A stretch of DNA of 63,999 bases, the filler included. It is 4 parts of 4 records of this genome, joined end to end, with 100 filler letters (N's around TTAATTAATTAA, not from the genome) between each part and the next. Parts side by side here need not be neighbours in the genome. Positions count along the whole stretch, not along the records: positions 40,764 to 58,829 come from DRR378314_961; 3 more parts are not named here. One strand, 5' to 3'. Below are positions 1 through 63,999 of this stretch, piece after piece; position 1 is the first letter of the stretch, and each line of letters opens with the position of its first letter. A program made the position numbers and the translations under genes. The notes under the pieces are model-generated. The model was not told the DNA's origin. It did no database searches and saw only the letters and a list, made by a program, of their open reading frames with translations.

Positions 1-481
1 CACCAAGGAAAGCGTGATGATCCTGTTCATAATCGCCGCAGCCGGAGTGTTTTCCTACATGCTGTCGTCGCTGTTCATCACCCAGTCGATCGCGGAATGG
101 ATCGGCACGCTGGATGTGAACCGCTGGGTGCTGATGGGGGCGGTCAACGTCTTTCTACTGATCGCCGGGTTCTTCCTGCCGCCCGTGGCGGTGATCCTGA
201 TGGCCGCGCCGATCCTGTTGCCGATCATCACCACCGCCGGCTTTGATCCGATCTGGTTCGCTGTGGTGCTGACCATCAACATGGAAATCGGTCTGATTTC
301 CCCCCCGGTCGGTCTCAACCTCTATGTGATCAACGGGATCGCGCCGGATATTTCACTGCGGACCATTCTCGCAGGCTCCCTGCCCTTCGTGGCCTGCATG
401 ATCCTGGCCATCGTGCTGCTGTGTCTGTTTCCGGGCCTGGCGACATGGCTGCCAAACATGATGATGGGAGGTGCAATGTGA
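1..481 (+). CDS. dctM: TRAP transporter large permease (DctM family), 5'-truncated
   Basis: Highly hydrophobic ORF with the DctM C-terminal signature (GFDPIWF...EIGLISPPVGLNLYV). It runs off the window start. Confidence 0.9.
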   Translation, partial: TKESVMILFIIAAAGVFSYMLSSLFITQSIAEWIGTLDVNRWVLMGAVNVFLLIAGFFLPPVAVILMAAPILLPIITTAGFDPIWFAVVLTINMEIGLISPPVGLNLYVINGIAPDISLRTILAGSLPFVACMILAIVLLCLFPGLATWLPNMMMGGAM

Positions 482-1725
482 GCATTCTTGCAGAACTGCT
501 GTCGACCGTTTTTGAACGTCGTCAGCGGACCGTACAGCCAGCAACCTCGGACGGGCGTCCGCTGGAGGAGCTGGCCGACGCCCTGGTCGGCTCCGACGGC
601 GAGACATCCGGTCTGGCGCTGGCCGAGGAGATCCTGGCCCGGTTCGAGACCCTCGATGATACCGGCAAACTTGCGTTCTTTCGCCATCTGGCCACGGCCA
701 TGAACATCGCACCAGATGCGGTGCGTGCAACACTGGACACCTATGAGAAAGATCCGTCGAAAGCGTCTTATCGAGCGTTTATGGCGGCCTCCGAACCCCG
801 TCGTCAAGAGCTGATCCGCCGCCTGAACCGGCTACCCAACGCCACCGGGGCGTTGGTGCGGATGCGCGCGGATCTGTTGCGTCTGGGGCGCGGAGAGCCT
901 GAACTGGAGGCACTCGACATCGATTTCCGCCACCTGTTCCTCAGCTGGTTCAATCGCGGCTTTCTGGTGCTGCGCCCGATCAGCTGGGAAAGCCCGGCGC
1001 ATATCCTTGAAAAGATCATCGCCTATGAGGCGGTGCACGCCATTTACAGCTGGGAAGACCTGCGCCGTCGTCTGGCACCGGCTGATCGGAGGTGTTTTGC
1101 CTTCTTTCACCCCTCGATGCCGGATGAGCCGCTGATCTTTGTCGAGGTCGCACTCACCAAGGGCATTCCCGGTTCGGTGCAGACGCTGCTGAGCGTCGAT
1201 CACGCGGAAATCCTCGCGGCCGAGGCGGACACTGCCACCTTTTATTCGATCTCGAACTGTCAGGCTGGTCTTGCCAGCATTTCCTTTGGCAACTCGCTCA
1301 TCAAACAGGTGGCCTCGGATCTGGCGACGGAACTGTCCAGTCTGTCCACCTTCGTGACGCTGTCGCCCATTCCCGGCCTCACCCGTTGGCTGGAGGCCGA
1401 AGAAATACCGCTGGCGGGTGCCGACCCCAACAGGCTGCGCGCGCTTGCTGCAGACTATCTGTTGAATGCCAAACGGCCCGCTGGCTTGCCACTGGACCCG
1501 GTGGCGCGCTTCCACCTTGGCAATGGCGCGATTGTCCACGCGGTCCACGCCGAGGCCGACACATCCGACAAGGGCCGCGCGCAATCAGCTGGAACCATGG
1601 TGAACTACCTTTACGATCTCGAAAATATTGCACAGAACCACGAACGTTTCGCGACCACGCAAGAGGTGGCCTGCTCCGCCGAGGTCAAGGCCCTCGCAGC
1701 CACCGCCCGCAGTGTTCCAGCTTAA
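478..1725 (+). CDS. matA: Malonyl-CoA decarboxylase
   Basis: Motifs SWFNRGFL, YEAVHAI, DRRCFAFFHP, FYSISNCQ.GL, FVTLSPIPG, DPVARFHLGNGA, MVNYLY. The GTG start at 478 overlaps the dctM stop (GTGA). Confidence 0.92.
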   Translation: MSILAELLSTVFERRQRTVQPATSDGRPLEELADALVGSDGETSGLALAEEILARFETLDDTGKLAFFRHLATAMNIAPDAVRATLDTYEKDPSKASYRAFMAASEPRRQELIRRLNRLPNATGALVRMRADLLRLGRGEPELEALDIDFRHLFLSWFNRGFLVLRPISWESPAHILEKIIAYEAVHAIYSWEDLRRRLAPADRRCFAFFHPSMPDEPLIFVEVALTKGIPGSVQTLLSVDHAEILAAEADTATFYSISNCQAGLASISFGNSLIKQVASDLATELSSLSTFVTLSPIPGLTRWLEAEEIPLAGADPNRLRALAADYLLNAKRPAGLPLDPVARFHLGNGAIVHAVHAEADTSDKGRAQSAGTMVNYLYDLENIAQNHERFATTQEVACSAEVKALAATARSVPA

Positions 1726-1741
1726 GATGAAAGGCCCGCCC

Positions 1742-3256
1742 ATGGCAAACCCGTTGTATGATCGCCTGTTTGGCACCCACGCTGGAAAATCGACCCCGTT
1801 TTTGCATCTGTCGGATGGCAAGGCTCTGAGCCATCAGGACTTTCTGGGAACCACTGCCCAGATCGCTCATGTGCTGACGCAGACGGGTCTCAAACCCGGT
1901 GATCGCGTGGCCGCACAGGTGGAGAAATCCCCCGAAGCACTGGCGCTTTATGCCGCCTGCGCCCAGGCCGGGTTGATCTTTCTGCCGCTGAACACCGCCT
2001 ACACGGCAGACGAGCTGTCCTATTTCATTGAAAACAGCGGTGCCTCCGTCGTGGTCTGCGATGCCCGGATGGAAGACACGCTGACGCCGATCACCACGCG
2101 GCTCGGGGCCGGGCTGGAAACGCTGAATGCGGATGGCAGCGGCACGCTCACCGATCAGGCGGCGGCGATGCCGATGTCCTTTGACACCGTGGCGCGCGAC
2201 GGTGAGGATCTCGCCGCGTTCCTTTATACCTCCGGCACGACGGGGCGATCCAAAGGCGCGATGCTGACGCAGAACAACCTTCTGTCAAATGCCGAGACGC
2301 TGGTGAAGGAATGGCGCTTCACTTCAGATGACGTTCTGCTGCACGCGCTGCCGATCTTTCACACGCATGGCTTGTTTGTCGCCAGCAACGTGACGCTTCT
2401 GGCCGGCGGGAGCCTGATCTTTCTGCCGAAGTTCGATCTGGACGTAGTAATCGAAAAACTGCCGCAGGCCACCACAATGATGGGGGTTCCGACCTTCTAC
2501 ACCCGCCTGCTGAGTGACGACCGCTTCACCGGCGATCTCGCCTCGCACATGCGGTTGTTCGTCTCTGGCTCTGCGCCGCTATTGACAGAGACACATGTGC
2601 AGTTCGAGACACGCACCGGACATCGGATTCTAGAACGCTACGGCATGACCGAAACCAACATGAATACCTCCAACCCCTACGAAGGCGAGCGCCGCGCCGG
2701 CACCGTCGGCTTCCCCCTGCCCGGAGTGGAACTGAAGGTGACCGATCCCGCCAGCGGTGACAGCCTGCCTCAGGGCGAGGTCGGCCAAATCGAAGTGCGC
2801 GGTGACAACGTGTTCAAAGGCTACTGGCAAATGCCCGAGAAAACCGGCGCCGAGCTGCGCGACGACGGTTTCTTCATCACCGGCGATCTTGGCAAGATTG
2901 ACGCTGATGGGTATGTCCATATCGTCGGCCGCAACAAGGATCTGATCATTTCCGGGGGCTACAATATCTACCCCAAGGAGATCGAACTGGTCCTTGATGA
3001 ACAGCCCGGCGTACTCGAAAGCGCGGTTATCGGTGTGCCGCATCCGGACTTCGGCGAAACGGTTCTGGGCATTCTCGTCGCTGCACCGGGCGAGACACCC
3101 GATACCGAGGAGATGATGGAGGCCGTACACTCCCAGCTGGCGCGGTTCAAACATCCCCGGAAACTGATCCTAGTCGACGAACTGCCGCGCAACACCATGG
3201 GCAAGGTGCAGAAGAACATTCTGCGCAACGCGCACAAGGATATGTTTGCCTCCTGA
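1742..3256 (+). CDS. matB: Malonate--CoA ligase (malonyl-CoA synthetase, ANL adenylate-forming family)
   Basis: YTSGTTGRSKG, ERYGMTET, TGD and PRNTMGKVQKN motifs; adjacent to matA. Start taken as ATG 1742 (MANPLYD). Confidence 0.92.
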   Translation: MANPLYDRLFGTHAGKSTPFLHLSDGKALSHQDFLGTTAQIAHVLTQTGLKPGDRVAAQVEKSPEALALYAACAQAGLIFLPLNTAYTADELSYFIENSGASVVVCDARMEDTLTPITTRLGAGLETLNADGSGTLTDQAAAMPMSFDTVARDGEDLAAFLYTSGTTGRSKGAMLTQNNLLSNAETLVKEWRFTSDDVLLHALPIFHTHGLFVASNVTLLAGGSLIFLPKFDLDVVIEKLPQATTMMGVPTFYTRLLSDDRFTGDLASHMRLFVSGSAPLLTETHVQFETRTGHRILERYGMTETNMNTSNPYEGERRAGTVGFPLPGVELKVTDPASGDSLPQGEVGQIEVRGDNVFKGYWQMPEKTGAELRDDGFFITGDLGKIDADGYVHIVGRNKDLIISGGYNIYPKEIELVLDEQPGVLESAVIGVPHPDFGETVLGILVAAPGETPDTEEMMEAVHSQLARFKHPRKLILVDELPRNTMGKVQKNILRNAHKDMFAS

Positions 3257-3268
3257 TACCTCCCCCAC

Positions 3269-3309
3269 TGGGCAGGCTAATCCCGTTTTCGGGAGGCCTG
3301 CCCATTCTT
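3269..3309 (+). terminator. Stem-loop after matB, probable terminator
   Basis: TGGGCAGGC (3269-3277) pairs with GCCTGCCCA (3296-3304), with an inner TCCCG/CGGGA stem. It is followed by a short TTCTT tract. Confidence 0.55.
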
Positions 3310-3505
3310 CGGCCAAGGGCTTGCTTCAGTTACCCCCGCCAGATGTCGAATTAAGATTTCCACCAATCTCACCTTGATTTTACCGAACTAAGCCAAGAAT
3401 TCACGCTCGGGTCTCGGAAAACCCATGACTTACGACCGGTTCGGTGCAAGCATGCGCTCAGCAAAGGCGCTTGCGGGGAACATCCTCGCCAAACCGGGGG
3501 AACAG

Positions 3506-5020
3506 ATGGCAGAAGAACCGCTCAGCGGCCCTGAGATCAAGAAGATCATTTCCAAGAGCCGCAAGAAGCCTGTGGGCTTTGCTTTCAATCCAGGCAAAGA
3601 TGATGCCGACGGATATCTCCTCCTACATCTAAAGAAACCACCCAAAGCGTTGGGAAAACAGGCCAAGTCTGAGGGCGAAGGCGGCAAGGCCGCGTTTGGG
3701 ACCTTTGAGACCGAAGGCAAAGTGATGAAGCTCGACTGTGAGCTGTCCATCCCTGCGCTCAGCAAGAAGCTGATGAAATACCTCAAGTCCCAGAAGATCA
3801 GCCTCCAGCCGGTGGTCTTGGGCGAAGAGGATCTGGACGCGGCTCTGGCGGAATTCAATCAGGCTGAGGATGCCTTCAACGACGAGTTTGACGACGACAG
3901 CGATGATGAGGACGCGCCCGTATCAGGCGGTGCTGACGCTACAGAGGTCGAGGCACGCGTCAAGGCAATGGCAGCAGCCTTCAAAACACTGCCGGACCCC
4001 GCAAAGGCAAAGCTCGCCAAACCCGTTCAAGCCATTGTTGCCGCATTCAAGGCAGGCAAGCTTGAGCAGACGGCGGCAGCGCTCGACAAGGTGATGCCCG
4101 CCATTGAAACGGTGCAAGCCAAAGGCAAAACACCAGACACACCGGACGGTCAGGTGGATCGTGGCCAGCTTGAAACACAGTTGAAGGACCTCGCCAGCCG
4201 AGTGAAACAGTTGGAAGATCCGCAGCGGTCGAAACTCGCCAAAGCCGTGCAGACCCTAGTTGGCACACTCAAGGCCGGAGATCTGGCCAAGACCTCCGCT
4301 GGCCTCGCCAAACTCGCCCAGGCCTTGGATAGTCTGGCGCCACAAACCGCTCCGGAAACGAGTGAAGACAACAAGCTCGATCCCAATCAGGCAAAATACA
4401 CCCAGCTCTTCACCGCCATGGAACCTCTGGTGCAAACCGCATTGCGCGACAATCGCTTTGCGGATGAAAAATCCCGCGGTGATTTCAAAAAGCTCTGGGA
4501 GTGGGCCAACAACAACGCTGCCGATGGTATCTACGACAAAGCCGTAGCTGCCCTGACCCGCGCCAAACCTTTGCTGGAGGCCGCCAGGGCCTCTGACGGG
4601 TCGGATTATGCCGCGGATGTGCCTGACGATGTGAAACCCTTCGCGATCTCGCGCCTCAAGTGGAAATCCACCTTGTCGACCATTCGGTCTGAACTGAAAA
4701 AGCTGCAGGCGTCGATCAAATCGGTTTGCGGCAGCGACCCGGAGCTGAAACCCGTGGCCGACGGCGTTGGTGAGCTTGATGAGTATCTCAACCGATTGGA
4801 CGAACGCCTCGCGGACAAACTCGACGAGGTCGTCAACGCTTCACCAGGCGATACCCGCGACGCACTCAAAGCGCAGGCCCGGGGCATTCTGAAAGAGTAT
4901 CAGTCCGAATTGAACTCGGATTTTTTCAAAGCCGTGGACGCTCAGAACGGTTTCACCAATGTGGCCATTGCCTCGACCGCCAACTCCGCTCTGTCAAAAA
5001 TTGAGAGCACGCTCAAATAA
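3506..5020 (+). CDS. Hypothetical helical protein A (cassette gene 1)
   Basis: Long ORF (open from 3425); purine-rich RBS-like GGGGGAA before ATG 3506. It has a basic N-domain, an acidic linker, two ~74-aa-spaced repeats and a C-terminal helical domain. No family recognised. Confidence 0.8.
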   Translation: MAEEPLSGPEIKKIISKSRKKPVGFAFNPGKDDADGYLLLHLKKPPKALGKQAKSEGEGGKAAFGTFETEGKVMKLDCELSIPALSKKLMKYLKSQKISLQPVVLGEEDLDAALAEFNQAEDAFNDEFDDDSDDEDAPVSGGADATEVEARVKAMAAAFKTLPDPAKAKLAKPVQAIVAAFKAGKLEQTAAALDKVMPAIETVQAKGKTPDTPDGQVDRGQLETQLKDLASRVKQLEDPQRSKLAKAVQTLVGTLKAGDLAKTSAGLAKLAQALDSLAPQTAPETSEDNKLDPNQAKYTQLFTAMEPLVQTALRDNRFADEKSRGDFKKLWEWANNNAADGIYDKAVAALTRAKPLLEAARASDGSDYAADVPDDVKPFAISRLKWKSTLSTIRSELKKLQASIKSVCGSDPELKPVADGVGELDEYLNRLDERLADKLDEVVNASPGDTRDALKAQARGILKEYQSELNSDFFKAVDAQNGFTNVAIASTANSALSKIESTLK

Positions 5021-5050
5021 TTCGGTCTTGGACCGACAGGAGTCTTTGAT

Positions 5051-7486
5051 ATGCCCTGGGATGATTTATCCAAGCAGCAGCAGACGTTCATCAAGACCTT
5101 TTTTAAATCCGGAAAAGGTTGGTACAAACTCGGTAAAAAACGAAACCTGAAGAAAAACAAGGACCTGATCGAAGGCTATCGCGGGGCACAACAAGCCGTC
5201 CTGTCAGCTTTGCGCGGTCTTGAAGGATCGCCCGAGCATACGTTTTTTAACGACGAGTATCTGAACGCCAAACGCATGAGCGAGGCCAACGGTACTTTCG
5301 TAATCGGCATCAAGGATTTTCAGAACATTGCCCGCCGCGCCTTGCTTCAGGGCATTACCAACGCCCGCAAGGGTAAGGAAGGTGGCGAAAAAGCCGCTCT
5401 GGCCGACGGCTATTATCGCAAGATCCAGAGTGCGTCATCCAATGACCAACCTCTGCTCAAGGAGCTGGAAACCAAGGTCGAAAGCCTCGCGGCATTGAAC
5501 ACGGAGAACGCTTGGGAGGTGCCGGACACCCCGTTCGCACAGGCGCTTGCGGATTTATCATCGCAAAAACACAATGTAATCCGCAACGCAGCTGAAAACA
5601 CTAAGCTCTCGATAGATGAAGCCAAGCAGGCAATGGACACCGCCCTCGCGGATTTCATGGCCATCCGCAAGGATATCATGGCGAAGGTCGACGCGGCGCT
5701 CAAGGACAGCGCCGCATTGGAAACTCTCGCGGAGGCCATGCGGAAAGCCCCCGAGTTCCGTCAGCTGCTACATGAGTGCCAGGTTCTCACCGACGATCTG
5801 GTTGACTGGGAAGTCGCAAAGGCCGACGTTTTCGCGAAGGCCCTCCGCGACATCGGTACCAAAGCCGAGACATCCCGCCGCTACGATCTGGAGCTGGTCA
5901 CACTCGCCAAATGGAAGACACAGGCCGAGGCAGCCCGTACCACCGCTGAAGCCGCCTTTGACACCGAGGCACAGAAGCATCAGACCACGGTGAACGCACT
6001 GACCACCGGTCTTTCCGGCCTCAGTGACAAGGTCCCCGACAAACAGAAAGAACAGCTCGCCGATCTGATCGCTATGGCAAATCTTGCCCTGAACGAGGGC
6101 AAGAACATCGGCGCGCTTGCTCCACTTGGCAGTCTTTTGGCCAAAGCGGATGCATTGCTGATCCAACTCAGCCATGCAGAAGTGATCAACCAGAAGACAG
6201 CGACGCTGATCACCCAGATTTCCGAGGTAATCGGCAAACCCGGCGGCACCGACAAGCTGCCCGCATCGGAATTGCAGCCCACCAAGTATGACGAGCTGAA
6301 AACTGCCTTCAACGAACTTCACGAGGACTGGCAGGAGATGCCCCCGGAGGCCGCCAACACAGCCTTTGATGCGCTCGCCACTCAGGTCGCGACTTTCAAG
6401 ATCACCACTGATGCAATGCGGGTTTGGCGGGACGGCATGCTCAGCAAATACAAGGCGACCGACAAGAAGGTGAACGCCCTTGCCAAGGCGATCTTTGATT
6501 ATGGCAAGGACGAACACGGCAGCGTGGCGACGATGTTGCGCAAGGCGTTTGGCGTAACCGGAGACAAATACGAGGGGGCGCTGCGCGAAACCCTCTCTGA
6601 GGCGCATGAAATGATTGTGGGTGAGGATCCGACGCTGCAAAACTACGCCGAAATCAAACTCGCGGATGTCGAAACCAAGACCGACACCTGGCTCAATGCC
6701 ACAGCGCGCCTCCGCGCGGCGGAAAAGGCGGGCACCGCGCCGGTTCCCGCAGACATGGGCGTCGTCGCGGAGTTGCTGAATGATCAGCAGGCCGCCGTTG
6801 ATGCCCGCGAGGAAAAAGAGCGCCGGATCAAAGACTTTGAAGCGCGCACCACGCAGACCGCCAACAACCTGAAGACCCTCAAGGGCAGTGACCAGATCAC
6901 CGAACAGACCCGCGAGGAATACGAAGCCATAGAGCAGCTCAACAAGTCTGCGTTGAGCCAGGCCAAGGGCGGCAATCTCGAGGCGGCCGAAGAAATTCGC
7001 TCCCGCGTGCAGCACCGCATCACCCGCGCCATGGGCAACCCACCGAAACCTGCCAACAATTTCGACAAGCTCGCCGGGATCAGCAAGAGCTGGGCAGGCG
7101 CCGTGAAGCGTCTGAGCGAGGATCTGTCCAACCTGGCGCGCACCGCCACCGATGCGGTAGAAGAGGATAGCGCCTTTGGCGGTGACAAGGCAGCGCAAGC
7201 CAGATCCGGCCTGACCGCAATGCAAAGGGTTGCCGAGGCATTTGATGCCTCTGCCTTCGACGCCGCCGCCCAAGTGTTGGGCGATCCCGGCACGGCAGAC
7301 AACGAAAAAGCCCGCAAACAGGCGCGCGAGGATGCCCTGCGTCTGGTCCGGCTCTATCGCGGCTACATGAAAAGCAACAAGCTGGTTCAGCACGCTGCAT
7401 TCAATCCGTTCAAGGTGTCCGGCATCGCGGTACCGATGAATGCGATCCTGAACTACATCGAACTTGAAGTACTGCGCGGCGTTTGA
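5051..7486 (+). CDS. Hypothetical 811-aa Ala/Lys/Glu-rich helical protein B (cassette gene 2)
   Basis: AGGAG RBS at 5038-5042 and a long ORF 30 bp after gene 1. No signal peptide and no family recognised. Confidence 0.85.
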   Translation: MPWDDLSKQQQTFIKTFFKSGKGWYKLGKKRNLKKNKDLIEGYRGAQQAVLSALRGLEGSPEHTFFNDEYLNAKRMSEANGTFVIGIKDFQNIARRALLQGITNARKGKEGGEKAALADGYYRKIQSASSNDQPLLKELETKVESLAALNTENAWEVPDTPFAQALADLSSQKHNVIRNAAENTKLSIDEAKQAMDTALADFMAIRKDIMAKVDAALKDSAALETLAEAMRKAPEFRQLLHECQVLTDDLVDWEVAKADVFAKALRDIGTKAETSRRYDLELVTLAKWKTQAEAARTTAEAAFDTEAQKHQTTVNALTTGLSGLSDKVPDKQKEQLADLIAMANLALNEGKNIGALAPLGSLLAKADALLIQLSHAEVINQKTATLITQISEVIGKPGGTDKLPASELQPTKYDELKTAFNELHEDWQEMPPEAANTAFDALATQVATFKITTDAMRVWRDGMLSKYKATDKKVNALAKAIFDYGKDEHGSVATMLRKAFGVTGDKYEGALRETLSEAHEMIVGEDPTLQNYAEIKLADVETKTDTWLNATARLRAAEKAGTAPVPADMGVVAELLNDQQAAVDAREEKERRIKDFEARTTQTANNLKTLKGSDQITEQTREEYEAIEQLNKSALSQAKGGNLEAAEEIRSRVQHRITRAMGNPPKPANNFDKLAGISKSWAGAVKRLSEDLSNLARTATDAVEEDSAFGGDKAAQARSGLTAMQRVAEAFDASAFDAAAQVLGDPGTADNEKARKQAREDALRLVRLYRGYMKSNKLVQHAAFNPFKVSGIAVPMNAILNYIELEVLRGV

Positions 7487-7511
7487 GCCGATCGACGAGG
7501 GAGGAGCCCCC

Positions 7512-10500
7512 ATGCCCATGACGCCCGAACAGACAACCTGGATCGGCCAGGTGACCGGTGTTGCCGCACAGGCAGAGCAAGCCGACGCGGATTTCAAGCA
7601 GCGTCAGCACGGCGCGCAGATGATCCAGGATACACTGACCGAAGAGGCGTTGCAGGAATTGCAGGCGGCCTTTTCCGCGATCGAAGTGGAAATGAAGAAC
7701 GGCAAGACCATGCCGCTCCTCGATACCGCGAAACACGACCCTTTTGCCGAGGTGGACACATACGCCGACATGCCGGGAGCCAAGCCGATTGACGGCGACA
7801 AACTCGGTAAGTTGCAGGAGCAGTACCAGAAAATTCTCGCCATGCAGGCCCAGCTGGAGCAGCTCGACTATTACAAGGTGCCAGAACCGGCAGATCCGGA
7901 TTTCCCGACCTACGAGGAAGCCAAGGCAATCAAGGAGGCCAATGACCGCATGGCGCGGGATCTGTGGCAGCCGTTGATGCGTCAGGGGATCATTCCGGAA
8001 AACATGATCAATGACCGCCATTCCGAGGTCGTCCAGACCTTTCAGGAAAGCTCTGCCCTCTACGAAGCCCGTCTGCAAGAGCATTCAAAGAACATGTCCA
8101 AGGCGGATGTGTTCCTCGAAAAGTTTGCCCCTGTCGAAGCGATCGGAAAGGCCACGATCAACGCCGCTGGCAAACTCACAGGCTTTGCCGGCTCCGTGGC
8201 TGCCGTGACAGAGAACGCCAAGGTGCTGACCGACGCCAAGGAAGCCGCCGATGTCATCCAGATGTGTGACGTGGTCTTCACCGCGACCTGCAAGATCGTC
8301 CCAACCGTGGTGAAGGAACGCGACGCGATCAAGGCGGTCGATATATTCAACGACGCACTTGGCTCCACACTCAAGAGCGCAGGTGTCGACCCCACCGTGA
8401 CTGATTGCGTGACCGGCATCATCAACGGCGCCGCGCGCTCTGCCAACGCGGGCAAGCTGATCGCCGAGGGTGATCTCGAGGGCGCGTTCAACGAGTTTGG
8501 CAAGGCGATCACCTCCAGTTTTGGAGCCACGGGCGACAAGCAACTCGCCGAAGTGGGCAAACTGATCGGCGACAATATTTCCCGCCTCGCCACCGCCAAT
8601 GGGGCAGTCAAGGCAATGGCCGAAGACCCACCCCAACCCGGCAAGGCGATGGATTTCATCCTCGCCGAAATCGGCAATGCAGTGGGGTCGCCCGAGGTAA
8701 AAGCGGTGATCGGGATCTTGCGCACAGGCGCACAGGAGTTGCCCGACGCGATCACCAGAAAGGACGCCTTTGCTGTCACCGACACGCTGACAAAGATGTT
8801 GGGAAAATCTCTCGATGCGGGCGGCGTAGATCCAAAGATCGCTACGGCTATCACGTCTTCGGTGACTGCAGGTGCGCGCGGCGCGGCAGCAGGCAAACAT
8901 CTCGCAGAAGGCAATGTCGAAGCGGCGTTCAAATCGTTTGGCGACGGTATCGCAACCGGCCTTGCCGGCACCGGAAATACCGACGTCGCCGCCATCGGTG
9001 AGTATATCAAGACCGGTCTGGAAACCGCAGCTCAGGCCACCGCAGTCAAGCAAGCCATGGCCAAATCCCCACCCGACACACTGGCCGCAATGCAGGCGAT
9101 GGAAGCCGCTGCCGTCGGTATCATCGGTTCCAGCGGCGTCAAGAATGCAATCACCGCCATCGCCGCGGCCGAGGACAGCACAAAACTGGGCGAAGATCTG
9201 GAAACTGCCCGCGCCAAATTGGAAGAGGCGGCCAAGCTCGCGCAGGACAGCACCAACGAGTACGGCGAAATCGACGGTCCCGACGCCACGCCCATTTCGA
9301 TCGAGGCCATCAACAAGCTGAAGGAACAAAAAGTACTGGAGGAGGCCGCCGCTGCCCGCTCCGAAGAGGAGAAGCTGCGCGCCTTCATGGAAGAAAAAGA
9401 CGCCGCCTTCGAAGAACTCCTCGTCACCGGCTTTCCGCCACCGACCTCGGACGCGGAAGAAATCGCGGCGGCGGAACAAAGGCGGCTGGACTCGATGGAA
9501 ACGCTGATCGCAATCGTTCAGCGGGACAAGATGACGTTCCAACTGGCGCAAAAGATCGTCACCAAAGGCCCCGGGCTGATCGCAGATCTTGTGCCGGGCA
9601 TGGGCCTTGTCCAGGCCTGCGCCGAACTTGCCTTTGCCATCGCTGAGGCGGTCAAACACGCCGAACAACTATTGATCTGGATGGAGAATGTCGAGGACGC
9701 AGGGGCGGCCGCAACTGTGCAGCTCGATGCCATGATGAACCGCTACGGGCTTGAAACAAAACAAAACATCATTGCGGATATCAAAGTTGGCATCAAGGCC
9801 GTGAAAGTCGCGGGCGAAGCTACGAAACTCTCTCCTGCCGCTCCGATCGGACTGGCGATCTCTTCTGGCGCTGATGCAGGTGAGGCTGTGCTCGACCTTG
9901 GTGTCGAGATCGAGAAGAACGTCGTCATCGCTCAGGCCTGGGCCGCTTACAAAAAAGCTCTTGATCAGCCACAGAACCGCAAGGCCGCACGCATGGCGCT
10001 GCGTAAAAACCCGACCCTGTCGAAATACGCCATGGCCTATGGTGCAAAGGTTGAAGGCAACGCCATCGCAAAAGAGGCGATGCGACGCTGTGGCATCAAC
10101 GAACGCACGCTGGCCCAACCCGACACCAATGTCGACAAGGTGGTGACATACTTGGAGCAGCTCTATGACGAGGATCCGGTGGTGGTACGCGCCGTGGGCA
10201 TTGCCAACGAATGGCACCCAGGCGAGATCGAACTGACCTATGAGAGCTTCTGCCACTTTCACCTGAAGGCAACAACAGTGGCCAAACCTATCGTCGCGGG
10301 GCCTGAGGCGGGCCGGATCAAAAGTACTCTGGCCACCTATGAAACCGCAGTCTCGGCATTCGAGCAGGCGGTCAAAGCCGCTGCCAGCACCGGTACACCG
10401 CCGGACGAAACCGTGGAGAACGCGGCGATAGAGGCGGTCATCGCGCTTGGCAAAGCCTTGAAATCCTACGATCCGGAAGCCGAGACTGGTGGGTTGCACA

Positions 10501-18994: not shown

Positions 18995-19996
18995 ATGGAC
19001 AAAGTAAAAGAGATCGTATCGGAAATCAACAAAGGAAACCCAAAACCTATTTATTTTTTAATGGGGGAGGAGCCTTATTATATTGACCAAATTTCCAAAT
19101 TCATAGCAGCAAACATTCTCACGGAAGAGGAAAAGGGCTTTAACCAGATGGTGCTGTATGGAAAAGATACCTCTATTGATGATGTGGTCTCCAATGCCAA
19201 ACGTTTTCCAATGATGGCACAATACCAAGTGGTTATTGTTAAAGAAGCGCAGCACCTTTCCAGAACCATCGAAAATCTTGTTCCCTACGCAGAGAACCCA
19301 CAGCCGACCACAATTTTGGTAGTTTGCTACAAGTACAAAAAATTGGACAAACGAAAAAAACTCTACAAAACCATAAAAAAGAATGGGGAGCTTTTTGAAA
19401 GCAAAAAATTGTACGATAATCAAGTAGCGGATTGGATTCGAAGAATTTTGGCCAGCAAGAATTATAGGATATCACCAAAATCTTGTGTGATGCTGGTGGA
19501 GTATTTGGGCACTGATCTTAGTAAAATAAGCAACGAACTGGATAAATTGATGCTGATTGTTCCCTCCACCACGGAAATTACTCCTGAGTTGATTGAGGAG
19601 CACATAGGAATCAGCAAAGACTTTAATAATTTTGAGCTAAAAAAGGCGATAGGCGAGCGTAACGTGCAAAAAGCATCTCGAATCATAGATTATTTTGCCC
19701 AAAATCCCAAGGACAATCCATTTGTAGTGACCATAACGTTATTGAATACTTTCTTTACACAGTTGTTGCAATATCACGGACTTAAGGACCATTCCCCCGG
19801 AAATGTTGCCAAAGTCTTGGGAGTAAACCCCTATTTTGTAAATGAATATGTAGTGGCAGCGAAAAACTACCCTATGAAAAGGGTGAGCGGTGTTATATCC
19901 AGTCTTAGAACTTTGGATTTAAAGGGCAAAGGGGTCGGTGCCAACAATATGGCCCAAGCTGATTTGCTGAAAGAACTGCTTTCGGAAATACTGTAG
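18995..19996 (+). CDS. holA: DNA polymerase III delta subunit
   Basis: PIYFLMGEEPYYID, FNQMVLYGKD, VIVKEAQ, GTDL...NEL.KL and IGISKDFNNFEL motifs. Confidence 0.93.
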   Translation: MDKVKEIVSEINKGNPKPIYFLMGEEPYYIDQISKFIAANILTEEEKGFNQMVLYGKDTSIDDVVSNAKRFPMMAQYQVVIVKEAQHLSRTIENLVPYAENPQPTTILVVCYKYKKLDKRKKLYKTIKKNGELFESKKLYDNQVADWIRRILASKNYRISPKSCVMLVEYLGTDLSKISNELDKLMLIVPSTTEITPELIEEHIGISKDFNNFELKKAIGERNVQKASRIIDYFAQNPKDNPFVVTITLLNTFFTQLLQYHGLKDHSPGNVAKVLGVNPYFVNEYVVAAKNYPMKRVSGVISSLRTLDLKGKGVGANNMAQADLLKELLSEIL

Positions 19997-19998
19997 CA

Positions 19999-20376
19999 TT
20001 ACCTTTTGTCCACGCTATATTTACCAGGTCCCAATAGCATAATAACCACAAATACGGTAAGGTAAAGCAAAGCTTTTTCCTTTGTTGCGAATGGGTCTGC
20101 ACTGTGAATCATAAAACCGGCAACAAACATGGTTATGGCCGTAGGTATGGCAGCCCAACGGGTTTTAAAACCGATGATGATCAATAATGGACATATGAAT
20201 TCACCGACCACGGCCAAAAAAAGGGATGGAGCTTGGCCTATACCGAATGGATTGGCAAATTCTGTGTTTCCGTTAATCAATTTCATAAGTTTTGGGTAAC
20301 CATGGGTTATCATAAAAACAGATGGTACAACTCTTAAAATTGCTAGCCCAAGGTGCACAAGTGTATTATTTTTCAT
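19999..20376 (-). CDS. DoxX family membrane protein
   Basis: LRV...HG..KL, E...LL.IGFKTR.AA and GPGKYSVD motifs. Confidence 0.88.
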   Translation of the reverse strand: MKNNTLVHLGLAILRVVPSVFMITHGYPKLMKLINGNTEFANPFGIGQAPSLFLAVVGEFICPLLIIIGFKTRWAAIPTAITMFVAGFMIHSADPFATKEKALLYLTVFVVIMLLGPGKYSVDKR

Positions 20377-20474
20377 GTGGGGAAATTTTAATCCACGTGA
20401 AAATATAAATTAAGTTTTAAAAAACGGAAGATTAATTGATGAAAAGTGTTTCCGAATTGACGGATGTGCAAAAG

Positions 20475-22886
20475 CTACCTGAGTTCTGGATAAGATTTAG
20501 GGTCCGCCTCGTGCATGATTTGATAAACTTTCTCAAAAATATCCTCAGCACTAGGTTTGGAAAAATAATCTCCATCTGATGCATATGCAGGGCGGTGCGC
20601 CTTCGCGGACAAGGTCTGGGGTGCGCTGTCCAGAAACTTGTAACCACCTTGCTTCTCGACCACTTCTTGCATTAGGTATGCGGAGCAGCCTCCTGGAACA
20701 TCTTCATCGATCACCAAGAAGCGGTTGGTTTTTTCAAGGCTTTTAACTACATCATGCCCCAAATCGAATGGGAGCAGGGATTGGGCATCAATAACCTCAG
20801 CGTCTATGCCGACTTCCAGCAGATCGTGGGCTACTTTTTCTACAATTCTTAATGTTGAACCGTAGGATAACAGGGTAATATCAGTGCCTTCTTTGAGTGT
20901 TTCAACTTTACCGATCGGCGTACAGAACTCTCCTAAATTGGAAGGTTTCCTTTCTTTTAAACGATATCCGTTTAAGCTCTCAATGATCAAAGCAGGCTCA
21001 TCGCTTTTCATTAAAGTGTTGTAAAAACCTGCTGCCTGCGTCATATTTCTAGGGGCGAGAACATACATACCTCGCAACAAATGAATCAAACCTCCCATGG
21101 GCGAACCAGAGTGCCAAATTCCTTCCAAACGGTGTCCCCGGGTACGTACTATAAGTGGTGCTTTCTGTTTTCCCACTGTTCGGTACATCAAAGTGGCCAA
21201 ATCATCACTTAAGGTTTGAATGGCATACAGAATGTAATCCAAATATTGAATTTCGGCAATGGGACGCAATCCTCGCATGGCCATTCCGATTCCTTGACCG
21301 ATAATGGAGGTTTCCCGTATTCCTGTATCGGCTACTCTTAAATCCCCATATTTCTTTTGAAGGCCTTCGAGCCCTTGGTTGACATCTCCGATATTACCGG
21401 TATCCTCTCCAAAAACCAGAGCTTCGGGATATTTACGGAACAATACATCAAAGTTATCCCTCAAGATAACTCTTCCATCAACCTCATCGGCATTGTCGGA
21501 ATAGGAGGGAAGCACGGGCTCTATTTTTGTGGCCTTATTGCCGACTTCGTTGTAAAGGTGCGATCCATACTGATAATCGTTGGTTGCTATAAAATTATCC
21601 ACCCACTGCTGAAGCTGTTTTTTCTGCGAAGTAGATTCTCCCAAGAGGTAACGAAGTGCTTGTCTTGATTTTGAAGCCAAATCTTTTTTAAGGGGTTCTT
21701 CAAGAGCAATCAAATCATTTTTCAACTTGTTGATGAAAGTTCGGTTAGGACTTTGGTTCGCGACATTTTCAAGCAATTGTACCAGTTCCTTTTTAGCTGT
21801 TAATTGGGGTTTTAAAAATTCGGACCAAGCTTCTTTTTTGGCAGCACGTACTTTAAGCTTTATTTCACGCTCCATCTTTTTGAGTTCTTCTTCGGTGCAG
21901 ATGCCATTTTCAATGACCCATTCCCTAAAACGCTTGTTGCAATCATTTTCACGTTCCCATTCCAAGCGTTCAGGTGACTTGTACCTTTCGTGTGACCCAG
22001 AGGTAGAGTGTCCTTGTGGTTGGGTGAGTTCGGTAACATGAATTATAACGGGCACATGGCTCTCGCGAGCGATGTCCGAAGCGTTTTCAAAAGCATGGAT
22101 AAGTGCGGTGTAGTCCCAGCCTTTCACTTTTAAGATTTCGAAGCCTTCGTGGTCATCGTCTCGTTGGAATCCACTTAGGGCCTCGGAGATATCACCTTTG
22201 GTGGTGTGGTATTCGGATGGTACAGAAATACCATATTCATCGTCCCAAATACTGATGACCATGGGAACCTGCATTACGCCTGCGGCATTTAATGTCTCAA
22301 AAAAATGGCCTTCGCTGGTACTCGCATTTCCTATGGTGCCCCAAGCTACTTCATTTCCATTATTGGAGAATTTGGTCTGATCAATTCCGTCTACGTGTCG
22401 ATATATTTTGGATGCTTGGGCCAAGCCGAGCAAGCGGGGCATTTGACCTGCCGTGCAGGAAATGTCCGCACTACTGTTTTTTTGCTCAGTTAGGTTTTTC
22501 CAGGAACCATCTTCGTTTAAGCTATGGGTTACAAAGTGGCCTCCCATTTGCCTTCCGGCGCTCATCGGTTCTTTTTCCAAATCTGTTGTGGCGTAAAGTC
22601 CGTGGAAGAAAGCTTTGGGGCTCAAGTAGCCCAATGCCATCATAAAGGTTTGATCTCGATAATATCCACTTCTAAAATCACCGTTTTGGAACGCCCTGGC
22701 CATAGCCAATTGTGGTAGTTCTTTACCGTCTCCAAAAATACCGAACTTGGCTTTTCCAGAAAGTACTTCACGTCTTCCCATTACACTGCATTCTCTGCTG
22801 GTGACAGCTGTCTCATAATCTTGGAGGATTTGAGATTTAAAGTCATCAAAGGAAATATCGTTACTAGTGCTAGGGTTAGGTTTCAT
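20475..22886 (-). CDS. Fused alpha/beta E1 subunit of a 2-oxoacid (probably branched-chain) dehydrogenase
   Basis: GYYRDQ, TPP-binding GNASTSEG, GHSTSG, FGED.G, DT.I.E, EIQYLDY and a transketolase C-terminal region in one 803-aa ORF. Confidence 0.9.
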   Translation of the reverse strand: MKPNPSTSNDISFDDFKSQILQDYETAVTSRECSVMGRREVLSGKAKFGIFGDGKELPQLAMARAFQNGDFRSGYYRDQTFMMALGYLSPKAFFHGLYATTDLEKEPMSAGRQMGGHFVTHSLNEDGSWKNLTEQKNSSADISCTAGQMPRLLGLAQASKIYRHVDGIDQTKFSNNGNEVAWGTIGNASTSEGHFFETLNAAGVMQVPMVISIWDDEYGISVPSEYHTTKGDISEALSGFQRDDDHEGFEILKVKGWDYTALIHAFENASDIARESHVPVIIHVTELTQPQGHSTSGSHERYKSPERLEWERENDCNKRFREWVIENGICTEEELKKMEREIKLKVRAAKKEAWSEFLKPQLTAKKELVQLLENVANQSPNRTFINKLKNDLIALEEPLKKDLASKSRQALRYLLGESTSQKKQLQQWVDNFIATNDYQYGSHLYNEVGNKATKIEPVLPSYSDNADEVDGRVILRDNFDVLFRKYPEALVFGEDTGNIGDVNQGLEGLQKKYGDLRVADTGIRETSIIGQGIGMAMRGLRPIAEIQYLDYILYAIQTLSDDLATLMYRTVGKQKAPLIVRTRGHRLEGIWHSGSPMGGLIHLLRGMYVLAPRNMTQAAGFYNTLMKSDEPALIIESLNGYRLKERKPSNLGEFCTPIGKVETLKEGTDITLLSYGSTLRIVEKVAHDLLEVGIDAEVIDAQSLLPFDLGHDVVKSLEKTNRFLVIDEDVPGGCSAYLMQEVVEKQGGYKFLDSAPQTLSAKAHRPAYASDGDYFSKPSAEDIFEKVYQIMHEADPKSYPELR

Positions 22887-23043
22887 AGACCGTTCAAGAT
22901 TTCTGCGAAAATACTAAAAATCCGTCAAAATTGCAATATGTTGTTTCGTTAATAAAATACAAATTAATCAAAAACACTAAAAATAAATTGAAGTATCATC
23001 AATAAAAGTGTTCAAAACCAACATTTGATTATCAAATTGTTAA

Positions 23044-25878
23044 TCAAAACCACTTTCGTGTAAACAGTCCAACAAGTGTTCTAGGGCTTAAGGTAACCAC
23101 AAAGCGTATCCGTTGTGTATAGTTGTTTTGGGCAATTTCCCAACCTCTGTTGGAGTATACGGGAAAATATAGTTCAAAGTAATCTGTGACCAAATTCAAA
23201 CGAATACCGGAGTCGTAGACAAAGCGCGCACTTTCCCCTTTGTTTTTTATGAAACCTAGGTCTCCGTAGGCCTCTACCCATCTCCAAATATTGGTGCTCG
23301 CATTGGTGGTGGCGATCCAGTCGTTGGCAAATGGATTTTCCAGTTTGGACTTAAAGCCTCCTTCTGCAATTATTACTTGTTGGCTATAAATCCCTGAGTC
23401 TTCAGATCGTCCTAAATAAGCCAGGTCAAACATATAATCGGTTGGTCTATCCAATGCAAAGCTGAAGAAATTTGATTCTGTTTTGTTCCGTAAAAATTTA
23501 CCAGCATAAAAACGGAGATTCAGCTGTCTGTTACTTTGAAACAACTTGCGATAATCCCATTCAAAAGCAATTTTGGTAAAGTCGCTGGAATGTTGTGCAT
23601 CTATATACCAAGAGGAATAGTTCAAGATATTGTTGTCAACATCGGTGAATCGCACATTCATCACACTGTAATCGGGATCGGTATCCAATTCGCCGACCAA
23701 ATTATCATCAATGGTTCTAAATACGTTTCTATATCTGAACATCAAATATTGCCTACGGTTGGAGAGTAGGTCGTTGGGGCGCCATCCAAAACTAATTGCA
23801 GGCGTTAATGTGGAGACCCTGGAGTTTACCTGAAAGTGCGAGGTGGAACCCGAAAATGAATAATTGGAAACGAAAAGACCGGTTTTATTATGGTACTTCC
23901 GGTATCTAAGCCCTGCTTTTCCCACCAAAGTTTTTTCTAGAAAGGAATAGGTGGGGGCTATATCGTATTGAAAGGGTCTTTCCAGAAAGGTTTTGTTGTA
24001 TAGCCTCATCCCTGGTGTTACGCCATCGTATAGGTTGAAATTAACGATCGGAACATAAAAAACCTGATTGTAATAAGGGTCTTCGGTATCTTTAAAAAAT
24101 TGAAACTTCAATTTCTTGTTGCTCGAAAAGAAACCATTTAAGGTTTTCCAATTATCCCGCTGATTGAATTCAGGAATTTTTTGATCATAATTCAACACCA
24201 AACGATCTTCATTCCCTCGTGGAATTGTAAAACTTTTGGTTGAGTCTATATCGGTAAACCAATACTGCGATACCACGGAGTCATTTTCAAGCCCAAAAAG
24301 AGATATCGGTACATTGGTTCCCCGTTTATTTTTTAGAACAAAAGTGATGGAATCTTCGGTCTTTTCAACTTTCTTGATTTTATAATCAATTTTTTTGTCC
24401 GTAGCAACGTACTCGTCAAAAAACCAATCCACTTTCTTATCTGCATACTTTTCAATGGTCTTTTTAAAATCGACAGCGGATACTTTTTGTTTTTGTTTGT
24501 AATTTTTGAAAAAATCCAATACAGTGCTATCTATTTTCTTTTCACCCAAATATGCCGATAGATAGGACATACCGAGCCCAGCTTTGTACCCATTGGCAAT
24601 TTTTTGGTTGAACTTGATCAGTGAATCATTGGAGGTTGTTAAGGCTTGATCGATATTCTTACGCGCCGATAGCATACTGAACAAAGAATATTGTTCATTA
24701 AAATCCATTTGGGCCAGGTGGAAGTTTTTCAATCCCCAGATATTGGAAAGTTTTCCGATCAGTTTTTGATCCGGATAATGTTCATCCACATACTTGATCA
24801 TTAGATAGAAGCCAATAGCATCGTTTACCCAACGTTCCTTTCGGGGATCTAGGTAAAGTGACTCCTTCAAATAACTGCGAATAGCTGTTTTTAAGAACTT
24901 CATTTCAAATTGAAACTGCTCTTCGTAGGGCCTAATAAACGATGGAAGTTGACTTACTCCGTATAATGGAGATCTGTTGTAGTCAAGCTCACTGACCAAA
25001 AGGTTGTCATGAGGATATTCCCCTAAATTTTCATAGAGGAACTGTGCGATTTTATTAATGGATATTCCTTGGGATATTTCTTCATACTTATTGGATTCTA
25101 AATCGGTGGTGATGGTGACATAATCCGTGACGTGTTTAGTAAACTTATCAGTGATGGTAAGAATGATTTCACAGCTTTTTCTGTTGTCCCCGATCAGTTG
25201 TACATGTTGCCCGCCAGGAAAGTTGGAAATACTGGAATTACGGTAGTTGGATGCCAAGAACAACCGCTCGGGATACGTAAAATTTATTCTGGTCTCTGTA
25301 ACATCCGTATAAAGATCATCAAGGTTTATGTTGTTGTATAGCTTCCATCCGTCATCAAAAACAGCTGGGGTAAAGTACCAATCCTTTAAATTGTAACCAA
25401 GGTTATCATTATGTCCGTAGCCCGTAAATTTTGCTTCGGGCAATCTAATGGTGTAGGTGAAGAACAGCTGTATGGATTCACCGGGCTTAAGGATTTCATT
25501 CAAATTTACCCTAATGATATCAACGTTCCCTTCTCTCTTCCAGTCCAGTCCGGTATAGTTGTGGTCCACAATACTTTTGATGGTTGTCTTGCCCCTTTCA
25601 CGGTCCTTGGCCAAGTGAAGACTTCTGTTGAACTCTTCCCCGAAGCGTTTTGCAAGCGCCGTTTTTTTATTGGAATATGCATGATTCCAATCGTTGAAAT
25701 AGAGGGTGGAAAGCCCCTTGTCCGATCGGTTCACATAGGTAAAATGTTGGCGAATACGTATTTGATTGGTGGGACCATCGAGTGTGGCCACTATCTCATT
25801 TTGGTGCTGGCCCCATAGGTTGGGGCAGCCCATAATAATTAGTAACACCAGGCTAAGTAATATGCGATGGTCGATCAA
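23044..25878 (-). CDS. Exported M1/gluzincin-like protein with C-terminal beta-rich (barrel-like) region
   Basis: Signal-like N-terminus (start inferred at TTG 25878; ORF open to 25932), M1-type N-domain, G.YP and W.FD.Y. The aromatic-rich C-terminus ends in WF. No HEXXH found. Confidence 0.65.
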   Translation of the reverse strand: MIDHRILLSLVLLIIMGCPNLWGQHQNEIVATLDGPTNQIRIRQHFTYVNRSDKGLSTLYFNDWNHAYSNKKTALAKRFGEEFNRSLHLAKDRERGKTTIKSIVDHNYTGLDWKREGNVDIIRVNLNEILKPGESIQLFFTYTIRLPEAKFTGYGHNDNLGYNLKDWYFTPAVFDDGWKLYNNINLDDLYTDVTETRINFTYPERLFLASNYRNSSISNFPGGQHVQLIGDNRKSCEIILTITDKFTKHVTDYVTITTDLESNKYEEISQGISINKIAQFLYENLGEYPHDNLLVSELDYNRSPLYGVSQLPSFIRPYEEQFQFEMKFLKTAIRSYLKESLYLDPRKERWVNDAIGFYLMIKYVDEHYPDQKLIGKLSNIWGLKNFHLAQMDFNEQYSLFSMLSARKNIDQALTTSNDSLIKFNQKIANGYKAGLGMSYLSAYLGEKKIDSTVLDFFKNYKQKQKVSAVDFKKTIEKYADKKVDWFFDEYVATDKKIDYKIKKVEKTEDSITFVLKNKRGTNVPISLFGLENDSVVSQYWFTDIDSTKSFTIPRGNEDRLVLNYDQKIPEFNQRDNWKTLNGFFSSNKKLKFQFFKDTEDPYYNQVFYVPIVNFNLYDGVTPGMRLYNKTFLERPFQYDIAPTYSFLEKTLVGKAGLRYRKYHNKTGLFVSNYSFSGSTSHFQVNSRVSTLTPAISFGWRPNDLLSNRRQYLMFRYRNVFRTIDDNLVGELDTDPDYSVMNVRFTDVDNNILNYSSWYIDAQHSSDFTKIAFEWDYRKLFQSNRQLNLRFYAGKFLRNKTESNFFSFALDRPTDYMFDLAYLGRSEDSGIYSQQVIIAEGGFKSKLENPFANDWIATTNASTNIWRWVEAYGDLGFIKNKGESARFVYDSGIRLNLVTDYFELYFPVYSNRGWEIAQNNYTQRIRFVVTLSPRTLVGLFTRKWF

Positions 25879-25888
25879 TGCGATGCGA

Positions 25889-26581
25889 TTAAAAATTGGG
25901 ACTAAGCGTTCTGCCTTTATAAAAGGCATCAATTATCTCAACGACTTCATCCTCGGTGTCTACCAATCTGATCAGGTCAAGGTCTTTTGGGCTAATGTTC
26001 CCCGCTTCGACCAAAGTGCCCTTGATCCAATCCATTAAACCTTTCCAAAACTCGGTTCCAACCAGTATGATAGGGAAGGTATGTATTTTATGGGTTTGTA
26101 TCAGGGTGAGGGCTTCAAAGAATTCATCCAAGGTTCCGAAACCTCCGGGCATTACCACAAACCCCTGTGAATACTTAACGAACATTACCTTTCTAACAAA
26201 AAAATAGTCGAAGTCAAGGCTTTTGTCATCATCAATAAAAGGATTGTCGTGTTGTTCAAAAGGCAGGTCAATGTTCAATCCTACGGAAGTGCCGCCTGCT
26301 AAATTGGCACCCCTATTACCTGCCTCCATAATTCCTGGCCCGCCCCCGGTGATTACACCATATCCGGCTTCGGCTATTTTTTGGGAAATCTTAACGGCTA
26401 AATCATAATACGGATGTCCTTCACGAACCCTTGCCGATCCAAAAATGGATACACAGGGTCCGATCCTGCTCATTTTTTCAAAACCATTGACAAATTCGCC
26501 CATAATTTTAAATATGGCCCACGAATCGTTCGTCTTGATTTCATTCCATCCTTTGGAATGTTGTTCTTTTCGCATTTGCAT
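25889..26581 (-). CDS. LOG family (TIGR00730) nucleotide monophosphate phosphoribohydrolase
   Basis: VSIFGSAR, TGGGPGIMEA.N, FFVRK and PGGFGTLDE motifs. Confidence 0.92.
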   Translation of the reverse strand: MQMRKEQHSKGWNEIKTNDSWAIFKIMGEFVNGFEKMSRIGPCVSIFGSARVREGHPYYDLAVKISQKIAEAGYGVITGGGPGIMEAGNRGANLAGGTSVGLNIDLPFEQHDNPFIDDDKSLDFDYFFVRKVMFVKYSQGFVVMPGGFGTLDEFFEALTLIQTHKIHTFPIILVGTEFWKGLMDWIKGTLVEAGNISPKDLDLIRLVDTEDEVVEIIDAFYKGRTLSPNF

Positions 26582-26595
26582 AGATGTGTATTGTT

Positions 26596-29457
26596 TTAAA
26601 CTGCGCGTTTTATTTTTTGTTTTGTACTATCCAGTTCTTTCTTTAAAAACTTGGCGGTATAACTCTTCTTGTCCTTGGCCACTTCTTCAGGGGTGCCCGA
26701 TGCAACAACTGTTCCACCGCCTCGTCCGCCTTCGTAGCCAATATCGATGATATGGTCCATCATTTTGATGACGTCCATATTGTGTTCGATTACCAAAATG
26801 GTATTGCCTTTGTCCACCAATCGTTCGAGCACTTCCAAAAGCACTCTTATATCTTCAAAATGTAGGCCTGTGGTCGGTTCGTCGAGGATGTAAAATGTGT
26901 TTCCAGTGTCTCTTTTGGAAAGCTCTGTGGCCAACTTTACCCTTTGGGCTTCACCTCCGGATAGGGTGGTGGATTGCTGTCCTAGAGATATATAACCCAA
27001 ACCTACGTCTTTTATTGTCTTAAGTTTACGATGAATTTTTGGAATATTCTCAAAGAAATCCACGGCTTCGTTGATAGTCATCTCCAACACATCCGCAATG
27101 GATTTTCCCTTATAGCGAATTTCTAAAGTTTCCCGGTTGAATCTTTTACCATTGCAAGTCTCACATTCCACGTACACATCAGGCAAAAAGTTCATCTCAA
27201 TTACTTTTAAGCCTCCACCTTGACAGGTTTCGCATCTTCCGCCCGCCACATTAAAGCTGAAACGCCCCGGTTTATAGCCACGTATAGCAGCTTCGGTGGT
27301 TTTGGAAAACAAGGAGCGAATTTCGCTAAAAACTCCGGTATAGGTAGCTGGATTGGAGCGAGGGGTTCGTCCAATAGGGGATTGATTGATGTCGATAACC
27401 TTATCAATGTGCTCCAGTCCTTTAATTTTTTTATAGGGCATCGGTTTTTTTACGCCGTTAAAATAATGTGCGTTCATAATAGGGTAGAGGGTTTCGTTTA
27501 CCAAAGTGGACTTGCCACTTCCTGAAACTCCCGTAACCCCGATCAATTTTCCCAAAGGGAAATCCGCCGTCACATTTTTTAGATTATTGCCCGTACAACC
27601 CGAGAGCGTAATTTTTTTACCGGTCCCCTTGCGACGTGTTGCTGGAACAGGTATTTCAAGCTCGCCCGTGATGTATTGTGCTGTTATGGTGTGCTGGCCA
27701 ATCAATTCTTTTGGACTTCCTTCGGATATAATTTCCCCACCGTGTTTTCCTGCTTTGGGACCGATATCGATAACATGGTCGGCACTTTCGATCATATCGC
27801 GGTCGTGCTCCACCACAATAACGGAATTGCCTATATCGCGCAGTGCTTCCAAGGATTGAATCAATCGTTCATTGTCGCGTTGGTGCAGACCAATGCTGGG
27901 TTCGTCCAAAATGTAGAGCACACCCACCAATTGCGAACCTATTTGTGTGGCCAATCGAATACGTTGCGCCTCACCGCCGGACAAAGATTTGGAGCCTCGG
28001 TTCAATGAGAGGTAATCCAGTCCAACATCCAACAAAAAACCAACACGGGCTTTGATTTCTTTGATGATTTCTTCTGCAATTTTCTTCTGATTCCCTTCCA
28101 ACGTACCTTCCAAATGTTTGAAGAAAGCAGCAAGTTCGGCAATATCCATCTGTGCCAGTTCGGCAATGTTTTTGCCATCTATTTTAAAATAGAGCGACTC
28201 CTTTCGCAAACGAGAACCATCACAACTTGGACATTCCACTTTGTCCATATAATCTTTGGCCCAACGTTTTATGGAAGTAGAGTTGGCTTCTTCGTACTGG
28301 GTTTTGATGAAATTGGAAATGCCTTCGTAATCAATTTTATACTGTCTTTTTACGCCAAGACTTTTGGAGTCCACCTCAAAACTTTCCTTGCCACCGTTCA
28401 AAATAACGTTCATGGCTTCTTCTGGAATCTTTTCTATAGCATCCGTTAGTTCAAAATTGTAGCGTTGTGCAATGGTTTCCAATTGTTTGAAGGCCCAGGA
28501 TTTTTTGTATTCTCCCAAAGGCGCAAGTCCACCGGATTTGATGGATATTTTTTTGTTGGGGATGATTTTGTTTTCGTTTACTTGAAACACATGGCCCAGG
28601 CCACTGCATTCTGGGCACATTCCCTTCGGTGAATTAAATGAAAATGTGTTAGGTTCGGGAGTAGGATAGGAGATGCCCGATGATGGGCACATTAAATCCC
28701 GACTAAAATATCGGGGCACTGTTTCGCCCTCTTCCAAAACCATAAGCACATTGTCTCCACTGTACATGGCCGTATTGATGGTTTCGCTCAAACGTTTGTG
28801 GAAATCTTCGCTATCGCCCACCTTTAAGCGGTCAATAACAATCTCGATGTCGTGGGTTTTATAACGATCCACCTTCATTCCTTTGGTGATGTCGGTAATC
28901 TTACCATCAACGCGAACCTTTACAAAGCCTTGCTTTGCAATCTGCTCAAAAAGTTCGCGGTAATGTCCCTTTCTGGACTTGATCACAGGAGAGAGCACAT
29001 TGATTTTTTTGTCTATATACGACTCAATAATCAAATCTTTGATTTGCTCATCGCTGTAGCTTACCATTTTTTCGCCCGTATTATAACTGTAGGCGTCTCC
29101 AGCACGGGCGAAGAGTAAGCGCAAGAAATCGTAAACTTCGGTAATGGTGCCCACGGTAGATCGGGGTGATTTTGAAGTGGTCTTTTGTTCAATGGCGATT
29201 ACTGGGGAAAGACCGTCAATTTTATCCACATCGGGTCGTTCCAGACCACCCAAAAATTGCCTGGCGTAGGCCGAAAAGGTTTCAATGTATCTGCGTTGGC
29301 CCTCTGCGTATATGGTATCGAAGGCTAAAGAAGATTTCCCACTCCCCGAAAGTCCCGTGATGACCACCAGTTTTTCGCGTGGAATGGTAACGTCAATATT
29401 TTTTAGGTTATGGACCCTTGCGCCCTTAACCTCAATATGTTCTTCGTAATTGATCAT
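26596..29457 (-). CDS. uvrA: Excinuclease ABC subunit A
   Basis: GAR.HNLKN, two Walker A motifs ([16 protein letters not shown]), two LSGGEAQR signatures and CxxC zinc fingers. Confidence 0.97.
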
Positions 29458-29473
29458 AAATCATAGCAAACTT

Positions 29474-29481
29474 CAAATGTA
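29474..29481 (-). promoter_or_regulatory. Bacteroidota -7 promoter element for uvrA
   Basis: TACATTTG on the minus strand matches the TAnnTTTG consensus, 16 bp upstream of the start. Confidence 0.55.
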
Positions 29482-29565
29482 GCGATTTGGGATGTAAAAA
29501 GGAAGCCGATGCCCATTACCATTTTGATAAAATAAACAGTAAGTTTATCAGATAAAATTTTAAAA

Positions 29566-30465
29566 ATGAACCCTAAGTTTTTGTTTCCACGTATTTTGAC
29601 TTTTCTTGTATTTTTCTACGGTCTTGCCTTTGGTTTTGGTCAGACCCGGCAGGTAATTGTTGATGCCGACACAGGGAACGAGGTGGATGATTTTTATGCA
29701 CTGTCACTTATTTTGGCCGACTCCAGCGCAAAGGTTACCGCTTTGAATGCCGCACATTGGCAAACGAGCCATTGGGCGGTAAAACAGACTATGGAAAACA
29801 GTCATCGCCTAAATCAGCAATTATTGGGTGAAATAGGATTGCAGGTAAAAACACTGCGGGGAGGCCATGCTCGTATGTACGATTGGGGGGATAGGGCGCA
29901 ACACTCGGCAGCAGCTTACGAAATAATAGAGCAAGCAAAACAAAATAAAAAAGTGACGGTCATAGTCCTTGGTGCATTGACCAATGTGGCATCAGCTGTT
30001 TTTATAAGTCCCGAAATTGCTGAAAATCTCAAGGTGTACTGGCTGGGAACAACCATGGATTTTGACACGAAAGTGCTCAAAAGAAATGATTTTAATTCTT
30101 TGATGGATCCATTTGCACTGGATTACTTGTTGGACTCCAAGGTAGATATGAACATAATGCCCATAAATGTGGCCGTTGATATGGAGATTGAATATGAAGA
30201 GCTTTCTCAAGCCATTGGAAAAACAAAATTTGGTAAATTTTTGATAAAACGCTGGGATGACCATTTGGATGGTGCCCGAAAAAGCAGGGTTTTGTGGGAT
30301 TTGGCATTGGTCTCGGTGTTTTTAAATCCTGAATTTGGCAAAACAACCATCGTGCAAACATCTCGGGATAGTGGAAATCGTGCCATAACCTACTACAACC
30401 ATATTGATGCGAATGCGATTTACCAAGATTTCTACAAAGTGTTGTCAGCTTTTGAAAAACGGTAG
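29566..30465 (+). CDS. Nucleoside hydrolase (IU-NH family) with signal peptide
   Basis: IVDADTGNEVDD Asp box, LGALTNVA, DFN...DP.A and LWD motifs; hydrophobic N-terminus. Confidence 0.85.
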   Translation: MNPKFLFPRILTFLVFFYGLAFGFGQTRQVIVDADTGNEVDDFYALSLILADSSAKVTALNAAHWQTSHWAVKQTMENSHRLNQQLLGEIGLQVKTLRGGHARMYDWGDRAQHSAAAYEIIEQAKQNKKVTVIVLGALTNVASAVFISPEIAENLKVYWLGTTMDFDTKVLKRNDFNSLMDPFALDYLLDSKVDMNIMPINVAVDMEIEYEELSQAIGKTKFGKFLIKRWDDHLDGARKSRVLWDLALVSVFLNPEFGKTTIVQTSRDSGNRAITYYNHIDANAIYQDFYKVLSAFEKR

Positions 30466-30530
30466 TTTTTGAAGAAAAATGGTTTTTGAAATGTATAAAT
30501 TAGCGTTTTAATTAAGTAAAGAAAATCAAA

Positions 30531-31055
30531 ATGAAACTATTGGGCATAGGCTCCAGAATAGATCACCCCGAATACGGAAAGGGTGTGGTGACCAACGTAT
30601 CGTCCAAACATTATTGGGTGACTTTTTTAGAAAATGGATTGGAAACCATTGATTTGGACGCTGAATTTGAAGTAATCGAAAGTGTTGAAGATGAAGTGGA
30701 CAGTGTTAGTTTTTTTGATGTGGAACGTTCCTTGGTGAAGATTCTCGAAAAATGGAGCGACACACACCAAAAAGTGGCCATAGCCGATAAATGGAAGGGT
30801 GGCAAACTGGTTTTGGAACCCGATGATGGTACAGCCAACAAGGAAATCCCCATTGAGACCTTCTTCCATAAAATTGTGATGGTGCGCGACCGAATACGTG
30901 TGATGGAGCAAAAGATAAACAGTAGCAAAAACTTGGACGACCAGGAAAAAGTGGACCTACAACAATACATTACCCGTATTTATGGTAGTTTAACAAGTTT
31001 TAATGTACTGTTTAAAACCAAAAATGACCATTTTGTAGGGGAGAGGGGGAAATAA
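30531..31055 (+). CDS. Conserved hypothetical protein
   Basis: Clean 174-aa ORF with an SH3-like start (H..YGKGVV) and FFHKIVMVRDR...YITRIYGSLTSFN.LF. Function not recognised. Confidence 0.75.
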   Translation: MKLLGIGSRIDHPEYGKGVVTNVSSKHYWVTFLENGLETIDLDAEFEVIESVEDEVDSVSFFDVERSLVKILEKWSDTHQKVAIADKWKGGKLVLEPDDGTANKEIPIETFFHKIVMVRDRIRVMEQKINSSKNLDDQEKVDLQQYITRIYGSLTSFNVLFKTKNDHFVGERGK

Positions 31056-31070
31056 TCAGCCGATTAGCCT

Positions 31071-31110
31071 GTTGTTGGGCATTTCAATCAGTTGTTGGGT
31101 ATTTCAATCA
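31071..31110. repeat. 20-bp tandem duplication
   Basis: GTTGTTGGGCATTTCAATCA followed directly by GTTGTTGGGTATTTCAATCA (one mismatch). Confidence 0.8.
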
Positions 31111-31295
31111 TATGTAAGGCCATTCTTTTTTTGTTAGTGCTGACCTCCTCCCATATTTGGGTATTGGTCATACCTAGAGAATTTGGGCTCTCTTAGAGTG
31201 CACACCAAGGATTTCTTCGCAATACTATAACCAATAAAAAACCACCTCCCACGATATTTCGTAAAAGGCGGTTCTGCTTTTTTACCAGGATCTAA

Positions 31296-33491
31296 TTACT
31301 GTACCATGTTGTTCAGTTGCTGTACTTGGACATCAAAGTTTTTAAGGGTGGTGGCCAACACCCCGATTTGTTCCTGTGCTTCTTTCCATTCCTGCTGTTC
31401 AATGGCCTCGCGCACGCCTGGAAGTGTTTTTACCCCATAGCCCGTGTAAAATCCGGGGGCATAAATCTGGTGCTTGAACCAATCCCTACGGGGCAGTCCT
31501 TTATCCTGCAACAATACCTGCTCCATGCCCATCAACTGTTGGTTTATTTGTGCCTTTTTGGCACCGGATAGCGCAAGCACATCGGCCTTGGAAAAGGTGG
31601 CTATACTTTTCTTTAGATCGGCAACCACATTTTGTATGGGCGAGAAATCCAAATAGGGTACTTCTTCCTTCATTTTTGCGGGTGCTATCGGTTTTTTGGG
31701 GTCCATCACCAGTTCATAGGTATCGGCTGAAACCAGTTTGTTGTGTTTTTCCACTTCGGCACGCATGTCCTCTAAGGTTTTCATCACTTCGCCCAAATAG
31801 GTTTCAATGGTGCTGTGCCATTGGGTGAGTTCAAACGGCAATACCTCGGCATTGGCCAAACGCAACGAGATACGTCCGGCCGTGTTGGCCAAGGCCACGC
31901 CATAGTCGAACCCGGGATCTTTAAAACGGGTGTAGTGGCTGTAGGTATCATAAATGGTGTGGTATTCCCCACCAGAACCTTCACCGCCGTAGCCCAAGTT
32001 CAAGGAGGCAATACCGGTATGCTGAATAAAAGGCGTATAATCCGAACCAGAGCCCAGTGCGGACAGTTTAAACAAATTGTCGCCACCGCGCATAACGTTG
32101 GCGGCTTTGCGGCGCTCTGCCACGGACACCCCTTTTTGTGGGTCGGTCACGGCATGGGCCACTTGGCTTACCATGGCCTGAAGTGAGTGGGAACCTCCGG
32201 CACCCAAATAGCCACGGCTGTTACCATCGGTATTGATGTAGGCCACGGCCTTTTCTTTCAATTCCGGAATATGGTCTTCTACCCATTCGGTGGAACCGAT
32301 AAGTCCAGGTTCTTCGGCATCCCAGGCGCAATAGACCAAGGTACGTTTTGGTTTGTTGCCCGCTTTGGCCAATTTTCCGATAACGCGGGCTTCTTCCATT
32401 AAGGCCACCATACCACTGATCGGGTCGCTAGCACCATGTACCCAAGCATCGTGGTGGTTCCCACGGATGACCCACTCGTCGGGGAATTCATCCCCTTCCA
32501 AAGTAGCAATCAGGTTGTGGGCAGGTTTCAATTGCCAGTCAAACTCCAATTTCAGATGGACTTTGGCAGGTCCGGGCCCAATATGATAAGTAAGGGGCAA
32601 AGCACCTCTCCAAGAAGCAGGGGCCACAGGGCCTTTCAATGCTTCCAATAAGGGCTTTGCATCCTCATAGGAAATGGGCAGTACCGGAATCTTGGTAATG
32701 GTAGGTGCATCTTCACGCTTTAAACGTTTTGCGTCCTTGGTGGCTGCATAGCCGGGCGTCAATACATCTCCTGGGTAGAGCGGCATATCCATTACGGAAC
32801 CGCGCTGTACACCGGTTTTATTTTTATAAGGTCCTTCGGGATACACATCGCCTTGGGCGTAACCATCATCTTCAGGGTCGGAATAAATGATACAGCCAAT
32901 AGCACCTTTTTCAGCGGCCAGTTTCGGCTTTATCCCGCGCCAAGAACCGTAATATTTAGCAATAACGATTTTCCCTTTTACATCAATCCCCAATTTTTCT
33001 AGTTCATCGTAGTCGCTGGGGATACCGTAGTTCACAAACACGAGTTCTGCTTCCACATCGCCATCGGTAGAGAATGCGTTGTAGCTGGGCAACAATTTAT
33101 CGCCCTGCGCGGTGTAGGGGTCGCCCTCGACCGCCACGGCTTCCAATTTAGCGGAATAGGTTGTGGGAGCGGTCAGCTCCAGTACCCGGACTTTGGGATA
33201 AGGGAAAAGCACGTGGTAGGTATCGATCTCGGTTTTGTAGCCCCAAGATTTGAACTGCTTTTCCATCCATTTTACGTTCTTTTCGCCGTATTCGGTGCCC
33301 ACCCAGTGGGGTTCGGCCGCCAATAGTTTCATCCATTGGTCCAAATTGTCGGCGGAAAGTTGTTTTTCGTAGTCTGCTTCGAGCTCTTTTTGTGCTTCCG
33401 AAGCTTTTTCACTGAACCCAATGATCCTGTCCTGGGCCGTAACACTGATAGCTCCCAAAAGTAGGAGCAGGGGAAATAATTTATTTTTCAT
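31296..33491 (-). CDS. M28 glutamate carboxypeptidase II-like peptidase (PA and transferrin-receptor-like dimerisation domains)
   Basis: Signal peptide, VFVNYG, IIYSDP.DDG, GNHHDAW, DP.SG, WDAEE.GL.GSTEW, GSGSD, YHT.YD and WFKH.IYAPG motifs. Confidence 0.92.
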   Translation of the reverse strand: MKNKLFPLLLLLGAISVTAQDRIIGFSEKASEAQKELEADYEKQLSADNLDQWMKLLAAEPHWVGTEYGEKNVKWMEKQFKSWGYKTEIDTYHVLFPYPKVRVLELTAPTTYSAKLEAVAVEGDPYTAQGDKLLPSYNAFSTDGDVEAELVFVNYGIPSDYDELEKLGIDVKGKIVIAKYYGSWRGIKPKLAAEKGAIGCIIYSDPEDDGYAQGDVYPEGPYKNKTGVQRGSVMDMPLYPGDVLTPGYAATKDAKRLKREDAPTITKIPVLPISYEDAKPLLEALKGPVAPASWRGALPLTYHIGPGPAKVHLKLEFDWQLKPAHNLIATLEGDEFPDEWVIRGNHHDAWVHGASDPISGMVALMEEARVIGKLAKAGNKPKRTLVYCAWDAEEPGLIGSTEWVEDHIPELKEKAVAYINTDGNSRGYLGAGGSHSLQAMVSQVAHAVTDPQKGVSVAERRKAANVMRGGDNLFKLSALGSGSDYTPFIQHTGIASLNLGYGGEGSGGEYHTIYDTYSHYTRFKDPGFDYGVALANTAGRISLRLANAEVLPFELTQWHSTIETYLGEVMKTLEDMRAEVEKHNKLVSADTYELVMDPKKPIAPAKMKEEVPYLDFSPIQNVVADLKKSIATFSKADVLALSGAKKAQINQQLMGMEQVLLQDKGLPRRDWFKHQIYAPGFYTGYGVKTLPGVREAIEQQEWKEAQEQIGVLATTLKNFDVQVQQLNNMVQ

Positions 33492-33666
33492 TGTTTTGAA
33501 TTAGCGCTTAAATTTAAGGGATTGTTTGCAGGTAATGAAGAGAAAAGGCGGAAGTGTTGGTAAGTTTTCAAGGAATTTACATTTTCTTTGAAAAACATCA
33601 CAAAAATGATAAGCACCCTATGGGTTCCAAAATTCAATTTTGAAGGGGTCTGGAAAAACATAAAAT

Positions 33667-34167
33667 ATGAGATCAATCATTTTGCTATTAGCGTTGACAG
33701 CTGTTACTGCAGGGAAGGCCCAGAACCAAGAGGTGTTTCAAAATGCGAACGAATTGGTAAAGGAAACGCAACGTGTTATTTCCATTGAGGCGGGGCAAGT
33801 GATCGACACTGCCTATTTCCGAACTTTGTTTTTGTCCACGGCACACTTTAGTGTGGTCGGAAAAGAAGATGGGGAGTATACTCAGGAAACCATGGGTCTC
33901 GATGAATTTTTGGAAACGCTTACGGACGACTATTATTCGTTGGGCTATCACGAAGAATCCACAGGTGAAATTGTTGACGAATACAACGGCATGGCCCAGG
34001 TGATTCAAAGTTTTGAGGGGGTTGATTCCGAGAACGAAACAGGAAAAGGGGTTGGTAGTTATCAATTGGTATACTCCGAAGGACGTTGGTGGATTGCCAA
34101 TATGGTCTGGGCCATGAGTTCGGATGATGGCAAGGATATTCCAAAGAAGTATTTGAAAAGCAACTAG
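33667..34167 (+). CDS. Exported hypothetical protein, possibly NTF2/SnoaL-like
   Basis: Signal peptide; F.TLF...A and G..SYQLV...GRWWI..M.W pattern. Confidence 0.65.
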   Translation: MRSIILLLALTAVTAGKAQNQEVFQNANELVKETQRVISIEAGQVIDTAYFRTLFLSTAHFSVVGKEDGEYTQETMGLDEFLETLTDDYYSLGYHEESTGEIVDEYNGMAQVIQSFEGVDSENETGKGVGSYQLVYSEGRWWIANMVWAMSSDDGKDIPKKYLKSN

Positions 34168-34236
34168 TCATGTATTGACTACCGAATAGTTTTGAATTGT
34201 TATCTTGCCAACAACCATTAACGAAATAGCTCTTTT

Positions 34237-34734
34237 TTGAAAAGCAAACTCAATATTTGGCTGCTCGTCAGTTTTCTGATTGCTGCAGCATTAAGCCTTT
34301 GGCTCTACTTTAAACAAACAACGAAGGTCGGTGATATTTTCTATGACAGTGCCATGGATTCCGTGGAATTCAATCCGTGTGGTGATTATCAAATTCTTCA
34401 ATATTATCAAGTAGGCACCTACTATCAAGGTGGCAAAAAAGCCATCAAAACGGAGCTTTTGCCAAAAGTAAAAACGGATGGCCTTCCCCAAAATGGTTTG
34501 TTGACCGTTCGTTTTGTTGTGAATTGCAACGGGGAAACCGGGTATTTCAGGACTAAAATGATCGATCCGAACATCAAGGAAATTGAAGTACCTCTCGAAG
34601 CCTCAAAACCTATTTACGCACTAATTGCTGAGCTAAAAGGGTGGGTTCCGGGTCAAATTGACGGAAATCCAACCAATAGCTATGCGCAAATAGCCTTCAA
34701 GCTGGAAGATGGTAAAATCACTGATATTTTTTAA
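34237..34734 (+). CDS. Membrane-anchored hypothetical protein with TonB C-terminal-like domain
   Basis: N-terminal TM, then Y.GG, G.LTVRFVVNC.G, W.PG and FKL.DG.I motifs; TTG start. Confidence 0.6.
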   Translation: MKSKLNIWLLVSFLIAAALSLWLYFKQTTKVGDIFYDSAMDSVEFNPCGDYQILQYYQVGTYYQGGKKAIKTELLPKVKTDGLPQNGLLTVRFVVNCNGETGYFRTKMIDPNIKEIEVPLEASKPIYALIAELKGWVPGQIDGNPTNSYAQIAFKLEDGKITDIF

Positions 34735-34737
34735 GGT

Positions 34738-35532
34738 ATGAAGCTGTTCCTCAAAATCATAAAAATCCTATTGGCCACTGTTTTTACGGCCTATATTGGT
34801 CTTATAGCACATCAATTGGTATTTCAATCCAAAGAAAAACGGTTCCATATTGCAGGAAACATGCAAGGACATGGATGGTCCCAAACGATGTTTGGGATTC
34901 TAAATTGGCAACACCCCGATTATGCCGCCGCTTTTTTTGAGCGCTCCGTTCCTTTTAATAAAAGAGGGGACTATGCAACAGGATTTTATTATTTAGACAC
35001 CGCGGTGGATTTAAAACCTTTGCATCACCTAGGATATAGAGGGTATATGAAATTACGTTTTCTCCGGGATTACAAGGCCGCCTTGGCAGATTTTGATCGT
35101 TTGGATGCCATGACACCCAATGTGGTGGATGCGCCTTGGGGCGAGGACATCGATTTTTTACGTGGTGAATGCTACTATGGCCTTAAAAATTATCCGAAGG
35201 CCTTGGAACATTTCGAGCAAAGTGTGGCAAATCAGGGTGCGGATTGGGCAGATGTGCAAGCCTTTGTGTACCAAGGTTTATGTCATTATGAAATGCAACA
35301 CTTTGATGAAGCCATCACTGCTTTTGAAAATGGGTTAACCCAATACGACACGACCTGTGAAGCTTATTTTGGTTTGGCAAAAACCTATTTAGCGGTAGGG
35401 GACACCCTAAGTGCAAGAAATAACTTGAACAAGGCACAAGAAACCTTGCCTTACAAGCATACGGACATCTACAAGGAGTACCTCAATGAAATCTATCAAG
35501 AGGATTTGAATCGGTTGAAAAAGCGACTTTGA
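34738..35532 (+). CDS. Tetratricopeptide repeat protein
   Basis: Repeated A..DF, RGECYY.L.NY.KA..HF, GL.HY....F.EA...F and AYFGLA.TY TPR helices; N-terminal TM. Confidence 0.8.
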   Translation: MKLFLKIIKILLATVFTAYIGLIAHQLVFQSKEKRFHIAGNMQGHGWSQTMFGILNWQHPDYAAAFFERSVPFNKRGDYATGFYYLDTAVDLKPLHHLGYRGYMKLRFLRDYKAALADFDRLDAMTPNVVDAPWGEDIDFLRGECYYGLKNYPKALEHFEQSVANQGADWADVQAFVYQGLCHYEMQHFDEAITAFENGLTQYDTTCEAYFGLAKTYLAVGDTLSARNNLNKAQETLPYKHTDIYKEYLNEIYQEDLNRLKKRL

Positions 35533-35703
35533 TTACGAACATTCATACGTTTCTATTTTGCTCGATTATGTCGGGACTATGAGCAAATATTCAATTTCCA
35601 CGGTGAAAACTCGAGAAATCGGTAAAAGCCGGGGTGGGTCTAATCCAAAACCATCCTCGGTTTCGTAGTTTATTATGACTATCAGCTAAACCACAATTGC
35701 TAC

Positions 35704-37638
35704 ATGATACAGCCCTCTAAAAAATGGCTTTTCCCTGTAATTCTCTTTTTGGCGTTTACGCTTCAATCTTTAGGTCAGGAGCATCAGACGTATGAAGGTT
35801 CACTTCAAGTGGGCTCCTATTCGGGAAAAGCGGTTTACCAATACACCATTATCGATTTGGACACCATCTATGATGGTGATTTTCAACTTCAGAATTCCAA
35901 TTTGGAAACCTTGATGGAAAATGAAGATTCCTCGTTCCGTTTTAAAGGTTTTTTTGATGAAGGTATTGCCAATGGCCCATGGGAGTTTCAGTTTGGGGAG
36001 TTCCAAACCAACAGTCAGACCCAAGTGGTGGATAACGAATACCGAGTGCTGGTGAGCGGTGTCCAAGAAATTGGAGCTGGCAACCTTGATCAAGGCGCTC
36101 CCGATGGGGAGTGGACCTATACCATTAACAAAATCAAGGATTCTGAAATTGATAAGATACTTTTTAAGAGCACTATTTCTTTTGACAAAGGGGTTCCACA
36201 ACAAAATTTCCAAATAGAAAATGACAGCAGTGTACTGGTGGGAAGGTTGTTGAGAGACGGCCTTGCCCACGATGAATGGTCCTTTTATGGTACCGAGAAC
36301 GTTGAAGATATTGAAGATTGGTTTTTTGATGATGGTTTGTTGCGGAGCATTCAACTAAAGTCGGAGAACGGCACAGAAGATATTGAGGTTTTTAATGCAA
36401 ACCTTCCCAACTATCAGGTTACCGCATTGAATGAGGGGTATATTACCTTGTTGCAATCGGCAATCAATTTGGGAAATGGTGAAAGCCACATTGCACGCAT
36501 GTTAGCGCAGAACTTGGGACACTATCAAAAAATAAATAGTGTGCTTGACCATTTGGGGAATTCCAACTTTAAACCGAATATGAAAGTAAGGGTTCCGTTT
36601 TTTCCTTTGGATTCCCTTCAAAATAAAACCCTGAAAAAAATTATAACGGACTACGAATCCGCAGCGAGGCTTAGCCAAACTATTCTGGAAAGTAGTCATC
36701 TGAACATCGTAAAGCGATCGGACCCAGAAGCCCTTTTTTATTACAATGCCGCTGCTAAAATCGACACAGCATTTTTGAAGCCTTTGGGAACCTTGGTCAA
36801 GCACACAAAACTTGACATTGTTCAGTATCAGCAAATACCGGAATTGCTCAATCGATTATGGCCGAACGGAAAACCGGGAACAAAGTTGCTTGTTGTTGCC
36901 AACGAAAACGGGGAGAAGCGCGAGTTTAGTTTACCAAGCTCCGATGAATTTGAATATGAAAGCAACGATTTATTGTCCGTAAGTGCTATGGCCACTTATG
37001 CCAAAATGAGTCTGGAATTTATTAAGGGCTCGTTAGCATCGAGGTTGACCAATGAAGAACAGCTTCAGATGCTGAACGGCCTGGAAGAAGAACTCATAGA
37101 ACTCAACAATGCCCTTGAAAAACAGTTGGACTCGGTTTCTGGGCTGCCATCGGACCACACAAAAGCATTGTCCCAAATCAAAAATGTAGCCGATAGTGCT
37201 TTGACCAGCTATGCCGACATTAAAAAACCTGATGAGAAACTGGAATATGGAAAGGGAGTAAAAACTTGTCTTTTGCAATTGAGATCATTGGCTACAACCA
37301 TTAAAGAACTTCCCGAACGCAGTGAAATGATCAAAAAGGAATACACCGACGCCGTTTGGAATCCATTTATGGCGAATGTTATGGAAGAAGAGGTAAAAAA
37401 ACGGATTGTAAGTGCTTACCAAGATGTTTTAAGCCCCTATTTTATCCATATGGTGCGTGAAGAATTAAGCTGTGACAACGCAGGTGTGTTGAATGCTCAA
37501 ATAGTGGATACACAGCAAATTATAAAGGACTTGCGCTATGCAGATACCCGAAAGTTGGAACGTAAGCTGAGAAGGGAAAAACGCCCTGAAGAAGTCATAA
37601 AATTGCTCAATGAGCAACCCAACCTTAAAAACCAGTAG
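35704..37638 (+). CDS. Exported hypothetical protein (beta-rich MORN-variant-like N-half, helical C-half)
   Basis: Signal peptide; recurring G....G.W.F/Y units (GIANGPWEF, GAPDGEWTY, GLAHDEWSF). Confidence 0.7.
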   Translation: MIQPSKKWLFPVILFLAFTLQSLGQEHQTYEGSLQVGSYSGKAVYQYTIIDLDTIYDGDFQLQNSNLETLMENEDSSFRFKGFFDEGIANGPWEFQFGEFQTNSQTQVVDNEYRVLVSGVQEIGAGNLDQGAPDGEWTYTINKIKDSEIDKILFKSTISFDKGVPQQNFQIENDSSVLVGRLLRDGLAHDEWSFYGTENVEDIEDWFFDDGLLRSIQLKSENGTEDIEVFNANLPNYQVTALNEGYITLLQSAINLGNGESHIARMLAQNLGHYQKINSVLDHLGNSNFKPNMKVRVPFFPLDSLQNKTLKKIITDYESAARLSQTILESSHLNIVKRSDPEALFYYNAAAKIDTAFLKPLGTLVKHTKLDIVQYQQIPELLNRLWPNGKPGTKLLVVANENGEKREFSLPSSDEFEYESNDLLSVSAMATYAKMSLEFIKGSLASRLTNEEQLQMLNGLEEELIELNNALEKQLDSVSGLPSDHTKALSQIKNVADSALTSYADIKKPDEKLEYGKGVKTCLLQLRSLATTIKELPERSEMIKKEYTDAVWNPFMANVMEEEVKKRIVSAYQDVLSPYFIHMVREELSCDNAGVLNAQIVDTQQIIKDLRYADTRKLERKLRREKRPEEVIKLLNEQPNLKNQ

Positions 37639-37640
37639 GC

Positions 37641-38471
37641 ATGAGGAGCAATATATGTAGCTTATTGGCGGTTGTTTTAGTGGTTTTTGGGGCTGTAACA
37701 AGTAGTTTTGCACAAGAATCCGAACCCGAGGTCTTACCCGAAACTTCGCAGTACAAAGACCCAAAAACCAAGGTATGGATCAATACCTATGGAAACATCC
37801 GAATTGGTAAGCGTCTTTTTTGGGATGCCCAAACACACTTTAGGTTCCAAGAGACCAAAAACACGCCTTTTGTGGGACAAATAGCCCAAATATACAATAG
37901 GCACGCCATTGGATATATTTTTTCGAAAAGTGCCAATTTTCGCGTGGGTGGAGTAGTGCGTATCAATTTTAATACCGATGAGGAATCGGAAGATAGAAAT
38001 GTAGTGCCGGAATGGCGTATTTGGCACCAATACCAATTTGCGATGCCTTTTTACTCGGCGATGCTGTATCACCGGATACGAATAGAGCACCGATGGACCC
38101 AAGGTTTTGCAGAAGATAGTGACTATATCTTCAGAAATCGTTGGCGGTACATGTTCCGGGCCAAAATACCCCTGAACGATACCAAGTTGAAACCGAAAAC
38201 ATTATATGTCTCCCCAGAAGCAGAATTGATCATGCAAAGCGGAAAGGAAGTAGTGGCCAGTCCTATGGAAGACCTTCGGTTAACGACTACCGTGGGATAC
38301 ATTGTAACACCAAGGTTGACCTTTGCCGCTGGGGTTATGTACTCCCAAGGACAGGAGCGTTACAATGGGGGATATTATCAACAAGGATGGACGTTGCGTT
38401 TCCATATGTATTTCTCGCCCGATTTTAGAAGGATCAAGAATAAATTGCCGGACATCCATTTAACGGATTGA
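37641..38471 (+). CDS. DUF2490-like outer-membrane beta-barrel protein
   Basis: Signal peptide; EWRIWHQYQ, HRIRIEHRW and RNRWRY motifs with alternating aromatic strands. Confidence 0.8.
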   Translation: MRSNICSLLAVVLVVFGAVTSSFAQESEPEVLPETSQYKDPKTKVWINTYGNIRIGKRLFWDAQTHFRFQETKNTPFVGQIAQIYNRHAIGYIFSKSANFRVGGVVRINFNTDEESEDRNVVPEWRIWHQYQFAMPFYSAMLYHRIRIEHRWTQGFAEDSDYIFRNRWRYMFRAKIPLNDTKLKPKTLYVSPEAELIMQSGKEVVASPMEDLRLTTTVGYIVTPRLTFAAGVMYSQGQERYNGGYYQQGWTLRFHMYFSPDFRRIKNKLPDIHLTD

Positions 38472-38505
38472 TACGTATGTTATAGTGAACCCCAGCAAGT
38501 ATCGC

Positions 38506-39351
38506 ATGAAAATAAAAAAATACACTCCCTTTGTTCTCTTGGCCATTTTTGCCGCAGGATTGTTCTTCTTTATTGCTAAATCTGTTCAACTGCAAAAGAG
38601 TCTTGCCCAAGTAAAATCGGAAAATACAATCATATTAAAAAAAATAAATACCTACGAGCAATTGTCCAAAATCGACTCATTGTTATTGCAGGGGGATTAT
38701 GATACGGCTATTGAATCATACAACGCCTCCATCGATTCCGGTGAGGAAAACAATATGCTTATTCCATTGCGTATTGCTTTGGCCGAAAAATTGATGCAAA
38801 ATAGCGCAGCTACAAATCCAATGCCCGATAGCATAATGGCCGAGCAGGACTCCCTGCCAAAATCCAGTTGGTCCGAAGAGGTAGCGATCAGAAAATACGA
38901 TTCCATCAATTTTTCTTTGGAAAAGGCCAAAGTCCAATTAACTCGTTTAAAAAAACAATTACAACAAAAATCCTTTGGGGAATACCTCACCTTCAAAAGT
39001 AAAAAAGGAAACCAAATGCACTATATCGGACAGGTCAAAGACGGCAAGGCACATGGTTTTGGAGTCGCTTTGTTAGATACCGGAAGTAGGTACGAAGGTG
39101 AATGGAAAAACAACCAACGCCATGGCGATGGCACATTTTACTGGTCCGATGGTGAATATTATGTTGGCAACTACAAAAATGATAAGCGCAGTGGATTAGG
39201 TACTTATTATTGGCCCAATGGTGAAAAGTATACTGGAGAATGGAAAGATGACAAGCGCAGCGGTTCCGGTAATTTTTATGATGCCGAAGGTGAGGTTGTT
39301 GCAGGTGGCGAATGGAACGATGACAAATTGGTAGAGGTCAACGAAAGGTAA
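38506..39351 (+). CDS. Membrane-anchored MORN-repeat protein
   Basis: N-terminal TM and coiled coil, then YEGEWKNNQRHGDGTFYW-type repeats. Confidence 0.88.
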   Translation: MKIKKYTPFVLLAIFAAGLFFFIAKSVQLQKSLAQVKSENTIILKKINTYEQLSKIDSLLLQGDYDTAIESYNASIDSGEENNMLIPLRIALAEKLMQNSAATNPMPDSIMAEQDSLPKSSWSEEVAIRKYDSINFSLEKAKVQLTRLKKQLQQKSFGEYLTFKSKKGNQMHYIGQVKDGKAHGFGVALLDTGSRYEGEWKNNQRHGDGTFYWSDGEYYVGNYKNDKRSGLGTYYWPNGEKYTGEWKDDKRSGSGNFYDAEGEVVAGGEWNDDKLVEVNER

Positions 39352-39479
39352 TACTTAAACCAGTGTTTTACCATTCTTACATAAATTCCACCCATTCATA
39401 CATTGTAATAGGGAATTCATAATTAGTTTAATGATCTTAAAAAGAAATTGCAAGATTAACCTTAAACTTAAACACGATT

Positions 39480-40532
39480 ATGAAAAACCTCACGAGAACA
39501 CGACCTTTTTATTTATTGTTTGCAGCGACAATGGGTGCATTTGTACTTAATTCTTGTTCCGAAGACACCACTTTTGTAGAAGGCGAGGCTATCCAAGAAA
39601 CAGAAAAGCAATTGGTGGCACTTGCCCCAAGGACGGGCGACCCAATTATTATTGACGATTTAATGGAAGACATAGAAATTTCCGCTAGAGCCAGTAATGC
39701 AGCTGGAAATGATAGGGGACGTTTTAACATTAGTCTAAAATTTTTATTGCCTCCAACCGACCGACAGCGCGAAGTCTTTGATCAGGCTGCTGCCCGATGG
39801 GAGCGCATTATCATAAAGGATGTTCCTTCCATTACGGGAACCATTCCATCTGCTTTTGAGGGTTTTCCACCAGCTGTGGACGGAACCTTGGACGATATCG
39901 TTATCGAAGTAGCTTTGGCTCCTATTGATGGCCCTGGGGGAGTATTGGGTCAGGCAGGCCCCAACTTTGTGCGCACTAGTGATTTTCTGCCTATTTCCGG
40001 TGTCATGTTCTTTGATGTGGACGACCTGGACTTTTTAGAATCCTTGGATTTGTTCGAAGATGTTATTGTACACGAAATGGGACATGTTTTGGGAATTGGA
40101 ACCCTTTGGAATACAGCTGACTTTGGATTTGACAGAACATTGCTTTTAGGTACGGCAACCGAGCCATATTTTGGTGGTCGCAAAGCAAACGTATTTTGGA
40201 ATGCAGAGGGTGGTACAGGCGAATTGCCGATTGAAAGTATGTTTGGACCGGGAACAGCTTTCGGTCACTGGGAAGAATCGACATTAAACAATGAATTAAT
40301 GACAGGGTTTTTAAATTTAGGTGAAAACCCATTGAGCAGAATCACGGCGGGTTCAATGAAAGATTTAGGCTATGGAGCCGCAAGCGTGGGTGAATCGTAT
40401 GATTTACCAAAAGGAACTCCAGGTGTTGATTTAAGCACCCTTGAAGAAGAAGGTGCTTCCGAGGGATTGAACATTGCAGCAAGAGAAACACTTTTAATGC
40501 CTGTTGGATTTGTGGATACAGGCAAAAAATAG
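39480..40532 (+). CDS. Leishmanolysin-like (M8-related) zinc metallopeptidase lipoprotein
   Basis: Lipobox LNSC, IDGPGGVLGQAGP, HEMGHVLG, HW.E, Met-turn ELMTG and DLGY motifs. Confidence 0.85.
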   Translation: MKNLTRTRPFYLLFAATMGAFVLNSCSEDTTFVEGEAIQETEKQLVALAPRTGDPIIIDDLMEDIEISARASNAAGNDRGRFNISLKFLLPPTDRQREVFDQAAARWERIIIKDVPSITGTIPSAFEGFPPAVDGTLDDIVIEVALAPIDGPGGVLGQAGPNFVRTSDFLPISGVMFFDVDDLDFLESLDLFEDVIVHEMGHVLGIGTLWNTADFGFDRTLLLGTATEPYFGGRKANVFWNAEGGTGELPIESMFGPGTAFGHWEESTLNNELMTGFLNLGENPLSRITAGSMKDLGYGAASVGESYDLPKGTPGVDLSTLEEEGASEGLNIAARETLLMPVGFVDTGKK

Positions 40533-40584
40533 CCCACATCGTTATTAAAGGCAAAGAGGCTGAATTCTAAAAGTATTGAAACAC

Positions 40585-40663
40585 GTCATTCTGAACCTGT
40601 CGGTAGGCTGGTTCATTTCAGAATCCAATCATACTGATAAACAAATCACTATGAGAACCTGAA
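40585..40663. repeat. REP-like palindromic repeat at contig end
   Basis: GTCATTCTGAA...TTCAGAATC arms around an insert. A second half-site (GAGAACCTGAA) begins where the contig breaks. Confidence 0.5.
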
Positions 40664-40763
40664 NNNNNNNNNNNNNNNNNNNNNNNNNNNNNNNNNNNNN
40701 NNNNNNNTTAATTAATTAANNNNNNNNNNNNNNNNNNNNNNNNNNNNNNNNNNNNNNNNNNNN
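40664..40763. other. Artificial contig spacer
   Basis: N-run, TTAATTAATTAA, N-run. Confidence 0.98.
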
Positions 40764-41461
40764 ACGACAGCGGAGCTTGCCGCGGTTGACCCAACGCCAG
40801 CGGCATTTGCCGGTCCACTTCCCTCCTTTACAGAGTGAAGAATTGCGGACGAGCTTCCAAATGCGCTGCACGCGGGTGAGTTGCTGCTTGACTAGTTTGA
40901 CTTGCTCTTTGGCGCACGAGTGCGCACCGGATGCATTTTTGCAATTCGACCGCGCTTTCGTCAGCTCTTTCACTTGTTCTTCCTGTGCACCGATCCGATT
41001 CTGCAGCTCTTTCATGAGACGGGCGATGAGCCCCTGCAAACGCTTGTGGTGGCCTTGTCGGAGCTTTTCATCCCCGTCCTCAAGAGCATCATGGACGCGG
41101 AGCGTTTCTGCAACAAGTGCTTTCTCCTCCTCGCTCAGCGTCGATTTTTTCTGCACAAATGCGCGCACTTCTTTGAGCGTCTCCAGTTCCTTTTTCGAGC
41201 TTTCAATTTCCTCGCGCAAAGAGCGGATTCTAGTTGAAAGAACTCCAGGTCGACTGCAAAGCGTCTTCGTCTTGTCTGCTTCCTTTTCCATCTTAACCTT
41301 GCTCTGGTACTCTCGGCCAACAGACTTTCTCAGCGTGTTGACGTACGAGCAAGCTGAAGACTTTCCGGCCATTTGGCCAAGAACGCTTACGTCCCCAGCA
41401 GTGAATTCAGCACCCAAGTCATTGCTAATGAATGATTCAAGGTGAGCAGCTAGCTGACGCT
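40764..41461 (-). CDS. Exon of a eukaryotic coiled-coil protein (3'-truncated)
   Basis: Open frame preceded by a pyrimidine tract and CTGCAG acceptor; heptad-like E/K/L-rich sequence with scattered Cys. Confidence 0.55.
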
Positions 41462-41942
41462 CTGCAGCGAGACGGGCCGGCGCAGTTGGGAGAGAAAAGT
41501 GAGCAAGGCGCGAGTTTGTAGGAACGCAACGCAGGACAGCCAGAGATTTATCGCACCTCTATGAAAGAAAGCGTGTACAATGATATTTATGTTCCACTCC
41601 TCGCATCAGAATATAGAGGATTTCTTATTTTCGTGCGAACAGAATGCAGAAATAATGGTCCTTGCTCTGGCAAAGATCGCGAGATCTGGAATTAATGCGG
41701 CCAGATCAGGCTTCCACAAAATGGTTACGCATAGGGCTTACTCTACACATTCAAGCGAGCAGGCGACCTGGTCGAAGCCGCACAGGGTTCGCGCGCGTCC
41801 CGTTCGATCTCGAAGCCGAACAATCGCAATGCGCCAAACTTGGCGCGGGGAATTGTTTCGCCTGGGGGCCCCCCAAAAGAACATCCTAGCTCGATCCCAA
41901 AGCGGCGTGTAGAGGCGGTGCGAGCAAAACAGAAAACGAAAC

Positions 41943-42347
41943 GTTTGAATAGCCTTCTACTGGACCGAAATTCGGAATTCGTAGTGCTCTTGTACGTAGT
42001 TTCCCCCCGAAAGCTCTCAACGTGTCCCTCCACGAAAGGAGTTCGCGGTGAATTTGCGCTAACGTTGAGGAACGAAAGCCGTCACTCGTCCTATGTCGGG
42101 AGGCGTGCTGAAGCTCGACACTGCCACAGCTACGTCGGTCGTCGCATACGACTCGCAAAGTAATCATACGTGAACCTTCGGAACGAGGAGAAATTACTGG
42201 TGGTGCAAAAAGTTTCGCGCGATATTCATGCATTGCAGCTACATATGAGACTGGTTTACTTTCAAGAAATGGTCCCAACGCACCGTCTGCGAGCGACAGC
42301 GCCGCCAAAGAACATATTATAAAAACGCACGCATTCCTCATGCGCAT
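41943..42347 (-). CDS. Possible first exon with signal peptide (may belong to the coiled-coil gene)
   Basis: MRMRNACVFIICSLAALSLADG looks like a signal peptide, and an AT-rich promoter-like tract lies upstream (about 42420-42510). The splice path was not resolved. Confidence 0.35.
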
Positions 42348-44102
42348 GCTGCCTCCTCCGCCAATTTTTACCGTACGGAACGCGGGGGGTGGGCGCGCCC
42401 CTGCGCATATTGCGTGAGTAGCTATAATTACAATAACAATCTATCAAATTACTTGGAAATATCTTGTCGCTAACCGCGTATCTCAATAAAAATGTGCTAT
42501 TGAAAATTGAGTTCCTCAGGATAGCGAGCGTTTTGTCGCGCGGGGGCCCGGACACCACAGCAGCGACTGCGCTGCTTGTGCCGACCCGTTTGCGACCGTG
42601 CTCATTCTCTCCCTTTGTTGTAAGACATCGTGCGTTTTCGCATTCGCGTGCTATTGGTTGGATAGATGAAATTAGTGATGTTGTTTATAGGAGAAGTCGG
42701 CACGGCCTCTAACGTGCCGTTTAGATCGTTCCCTACAGTACTTCCTGGACGCAACGGAAGCCGTGTCGGTGCGGCAACGCCTGTCTGCCTTGGTCGCGAG
42801 CTGGACTTCTTCCTTTGTTTGAACTCAACTTTGCGGACACGTTCTTACGCTGGAATGGAAGTCGGAAATTGCGTGTTTTCGCCCCGACGTAATCTGTGAG
42901 GACGCATGATGTGCAAATATAAATGGTTCTGAAGGCGATCGTAGAGGCTCTGTGAAATGGCAAGACGGCACTTTACGTCCTCTACGAGCACGTGCTCTGG
43001 TTCCTGCGGTTTCCGTCCCCTGATTTTCTTTTTTCTGCAGAATCGCCAACCGCTGTTTGGCACGGCCTTTGCAAAGCTACAGCCCGTTTTCTCCGCTTCC
43101 TGGTGCGCTCCCTTGGGACAAGGGGTGCCCTATTGAACGGATTCAATTACACTACAACGTATATTTTTTCCTGCACGCGCGGTGTGCAACCTGAGGAGGA
43201 TGTTCAATTGTCCTCCGACTACTTCTTCGGCGGGGCGCATGCGTCGGCTATTTTCCTGTGGTCCAAGGAGGGAACAGCTGCTCTGTCCGATGGCTCGTGA
43301 GCTCGCGCGCGTGCGCGAGCGTGTGATTTTCCGCCACAGGATCGCTTTGCTCGACGAACTACTATGCTTAGTAAAAGAAGAAGGAATCTTCTAATGATTG
43401 CGGTGGTCCATCTAGTCTTCGTGAAGTGTTCCTCGTGGATCTCGTGGTGAAAACTTGGTGCGCGTACGCTGTCGCGCAGTGCTCGGTTCGGGAGTCGCGC
43501 CGCTCCGGCTTCTTCCGCTCGCTGGGCTTCGTGGCGCAGCGTTCTGCTGCCGCACAGTGGCCGCGCGTGCGGCCCCTTCATGCCGCGCCTTTGCGAGAAC
43601 GCACAGTGACGCCCAGTGCCGAAGATGCGCGTCCCAGCGGGAATACAGAGAAAAAGGAGATGAAGAACGAATTATCACGCATGTATTGGCACAACGAGCC
43701 GAGCGCCTCACGTTTCGCCGCATACAGGCTCACAAAGCTCCGGGGCGCGTCGGGGGCCTCGTCAAGCCGCTGGATGTGCACAGTGGCATACGTGGCGCAC
43801 GGTGCGGCCCCTTGAACCCAACGTGAACACATTGCGCGTTGCGCGAGGCTCGGACGCGCGGCGTAAGCACCGGATGGACGGGGAGAGGAGCGCTGCTTGC
43901 GTGCCCATAAAATACAGATAAAGACTTAGTCCTCGTACACCTCCACCTTGACTTCACCACTGTCGAACAAGAGCAACATATCGTACGCACGTGCGCGAAC
44001 GAAGATTAGAAAGCCATATAGGCACGGGTTCTGTCGATTCCCTGCGCACAGTACGCCTTCGCTGGGAACAACTTCCCGCTGTGTATGCTGGAGAGGTCTG
44101 GT

Positions 44103-46592
44103 CTAAGCAACGAAGCAGAGCTCATGTCGAGGCAGCGGAACGAAACACGCATGTACCCCGGAACTATCCCGTTGATGAGAATCACGCTTGCTTTCAAGAA
44201 CTGCTACAGGGGACTGCGTACGCTCGTTGCTAGTGTATTCTATCTGAACGTACGCGTTTGAGGTTGACGGGTCGGCGCGGGGCCGATTCCCCGACGCGGA
44301 CAGCGCGCGCGCCCGCGGGTTCAGCTCCCGAAACTCTTCCAGCTCGCTCGCGTCTTTTTCGGTCAACTTTTCTGCCTCTGCTTCTTCTTTATCTTTCGTA
44401 GAGGCACCTTTTGACTTTCCCAGCAACTGCGATCGTGCGCACCAGATAAGGTACGCAGGTTATACAGGAAAATCATACACCCCGGCGGCGCGAAGGCAAT
44501 GGCGGCAGCAGCGCGATGGGATCGCAAACATCCGCGCAAAGTCCGTTCGCGTTCTCGACGGAAGATAGCAGAGGATGGCCAAAAAGAACCACACCTTTCC
44601 TCACAATTTTCGAATCAGCATGAGATTCCAAACAAACAAACAAACAAACAAACAACGCATGTACCTACAATCGCTAAGCGTCCTTTTGCGTTGGCGTACG
44701 GGGTGGAAGATGCGCCTACGAGCTCGTATCGTGCGCAACCGACGGTGTGGACTGCACTTTCGCACCTTGCGACCAAACTGCAGCCCCATACGAGCACCAG
44801 CGCCAAGGAACTGAAGACCACCGCCGCGGTTTTCAGCCTCCACTTCATCGGCCTCGTCCATCTCAAAGGGAAGGAGCATTGAGGTGCAGTAGCGACACCG
44901 ACTTGCTTCCGCAGGGACTTCGGAGCGACAGAATGGGCATTCCTTTTGTGTCTGCTTCTTCTGCGCTCCAAGCGCCACCTATGTGCCGTCGGCAGCGGAA
45001 CGGCCAGCGCCAGCAGAGCATCGCAGAAGATGTGCCGTCGCAACCGCGGGAGAGAGAAAAAAAATAAGAAATCGCCTTCAATTCATCAAAAAAAAACGTA
45101 TCCCACGCGACAGAAGCACGGCGCAGAATCTCGCCTTGTTCCTACGTGTGTAGTGGAGGCCACCCGTACCTGTAGTCGCTGCATTGGCGTTAGAATCCCG
45201 TAGTACACAGAGAGCGCCAGGAGGAGGAATGATATTACCGAATTGATAAACGTTCCATATTTGAAATTTGATCCATTTACTTTAAAGGTCAGAGACGAAA
45301 AGTCCTGCTGGCCTCCAAGCGCTGCTATACTGGGCGTGAGCATGTTCTGCGCAAGGGAGTGCAGCAGAAACACGAAGCAGAAGTGCACGCACGGTCAGCA
45401 AGAGCTTTGTGGTCTTTTGGCAGGGAGCGGTTTCCCTCGAGGAGAACTGCCTCAATCGCAGCGGTGCTACGCACTAAAGCACAGACAAATCTGCTTGAAT
45501 ATAGATAACGATTGCTATATCACGCGTCGATGCTCGTGCGATTCTGTCGCACTTTCCGCAAGCCCCGGCTGGGCACACTCTGCAGTTGCGCAGCACGACA
45601 CGTGCGGCAACGCGCCGCAAACGAAACGAACGAGCGCGTGTGCTTCTGCCGCGTTGCTACTCGCAAACAAGGTGCAGGCATCGCAATCTCCGCACGTGAA
45701 TTCGGATGGAATACCGCGGTTTCGGTTCGTACGAGACAAAGCGAACGCGACGCGCCCTGTGACCTGGAGTGGCCGTGCTGCGACCGCCGCAGGCGTGGCG
45801 TTTGCCCCAGCACATATGGACGGTGGGCTCGCTGGGAGTGTACGGGATGTGCGCTGCACAGTCCACACACCCGAAACGCCCGCCCGCTGCGGTGCGCTGC
45901 TATGCAGCAGCGCGTGGCCAGTCGCTGCAAGCTCCCTCTCTCATACAGCGCTAGCTTGCTCGCTCAGCGCTTCCTTGCATGCACAACTGCCTGTCGCATA
46001 CATACACCTGCGCGCGCACGCAAGTGGCAGATGCGTCCGAGGCGGAAACAGTATGTTCTTTCCGGGGAGCACGCATCGGCGGGCACGCGAGGAGTTGTCC
46101 GTGTTGCCGTACTTGGAACAAGGGGACGGCTCTTCAGCGAAACGCACGCTGCGGTGAGCGCGCATGCTCCCCGCTCGTCGAGCACTGCTGCAACGCTGCT
46201 GCTTCACAAGCAACAAGCCTACAAAAGGTTGGGGGCAACTGATATGCTGCTTACAAAGGTGTGCGCTAGCGGGTGTACTGGTGAAACTGTAGGCTCTACG
46301 AGAGCGCGTCGTTCGCGGTTCGGCTCCAAACTGCGCCGCGGCTCGGCGCAGACAGCAGGCGCAAGCGTGGCGAGAGAAAACGCACACTCGCCGCCTGATG
46401 CGCTGGCAGCCAACTGCTGCGACGTCTAGTCTTTTCTCTGTGCCGTGCGCGCGATGGTCTCTGGAGCAGCAGTGTACGTACCGCTACAAAAGAAGAAACG
46501 AGTTCTTCAAAGGCTATACCCATGATGTAACCGACCGTGTTGTCGAGAATGTTGCCCTCCAGCAGGAACTCGCGAAAGCCCTGCAACACCAT
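44103..46592 (-). CDS. mscL: Spliced large-conductance mechanosensitive channel homologue (MscL family), about 274 aa
   Basis: Exons 46592-46482, 45346-45170, 44978-44766 and probably 44426-44103, all with GT-AG phase-0 introns. Product: MVLQGFREFLLEGNILDNTVGYIMGIAFEELVSSFVA|NMLTP...DFSSLTF...YGTFINSVISFLLLA..VYY|...KECPFCRSEVPAEASRCRYCTS. Exon 4 is less certain. Confidence 0.85.
44629..44653. repeat. (AAAC)n microsatellite in the inferred third mscL intron
   Basis: CAAACAAACAAACAAACAAACAAAC tract. Confidence 0.8.
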
Positions 46593-47106
46593 TTTGCGCC
46601 GCCTCTTCGCTGCGACCTAGTGGCTGTGCACACAAGTACGCGCTGGTTGTCGGTAGCCGACGAACACCTGACCGCACAGCCTGTCTCGATGCGTAGACAA
46701 GTATCTTCAACGCCTATCGTAGCCGTGTATATTGAAATCCTCACCGACAGGTACGAGGGCGGGGGGGCGCCTTTTCTTTCGAGCCAGAGAGAAAAAGGCG
46801 TGCGGTCCTGGTGCTCGTCGCTGCAAGCGTGGCGATTCCTTCGAAACAGGGAAGCGCGTTGCCGAGCAAGACAACACCGAAGTCGGACAAGGGGTTGCAG
46901 TGATCAAATCCTGATCTATGAAATGGAAATTTTACCCCTAGGATATTCAAGTGACCGAGTAAAGTACATATTTTCGTACTTATGTTATATTTCAATTTTT
47001 GTACTTGAATAAAATTGGTTGGCGTGCGCGTGCGTTCCTCATGCTGCGGTATCGATAGGTTTTCTCTCCAGATTCCCATCAGCATTCGCAAGCGTCATAC
47101 GTCACA

Positions 47107-48993
47107 ATGGCAGATGTACGTGATTGCGGCGCGCGCTTTTCTTCGCTTTGCACCTGCCGGCGCCAATTCCCCACTGCACAGCACTTGGCGCTGTTCTTCA
47201 AAACTTCGTGCGCCCGTCCCCGTACTCCTCTCTGTTGCTAACCTGGCATTTTGTGCAAATCACCACAGAGAGATCCTAGTATTCATTTTCGGTCTTTCGG
47301 GTAGCGAGGGCGAGGCGAGTTCGGCGCGTCGTTGTGTTTGTCGCACTGCGCGGTGTGGCGCGACTGCGTCCGCGGAGCCTCGCTGGAAAGAAGAAAAAAG
47401 GCGCGCAAAAGAGTGCGCTCGGCGCAGCGCCGTGCTTGTAAGCTCTGGCTCGGTGCCGAAAGAGAGGCCGCAGTTGGTTGGTAGCGCGCAGTGCCAGGGG
47501 TTCCTCGCAAAGCGATATTGCATTCGTGCATAAATTTATTTCGCTTCAACATATAAAGCGCGCTATTTGGTCGGCCGTTTGCGGAGCATAGCGAACTTGG
47601 TATGGCAGCAGTGGGCAAACTCTCCGCGTCGGCCTACTCCGAGACAGTGTGTAGCGCTCTGTGCGGTCCTCGCGCGCGTGCGCGCGCTGCGTTTCGCATG
47701 CCGCCGCAGCACTTCGTGCCAGCCGCGGGATCGTCGCGCACAACTTGCGTGGCGCCTTGGCACTGCGTTCATGTTTGTTTTTTCTATTCATTTTCTTAAT
47801 TTCTTTTGGTTACGTTGCGGGAACGTTTTTATTCCTCTTTGCAGAAAAAAGGATCGAAGAAAGCGGTTTCTCGTTCGGTTCGCGCCGGACTTCAGGTGCG
47901 TGGGTCTTTTCGTTTGGTGGTGCACGGAGTTTCAGTTGGGGTGGGTATAGCGGCGCCATTTGTCTGCGTGACCGGCATGTAGTGCGGAGTGCCGTGGGGG
48001 GCCGATTGGTAGCGCCCCGCCACCCACGCGGCCGAGGTTCTCGAGTTTCTCATATCGACAGTCATTTTGACTGAGGCGCGAGATTGCGAATCCTTTTTTC
48101 CCGCGTTTTTTTTCCTCCCTCGCTTCACCTGTCTAGTAGTGCTCGCGCGCCTTTTGCAATGTTGCGTCGCACTGCATATCGGCACGGGAGAAATCTCCTT
48201 TCGCGCACAATTGGGATTTACGTTTGATTATTTTTGCAAATAAGTGAGCGAATCGCATGTGTATTTTTACGTTTGGGAAGAATGGCGGTCGTTTGCGAAA
48301 ACTTTGTATGCGGCGAGGTGGAAAACTGTATCGCCAGTCGCCTGCTGCAGCCACGGCGTACAGCAGCAGCGAAATCGCGCGCGAATCGCCGTGTGTTATG
48401 TTCCGTGCCAGGGTGCTATCGGGGGGGAGCAAGAGTATTGTACTTCGAAGACTCGATTTCTTTTTCCCTTGCCTGTGCAGCTGAGTATCAGTTGTCATTA
48501 TAGGGTTACTTATTTTCCCCCTTGACCATCGCCCCGCCAGCGCAGCCTCGCGTGTCTCGTGGACGCCCTTGGCTGGCTGCGATCTGGAACTGTGTGCACG
48601 CAGGAGTCTCCCTGCTATTCCCAGTCTTCGCAGAGCGAGTATAACGCCGTTTGCGCTCCATTGCTTCTGTGTCTATATTCGAATCTTGCTTCCGAATAGT
48701 TCCCGGTCGGCCGTGTGCACCGCTTCCTGAAGGACCGTGCGTCGCGCCAGGGCCGTGTGGCGGCTACTGCTGCCGTGTACACCGCCGCCATCCTCGAGTA
48801 CCTCACCGCCGAAGTGCTGGAGCTTGCTGGCAACGCGTCTAAGGATCTCAAGGTGAAGCGTATCACCCCGCGCCATCTCCAGCTTGCCATCCGTGGTGAT
48901 GAAGAATTGGATACCCTCATCAAGGCTACGATCGCCGGCGGTGGTGTCATTCCTCACATCCACAAGAGCCTGATCACCAAGGGAAAGAAGTAA
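47107..48993 (+). CDS. H2A.Z: Histone H2A.Z (three exons, about 117 aa)
   Basis: Exons 47107-47115 (MAD, inferred), 47845-47895 ([17 protein letters not shown]) and 48700-48993 (FPVGRVHR...[44 protein letters not shown]). The last carries the H2A.Z-diagnostic sequence. Confidence 0.93.
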
Positions 48994-49587
48994 GCCTCTT
49001 TCGTTGCTTCACGGCGCATGGAGCGGCGTGTGCTGACTTGCACTGTCCGTTCCAGCGTCTGACTGTGTGCGGCGCACGGGAACGCGAGAGCGCGCGCTTG
49101 CAAAATTTGCTGCAAAGTGCGGCGACGATCTGCTAGAGGTCCCGCGGTGCCGTCCGCGCCTCCTTCCCTGCTGCTTGCTCAAGGGACTAGATATCATGGA
49201 TGCGGCTGTACCCGAACGTGGTTTGCGATAACGGCAACACACCGCAGGTCAGCCTTCCTCGGTTTGTTTTGCCGCAATCACTAACGTGTGGTTTTCTTCT
49301 TTTGGCCGCTGTGATAGTGTAGTGTACAAATGGGGCTTGTTTCCCTCCCAAAAAATATAGTGCTGTGCTTCAGTGCCCTTGCACGTTTCCCGCGAGCACA
49401 TGTATACGTTCCGTCATGCACGGCACTGATCTGCCTGCATAGGCGAAGCTCATACAAAAAAAAAAAAAAGAAGAAGAATTCACCCCACTCCCATATCACT
49501 GTTTCGACGGGGCGGTGCAGCGCGTGTACGGCCGCACGCTCTCAATGGCAACGAGGGCCAGGTGCGCCCGCCCCGGCGCCGGAGCGG

Positions 49588-52500
49588 CTACCGCGACGCG
49601 GGACTGGCCGAGCGCGCGCCGAGCTCGATGTCGCCGGCGTGCCGCCGCGCGCGCGACCCGCGCACAGGCTGCGCGCTCAGCGCGAGCGCCTTGCTCTCCT
49701 GCAGGACGGGGCCGACTGCCATTTGCTGTGCACCGTGCCACCGAGGTGGTATTCCGCGAACATGAAACAACAAAACAAACAAACAAACGCATAAGAAATC
49801 GCACCGCCAGCAGCGAAAACGCGGGAATGAGGCGCGGTACGGCAGAGCAAGCGCGACGAGATCACCCGCAGGAACAACGGCAGCGCTCGCGTGTTCGCCC
49901 GGATACCAGAACAGCGTTACACGCGCAGCAGAGCTACACGCAAAGGAGAAATGATCATTCCCAACACACTATTAGACCCTTGAACAATACAGCTCATGAA
50001 TAATTATTTTACTTGTGCACAAGGCACGGACCGAGCTATCTACTTCGGGTGCAGAAAACGGCGAGAGCAGGTCGCTTCCGCGGCGCCGCTGCGTACCAGG
50101 AGGACGACCGTTGCTTGCATCGCTGATACGACAGCAAGGCAGAATCGCAGGGACGCCCGCAAGTCCTCATCGCCCAGCGCAGTGAAGAGAATTCCCATTC
50201 TTACACACACAGATACAGCGACCATGAGCGAGAACGCCGCGAAAACACGTCGCAATGTGCGCCGCAGAGCGACATTGTGCGCGCGCTCCAGCAGGACTCG
50301 GACGGTGCGACCTGGACAACCACCCGCAACGTGCCATTCGCACACAAGACGTAAACAACGAGCATTGCGGTAGCAGGCGTAGCGAGTACACACTACACGA
50401 GATCAACATAATACATAACGTTTCGTTTGCGCGTTGGCAAGAGGGATAGCGAGTGAAAGTCCACGGCGCGTGACCGCGGTCAGAGACAGCGCGCCGCACT
50501 CTGTGCAGAAACGCGGAGCGTACCGAGAAAGAAAGCGCACGTGAGCGCATATAACGCAGTACCGAGGTGCGCGAGAACAGGTGTGACACAGACTCGGGCA
50601 CTTTCATCATAAAAGAAGGACGGAAGCTCATGAAATACATCCGTCTACATGGGAGAACCATTTCAAACGCACAAGAAAGCGACGGAACTCACGGTTAAGC
50701 ACACGTGATCCGCGTCGATGGAGCACGACGTGTTCGCCAGAGCGAAGAGCGGCGAATAGCCGCGTCCAATCATTACAACTACGATGCACGTTGAGCAGCG
50801 ATAGTGCTCGTTGCGAGAAAAAAGCGATACCCAAATATATGAAGAAACCAAGAAAAATCGAGAAACACCTGCTGGATAGGTCTTCTTGCATCTTCTATAC
50901 ATCAGTGCGCAGGGCAAATGCGGATCGGAATGTACACAGCGCATGACTCGGTGGAACTCCCCCACAAATCGACAGCAAATGGCATTATAAGGGCGCCAAG
51001 AAGTTTTTAGGAAGCAAAACGGCAACGCAGTGCAAAAATTTCCCGCGTATCGATACCAAAAGGTGCTCAAAAGGTGTTTTGAGCTCGCTACCTTCTTCTT
51101 GTGACAGTGGAAACACCATATCACAAACCAAGCGAAACCACGCGAAAGCAAGCAAGAAAAAAATATAAAAACAAACAGCAAAACCAACAGCAATCAAATT
51201 AACGACGCGCTGCGCTTTCCAGTCCGAATCTGAACACCCTGAATCACGAGGAGAAACAGAGGTTGGTCCAACAGTGTCCTCTTCACATACGTACATCGTG
51301 CCCAACATCCGCCAAGCCGCTGGAGCTCAGGAGAGCAATATGTAACAATAGAACAGGTATTGCGGCCACTAGCGTTGGTCGAATCACATCCCAGCCGGTG
51401 GAAGGCTTTTCCGACAAGATCGCCTCGATCGAGATCGAGCGCTTCCTCTCTCCCGGCTCGCTTGCTCTTCGCCCCAGAGCGCTGCATTCCCCGAGACGTT
51501 CGTGCCCGCGCACCACGATATGCACTCCGTAAGAAAGAAGAACGTGGAGTTTGACAACGGGAGCATCTCGTGCATTGACACATGCAAAGTGCAAAGTACT
51601 CCCAGTCTGATCGTCTTCCGCCGGTATATGGGCGCTCTGCGCACATCACGACCACACCACAAGCAACGTTCCGACCACAATGCCAACGCACAGTGCGCGA
51701 TAGGAATTCTCAAACATACACGCACGTAGATACATAGAGAGAAAACCAAGACTATGGCGCGTGAAAGACGATGTAGGCGTCGCTATGCGAGAAGATTCGA
51801 GCGCAAACTACAGACAGGTACGGTGTGGTACAAAAGAGGGCACAGCACGAAGATCCGTTGCGTTTCGCTGCAATCCAAGTGCACAGGAAACGGCGAGGTG
51901 GTAAGGAACGTACTGGGCTTCTGTGCGTAAATAAAAGAACGCCAGTACGTATACCAGCGCTTCACCTGCGCCATCTCGCAGGAGACTGCACGCACGGCGC
52001 GGAATCGACCGAGTGAGAGGGAGCGAACAAAGAAGCGCAGAACAAAGGACCGGCGAAGCGACGAATACAAATGGTCTGCAAGTAGCCGCAAGGCTGCCGA
52101 ACACCGCTTCCCTCTCCGGCCCATAGCGCAAGCATGGAAAAATGGCGTATCGTAACTACAATGCAAACGACAAAATAGACCGCATTCAGTGTGAGGCGCT
52201 GAGCAACAGCGAGAGCCGCGCCGGCCGAAACGATCTTGCACAGGAGCGGCATTCACAGCTCGTAGCAGCACCGCACCTATGTATATGACAGAGGCGTTCG
52301 CGCGATGATCGCGAAGCGCCCACTCCGGTTGGGCCCCATACGGTATCAGATTCAAAGAGGTACCCGATCTGAGTGGAATTACAGCGGCAGAAAAAAACAA
52401 CAACACCCCAATAAGCGAGAAAGTGCAGCGAGCAGCAGAAGCCGTCTCCTGCAGTAGACGGATGCTGCCGCAGGTCCACACAAGACGGATGCGCCTACCG

Positions 52501-53142
52501 CACGCCGCCGGCACGCGCGACGCACGAACAAACAAACGCCATGGCGTACACGAGAAGCAACATACTTCCATTGGCTACACAGCGTACTGTACCAGATATT
52601 ACGGCGGCAAATGTGTATCGTGAGACCACGAGAGCAGGTTGGTTGTCGCAGTGCGGGCTCTGCGTCGTATACGACTCGGAGGAACAGGTCCACACCCGGC
52701 ACACTTCGAGCACGAGTATGGCGCACACGCAACGCATCTTCCCAACAATTGAAACTGTCACGAATTCACACTATTGAGCAAATGATCGAGGAACGTGAAG
52801 AGCACAGGGAGCGCTAGAACAACTCTCGGGAACACTCACACGCTGCCAGCGGTAGCAAGCAGCGGCAGCGAGGGGGAAGCAGCCACAGAGCGAAGCACTG
52901 CAACGTAGCGCAAGGCCAGCGCGCACTGTGCACGCGATTTTTCCTATTAGAGGTACGTAATTACAAAATCTTACCATCCACGTGGAAACGGCGAGGCACA
53001 TAGCAACACGCGCGGCCCAGAGCTTGTTTAGCGGGAGCTGTCGGTGCCGAGCCACGATCAGCACCGCCGTCGCCGCACCAACGCTCCACACGAGTGCTAT
53101 CAGAGCGACGATCCAGTCCAGTACCTCGGCCACCCCGTCCAT
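49588..53142 (-). CDS. Multi-exon, multi-pass membrane protein of unknown function
   Basis: First exon 53142-52975 (TM helix, GTAAG donor); penultimate 50311-50097 and last 49725-49588 splice in frame. Hydrophobic candidate exons lie between them but were not fully resolved. Confidence 0.55.
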
Positions 53143-53674
53143 CGCACTAGTCTATTTCTCTGTCTATATATATATATTTGATCGAGCAAGTAGAATATTT
53201 AGTGCATAGTACAGGAAGGCAGGGCGAGAACGGGCCGGCGAGGATGTGAGCGGCAAAGCGGGCGCGCGCGGCGGTGGAGCGGCTCTCGCGTGCGTGTGCG
53301 TTGCGCCGCGGCGCCTGCGAGTCCAGCGGCGGACGCGCCGGAGGGAGGGGGGGGAGAAACCGGGCGGGCTGGCCCCATGGAAGGGTTAAGCATATAGGGT
53401 ATATCATCCTTTCTCCCTCGCTCGCGCTGCACGCTCCGGAGGGGACGTGCTGCTCGTGTGCTGCAACGAGAGCGTACGCGCCGGTATTGCCTCGCCTTCC
53501 GTGTACGTACGGGCGTGGATCGTGCGCTCCCCGGTTGGCGCAGTGAGTCTGACTGGGTGGTATGAGACACGTCCCACCTCTACCACAACGCGCCGGCTGC
53601 TAGCCCCCAGCGCGCTCCGCGAGGCTGCTGCAGCATTCCGCGTCCCAGACCGCCGCTGTTGTATTGCATCCGCT

Positions 53675-63999: not shown

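Follow-up and report, generated by a model that had tools for sequence, protein, structure and literature searches.

A transcribed, intron-bearing MscL-family gene with a predicted zinc ribbon on a eukaryotic contig

Eukaryotic MscS-like (MSL) channels are the accepted case of a bacterial-type mechanosensitive family kept for osmotic control. The solved structures of bacterial MscL are pentamers, and a Neurospora MscL homologue was reportedly described by Pivetti et al. in 2003. In the sections consulted of the reviews and genome papers searched, MscL is presented as a prokaryotic channel and MscS as the one retained in eukaryotes (PMC7652255, PMC3681921). The same sections place MscL throughout prokaryotes and MscS homologues throughout eukaryotes, with MSL2/3 located in the plastid envelope (PMC7652255), and Prole & Taylor, in the portion consulted, report MscL as absent from all pathogenic protozoa examined (PMC3681921). 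The consulted parts of PMC11085791, PMC12806904, PMC5796728, PMC11092101, PMC7935092, PMC10552396, and PMC6727746 do not mention a eukaryotic MscL.

Here we describe an MscL locus in a window of 63,999 nucleotides, i.e., the whole stretch of DNA that was analyzed, which consists of four contigs joined together, the spacers between the pieces reading N44-TTAATTAATTAA-N44. The gene lies on the piece at 40764-58829 (DRR378314_961), a eukaryotic contig; it is genuine, belongs to the MscL family, has introns, and is transcribed. Taken as a whole, the data are best explained, and we hold this with high confidence, by a nuclear gene of five exons, transcribed in a marine microbial eukaryote, that encodes a 235-amino-acid (aa) ribbon-type MscL-family subunit, is long resident in its host, and would form a tension-gated pore with an altered gate.

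The splicing evidence comes from one transcript contig of one run, X1, whose RNA label is a guess. This contig (1,198 nt, depth 21.3) joins five minus-strand exons across four introns, its blocks mapping to 46834-46482, 45346-45170, 44978-44766, 44426-44254, and 43959-43678 with a single mismatch to the genome, located in the 5′ untranslated region (UTR). All four introns (1135, 191, 339, and 294 nt) read CT..AC on the plus strand, i.e., GT..AG on the minus strand. Exon 1 (46482..46834) comprises at least 242 nt of 5′ UTR (46834-46593) and 37 codons (46592-46482), which encode the S1 helix and the greater part of TM1; the unusual gate residues discussed below fall in this exon. It is separated by intron 1 (45347..46481, 1135 nt, GTACGT...CAG, joint 45346>46482 in X1) from exon 2 (45170..45346, 59 codons), which has X1 joints on both sides and encodes the end of TM1, a short periplasmic-type loop, and TM2. 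Intron 2 (44979..45169, 191 nt, GTACGG...TAG, X1 joint with cut +2) leads to exon 3 (44766..44978, 71 codons), with a linker, a predicted CxxC-x10-CxxC zinc ribbon (Cys110/113/124/127), and the start of an acidic tail. Intron 3 (44427..44765, 339 nt, GTGCGA...CAG, joint 44426>44766 in X1) precedes exon 4 (44254..44426, 173 nt), which is present in the X1 contig and encodes a charged tail, rich in Lys and Glu, that matches no family; intron 4 (43960..44253, 294 nt, GTACGT...CAG, joint 43959>44254 in X1) precedes exon 5 (43678..43959), with the last 11 codons, the TAA stop (43928-43926), and at least 248 nt of 3′ UTR. An (ACAA)n-type microsatellite lies in intron 3 at about 44623-44664 and was skipped in the transcript mapping.

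The coding region thus runs from 46592 to 43926, and its joined exons (708 nt) have a single terminal stop and encode 235 aa. The preliminary description, whose proposed check by RNA is borne out by the four joints on the X1 contig (again subject to a guessed RNA label), had given the 1135- and 191-nt introns exactly and had rightly suspected the third, 339-nt one. It had overlooked the fourth, of 294 nt, and for that reason placed the 3′ end wrongly, coding ending at 43926 and not at 44103. Its statement that the product has no N-terminal extension agrees with an in-frame stop 8 codons upstream and a 242-nt 5′ UTR without ATG. Runs X2, X3, and X4 had zero cover on the MscL gene and cover on H2A.Z only, a result with no bearing on expression in the sea.

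The spliced H2A.Z gene reported beside MscL is indeed on the same contig, at 47050..49347 on the plus strand, with exons at about 47050-47115, 47845-47893, and 48698-49347. Its coding sequence (47107 to 48993, 117 aa) is interrupted by introns with donor sites GTACGT and GTGCGT, and its joints in X1 skip 729 and 804 nt, GT..AG, at depth 222.7; the product scores 56.6 bits against Pfam Histone and 45.8 bits against Histone_H2A_C. The four MscL joints and two H2A.Z joints in X1, with a histone gene as neighbor on the same contig, mark MscL as a spliceosomal nuclear gene. Donors of the GTACG type are common to three of the four MscL introns and H2A.Z intron 1, and GC at third codon positions (GC3) is 0.60 for MscL versus 0.67 for H2A.Z. 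The two genes are arranged head to head: the MscL transcript contig ends at 46834 and that of H2A.Z (765 nt) begins near 47050, so that 46835..47049 lies between them and at most 216 bp separate the 5′ ends of the transcript contigs. This interval is presumably a promoter region common to both genes. The introns, the H2A.Z-like donors, the head-to-head placement, and the host-like composition indicate that the gene is long resident in the host.

The assembly of the window is mixed, because it also includes two bacterial contigs: piece 1 has long unbroken open reading frames (ORFs) of bacterial type, and piece 2 matches a bacterial genome, G001, at 96-99% identity. These two pieces are what favors the reading that bacterial MscL DNA was misplaced in a eukaryotic scaffold, by contamination or an assembly chimera. 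They are, however, separate contigs behind artificial spacers, and the MscL contig is eukaryotic on its own evidence, i.e., the spliced H2A.Z gene and thioredoxin-domain exons. The DNA of the MscL locus had no match in G001. The MscL that G001 itself encodes has no ribbon and is a distant outgroup in the tree. The closeness of the GC3 values and of the head-to-head histone gene also argues against misplacement, which we consider extremely improbable; as far as the data go, it is ruled out by a spliced transcript that spans five exons and removes four GT..AG introns between them. The earlier conclusion that the gene is not bacterial contamination hence stands for the MscL contig, and only because the H2A.Z and splice evidence is on that contig itself; the window at large, with its two bacterial contigs, does not share in it. 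Mixed assemblies of protists and bacteria can mislead arguments from context, and this window is a practical example. An Rfam scan of 40764-63999 found no RNA gene.

Membership in the family was assessed with Pfam MscL (PF01741, cutoff 27.4 bits) on the stop-to-stop frames that hold exon 1 or exon 2. Both exceeded the cutoff, as the preliminary description had anticipated, the exon-1 frame at 34.4 bits (E 3.2e-8, profile positions 2-36 of 123) and the exon-2 frame at 42.1 bits (E 1.4e-10, positions 27-97 of 123). In blastp among the 150 relatives listed, residues 3-133 of the joined product align to residues 1-131 of P0043 with 47% identity (E 5e-46), P0043 being among the ~140-aa proteins with MscL plus a C-terminal zinc ribbon that are collinear with the joined product. 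The relatives carry the source annotation "large conductance mechanosensitive channel." An exhaustive HMMER scan with exon 2 returned 683 relatives at E<=1e-3, and a word-index search with exon 2 alone among longer proteins gave 110 candidates, none at E<=0.001. Among proteins of near length, 7,976 of 8,000 candidates in a profile search were significant, none nearer to the window protein than the relatives already found; among proteins of 334-2000 aa, the profile search gave 21 that were fused or miscalled, one of them useful (Scenedesmus). Of nine PDB matches to exon 1, eight were to MscL chains, the best at 29.6 bits, and the F6/F9 motif of S1 aligns with solved MscL chains. The Kyte-Doolittle profile has just two peaks, at about residues 19-49 and 67-97, corresponding to two transmembrane helices after S1.

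The CxxC-x(~10)-CxxC motif follows directly after TM2, and its pattern is found in 44 of the 150 relatives listed. Cys110, 113, 124, and 127 align with the relatives' ribbon cysteines in 307/337, 294/353, 284/324, and 305/324 cases, respectively. The exon-3 frame scores 19.2 bits against Pfam UPF0547 (PF10571; cutoff, 29), for which the bacterial relative P0043 itself reaches just 28.4. By its sequence, the product belongs to an MscL subfamily in which a zinc ribbon after TM2 replaces the usual C-terminal helix. The charged tail of ~100 aa after the ribbon is lineage specific; the exon-4 part had no meaningful Pfam match and no usable match in a protein-atlas search.

The window protein departs from its relatives at the pore. 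Its residue n lines up with position n+1 in E. coli-type chains, so that E. coli R13, L19, A20, and V23 are replaced by Glu, Asn, Thr, and Tyr. None of the about 355 relatives compared has any of these residues at the same place in the TM1 gate region (E12, 0/359; N18, 0/353; T19, 0/353; Y22, 0/358). Signature residues are kept, i.e., N14 (shared by 330/349 relatives), D17 (296/349), and G25 (348/368). The MscL gate is formed by L19-V23, and polar substitutions there give easily opened channels, according to the parts consulted of PMC2217497 and PMC4380313. The hydrophobic constriction provided by L19 and V23 in E. coli is absent from the window protein, which lowers confidence in typical MscL gating and leaves homology unaffected. 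Because Asn, Tyr, Thr, and Glu stand at gate positions, gating is probably altered and easier than that of a high-threshold emergency valve.

The four unique TM1 changes and the long branch described below need not point to a tuned gate; they could also stem from relaxed constraint or a shift in function. The protein would then be an expressed relic or neofunctionalized product with no tension-gated pore, e.g., a membrane protein that serves as a scaffold or regulator through its ribbon and tail, a reading also in line with a 100-aa tail whose relatives were not found in Pfam or the protein atlas and with unpublished work on a fungal MscL-like channel, the knockout of which had no trap-formation phenotype (PMC13463886, section consulted). 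We regard it as quite unlikely: the frame is intact through five exons, the remaining domain and the ribbon cysteines are conserved, and the gene is not silent, having reached depth 21 in a small run. A more speculative version of the tuned gate, itself unlikely in our judgment, is a retuned MscL in which Asn and Tyr rings replace the Leu/Val hydrophobic lock. With its added ribbon and acidic tail, it would serve a marine protist with little or no cell wall as a conduit in an endomembrane or osmoregulatory vacuole, one that either has a low threshold or is regulated (by metal, redox state, or phosphorylation). If true, this protein would be the first MscL from a eukaryote whose physiology departs from that of the emergency valve of bacteria, and it would parallel in nature the gain-of-function mutants made in the laboratory. 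A gate that is polar and aromatic by nature would let the hydrophobic-gate model be tested directly outside engineered mutants.

Under the preferred reading of a tension-gated pore with an altered gate, the product would assemble as a small homo-oligomer, as bacterial MscL does, with TM1 lining a pore that membrane tension would open. Both termini, with the ribbon and tail, would be on the cytosolic side. The likely site, since the product has no presequence, is a nonorganellar membrane, i.e., the plasma membrane, an ER-derived membrane, or an osmoregulatory vacuole, where the gate substitutions would probably favor easier opening over the behavior of a high-threshold emergency valve. Oligomeric state, tension gating, location, threshold, and origin are what we infer for the window protein from these comparisons.

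Bacterial ancestry of the MscL family is very likely. The ribbon form is abundant and diverse in bacteria, with 577 of 600 pattern matches in named genomes confirmed, and the 62 of 80 kept loci that yielded a protein include Acidobacteriota (25), Actinomycetota (17), Chloroflexota (3), CPR groups, and others. It is also present in Gloeobacterales cyanobacteria (P0206, Gloeobacter morelensis; L038). Eukaryotic homologues were found in the green algae Micractinium sp. (KAL4442516.1, hypothetical protein, 190 aa) and Scenedesmus sp. PABB004 ("mscL," KAF8072762.1, 405 aa) and in a transcript of the glaucophyte Gloeochaete wittrockiana (MMETSP0308, 153 aa). The algal group used in the trees, comprising three named members plus the Logan proteins P0068 and P0139, forms a clade with support of 86/84.

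The preliminary description had proposed a compared phylogeny and expected a horizontal acquisition into this lineage. Homologues from bacteria and algae could be compared as proposed, but the window protein sits on a long terminal branch (1.35 versus a median of 0.30) without a supported sister. Nesting in an already characterized eukaryotic clade, which had been named as evidence against that expectation, was not seen, because no characterized eukaryotic MscL clade was found in print. The acquisition claim itself finds no clear support, as glaucophyte and green-algal homologues exist and a tree constrained to unite the window protein with the algal group as one eukaryotic clade is 8.54 lnL better than the free tree (approximately unbiased [AU] test, p-AU 0.728), a result that may share in long-branch attraction. 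FastTree likewise sets the window protein beside algal sequences, with weak support (67-94). Both results count against a private transfer from a ribbon-MscL bacterium to the protist's ancestors, independent of the algal homologues and with introns gained later. Such a transfer would fit the diversity of the bacterial ribbon subfamily, the ~140-aa bacterial-type proteins that are the top pairwise matches of the joined product, the patchy known eukaryotic occurrence of MscL, and the careful free tree, in which the window protein falls outside the algal group with support of 58/0 at its node. No free tree gave it a supported bacterial sister, however, and no starred set includes it; moreover, four introns imply that the event is old, so that the donor signal may be gone. 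We consider a private transfer doubtful, if a serious contender; our favored account, held at about even odds, is an acquisition common to the window gene and the glaucophyte and green-algal homologues.

An endosymbiotic origin, from the plastid ancestor or via an algal endosymbiont, is suggested by the ribbon form in Gloeobacterales and by the fact that the named eukaryotic relatives are all Archaeplastida, and a clade of the window protein, the algal group, and Gloeobacterales is tolerated by the AU test (p-AU 0.283). That constrained tree is nonetheless 10.51 lnL worse, the free tree puts Gloeobacterales among Acidobacteriota and CPR sequences, away from the algal clade, and the product has no transit-peptide-like extension, all of which makes this origin improbable.

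This transcript-backed locus is a clean case of an MscL gene wholly integrated into the genome of a eukaryote, and it points to an unstudied ribbon-bearing MscL group whose members come from glaucophytes, green algae, and at least one marine protist besides. Judged by sequence, the gene adds a true new member to a known family and is not a new kind of system, similar algal genes being already in databases.

Compared with the MSL channels, which are unrelated to MscL in fold and family, the kinship with bacterial MscL (PF01741; 9tiu_A, 28oa_A, 2oar_A, 3hzq_A) is plain: the order of S1 helix, TM1, loop, and TM2 is the same, and N14, D17, G21/G25, and A27-F28 are likewise kept. The differences are that the window protein comes from a spliced nuclear gene, has a zinc ribbon and a ~100-aa charged tail in place of the C-terminal helical bundle, and by alignment carries N, T, Y, and E where E. 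coli has L19, A20, V23, and R13. A close likeness is also seen with the bacterial ribbon subfamily (PF01741 plus PF10571; P0043, P0206, and many Acidobacteriota, Actinomycetota, and CPR members), for which the literature search found no paper naming MscL together with "zinc ribbon." These proteins have the same loop length (exon 2 aligns ungapped) and the same CxxC-x10-CxxC right behind TM2, with 40-49% identity over residues 2-133, but they stop a few residues past the ribbon (~140 aa), where the window protein adds its tail, and they keep the R...DLAV(A/G)(V/I) gate motif that is changed in the window protein. The algal and glaucophyte homologues, none of them characterized in the literature searched, are eukaryotic and ribbon bearing as well (Pfam MscL, 69-110 bits), share ~42-47% identity with the window protein, and in some cases also have C-terminal extensions. 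Unlike the window protein, they have a Cys-rich N-terminal extension before S1 and keep the hydrophobic gate residues.

The MscL gene lies on the minus strand of DRR378314_961, the third of the four contigs in the window (positions 40764 to 58829), and its splicing was examined by aligning four public sequencing runs (X1 to X4), out of five with sequence from the region 43000 to 50000. A 1,198-nt contig from X1 (depth 21.3; single mismatch at 46605, in the 5′ UTR) joined in frame five exons, at 46834 to 46482, 45346 to 45170, 44978 to 44766, 44426 to 44254, and 43959 to 43678. The introns removed measure 1135 and 191 nt, exactly as the preliminary description had them, 339 nt (its "probable third," which is real), and 294 nt (overlooked there), all CT..AC on the plus strand, i.e., GT..AG in the sense of the gene. 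The gene end had accordingly been misplaced at 44103, the TAA stop codon being at 43928 to 43926. MscL splicing rests on this single contig from a single run labeled RNA by guess; since the contig lacks the four GT..AG segments, it is hardly genomic despite the guessed label. X2 to X4 coverage was confined to the neighboring H2A.Z gene.

The joined coding parts (111 + 177 + 213 + 173 + 34 = 708 nt) contain a sole, terminal stop and encode 235 amino acids. The 242-nt 5′ UTR has no ATG, an in-frame stop lies 8 codons upstream of the start, and the protein begins, by alignment, straight at the S1 helix. The product thus carries no presequence, in agreement with the earlier reading of no N-terminal extension. 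The MscL assignment also held, with the stop-to-stop frames of exon 1 (34.4 bits, E = 3.2e-8, profile positions 2 to 36) and exon 2 (42.1 bits, E = 1.4e-10, positions 27 to 97) separately exceeding the Pfam MscL cut-off of 27.4 bits. The exon 3 frame gave zinc-ribbon matches under threshold only, the top one being UPF0547 (19.2 bits versus a cut-off of 29).

Three identical artificial spacers, each reading 44 N + TTAATTAATTAA + 44 N, interrupt the window at 16384 to 16483, 40664 to 40763, and 58830 to 58929 and together account for its 264 N. The window is therefore four contigs strung together rather than one molecule, and physical linkage across the spacers must not be assumed. The first contig (1 to 16383; GC, ~0.59) has long unbroken bacterial-type ORFs, by eye malonyl-CoA decarboxylase-like, acyl-CoA synthetase-like, parts of a polyamine-type ABC transporter, and one ORF with a Hint domain; the contig has an alphaproteobacterial look. 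The second (16484 to 40663; GC, ~0.41) is 96 to 99% identical to two contigs of G001, a complete bacterial genome of 4.1 Mb, and bridges C3:2090-21078 and C19:230858-236130, the two matches overlapping at ~35393 to 35517. Its final ~95 bases (40569 to 40663) match more than 20 other G001 sites at 71 to 87% identity and are a short dispersed repeat, which probably caused the assembly break at that end. The fourth (58930 to 63999) has long alanine-rich ORFs; one of 497 amino acids matched the GHMP-kinase N domain in Pfam (25.2 bits), and the Pfam search found no family for another of 767 amino acids. The assembly is a mixture of eukaryote and bacteria, and context arguments are consequently valid only inside the MscL contig.

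Within that contig, a spliced H2A.Z gene lies on the opposite strand, its exons joined in X1 (depth 222.7) at 47115>47845 and 47893>48698, both GT..AG. The 117-amino-acid product scored 56.6 bits for Histone and 45.8 bits for the H2A C terminus in Pfam. The two genes are head to head, with transcript contigs beginning at 46834 and ~47050, at most 216 bp apart. The donor is GTACG at H2A.Z intron 1 and at three of the four MscL introns; the other introns use GTGCG. A thioredoxin/PDI-like gene with several exons follows on the plus strand at 54028 to 55497, its first frame scoring 43.1 bits against Pfam Thioredoxin. The MscL locus DNA had no match in G001. As the preliminary description had argued from the adjacent H2A.Z gene, bacterial contamination is excluded for the MscL gene.

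Low-depth X1 contigs (5.8 to 8.5) inside H2A.Z intron 2 (47885 to 48656) represent either RNA not yet spliced or genomic DNA present in the run. Record 12 of X3 (528 nt; oligo-dT marine metatranscriptome) covers the H2A.Z 3′ end and UTR (48841 to 49368) with 0 mismatches, indicating that the organism or a near twin is marine; many further metatranscriptome contigs match the conserved histone core alone, at 90 to 95%.

Exon 2, used as the query in an exhaustive HMMER search, returned 683 relatives at E ≤ 1e-3, 38 of them at E ≤ 1e-10, almost all alignments being ungapped and the top relative 64% identical. Compared by script with the best 150 of the 683, the joined product aligned from residue 2 or 3 to ~133 with proteins of ~140 amino acids (top relative P0043; 47%, E = 5e-46). 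A CxxC-x(6-20)-CxxC pattern occurs shortly past TM2 in 44 of these 150, and the four window cysteines match ribbon cysteines in 284 to 307 of 324 to 353 relatives. The source name of the relatives is "large conductance mechanosensitive channel," many with precomputed Pfam PF01741 plus PF10571. Exon 3 is therefore part of the same ancestral gene. The window protein has a further ~100 residues past the ribbon, charged and nonhydrophobic, for which Pfam gave no family and a protein-atlas search of the exon 4 tail no look-alike. The gene is a genuine expressed eukaryotic member of the MscL family, in its ribbon subfamily.

The gate region departs from the family at four positions, counted over 392 fetched relatives with the aligned number varying per position (window residue n corresponds to residue n + 1 of the E. 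coli-type solved chain). E12 (E. coli R13) occurs in 0 of 359 relatives (commonest R, 345), N18 (L19) in 0 of 353 (L, 308; M, 28), T19 (A20) in 0 of 353 (A, 341), and Y22 (V23) in 0 of 358 (V, 214; I, 113). Retained are N14 (330/349), D17 (296/349), and G25 (348/368). Transcript and genome agree at the gate residues, so the odd gate is not an assembly error. Passages in two papers describe L19 to V23 as the hydrophobic gate, where polar substitutions are gain of function (PMC2217497, PMC4380313). We infer an altered opening threshold, probably lower, or a gate moved to a Tyr ring; alternatively, the four changes may reflect relaxed constraint.

A pattern scan for ribbon-type MscL, covering one genome per prokaryotic species, gave at least 600 matches; among the matches listed, 577 were confirmed and 80 kept. 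Proteins were extracted from 62 of these 80 loci, the other 18 failing a motif or length filter. The 62, again among the matches listed, belonged to Acidobacteriota (25), Actinomycetota (17), Chloroflexota (3), Saccharimonadota (3), Minisyncoccota (2), and six phyla with one each, with 6 unlabeled. Eukaryotic homologues, all passing Pfam MscL at 69 to 110 bits, were found in Micractinium sp. (hypothetical protein, 190 amino acids), Scenedesmus sp. ("mscL," 405 amino acids), and the glaucophyte Gloeochaete wittrockiana (MMETSP/EukProt transcript, 153 amino acids).

A 204-row FastTree phylogeny (window protein, 139 of 150 relatives with 11 left out for length, Scenedesmus, the 62 loci, and G001 as outgroup) grouped the window protein first with relatives P0001, P0066, and P0091 and then with the algal sequences; local support there ranged from weak to moderate (52 to 94). 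IQ-TREE (58 rows by 140 columns) left it near the base without firm grouping (support, 58/0), on a long branch (1.35 versus a median of 0.30), and recovered the five-member algal group as a clade (86/84). Constraining window and algal group together was 8.54 lnL better than the free search's tree (p-AU, 0.728); adding two Gloeobacterales cost 10.51 lnL (p-AU, 0.283). Given an alignment of 140 columns and a number of long branches, this comparison of bacterial and eukaryotic MscL, which the preliminary description had proposed, does not fix the origin. Of its "horizontally acquired," bacterial ancestry stands as very likely; a private transfer into this lineage is, on these trees, not required.

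According to passages in the literature, MscL was found in none of the pathogenic protozoa examined (Prole and Taylor 2013, PMC3681921); a 2020 algal genome paper has MscL throughout prokaryotes and MscS homologues throughout eukaryotes (PMC7652255), and, as noted in a 2026 paper, an "MscL-like channel" of a nematode-trapping fungus has been knocked out in unpublished work (PMC13463886). Full-text searches of largely open-access papers found none pairing "MscL" with "zinc ribbon" and, in the passages returned, no work on the function of any eukaryotic MscL. G001's own MscL is of the ordinary form without a ribbon (140.1 bits). Algal-group homologues (P0030, P0105, P0139, and P0068) have a short Cys-rich stretch right before S1, speculatively a site that could be lipidated, which the window protein lacks. 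The MscL family is already known; the window gene is a further member, one that combines an unusual gate with a private tail.
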